NCBI GenBank assembly: GCA_051439605.1
Contig: JBFRWN010000050.1
Span: 1-16,081 of the forward strand
Reading direction: 5' to 3'
Source of the DNA: Synechococcus sp.
GTDB taxonomy: Bacteria > Cyanobacteriota > Cyanobacteriia > Thermostichales > PCC-7336
Length of the DNA stretch: 16,081 nucleotides
Below, one piece after another: positions 1-16,081 of the stretch. The notes under the pieces are model-generated. The model was given only the letters and a program-made list of their open reading frames with translations. It did no database searches and was not told where the DNA came from. Within the stretch, counting starts at the first letter, position 1. Each line of letters starts with the position of its first letter. Made by a program: the position numbers and the translations under genes.

Positions 1-118
1 CAACAAAGAGCATCATCTTCTCAATATCTCTGGAGCTCAGAGGAAAGGTGTAATTCAGCCAGACGCAGTAGAAGACGATCTCGCTGGGGAAACGAGATTC
101 TTTATAACTGATACTCAT
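1..118 (-). pseudogene. IS6-family transposase N-terminal fragment, apparently degenerate; runs off the window
   Basis: Manual translation gives MSISYKESRFPSEIVFYCVWLNYTFPLSSRDIEKMMLFV. This matches the IS6 N-terminal pattern Y.G.RFP.EII..CVWLY..F.LSYRD.E.MM..RG, with several usually conserved residues changed. Confidence 0.75.
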
Positions 119-138
119 CCTCTAAGCCTTACACTGCC
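1..138 (-). mobile_element. Left end of an IS6-family insertion sequence (terminal inverted repeat plus start of transposase), cut by the window edge
   Basis: The minus strand from 138 reads GGCAGTGTAAGGCTT, resembling the GGCACTGT-type IS6/IS26 termini. The transposase-like ATG follows at 118. Confidence 0.7.
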
Positions 139-217
139 TAGCCATGGGTGCCAAAGCAATTAGCTTGTCAATACTTTGAAAACGACTCAACCCCCTCTAC
201 CCGACAAACACAACCCA

Positions 218-922
218 TCAGCCACCTAAAAACATTTTTGAAATTTGGGGATTAGCCAGCAAATTGGGTCCGGTATCCTCAAAGCGATTCTCTCCCATTG
301 CGAGAACGTAGCCCCTATGAGCAATTGACAATGCCTGTTGTGTATTGTGTTCCACTATCAAGATACCGATCCCACTCTTGTTAATATCGTGGATAACTTC
401 GAAAATCTGGTCCACATAAAGAGGGGATAAACCTGCTGTTGGCTCATCCAGCAACAAAAGCTTGGGTTCGACCATTAAGGCTCGACCGATCGCAACCATT
501 TGACGCTGCCCCCCCGATAAATTGCCCGCAGCGGACTGTCGTTTTTCTTTTAAATCGGGGAATAACTCGTAGATTCGATCGATCTGACTGCCAAACTCGT
601 CAGTGCGGATAAATGCTCCCATCTCTAAATTTTCTTGTACGGAAAGAGTGGGAAACACGTTGTTGGTTTGCGGAACGTAGCAAATGCCTGACTGTACGAG
701 GCGATCGCTCCTCAATCTGGTGATATCGCGATTTTCAAACAGGATTTTCCCTTCGCGAACAGTGGCCAAGCCAAACAAGGATTTGAGTACAGTGGATTTC
801 CCAGCTCCATTGGGACCGATAATCACCACCATCTCCTTGTGATGAACTGTGAGGTCGATCCCCTTCAAAATATCCACGTCTCCGTACCCGCCATAGACGT
901 GGCAAAACTCAAGAAGGGCCAT
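218..922 (-). CDS. livF: Branched-chain/neutral amino-acid ABC transporter ATP-binding subunit (LivF/NatE-like)
   Basis: Walker A GPNGAGKS, YVPQ Q-loop, LSVQENLEMGA, LSGGQRQMVAIGRALM signature, LLLLDEPTAGL Walker B, VEH switch; 234 aa. Confidence 0.93.
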   Translation of the reverse strand: MALLEFCHVYGGYGDVDILKGIDLTVHHKEMVVIIGPNGAGKSTVLKSLFGLATVREGKILFENRDITRLRSDRLVQSGICYVPQTNNVFPTLSVQENLEMGAFIRTDEFGSQIDRIYELFPDLKEKRQSAAGNLSGGQRQMVAIGRALMVEPKLLLLDEPTAGLSPLYVDQIFEVIHDINKSGIGILIVEHNTQQALSIAHRGYVLAMGENRFEDTGPNLLANPQISKMFLGG

Positions 923-934
923 CGACGATTTCTC

Positions 935-1717
935 CTAATCCAATAGTTGTGCGTCTGACAGGTGACTCATGCCTAGATAGGCATTTCTGACTGCATCGTT
1001 GCTACGGATTTCTTCCATCGTCCCGAGAGCCAACACCTTGCCCTCAGCCAGTACAATGACGCGATCGCACAAGCGAGCGACTAAATCGAGATCGTGTTCG
1101 ATGATGCAAAAGGTTAGGCCTCTTTCAGCGTTGAGTTGCTTGACAACTCCGCTAAGCTGTCTCAAAAGCGTTCGGTTCACCCCCGCACCTGGCTCGTCCA
1201 ACAAGACCACTTTGGGAGTTACCATCATGGTGCGGCCCAATTCCAGAAGTTTTTTTTGGCCTCCGGAAAGGTTCTTTGCTAACTCGCTTCGCAAGTGAGT
1301 GAGGTTCAGATTCTCTAAAACAGCCTCAGCTTTGGCCATCACCTCTCGTTCGCGGTCCTTGACTTTTTTCCATTGCAAGCAACTGGATAACAAGTTCTCC
1401 CCTACTTGTTTCGAAGGAATCAGCATGAGATTTTCCAGTACCGTCATACGGCCAAACTCTCGAGGTATTTGGAACGTTCGCACCAAACCCTGTTGAAATA
1501 ATCGGTGAGGAGACCAACCTGTCACGTCTTGACGGTCGAAAAGAATCCAACCATTTTCTGGCTTGATAAATCCCGAAATTACATTAAAAAGCGTAGTTTT
1601 TCCTGCTCCATTCGGACCGATCAACCCAACAATTTCGCCCGCACCAATTTCGAAGGAACAGCCCTCTAAGGCATGGAATCCGGAAAATGACTTGGAGATA
1701 TTATCAATCTGAAGCAC
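935..1717 (-). CDS. livG: Branched-chain/neutral amino-acid ABC transporter ATP-binding subunit (LivG/NatA-like), GTG start
   Basis: GLIGPNGAGKTTLFN, RTFQ, LSGGQKKLLELGR, LLDEPGAGVN, IEHD and a C-terminal VRNAYLG motif; 12 bp upstream of livF. Confidence 0.92.
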   Translation of the reverse strand: MLQIDNISKSFSGFHALEGCSFEIGAGEIVGLIGPNGAGKTTLFNVISGFIKPENGWILFDRQDVTGWSPHRLFQQGLVRTFQIPREFGRMTVLENLMLIPSKQVGENLLSSCLQWKKVKDREREVMAKAEAVLENLNLTHLRSELAKNLSGGQKKLLELGRTMMVTPKVVLLDEPGAGVNRTLLRQLSGVVKQLNAERGLTFCIIEHDLDLVARLCDRVIVLAEGKVLALGTMEEIRSNDAVRNAYLGMSHLSDAQLLD

Positions 1718-1904
1718 AGTTGAAGAAGAAGCAGTAGATAAATTTATCTTAACGACCGACCGTTAGTTCGTCCCACAATAGAGGTCAACAAATATCATTG
1801 GTTCTTACAAGCGGAACGTGTCCAGCGGGTAACAGAGAGACCCGAAGCTGGCTATATGAAAACGTTGCAATAGCAGTTCAATCGTCGACGCCGTAGAGGT
1901 TTCA

Positions 1905-3206
1905 ATGGCTGTATATCGAAGAACTACACATAACTGCTGGACTTTGCTGGGATTCTCTAGCTTGATAGTAGCGGTGTTGGTGGCTTGCGGGGGCCCCCCA
2001 GCTAGCGACAGCGAGCCCTCTGAAGCTGAAAGTTCTCTCTCTGCTCCAGACGTCACTTTAGAGGGCGAAATTGATCTGGGAGCTCTATTGCCCATGACAG
2101 GGGACCTGCAAGCTTTTGGTGAGACCTCTTTAAACGGCATTCAGCTGGCTTTAACCCAAATTAACGATGCTGGGGGGGTGATGGGCAGCTCGTTAACCGT
2201 CAAGGTGGGAGATACCCAAACTGCCGCTCAGCCCAGTATCGATGCAGCCCAGAAACTGGTTTCCATTGAAGGAGTTGTGGGGATTGTTGGAGCCCTCTCC
2301 AGTGGCAATACAATTCCAGTGGCCGCCAGTGTTACGAGTACAAATGGCATAGCTCTAATTTCCCCGGCTTCGACGTCCCCTCTGATTAGCGAACTGGATG
2401 ATGGAGATTTCCTCTTTCGGACTGTTCCTTCCGATGCGTTTCAAGGGGTCGCACTCGCTCAGATTACTCGGGAGAAGGGACTCGATAACCTGGCAATTAT
2501 CTACATCAACAACGATTACGGAGAGGGATTGAAAGACAGTTTTGCTAAGGCGTTTCAAGATTTAGGTGGCACGGTCGCAGGAACTGCCCCCTACGAGCAG
2601 GGCAATGCTTCCTACAGGGGTGAGCTAGCGAAATTGGCAAGTCATGATGCCGACGGACTCGTGCTATTTGGATATCCAGAAAATGGTGTCACCATTTTGA
2701 AGCAATCCCTAGAGGAAGGGTTTTTCGATACCTTCGTCTTTTCTGACGGCATGCAAGCACCAGAAATTATTGATGCGATTGGGGAGGAATTTCTCGACGG
2801 TGTATTTGGGACGGCCCCGCAAGCGCTAACGGATAGCCCCGCCTACCAGACCTTTGTTACGGCTTACGAAGAGTCCTACGGCGAGCTACCTCCTAAGCCC
2901 TTTATCGATTCTGCCTACGATGCCACGATGTTGCTGGCGCTGGCAATTGAAAAAGCTGACAGCACTGAAGGGGAGGCGATTCGAGATGCCCTTCGGGATG
3001 TCGCCAATCCCCCAGGCACCGAGATTTTGCCTGGTGAGTGGGAACAGGCATTGGAAGCGATCGCGGCGGGTGAAGACATCGATTACGTCGGAGCATCCGG
3101 GAATGTCAACCTCAACGAAGCGGGCGATGTTGCCGGTACGTTCGCACACTGGGAAATAGAGGGGGGAGAAATCGTCACTGTCAAAGTTTTTGAGCCCGAT
3201 ATTTAA
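1905..3206 (+). CDS. ABC transporter substrate-binding lipoprotein, Leu/Ile/Val-binding (LivJ/LivK/NatB-like) family
   Basis: Signal peptide ending in lipobox LVAC (Cys28); GALLPMTG, INDAGGVMG, ISPASTSP, FLFRTVPSDAFQG, NNDYG and AYDA motifs; GAGG upstream of the ATG; flanked by the other four transporter genes. Confidence 0.92.
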   Translation: MAVYRRTTHNCWTLLGFSSLIVAVLVACGGPPASDSEPSEAESSLSAPDVTLEGEIDLGALLPMTGDLQAFGETSLNGIQLALTQINDAGGVMGSSLTVKVGDTQTAAQPSIDAAQKLVSIEGVVGIVGALSSGNTIPVAASVTSTNGIALISPASTSPLISELDDGDFLFRTVPSDAFQGVALAQITREKGLDNLAIIYINNDYGEGLKDSFAKAFQDLGGTVAGTAPYEQGNASYRGELAKLASHDADGLVLFGYPENGVTILKQSLEEGFFDTFVFSDGMQAPEIIDAIGEEFLDGVFGTAPQALTDSPAYQTFVTAYEESYGELPPKPFIDSAYDATMLLALAIEKADSTEGEAIRDALRDVANPPGTEILPGEWEQALEAIAAGEDIDYVGASGNVNLNEAGDVAGTFAHWEIEGGEIVTVKVFEPDI

Positions 3207-3319
3207 CCGATAGCTGTTGCTATTTCAGTCAGGTCGCGATACCTGTGTTGAAGCGATCGACGTTTCCACAATTTCAAGCCGGTCCGACAACGGGTCCGCA
3301 TGTGTTGTCTCTGCAATCG

Positions 3320-4282
3320 TCAACGATCGTCTTTGGGGAAAGACTTAACCAAAGGGTTTGGGGGTTTTTCGGGAAGAATGCCTTGTGGTCGAGCTAGCAA
3401 TATCACCTGCAACAGCACTCCAATTAGCAATAGGCGCAGTGCACCTGCACGAGCGGCCCATGCAATGGGCAATAAATTGGTGAAAAATTCAGTGCCGGAC
3501 CAGATTCCCCAGATGGCAAACGCCCCCAAAATGGCTCCCCGAGTATTGCCACTTCCCCCAGCAATTAGCATGACCCAAACGATAAACGTGACAAACTCGG
3601 GCTGAAACGCTTCGGGACTGATAAACGAGACAAAGTGGGCGTACAATCCGCCTGCTAAGCCCATCGCCATCGAGCCCAGCACAAATGCCTGCATGCGAAA
3701 CTTCAAGACACTTTTTCCGGCCGCTAACGTGGCCAGCTCATCTTCTCGAATGGCCCTTTGCACTCGCCCCCATGGTGAACGGTACGCTCGCTCGCTGAAC
3801 CAATAGATCGCAGCTAAGAGGGCCAATACCATCAGAAGATAAATGACAGCATCGTTTCCCGGCATCAATCCAGACAAAGGCTTGGGGATGCCAGCGATTC
3901 CTCTCACTCCGTTGGTTAACCATGCTTCGTTTTTGAGTATCAACCGCACAATTTCTGCCAGCCCAATGGTGGCAATCGCCAAATAGTCCGATCTCAACGT
4001 CAGAGTGATGGTGCCAATGGCAAGCGCAAGCGTCCCCGCAACCGCCATCGCGGACATTAGGCCCACCCAGAAGGGCATATCCAGCCCGCCTATGTAGCTG
4101 CTGCTAGCAGGGGTCGTCACAATTGCAGTTGTATATGCCCCGACTGCAAAAAACGCTCCAATGCCGATGTTGAGAATTCCCGTATATCCCCATTGGATGT
4201 TGAGTCCCAAAGCGATGATGGCGTAAATACTCCCCAACGTGAGAAAAAAGACGACGTAATTCACGAGTCCAGGCAAACTCAT
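3320..4282 (-). CDS. livM: Branched-chain amino-acid ABC transporter permease (LivM/NatC-like)
   Basis: LGLNIQWGYTG, LRSDYLAIATIG, SPWGRVQRAIREDE, GGSGNTRGAILGA and RPQGIL motifs; many TM segments. The ATG directly abuts the livH stop and has a GGAGG upstream. Confidence 0.92.
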   Translation of the reverse strand: MSLPGLVNYVVFFLTLGSIYAIIALGLNIQWGYTGILNIGIGAFFAVGAYTTAIVTTPASSSYIGGLDMPFWVGLMSAMAVAGTLALAIGTITLTLRSDYLAIATIGLAEIVRLILKNEAWLTNGVRGIAGIPKPLSGLMPGNDAVIYLLMVLALLAAIYWFSERAYRSPWGRVQRAIREDELATLAAGKSVLKFRMQAFVLGSMAMGLAGGLYAHFVSFISPEAFQPEFVTFIVWVMLIAGGSGNTRGAILGAFAIWGIWSGTEFFTNLLPIAWAARAGALRLLLIGVLLQVILLARPQGILPEKPPNPLVKSFPKDDR

Positions 4283-5140
4283 CTATCGTCCTCCAAATAG
4301 CCCCGTTGGGCGCACAATGAGCATGAAGACTAAAATGGCAAACGAAATCGCCGATTTATATGCCGGTGAAATAAACAGCGATGAGAGCTCTGTGGCGATC
4401 CCGAGAACTAATCCTCCCACGATCGCTCCATAGGGCTTACCAATACCCCCTAAAATGGCGGCGGCGAATATCGGTAACAACAAGCGCCATCCCATTGTGG
4501 GATGCAAACGGGTATCTAACCCCAAAAATACTCCGGCCGCACAGGCCGTCAACCCACCTAACGCCCATGTCCACATCACCACACGCTCGGTGTCGATACC
4601 GGTGATTTGAGCCAAATCAACATTATCTGCCATTGCTCGCATCGCTTTGCCCATGCGGGTGTACTGTAAAAAGCAATGTAACGCGATCGTTAGGACCAGA
4701 GCTCCCACCACAATGACAATTTGATCGGGTTTAATGCGCAGTCCAGCAATACTCCAAGGCAGCTGAATGCCAGACCGATAAACTTGGTTGTTGGGTCCCC
4801 AAACGAGCTGAATTAAACTTCGCAAAATTAACCCAATTCCAAACGAAGAGATCAGCAGAATGACAGGTTGACGTCGTCTCAAGTAACGGTAGACGAGCTG
4901 GTCTGTGGCTAAAGCTGCTGCGATCGTTGCGATAGAAGCTAACCCCAAACCCAGCCAAATGGGGAAGCCCGCCATTGAAATGAATGTAAAGCCAAAATAC
5001 GCTCCTAATGAAATCAGATCTCCGTGAGCGAAGTTGGCAAAACGCAAAATTCCAAAGGTTAGCGAAACCCCCACTGCTCCTAAGGAGATGATGCTACCCA
5101 AGACAACACCATAAATCAGTAGCTGCAGAATTTCAGTCAC
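4283..5140 (-). CDS. livH: Branched-chain amino-acid ABC transporter permease (LivH/NatD-like), GTG start
   Basis: GILRFANFAHGD, TRMGKAMRAMADN..LA...GI, FAAAILGGIG..YGA and RPTGLFG motifs. Confidence 0.92.
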   Translation of the reverse strand: MTEILQLLIYGVVLGSIISLGAVGVSLTFGILRFANFAHGDLISLGAYFGFTFISMAGFPIWLGLGLASIATIAAALATDQLVYRYLRRRQPVILLISSFGIGLILRSLIQLVWGPNNQVYRSGIQLPWSIAGLRIKPDQIVIVVGALVLTIALHCFLQYTRMGKAMRAMADNVDLAQITGIDTERVVMWTWALGGLTACAAGVFLGLDTRLHPTMGWRLLLPIFAAAILGGIGKPYGAIVGGLVLGIATELSSLFISPAYKSAISFAILVFMLIVRPTGLFGGR

Positions 5141-5671
5141 AATAGTAATACAATCAATTGAATTGCTTAGATGATATTTTGCTCTTAATCGGCTTGAAAA
5201 TGTCAGATCTACGATTTCGTCAGAGATGTATCAGACTGTTGTACGGAGAGGCCCCCACTAAACGAACTTGGAAGTGAAAAAAATTATAGTATCGCTACAG
5301 CCTAAACTTGTGTAAGCGTTCCACGACTTTACATTAGTCACCACAAGAGATATTCTACTTTTCATTCACACCAGCTAAGGACGCTTACCTCTAAATTTTG
5401 ACTAAGGAAAATAAATTTGGGCTGAAAGTGAAATGAGTCCTGTCAGTATCAACAATTTCAAGAAAAGCACTACTAAATACTTTCCCATTAATTTTGATTT
5501 TCTGTAACCTCCAAATATAGTACGTTCCCAACCCTTATTTGCTCTTCATAGCAACAGTATGATTGAATCTCTTAACTCAGGGTTATGCCTATCTGGATTT
5601 AGTATTAGGCTTAGACATTGGAGGAGTTTCTTCTATCCGAGGAGCTGGAGAATTCTCCAGAGAGATTGAGT

Positions 5672-6421
5672 ATGCAAGCAACAGTCATGTCGTTAGCTCT
5701 AGCTTTGCTTCTCATAGGGGCATTTCTCTTGGGACTCCCCGCCTGTGCTGATGGTCGAATCTCGAACGATCGGGGACCTACAGAATCGTTTTCCATTACT
5801 CAATTCGAACAGCAGCGGACCGAAATGGTCGAACAACAGCTCCGTGCTCGCGGTATCCAGGATGAAGCCGTACTGGAGTCCATGTCAAAGGTACCCCGCC
5901 ACAAATTTGTTCCGCAGTCGCAAGTTCGTTCTGCTTACGAGGATCGTCCGTTACCGATTGGTCAAGGACAAACGATTTCGCAGCCTTATATTGTGGCTTA
6001 CATGACCGAAGCTGCCGAGGTTTTAGCGACAGATATTGTGCTGGAGATTGGCACGGGCTCGGGTTATCAGGCCGCCATTTTGGGGGAACTGGCTAAAGAG
6101 GTTTACACGATCGAGATTGTGCCCGAGCTAGCGGAGCGAGCCAGTCTTAGGCTGGCAGAACTGGGATATCAAAACGTGTTTGTCAAACAGGGAAATGGCT
6201 ATCTGGGATGGGAAGAGCACGCTCCCTACGATGCCATTCTCGTAACAGCAGCTCCCGATCGCATCCCCGAACCTCTGATCGAACAATTGGTTGCTGGTGG
6301 GAAGCTGGTCATCCCCGTCGGAACTTGGTTTCAAGAACTCTTAGTGCTGGAAAAGACCCCAGATGGATTGGTGGAAGAGCGATCGCTGCCGGTGCGGTTC
6401 GTCCCCTTAGTTGAGGAATGA
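5672..6421 (+). CDS. pcm: Protein-L-isoaspartate(D-aspartate) O-methyltransferase with an N-terminal hydrophobic extension (ORF track starts at TTG 5618; ATG 5672 preferred)
   Basis: VPRHKFVP, AYEDRPLPIGQGQTISQPYIVA, VLEIGTGSGYQAA, APYDAILVTAA, GGKLVIPVG and VRFVPL are PIMT motifs. The start codon is uncertain. Confidence 0.93.
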   Translation: MQATVMSLALALLLIGAFLLGLPACADGRISNDRGPTESFSITQFEQQRTEMVEQQLRARGIQDEAVLESMSKVPRHKFVPQSQVRSAYEDRPLPIGQGQTISQPYIVAYMTEAAEVLATDIVLEIGTGSGYQAAILGELAKEVYTIEIVPELAERASLRLAELGYQNVFVKQGNGYLGWEEHAPYDAILVTAAPDRIPEPLIEQLVAGGKLVIPVGTWFQELLVLEKTPDGLVEERSLPVRFVPLVEE

Positions 6422-6423
6422 GG

Positions 6424-7797
6424 TCAATCGGACGTTTGAGTGGTGCCCTCAACCCAACGCGCGACCAGTAGAACCGGTAATCCGATCGCCAGCACAACCA
6501 TCCCCACCAGTGCTCCCCATCCCGTATAAGCCAAACTGGCCTGCAGCATGTAAGCGTTTGTCAAGCAGAACAGCAGCGGCACCAGTGGATACAGGGGAAC
6601 CCGAAACGGGCGCGGCAGCTCCGGGTCTCGCCACCGCAGAACGAAGAGCGATAACCCTGTTAGGAATAGGAAAAACCAAAACACTGGCGCAGTAAATTCC
6701 ACCGTCGTCTCGAAGCCGGTCCGCGTGAGGGTGCCGAGAAGTACCAAGAGCAATGCCAGCAGACCCTGCACAACTAAGGCGGGTATGGGGGTTTGCTTGG
6801 TAACGTGCCAGCGCCCGAGGATGCTAAACGCTGAAAAGTCCTGCCCGACTGCATAAATGCTGCGGGCCCCCGTCAAAATAGTGCCGTGCATGGCCCCGAG
6901 AACCGAGACCACCACCAGTACGCTCACAAACCGCGCTCCTGTCTGTCCTGCTACCTGTCGCATCAACTCTGCTGCCACCGCATCCGATTGGGCAATTGCC
7001 GCCAATCCCATTCCTTTCAGGTAAGCCAGGTTAGCCAACAAAAAAATTGTTGTAACAATGCCAATACTCCAGATTGAAGTGCTGACGGTATTCCGTTTGG
7101 GGTCACAGAGTTCTGCCGAAAGATAAGCTACTTCGTTCCAGCCGCCGTAGGTGAGCAAAACAAAGATGGCAGCCAGTCCGTAGGACGGTTTGCTTGAGGA
7201 AGCAGCAGAAACCGCACTGGCTTCAGCATGTGACGCTGAACCGAACACCAGCCCAGTAAAGACCACCAACAGCAGTCCCAAGATCTTGGCCGCAGTCAGT
7301 AGCTTCTGGGTCCCCTTGCTGTGTTCGATGCCGACACCATTGAGGATGGTTAGCAAGACAATCGCTCCAGTGGCATAAATCGAAGAGCTGTAGGGTCCTA
7401 ATGGGAATAGCTGCGTGCTATAGTCACCCAAGACAAACGCCAGAATAGCGATCGAACCCGTTTGAATGACTGTCAGTCGCGCCCAACCAAACAACCAGCC
7501 AACATCTTTGCCGTAAGCGCTCGATAGATACCGGTATTCCCCACCAGAATGAGGATAAGTACTTGCAAGTTCTGAATAACACAGCGCTCCAATTAGGGAG
7601 ATGGCTCCCCCTAGAACCCAGATCGACAGAAATCCCGCTGCTGTCTCCGTATTAGCAGCAACGATCGAGGGCGTTCTGAAGATGCCCACTCCAACGACAA
7701 TCCCCACCGTTATGGCGATCGCGTCCAGCAACGAAAGCGTTTCGCGAGGACTGCCGTTCTGTTTCTCGCTGCCGCCAGCCAGCCATCGATCGAGCAT
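6424..7797 (-). CDS. APC-superfamily amino-acid permease (LAT/SteT-like); ATG 7797 preferred over TTG 7848
   Basis: TM1 VGIVVGVGIFRTP, ALCYSELAS.YP.SGGEY.YL, TM6 YGGWNE, RPFRVPLYP; about 12 hydrophobic segments; AGGTG SD-like sequence before ATG 7797. Confidence 0.9.
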   Translation of the reverse strand: MLDRWLAGGSEKQNGSPRETLSLLDAIAITVGIVVGVGIFRTPSIVAANTETAAGFLSIWVLGGAISLIGALCYSELASTYPHSGGEYRYLSSAYGKDVGWLFGWARLTVIQTGSIAILAFVLGDYSTQLFPLGPYSSSIYATGAIVLLTILNGVGIEHSKGTQKLLTAAKILGLLLVVFTGLVFGSASHAEASAVSAASSSKPSYGLAAIFVLLTYGGWNEVAYLSAELCDPKRNTVSTSIWSIGIVTTIFLLANLAYLKGMGLAAIAQSDAVAAELMRQVAGQTGARFVSVLVVVSVLGAMHGTILTGARSIYAVGQDFSAFSILGRWHVTKQTPIPALVVQGLLALLLVLLGTLTRTGFETTVEFTAPVFWFFLFLTGLSLFVLRWRDPELPRPFRVPLYPLVPLLFCLTNAYMLQASLAYTGWGALVGMVVLAIGLPVLLVARWVEGTTQTSD

Positions 7798-7919
7798 TTC
7801 ACACCTGTTGTTTCGATCTCGCCACAGTCTCAATCCTTTGCCAAACAATCACTTGAGAGGGTTTGCCTGGTTTGGGAGTGTTACCCTACTGCTCGACACT
7901 TTAAACCTTCTACTATCCT

Positions 7920-8792
7920 ATGAACGATCGGGAGTGCATCTGTTTTTTGCAGTGGGCTTTGCCTCAGCTGCAGATGCATTGGCCTGGTTTTCGTAAAGTA
8001 CGCAAACAAGTTTGCAAGCGGCTCCAACGTCGCCTGCACCAGCTGAATCTCCCAAACACTACAGCCTATCGTGCCTATCTTGCCGCTAACCCTAACGAGT
8101 GGGACGTCTTAGATAGCTACTGTCGCATTACCATCTCACGCTTCTATCGAGATCGCGCTGTATTCGACTACCTACGGCAAAGTCTTTTGCCAGAATTGGC
8201 TCGGATGGCGATCGCAGACAAGCAGAACGAACTGCGCTGTTGGAGCGCGGGTTGTGCCTCGGGGGAGGAAGCCTACACGCTAAATATTCTTTGGGCCTTA
8301 TCTATGCAGTCGCATTTTCCAAATCTGGCCCTACACATTGTCGCTACCGATGTAGATGCGAATCTACTAGAGCGAGCTCGCATCGGCTGCTATCCGTTCG
8401 GCAGCTTCAAGGATTTCCCTCACGAGTGGCTTTTGCGAGCTTTTACCTTGTCCCAGCAGCAGTTATGCATCCGAGCAGAATTTCGAGAAGGCATTGAATT
8501 TCTCCAGCAAGATCTTCGATCGCAAAGCCCTGAGGGCTCATTTCATTTGCTCCTCTGTCGCAATCTTGCCTTTACCTACTTCGATCTCCCCTTACAGCTC
8601 AAAGTTCTGCAACGGCTTGTTCGGCACCTTCTCCCTGGAGGGAGTTTGGTTCTCGGTAGTCACGAAGAACTCCACGAAGTGCCTCCTGAATTGCAGCAAG
8701 TTAGGCCTCGATTAGGAATTTATCGTCGATCTACAGGTACAGAAGGAAGTCGGGTAGAGAGCATTCGCCACAACACCCTACAAGCCGAATAG
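7920..8792 (+). CDS. Stand-alone CheR-family SAM-dependent methyltransferase
   Basis: ITISRFYRD, RCWSAGCASGEEAYTL, IVATDVD, LLLCRN and LLPGGSLVLGSHE follow the CheR motif order; no other che genes in the window. Confidence 0.87.
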   Translation: MNDRECICFLQWALPQLQMHWPGFRKVRKQVCKRLQRRLHQLNLPNTTAYRAYLAANPNEWDVLDSYCRITISRFYRDRAVFDYLRQSLLPELARMAIADKQNELRCWSAGCASGEEAYTLNILWALSMQSHFPNLALHIVATDVDANLLERARIGCYPFGSFKDFPHEWLLRAFTLSQQQLCIRAEFREGIEFLQQDLRSQSPEGSFHLLLCRNLAFTYFDLPLQLKVLQRLVRHLLPGGSLVLGSHEELHEVPPELQQVRPRLGIYRRSTGTEGSRVESIRHNTLQAE

Positions 8793-8823
8793 ATTATTTA
8801 TCATTTAATTCAGCAACGATCTC

Positions 8824-8988
8824 ATTGGTAAGGCTGTAGCGCAAATCGTTCTCGAACGTCGTGTCGGTACCCCGACCGATGTAGCAGAAGCGATCGCCTT
8901 TTTGCTTTCTGAGAAAGCAGATTGGGTCACCGGTGCGATATAGGATGTGGACAGTGGTGTCATGGCGGGTCGAAATCAATACACCTAA
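8824..8988 (+). pseudogene. Short-chain dehydrogenase/reductase (SDR) relic with an internal deletion and a premature stop
   Basis: Manual translation from 8824: [53 protein letters not shown]. The second part is a typical SDR C-terminus (GR.G.P.DVA.A..FL.S..A..VTG....VDGG); the first resembles the helix after the GxxxGIG motif. TAG at 8941-8943; no start codon. Confidence 0.78.
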
Positions 8989-9079
8989 AAGACAAGATTG
9001 GAGGGGTGTGCAGACTTACATCAAGTGCAACCTCTCTGCCAATCCTCGAACGATGTCTAGAAATTTGCTGAGGTCAATC

Positions 9080-9745
9080 GTGAAACTCAATGCCGATCTA
9101 ACAGAACGGGCTGTCGTCTTTACCGAAGACCTACCCTGGCAGGACTCTCCGATGGCAGGGGTACAGCGGCGCCTGTTGGACCGAGACGGAGATGAAGTCG
9201 CTCGCGCCACATCCATTGTTCGCTATGCTCCCGGCAGTTACTTTTCAGCTCATACCCATGGAGGCGGCGAAGAGTTTTTGGTGCTGGACGGCATTTTTTC
9301 TGACGACCGGGGTGACTATAGTCCGGGCACTTACGTGCGCAATCCAGTGGGTTCCAGCCACTCCCCCTACAGCAAAGAGGGTTGCACCATCCTGGTCAAA
9401 CTGTGGCAGGTGCATCCAGAGGATCGACAGCGGGTTGTCGTAGATACGCACAAGGCAGATTGGACTCCCGGTTTAGTCCCAGGCTTGCATGTGATTCCCC
9501 TACATGCCCACAACACCGAGCAGGTAGCGTTGGTGAAATGGGCACCTGGAACAACCTTCCAATTCCATCGTCACTGGGGCGGAGAAGAAATCTTTGTTCT
9601 AGAGGGGGTGTTCGCAGACGAGCAGGGGGTGTATCCCCAAGGAACTTGGCTGCGTAATCCACCGGGAAGCGTTCATACGCCTTTCAGTGATGAAGGGTGT
9701 CTTATTTATGTCAAAACGGGACACTTGTCCAGCTGCAATGATTGA
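9080..9745 (+). CDS. ChrR-like bicupin (two cupin domains), 221 aa; GTG 9080 preferred over ORF-track start 8933
   Basis: Two internal repeats: AHTHGGGEEFLVLDG...YVRNPVGSSHSP...GCTILVK and FHRHWGGEEIFVLEG...WLRNPPGSVHTP...GCLIYVK. GAGG at 9070-9073 precedes the GTG, and the upstream extension overlaps the SDR relic. Confidence 0.88.
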   Translation: MKLNADLTERAVVFTEDLPWQDSPMAGVQRRLLDRDGDEVARATSIVRYAPGSYFSAHTHGGGEEFLVLDGIFSDDRGDYSPGTYVRNPVGSSHSPYSKEGCTILVKLWQVHPEDRQRVVVDTHKADWTPGLVPGLHVIPLHAHNTEQVALVKWAPGTTFQFHRHWGGEEIFVLEGVFADEQGVYPQGTWLRNPPGSVHTPFSDEGCLIYVKTGHLSSCND

Positions 9746-9823
9746 GTCTACATAGTGGGGCTATCCCCGTTTCCCATACCTGACGTTTCCCGTTAAGTTT
9801 GCTGATTGGCCAATTTCCACCCC

Positions 9824-10444
9824 TCACCCCACCCCTTCAAAAGACTTTGGCTTCCGCAACAACCAAGCCATTGTCCCCCCTTTAACAAGTCCTCCCGCCA
9901 ATCCACCCACCGCCAATGTCAGCGGCCAGTTATGGGCGCTATAAACAGCTAAACCCGAACATAAATTCGGCCCACCCCCGATCGCCAACCCGATGGCGCT
10001 AGCCACTATCCACCACGCCGCTTGTCGCAAATGTCGGCGCAAATACAGCCATTGCGCCAGACCAATCGCGACTCCTCCCACCGCAGCCACCCATCCACAC
10101 GCGAGTTCTTCCGGAACCCACATGGGCAGATAAATCGAGGTGGCATCCGCCAGAGAAGCCACGGCTAAAGCCAGCCCCAAAGCACTGACCCATCCCAATC
10201 CGCACCCCACTATCGTCAACACCACCCACCACCCAGCTCTGGGCAGAAACCAACGCAGCACCAACCACTGCATGACCCCCAACAGAAAAGGACCGACCAG
10301 AAAGACAATCCACATCTCGTAAGACAGGTTGGTTAGATTTAGAACCACATTTGTCAGGACAAGGGCGATCGCAGTCGCCACCGCCCAGGCGATCGCGATC
10401 GCAACGGAGCGGAGGGGTCCTGTGGATTGAGAGACACCAGTCAT
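9824..10444 (-). CDS. Hypothetical multi-pass membrane protein with duplicated G..QWL.LR.....A.WW motif; ATG 10444 preferred over 10645
   Basis: Internal repeat GVMQWLVLRWFLPRAGWWVV / GLAQWLYLRRHLRQAAWWIV; about 6 Gly/Ala-rich hydrophobic segments. The 67-codon upstream extension looks non-coding-like. Confidence 0.72.
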   Translation of the reverse strand: MTGVSQSTGPLRSVAIAIAWAVATAIALVLTNVVLNLTNLSYEMWIVFLVGPFLLGVMQWLVLRWFLPRAGWWVVLTIVGCGLGWVSALGLALAVASLADATSIYLPMWVPEELACGWVAAVGGVAIGLAQWLYLRRHLRQAAWWIVASAIGLAIGGGPNLCSGLAVYSAHNWPLTLAVGGLAGGLVKGGTMAWLLRKPKSFEGVG

Positions 10445-10868
10445 TTGTATTAATTGGAATTGCAGAGATTGGGGGTTGCATCCCGATGCTCTCACGGAGA
10501 TTGAAGGGCGATCGAACGGACTACCCGGAAGCGATAGCATGATTGTCATCTGCTTGATGTCGAGGGACTGAATCAAGCACGGCGCTCGATTGCAAAGCCA
10601 ATGCAATGAAGGCTGACCAAACAATTCTGAGAGATTTTGTAACAAACTGAGTTTCTGTTACAGAAGGTAAACAAACAAGAATGAGAACTATCCATAGCTC
10701 GTACTCACTCTCCACAGAAGACCTAAACCCTTAAATAGAAGGCTTTACGCCTAATCATGACGGCCAAATGCCACCTCAAATACATGCGCAAAATGGTTCG
10801 CCAGTAACTTTCCCACTGTTCAATACAGCAGCATCTCGCCCAATACGTTGCATTTTTGTAAAGTATTG

Positions 10869-10886
10869 TTTACATTTATTTACATC
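10869..10886 (+). promoter_or_regulatory. HLR1-like direct repeat (candidate RpaB binding site)
   Basis: TTTACATT-TA-TTTACATC versus consensus (G/T)TTACA(T/A)(T/A)-N2-(G/T)TTACA(T/A)(T/A): one mismatch; 25 bp upstream of the psb34-like ATG. Confidence 0.65.
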
Positions 10887-10911
10887 AGGTTAATTCTTCT
10901 CGGAGGCCACC

Positions 10912-11079
10912 ATGTATCGCTTCGATGAAACCGGCGTCACCAACAATTACGCAGATATGCCCAAGGCTTACGTTGCCTCCTACCCCACCTACTGGGAGCA
11001 GCAAGCCTACCTCCGCCAAGGCGCTGCCGCAGTGCTGCTAGTGACCGCTCTACTGTTCACGGCCTTCGGCGTTAGCTAA
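10912..11079 (+). CDS. psb34: Psb34/Ssl1498-family small single-TM protein (photosystem II assembly factor-like), 55 aa; not in the ORF track
   Basis: MYRFDETGVTNNYADMPKAYVASYPTYWEQQAYLRQGAAAVLLVTALLFTAFGVS. It has the G..NN(Y/F)A..PK.Y motif, one C-terminal TM helix ending in VS, GGAGG at 10902-10906 and a downstream terminator. It could be a paralogue rather than the true orthologue. Confidence 0.85.
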   Translation: MYRFDETGVTNNYADMPKAYVASYPTYWEQQAYLRQGAAAVLLVTALLFTAFGVS

Positions 11080-11126
11080 ATCGCAAGACAACTTTTCTTA
11101 CAAAATCTCAACCTTCACAATTATTC

Positions 11127-11164
11127 AGCCCCTTTGCTACTCCTCAGCAAAGGGGTTTTCTTCT
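11127..11164 (+). terminator. Intrinsic terminator downstream of the psb34-like gene
   Basis: Perfect 10-bp stem CCCCTTTGCT (11129-11138) / AGCAAAGGGG (11146-11155), 7-nt loop, followed by TTTTCTTCT. Confidence 0.82.
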
Positions 11165-11220
11165 GGGTGAGTCCTCATCAACCAGCATGTAAAACTTAGT
11201 CAATGGTCCGATTGCGGAGG

Positions 11221-12054
11221 TTAACTCATTTTTCGCGCAATGTGAAACCCACAGAGGTTCCACAACCGCAGCCTGCCACCATAATCGCGCTCGATTGTGT
11301 CCTTGAGAGCAACAAACAGCCGATCTCTAACCGCTGCCTCTAGCTGCAAATAGGGAGAGTAAGAATTCAACAGCATCAAATAGCGGTCCACCGGATAGGT
11401 CATCTGGGATTCCACATATCCAAACACTAAGTCTGTAAATCGCTGGTACTCTAGGACGATATGCCCCAGCTGTTGGAAAACATCGATCTGAGTCGATTTA
11501 TCTTCGTGGCGATCGAGGGACGGCACATACCGTTGATAAATACTTGATAGGGATTGGTAGACCTCGAACGTCGGCTGTAATTCTTTGTTCCAAAACAAGA
11601 TTAAATGGCCGTTCTCCTTCAAGGCATCCGCAGCTTTGGGGTAGGCGATTTCTGCTGGAATCCAATGGAAGGAGCTGGCCGCCAGCACCGTATCGAAGGA
11701 GTTTTCTTCAAGGGGCCACTCTTCAAACGACAGGTTCTCAAACTTCACGTTGGGATAGGGCTGACAGTGCTGTTGGGCCAGTCGAAAAAACTCTGGATTG
11801 GGCTCTAAGCAGAGCATGTTGATGCCAAAGGGGGCGAACGATCGCGTTGCCGTCGCCGGCCCGCAGCCCACCTCCAGCATGTGGGAACGGGAGGAGAGTT
11901 GGGTCACCTCCATGACGCGATCGATGACGTCAGGGGGGTACAGCGGTCTGGCCCGGCTGTAGGCCTCAGCGGCAGGAGAGTACCATCGCTTCCGGTTTTC
12001 TAGATCGTCGCTCGATAGCTGGAAAAGGTAATGGTTCAGCTGCTTGTCAGTCAT
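11221..12054 (-). CDS. Class I SAM-dependent methyltransferase, substrate unknown
   Basis: Y.RARP.YP N-terminal motif, motif I MLEVGCGPATAT, CLEPN, SFEEW, FDTVLAASSFHWI and LKENGHLILFWN. Confidence 0.88.
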   Translation of the reverse strand: MTDKQLNHYLFQLSSDDLENRKRWYSPAAEAYSRARPLYPPDVIDRVMEVTQLSSRSHMLEVGCGPATATRSFAPFGINMLCLEPNPEFFRLAQQHCQPYPNVKFENLSFEEWPLEENSFDTVLAASSFHWIPAEIAYPKAADALKENGHLILFWNKELQPTFEVYQSLSSIYQRYVPSLDRHEDKSTQIDVFQQLGHIVLEYQRFTDLVFGYVESQMTYPVDRYLMLLNSYSPYLQLEAAVRDRLFVALKDTIERDYGGRLRLWNLCGFHIARKMS

Positions 12055-12232
12055 GGCGAGCTATCTGCCTGATGTTCAAGGGGCGATCTATGGGGGTAGG
12101 CGAGGGGTGAAACCGAAAAATGTCTGTGTATGCCATGGGTTGGGAAACGGAACGGATTAAGATACCTCACGGGTTACCCCATTTAGGTTCCAGACTTTCA
12201 CCATAGTTGCGGCTTTCACACCATTTTTCTCT

Positions 12233-13738
12233 ATGGCATTCGAGCATGATGTTTTTATTAGCTACGCCCATATTGACAACGAACCCTCGCTTGAGGGGGG
12301 AGAGGGGTGGGTTAGTAGTTTTCATCACGCACTAGAAAAGCGACTGACGAAGCTATTGGGAAAGAGGCCAAAGATTTGGCGCGATCCAAAATTGCATGGA
12401 AACGATTACTTCAGTAATGAGATTGAAGAACAGTTTCCCAAGGTTGCCCTGTTAATTTCGGTGCTGACCCCCAGCTACGTAAAATCGGACTGGTGTTTAA
12501 AAGAATTACATGACTTTTGCCTGGCTGCCTCGCAAACGGGGGGGGTGAAAGTAGTGGGCAATCAATCCCGCATCTTCAAGGCCATCAAAACCCCTCTTCC
12601 TCTAGAACAACACCCCAATGAACTACAGCCTTTGCTGGGGTACGAGTTTTTTGAGGTAAATGCGGCCAACGTTCCGGTGGAATACGGACGCGAATTTGGG
12701 CCGGAGATGGAACTGAAGTTTGTCCAAACTATCAACGAGCTGGCGTATGACATTTACAAGCTGTTGCAGGAGTTCAAGTCAGAAGGGCTATCTTCCGAAC
12801 CCGTTTCTAGCAAAACCAGTGGTCAGCTGAAACCTGTGCCCCCTCCCTCTGGGAAAGTGGTGTATTTAGCGGAGACCTGCTGCACATTGTCAGCGGTTAG
12901 GGACCAGATGCGCAGAGATCTAGCGCTGTCGGGGCACCTGGTCTTGCCCGATCGCCCTTTGCCCTATTCCAGCGAGTTTTCCTCAGAGATTCGAGCCATG
13001 CTGGCAAAGTGTGACTTGTCCGTGCACCTGCTGGCCAGCGAATCTAGTCCGGCAGATCTAACGGAGTCGTTCGAGGCACAGTTGCCCCAGATTGAAACCG
13101 CTCGCATGCGGACGCAACTGAAATTGGCCGCCAAGAAAGTCGCGGAACGGACGGGGTTTACCCAAGTGGTGTGGATGCCGGGGGCACACGAGCTAGAGGT
13201 TTGGGCATCGGAGGTGGCTCAGCTGCCAGGATACGCAGATGTCTTGCAAACACCGGTGGAGGAATTAAAGACGCTCGTACACATGCGGATCGAACATCCG
13301 GTGTCTGTCAGTGTCAGTGGGCGCAAGCGGGGGGAACGAGCCGTGGTGTATCTGGATTTTGACCGATGGGACTGTGATGACGCCGAGTTGGAACGGGTTT
13401 ACGACCTATTGAGTCAACAGTTTAAGGTGCTGATGCCCGATTACGAGGCGGGAGAAGGGTTGGAGAGTTCGGAACAGAAGTTACAGCGAGCGCAGGGAGT
13501 GTTGATTTTTTACGGTCAAGGCAGCGAGTTTTGGCTTAAAAGGCGATTGAATGCATTGCGCAAGTGTTTTTTGGGGGAGCGATCGCAGTTGACTCAAGGG
13601 GTCTTTCTGGCAAGCCCGATGACCCCTAACAAGTTGGAGTTGGCGGTACCGGGGGTTTTAGCCTTTTGCGAGCAGGTGCCGTTTTTGCCGCCGCTGCAAT
13701 CGTTTATTGACCATGTAAATCAGAGCTCGGAGGTGTAG
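12233..13738 (+). CDS. TIR-domain protein with two further predicted TIR/DUF4062-like alpha/beta domains
   Basis: N-terminal DVFISYAH...IWRD...LLISVLTPSYVKSDWCLKEL is a bacterial TIR signature with Glu91 at the catalytic position. Segments starting at about aa 208 (VVYLAET...CDLSVHLL) and aa 371 (VVYLDFD...GVLIFYG...WL) repeat a similar strand/helix pattern; this part is inference. Confidence 0.85.
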   Translation: MAFEHDVFISYAHIDNEPSLEGGEGWVSSFHHALEKRLTKLLGKRPKIWRDPKLHGNDYFSNEIEEQFPKVALLISVLTPSYVKSDWCLKELHDFCLAASQTGGVKVVGNQSRIFKAIKTPLPLEQHPNELQPLLGYEFFEVNAANVPVEYGREFGPEMELKFVQTINELAYDIYKLLQEFKSEGLSSEPVSSKTSGQLKPVPPPSGKVVYLAETCCTLSAVRDQMRRDLALSGHLVLPDRPLPYSSEFSSEIRAMLAKCDLSVHLLASESSPADLTESFEAQLPQIETARMRTQLKLAAKKVAERTGFTQVVWMPGAHELEVWASEVAQLPGYADVLQTPVEELKTLVHMRIEHPVSVSVSGRKRGERAVVYLDFDRWDCDDAELERVYDLLSQQFKVLMPDYEAGEGLESSEQKLQRAQGVLIFYGQGSEFWLKRRLNALRKCFLGERSQLTQGVFLASPMTPNKLELAVPGVLAFCEQVPFLPPLQSFIDHVNQSSEV

Positions 13739-13742
13739 GGGT

Positions 13743-15971
13743 TTGGTAGAGGTAACGGAACAACTCAATCCTTTCCCTGGATTGCGCCCCTTTGAATTTG
13801 GTGAAGAATATCTATTTTTTGGCCGCGAGGGACAAGCGGACGAGCTGCTGCTGAAACTTCAGCAGCACAGGTTTGTGGCGATTATCGGCCCTTCCGGAAG
13901 CGGCAAATCTTCGTTGGTACAAGCGGGATTATTGCCAGCTATCTATAGTGGCTTTTTACAAGGGGCCGGGTCCCACTGGCGTGTAGCGGTGATGCGACCG
14001 GGAGTATCGCCGATCCGGAATTTAGCACTGGAGTTAAATCAGCCAGAGGTATTGGGGAAAGAAGAGGAGTCTGAGGAAGATGCCAACCTGCAGGCGTTGT
14101 TTGTGGAGTCGACGCTGCAACAGGGGTGCTTGGGATTGGTAGAGGTAGTGCGGCAGGCAAGGTTGGAACCGCACGAAAACCTGTTGCTGGTAGTGGACCA
14201 GTTTGAGGAGCTGTTCCGCTTTCAGAGGGGGCGAGGTAAAGCCGGTGAACTGGCGGGGGACGAAGCAGCGGCATTTGTGAAGCTGCTGTTGGGGGCGGTG
14301 CAGCAGCGGCAGCAACCGATCTACGTTGTGTTGACCATGCGCTCAGACTTTTTGGGGGATTGTACCCAGTTTGTGGGGTTGCCGGAGGCGATTAACGACA
14401 GTCAGTATTTGATCCCGCGCATGACGCGGGACCAGCTGCGATTGGCGATCGAGGGGCCGATTGGGGTAGTGGTCGAAACAATTGCGCCGAGTTTAGTGCA
14501 GCGGCTGTTGAACGATGTGAGGGATGACCTGGATCGACTGCCGGTTTTGCAACATGCCTTGATGCGCACTTGGGACTATTGGCAGGGGCATCGCGAGGGA
14601 GACGAGCCTGTGGACCTGCGCCATTACGAGGCGATTGGGACGATGTCAGCGGCGCTATCAAATCACGCAGATGACATTTACGAGCACAAGCTGACGGCGC
14701 GGCAGCAAGAGATTGCCAAGCAGATGTTTCAGCGGCTGACGGAGCTGGGACAGGATGGGCGCGAGATCCGGCGACCAACGTCCCTGAGCGAGATCGCCAG
14801 AGTGGTGGATGTGACGGAGGAGGAAGTTCGTCGAGTGGTCGATCGGTTTCGGGGGGCGAATAATTCGTTTTTGATGCCACCGGTTCCGGAACCGCTGACG
14901 AACGAGACGATGGTGGATATTTCCCACGAGAGTTTGATGCGCATTTGGGGACGGCTGAAAGAGTGGGTCCAGGAAGAGAAAACGTCAGCCAGAGAATATC
15001 TGCGGTTGACGGATAAGGCGGCTCGCTATCGGGCAGGTGGAGCAGGCTTGCTGCAGGAACCGGAGTTGTCTTTGGCATTGAACTGGCGGCGGGAGCAGCA
15101 GCCAACGGTGGTTTGGGCGAGTCGGTATGCAGATGGGTTTAACGACACGATCGAGTTTTTGCAGGAGAGTGTGGAGGCGAGGGATCGCAAGCTTGCGGAG
15201 CGGGAACGGGCGCAGGAGGAGAAGGAAAGACTGCGAAAGCAGCAAGTAAAACGGGCGAGAAGTATTGCCCTGGGGATGACGCTGTTGGCTGCGGTGGCGA
15301 TTTGGGCGGCTGTGTTTGGTTGGTTAGCGAAGAGGCAGGCGAATCGGGATCGCGATTTGGCCGAGCGGGCTCGTTTGAATGCGACATTGTTGGCACAAAG
15401 TCTGAAGACCGACAATTTGCTGGTGTCACACCTGGAACTGGAGTCATTGGTCACAGCCATTCGTTTGGGAAAAAGGCTCGAACAAGAGAAGGGGGTGGAT
15501 GGGGATGTTCGCTGGCGAGGAGTGGCATCTTTAAGCGAAGCCGTTTACTCGGGACGAGAAAGAAACCGTTTGGAAGGGCATAGCGGGCCTATCAGGAGTG
15601 TGAGTTTCAGCCCGGATGGGCAAACACTAGCCTCTGCCAGCCCTGACAACACGATCGAGCTTTGGACCGTCGAGGGGGAAGAACTGCAAACGCTGGAGGG
15701 GCATCGCGGAAGTGTCCTGAGCGTGAGTTTCAGCCCGGACGGTGAGACGGTAGCCTCCGCCAGCTCTGACGGTACGGTCAAGCTGTGGAATTTTGAGGGA
15801 GAGGAGCTACAAACTCTGCAGGGGCATCGTGGAACTGTCTATAGCGCGAATTTCAGCCCGGACGGTCAGTCGGTGGCCTCCGCTAGCGAGGACGGCACGG
15901 TCAAGCTGTGGAATTTTGAGGGAGAAGAGCTACTAACTCTGCAGGGGCATCTTGGATCTGTCTATAGCTAG
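13743..15971 (+). CDS. STAND NTPase (nSTAND1-type) - coiled coil - predicted TM helix - WD40 repeat protein; 3' end uncertain because the repeat frame continues past the TAG
   Basis: NPFPGLRPF...FFGRE, Walker A GPSGSGKS (aa 49), Walker B LLLVVDQFEELF, LTMRSDF, LPVLQHAL and SHESL..W.RL..W; hydrophobic stretch at aa 508-529; GH...FSPDG...W repeats. TTG start with GGAGG at 13729-13733. Confidence 0.9.
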   Translation: MVEVTEQLNPFPGLRPFEFGEEYLFFGREGQADELLLKLQQHRFVAIIGPSGSGKSSLVQAGLLPAIYSGFLQGAGSHWRVAVMRPGVSPIRNLALELNQPEVLGKEEESEEDANLQALFVESTLQQGCLGLVEVVRQARLEPHENLLLVVDQFEELFRFQRGRGKAGELAGDEAAAFVKLLLGAVQQRQQPIYVVLTMRSDFLGDCTQFVGLPEAINDSQYLIPRMTRDQLRLAIEGPIGVVVETIAPSLVQRLLNDVRDDLDRLPVLQHALMRTWDYWQGHREGDEPVDLRHYEAIGTMSAALSNHADDIYEHKLTARQQEIAKQMFQRLTELGQDGREIRRPTSLSEIARVVDVTEEEVRRVVDRFRGANNSFLMPPVPEPLTNETMVDISHESLMRIWGRLKEWVQEEKTSAREYLRLTDKAARYRAGGAGLLQEPELSLALNWRREQQPTVVWASRYADGFNDTIEFLQESVEARDRKLAERERAQEEKERLRKQQVKRARSIALGMTLLAAVAIWAAVFGWLAKRQANRDRDLAERARLNATLLAQSLKTDNLLVSHLELESLVTAIRLGKRLEQEKGVDGDVRWRGVASLSEAVYSGRERNRLEGHSGPIRSVSFSPDGQTLASASPDNTIELWTVEGEELQTLEGHRGSVLSVSFSPDGETVASASSDGTVKLWNFEGEELQTLQGHRGTVYSANFSPDGQSVASASEDGTVKLWNFEGEELLTLQGHLGSVYS

Positions 15972-16081
15972 AATTTCAGCCCGGAAGGACATACGGTGGC
16001 CTCCGCTAGCGAGGACGGCTCGGTCAAGCTGTGGAATTTTGTGGGAGAAGAGCTACTAACTCTGCAAGGGCATCTTTGAAC
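15570..16081 (+). repeat. Tandem 123-bp (41-aa) WD40-coding repeats: four complete units and a partial fifth, cut by the window end
   Basis: Units start at 15570, 15693, 15816, 15939 and 16062. Units 3 and 4 differ at 10 of 123 positions by manual alignment. Confidence 0.95.

Follow-up and report, generated by a model that had tools for sequence, protein, structure and literature searches.

A gene for a protein of three TIR-like domains and, directly downstream, a gene for an effector-less nSTAND1 NTPase with a WD40 sensor are reciprocally coupled across genomes, with the catalytic-type glutamate restricted to the first TIR domain. We propose that the nSTAND1 protein, probably anchored in the membrane, switches on the separate triple-TIR protein, which would respond by cleaving NAD+, in immunity or cell death; we assign this reading a probability of roughly 0.5, and an immune role of the pair likewise about even odds. 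The pair is widespread and already catalogued in a table from 2021 but is unnamed. In the accounts available to us, characterised STAND immune receptors detect phage proteins intracellularly and have their effector on the same chain; if our model is true, the pair shows STAND signalling across a membrane and the use of dead TIR domains as bacterial adaptors. The system is directly testable, because a cultured strain carries a complete orthologous pair (WP_017324257 and WP_017324258).

The window analyzed here is the entire 16,081-nucleotide contig C50 of a marine cyanobacterium, in which the second gene is cut by the assembly. It contains the following features:

12233-13738, + strand: ORF1, a triple TIR-like protein of 501 aa (TIR, DUF4062/DrHyd-like and TIR, from Pfam and an AlphaFold2 model)
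12233-12787, + strand: domain 1 of ORF1 (aa 1-185), an FxsC-N-like TIR matching TIR_2, with catalytic-type Glu91 (codon 12503-12505)
12845-13300, + strand: domain 2 (aa 205-356), DUF4062/NIR-like (PF13271 in homologues), with Gln295 replacing the canonical Glu
13328-13732, + strand: domain 3 (aa 366-500), TIR-like by alignment and structure match; Trp434 is invariant and position 438 is Lys/Arg
13729-13733, + strand: GGAGG, Shine-Dalgarno-like sequence of ORF2, within the end of ORF1
13743-15971, + strand: ORF2 as assembled, 742 aa, incomplete (nSTAND1, charged helix, predicted transmembrane helix, WD40)
13770-15038, + strand: nSTAND1 NTPase module (aa 10-432; Pfam, 335.5 bits), with 8 residues ahead of NPFPGL
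15264-15320, + strand: predicted single transmembrane helix (aa 508-526; hydropathy), basic residues on the STAND side
15573-16081, + strand: start of the WD40 array of 123-nt repeats, running off the contig
15957-16081, + strand: poorly supported contig end by X1 depth, holding a TAG at 15969-15971

The TTG start of ORF2 at 13743 lies 4 bp beyond the ORF1 stop. This gap and the GGAGG motif, both described in an earlier note on this DNA, were confirmed on the sequence, as were the note's placement of NPFPGL from residue 9 of ORF2 and of Glu91 in ORF1. A contig assembled from run X1, which may be the source sample, bridges the junction over 12521-13972 with 0 differences, and an X3 contig from a separate study spans 12946-13883 with 14 substitutions and 0 gaps. 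Because both contigs cross the junction without gaps, we rejected a frameshift error as the origin of the split. The possibility that ORF2 is a pseudogene was also rejected. No sigma-70-like promoter was found in 11900-13900. The same genome carries a second TIR/nSTAND1 pair on contig C68.

The arrangement recurs widely. Of 76 testable loci, 73 have an effector-less nSTAND1 gene downstream of the TIR gene, at a distance of at most 150 nt in 69 of these and fused in none; the other three comprise two loci with the STAND upstream and one, a truncated TIR copy, with none. In the reciprocal direction, a TIR partner precedes 29 of 31 nSTAND1 relatives with at least 45% identity, 16 of 23 with 36-44% and 1 of 18 with less than 36%, most of these distant relatives bearing long in-frame N-termini instead. 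A nearby start exists in 71 of the 73 loci, and in these only 4-34 unconserved residues stand ahead of NPFPGL. These counts support a conserved two-gene unit and bear out the earlier suggestion that the TIR is encoded apart from an effector-less STAND. Among 150 representatives listed, two (P0133 and P0204) are natural one-chain fusions in which domain 3 runs directly into NPFPGL. When P0204 was aligned against TIR and STAND sequences from separate genes, the register was wrong (TIR rows 16-24% identical); this alignment was set aside, as was a correlation between the TIR and STAND distance matrices (r 0.79), which reflects co-inheritance only.

Tight translational coupling, with the downstream start a few bases from the upstream stop in most loci, and the rarity of TIR genes lacking a STAND in the locus would also suit a guard or toxin-antitoxin logic, in which the resting STAND restrains the TIR protein and a trigger or damage frees it, by release and not by nucleation. 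However, the TIR gene is the first of the pair, fused forms exist, and orphan TIR genes and orphan STANDs both occur in genomes that also carry the pair; moreover, TIR NADases generally need oligomerisation, as is established in the literature available to us. We regard this explanation as improbable.

The AlphaFold2 model of ORF1 (pLDDT 87.3) has three TIR/NDT-like domains, and Pfam TIR_2 matches residues 7-96 at 31.7 bits (cut-off 28). Domain 1 is the best conserved, at 54% identity versus 36% and 32% for domains 2 and 3. Its Glu91 is kept in all 115 aligned homologues and aligns with the WCLDE motif of RUN1; the catalytic motif is intact, and NAD+ cleavage is its putative activity. In domain 2, position 295 is Gln in 114 of 115 homologues. 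The canonical DUF4062 motif S-x-T-E-x-E-Y (from two canonical DUF4062 proteins, L188 and L189) aligns with S-x-x-x-L-Q in the ORF1 family, and both of its glutamates, including the second, which we take to be the catalytic one, are absent from ORF1 itself. ORF1 homologues match PF13271 (DUF4062); in the genome that contains the window, no match to it was detected. Domain 3 has Trp434 in 115 of 115 homologues, with position 438 occupied by Lys (70), Arg (38), Gln (5) or Glu (2). Because only domain 1 keeps the catalytic Glu, domains 2 and 3 look like inactive adaptors. The earlier label of a "multi-TIR effector" is therefore not supported. One relative (L132) retains domains 2 and 3 but has a cyclase in place of domain 1. 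The domains did not arise by recent triplication, since mutual profile comparison gave probabilities under 4%.

Structure matches included TIRAP for domain 1 (Z 13.0, rmsd 3.0, 137 aligned), MilB (Z 12.7, rmsd 2.9, 131 aligned) and the IL-1RAcPb TIR (Z 12.5) for domain 2, and the RPS4/RRS1 TIR for domain 3 (Z 11.4, rmsd 3.4, 131 aligned). The TIR fold that the ORF1 domains have in common with TIRAP and IL-1RAcPb says nothing of function. With the full-length ORF1 model as query, Foldseek returned mainly multi-domain Rossmann proteins unrelated to it.

Both Walker motifs of ORF2 are intact (A, GPSGSGKS; B, LLLVVDQFEE), and WD40 is also matched by Pfam. The model of the nSTAND1 module (pLDDT 89.7, pTM 0.85) retrieved Orc1/Cdc6, NRC3 and Apaf-1 in Foldseek. 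The predicted membrane helix (mean hydropathy 2.21) exceeds the hydropathy threshold in 56 of 59 STAND partners, and Lys/Arg residues are commoner before it than after it in 52 of those 56. Given this positive-inside bias and the SH3_3 tails of partners, the conserved helix likely places the WD40 sensor outside the cytoplasm. This probable topology argues against a cytosolic NLR that senses phage proteins. It also counts against the immune reading, in that the cytoplasmic phage proteins bound by known Avs proteins would be out of reach of a periplasmic sensor. Sensor ends are varied: of 43 partners scanned, 30 end in WD40, 3 in TPR, 2 in CHASE2, 2 in DUF2914, 1 in DUF4231 and 1 in a coiled coil, with 4 lacking a clear match.

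If the helix were not transmembrane, ORF2 would be a usual cytoplasmic sensor of the Apaf-1 type, recognising phage proteins and differing only in having a separately encoded effector. The helix comes from a hydropathy scan only, three of the 59 partners lack one above threshold, and in two relatives (L006 and L009) the STAND is followed by TIR or DUF4231 domains. Against this stand the conservation and charge bias of the helix, the C-terminal SH3_3, CHASE2 and DUF2914 domains, and a transmembrane segment annotated in an orthologue in the table of Kaur et al. 2021 available to us. We therefore consider a cytoplasmic sensor very unlikely.

A search with ORF1 gave 980 homologues. The family comprises 2,898 clusters at 50% identity (E up to 1e-30), partial and fused relatives included, and spans many phyla. 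A GTDB scan gave no match with a single-protein query and succeeded with an alignment query. Distribution in cyanobacteria is patchy, with the pair's family in 0 of 150 other genomes in one sample and 4 of 60 in another. Domains added among relatives (CHAT, kinase, SLATT, extra TIR and ParA, the last fused ahead of the triple TIR in P0235, P0197, P0233 and P0195) are typical conflict effectors. In favour of the proposed model we count these add-ons, the coupling, the fusions, the invariant Glu91, the cyclase variant L132, the variety of sensors, the variation among the WD40 repeats on contig C71, the patchiness and the topology.

Genomic neighbourhoods lend no support to the immune function earlier suggested. 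No PADLOC model fits ORF1 or ORF2, and at 1e-25 only 4 of 134 neighbouring ORFs, all generic enzyme folds, matched PADLOC; the 134 were sampled from 328 candidates that include some spurious frames, and the count has no background control. No sign of a defence island was seen around the pair loci in this sample. Two orphan sensors occupy one shared housekeeping locus in two species of the genus, beside genes that from their sequence we take to be chlP, LysR and pspA, and this placement suggests a stable, not a mobile, locus. Upstream of four sensors at 37-38% identity lies a gene for a membrane HEAT protein in place of a TIR (three scanned). In 16 of 44 loci the gene directly downstream encodes a TonB-dependent receptor, and two more have one within 2.1 kb, in Bacteroidota and Thermoanaerobaculia; a weak TonB-profile match at a further locus (L075) was not confirmed by tblastn and was not counted.

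These observations, together with the CHASE2, cyclase and kinase parts, which belong to signalling, count against the immune reading. The TonB receptors, the signalling parts, the scarcity of defence neighbours and the stable orphan locus also favour a non-immune trans-envelope role for the same anatomy. The WD40 sensor, with or without a TonB receptor, would report a nutrient, surface or envelope state, and domain 1 would make a low-level NAD-derived messenger without killing. However, the TonB-receptor loci form one subtree of related sequences, and a search downstream of the cyanobacterial pairs detected no homologue of the TonB receptor. The SLATT and CHAT associations and the patchy distribution also argue against it, as does one orphan TIR gene adjoining genes that, from their sequences, we presume to be type I restriction-modification-like. 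We hold such signalling to be possible but doubtful.

Under the immune reading, an envelope-side ligand, either an invader protein or envelope damage, would bind the variable WD40 array. By analogy with Avs proteins and Apaf-1, the STAND module may then oligomerise in an NTP-dependent manner. The Glu-less domains 2 and 3 would attach the TIR protein to the STAND and bring copies of domain 1 together; once clustered, domain 1 would destroy NAD+ or make an ADP-ribose-type signal leading to dormancy or death. More tentatively, the pair might combine NLR and Toll logic in a receptor with a membrane STAND and a diversifying WD40 sensor, TonB-linked in some phyla, with several sensors sharing one TIR effector. 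The WD40 would read the periplasm or cell wall, dead TIR/DUF4062 adaptors would fire the TIR NADase, and several sensors, orphans included, could feed one effector ahead of invader gene expression. Toll-like receptors have an outward repeat sensor, one membrane helix and a cytoplasmic TIR assembly with the non-catalytic adaptors MyD88 and TIRAP; by this analogy, the cytoplasmic part of the Toll-like receptor is a TIR, whereas that of ORF2 is a STAND ATPase.

The layout is not new, as the earlier note had left open: it is tabulated in the source data for Figure 2 in Kaur et al. 2021, along with the closest named orthologue and variant rows with kinase, SLATT, TPR and PDZ. Their TIR+DrHyd+TIR then nSTAND1+TM+propeller rows share with the window a separate upstream multi-TIR/DrHyd gene and an nSTAND1 without an N-terminal effector, followed by TM and beta-propeller. 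In the portions of Kaur et al. 2021 available to us, section 7 defines nSTAND1 and treats FGS and EAD systems, not this pair, which appears in table rows only; nothing there addresses inactive domains, topology, reciprocal coupling or function, and "TonB" has 0 matches in the available file. No text naming or testing the pair was found in the literature, and accessions gave 0 matches in seven available supplements of PMC13581612, its large tables aside.

Among characterised systems, the available text on TIR-ParA (FxsC-FxsT; bioRxiv 10.64898/2026.10.19.760177) describes an upstream gene with an active and an inactive TIR, and downstream a STAND (nSTAND1 included) or a single-helix receptor with PASTA/SH3. 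Its ParA-less versions are direct TIR-STAND fusions, whereas ours is split, and its downstream ParA has no counterpart in ORF2 (no ParA match). Domain 1 scores 35.1 bits against the FxsC_Nterm model (cut-off 130), which all 66 ORF1 family members scanned match weakly (best E 3.6e-16); none of the 66 matches the FxsC C-terminal model, although Glu-less TIR-like domains are present. Avs proteins, in the sources at hand, share with the pair a STAND switch, a C-terminal repeat sensor and an NAD-cleaving TIR or DUF4062 fold as output, PsAvs2 having an N-terminal NIR/DUF4062 NADase (bioRxiv 10.64898/2026.09.04.749371; PMC13581612; PMC12803255). In Avs, however, the effector is fused and the sensor cytoplasmic, unlike the split effector here (0 of 73 fused). 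NIR/DUF4062 NADases have the catalytic Glu that domain 2 lacks; a Glu-to-Gln change, reported in the available accounts to abolish defence in Avs-type domains, occurs naturally in domain 2. EAD-coupled and bDLD3 STAND-FGS pairs likewise place a STAND sensor next to a TIR effector, but in them a homotypic adaptor present in each protein is described as linking the two (PMC7159879; Kaur et al. 2021 section 7, as available), and the shared STAND N-terminal adaptor of EAD/amyloid-motif pairs is absent from our family, given its short stretch ahead of NPFPGL. In Thoeris a ThsA-type effector answers a TIR-made signal, whereas the partner here is a STAND, and Ths models matched neither ORF1, ORF2 nor the 134 sampled neighbours.

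At the contig end, X1 depth runs at 32-62, rises to 502-795 over 15691-15956 and falls to 4.6 over 15957-16081, while the WD40 repeat frame runs on beyond the ORF2 stop. The TAG at 15969 is thus likely a repeat-collapse assembly artefact. The C50 tail has 81 of 370 31-mers in common with contig C71 and 0 with any other contig, and ORF2 probably continues on G000:C71:1-2016, which encodes 12 further repeats, a Pro-rich linker and an SH3-like tail. The DNA of these 12 repeats is 87% identical, with variation mostly directly after GH.

The gene pair at the end of the window, a triple TIR-like gene (ORF1) followed by an nSTAND1-WD40 gene with a predicted TM helix (ORF2), is a real and conserved layout already catalogued in the Figure 2 source data of the 2021 survey by Kaur et al.; its function is putative. 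The co-oriented genes, 4-bp gap and GGAGG described in the earlier note are seen in the sequence, as are the motif NPFPGL, which opens the nSTAND1 domain, from residue 9 of ORF2 and Glu at residue 91 of ORF1. A Pfam check of both proteins returned TIR_2 in ORF1 and nSTAND1 plus WD40 in ORF2.

12233-13738, + strand: ORF1, 501 aa
13729-13733: GGAGG
13743, + strand: TTG start of ORF2, 4 bp past ORF1

Contigs from two sequencing runs of separate studies (X1 and X3) cross the ORF1/ORF2 junction without gaps, and the split is therefore real. Beyond a collapsed repeat of depth 502-795, X1 depth was 4.6 at TAG 15969. The tail of the window's contig shares 81 of its 370 31-mers with contig C71, and with C71 alone, and a loose end at 15917 recurs at position 1474 of C71, where that contig leaves its last repeat. 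C71 begins in frame with 12 WD40 repeats; behind them come a linker rich in Pro and a stretch that matches SH3_3 weakly (20.5 bits versus a cut-off of 27). We infer from these matches that ORF2 probably runs on into C71. A second, complete paralogous pair (identity 55% and 70%) lies on contig C68, right behind which the contig end (about 52900-52997) carries what we take to be a transposase gene start. The window makes up all of contig C50. The cyanobacterium is present in marine sediment runs and belongs to one genus with a genome whose proteins carry the name Synechococcus sp. PCC 7336.

A GTDB scan confirmed at least 578 loci, and the best 80 span Cyanobacteria, Acidobacteriota, Bacteroidota, Proteobacteria and others. 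After four were set aside at contig ends, nSTAND1 lay downstream of the TIR gene in 73 of 76 testable loci and upstream in two (L042, L044), and the remaining locus (L065) is a truncated copy; coupling counts here and below overstate independence because the loci are related. This survey bears out the proposal that the TIR gene precedes an effector-less nSTAND1 gene across genomes. None of the 73 was a TIR-STAND fusion, 4-34 residues stood ahead of NPFPGL, and one long gap was a transposase. The reverse test started from 80 metagenome loci with nSTAND1. Once 8 that could not be tested were dropped, it showed a TIR-like partner upstream in 29/31 at ≥45% identity, 16/23 at 36-44% and 1/18 at <36%. 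Among 20 loci from relatives the partner accompanied 7/9 close and 0/11 distant STANDs, and all 11 distant ones had 70-499 in-frame residues upstream. The two close STANDs without a partner (L181:4421-7117, -; L182:3179-5755, +) are orphan sensors that lack an effector, end in SH3-type tails and, in the two congeneric species that carry them, occupy one syntenic locus; their genomes carry a pair elsewhere, and the orphans may share the TIR protein encoded away from them.

Several loci depart from this layout. L042 and L044 have the STAND gene before the TIR gene, with methyltransferase and glycosyltransferase-like genes next. At L129:631-2994, L130:1639-3975, L133:1611-3956 and L134:1611-3956 an effector-less nSTAND1 follows a ~780-aa membrane HEAT-repeat protein in place of a TIR gene. 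Three further nSTAND1 genes of lower similarity (27-32% identity; C93:1-12742, L186, and C13:10229-11461) lie in the window's own genome, one with its own N-terminal TIR-like domain and one with only 12 in-frame residues upstream. A triple-TIR gene that stands alone and is extended at its N-terminus (L197:7925-9979, -) adjoins what are presumably type I restriction-modification-like genes, and its genome has a pair at L191.

The ORF1 model (pLDDT 87.3, pTM 0.63) contains three flavodoxin-like domains (aa 1-185, 205-356 and 366-500), which match, in turn, TIRAP (Z 13.0), MilB and the IL-1RAcPb TIR (12.7 and 12.5), and the RPS4/RRS1 TIR (11.4), values level with other Rossmann-like folds. All 115 aligned homologues, taken from the best 120 of 980, keep E91, and 114 of them have Gln at position 295. 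At position 438, four past invariant Trp434, 108 have Lys/Arg and 2 have Glu. Gln295 aligns with the second Glu of S-x-T-E-x-E-Y in two canonical DUF4062 proteins; two reports describe DUF4062 (NIR) domains as NADases in which a Glu-to-Gln change kills function (10.64898/2026.09.04.749371; 10.64898/2026.05.01.722283). These residues lead us to predict that domain 1 is the likely enzyme, with domains 2 and 3 probably serving as adaptors. The description of ORF1 as a multi-TIR effector is supported as regards the three TIR-like domains and Glu91, and is not supported for domains 2 and 3, which lack the Glu. The sole NCBIfam result for ORF1, FxsC_Nterm, fell below threshold.

ORF2 has intact Walker motifs, and its STAND model (pLDDT 89.7) resembles Orc1/Cdc6, NRC3 and Apaf-1. 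Of 59 long partners, 56 have a hydrophobic helix behind the STAND, and 52 of these 56 carry more K/R before the helix than after it; hydropathy and domain context point to a likely type II membrane topology with the sensor outside. C-terminal ends, scanned in 43 of 73 partners, were WD40 (30), TPR (3), CHASE2 (2), DUF2914 (2), DUF4231 (1), coiled coil (1) or without clear assignment (4), and SH3_3 scored above cut-off in two same-genus relatives. In place of WD40, the partner at L009:2787-3533 ends in DUF4231/SLATT and that at L006:3494-5719 in TIR plus CHASE2.

We give about even odds (roughly 0.5) to a mechanism whose binding, ligand and output we infer: an envelope-side cue would oligomerise the membrane-spanning STAND receptor, which would cluster the TIR NADase via the dead domains, leading to NAD+ loss and dormancy or death. 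PADLOC had no fitting model for ORF1 or ORF2. When 134 neighbours were sampled out of 328 candidates in 57 loci, just 4 matched PADLOC at 1e-25, all generic folds, a raw count taken from these loci alone. The window's remaining genes are transporters and housekeeping-type genes; this setting and the PADLOC-poor neighbourhoods speak against an ordinary defence reading. The chief competing explanation, signalling at the envelope with no immune role, we consider rather unlikely. The patchy cyanobacterial distribution, with the pair in 0/150 and 4/60 other genomes (two samples, different queries), counts in favour of defence. Elsewhere in the window, 218-5140 presumably encodes a branched-chain-amino-acid-type ABC transporter, whose binding-protein gene sits between those for permease and ATPase and is read from the opposite strand. 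The protein of 9824-10645 (-) is hydrophobic and multi-pass, 273 aa long, and Pfam gave nothing for it at E 0.1.

The pair, read as a STAND receptor clustering a TIR NADase, is mechanistically attractive. The earlier note did not recognise the layout as a characterised named system: our literature search, most subscription journals lying outside its coverage, found no text naming or testing it, and the layout itself is already listed by Kaur et al. Section 7 of that survey leaves the layout undiscussed, and the pair is undescribed in the accessible portions of PMC10907252, PMC12803255, PMC13581612 and PMC7159879. The nearest described relatives are the TIR-ParA (FxsC-FxsT apoptosis-like) systems (10.64898/2026.10.19.760177), but those need ParA.

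A search with the ORF1 family profile picked up 2,898 representatives with E no higher than 1e-30. Domain scans covered 25 longer proteins among a listed 150: in two of them nSTAND1 is fused into the same chain, and others carry extra CHAT, kinase, cyclase, LRR, TIR or ParA domains. Five representatives (P0235, P0197, P0233, P0195, P0202) have a ParA/MinD-like domain fused ahead of the triple TIR, a putative link to TIR-ParA systems. Domain 1 is replaced by a cyclase at L132, and DUF4231/SLATT-like genes or domains occur in 10/80 loci. In 44 loci the STAND gene is complete and has >600 nt behind it; in 16 of them the next gene encodes a TonB-dependent receptor, and in 2 others such a receptor lies no more than 2.1 kb away. 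Five of these receptor loci were seeds.

TonB-dependent receptor after the STAND gene: L013, L025, L026, L028, L030, L031, L033, L035, L036, L041, L045-L048, L053, L055, L062

These loci belong to Bacteroidota and Thermoanaerobaculia and form one subtree. The receptor (~900 aa) has a helical or TPR-like N-terminal extension, and the arrangement suggests a three-gene trans-envelope operon. In Bacteroidota loci L057, L062 and L071, a conserved glycosyl hydrolase 18 gene and a TrkA_N-domain membrane protein lie upstream of the TIR gene.
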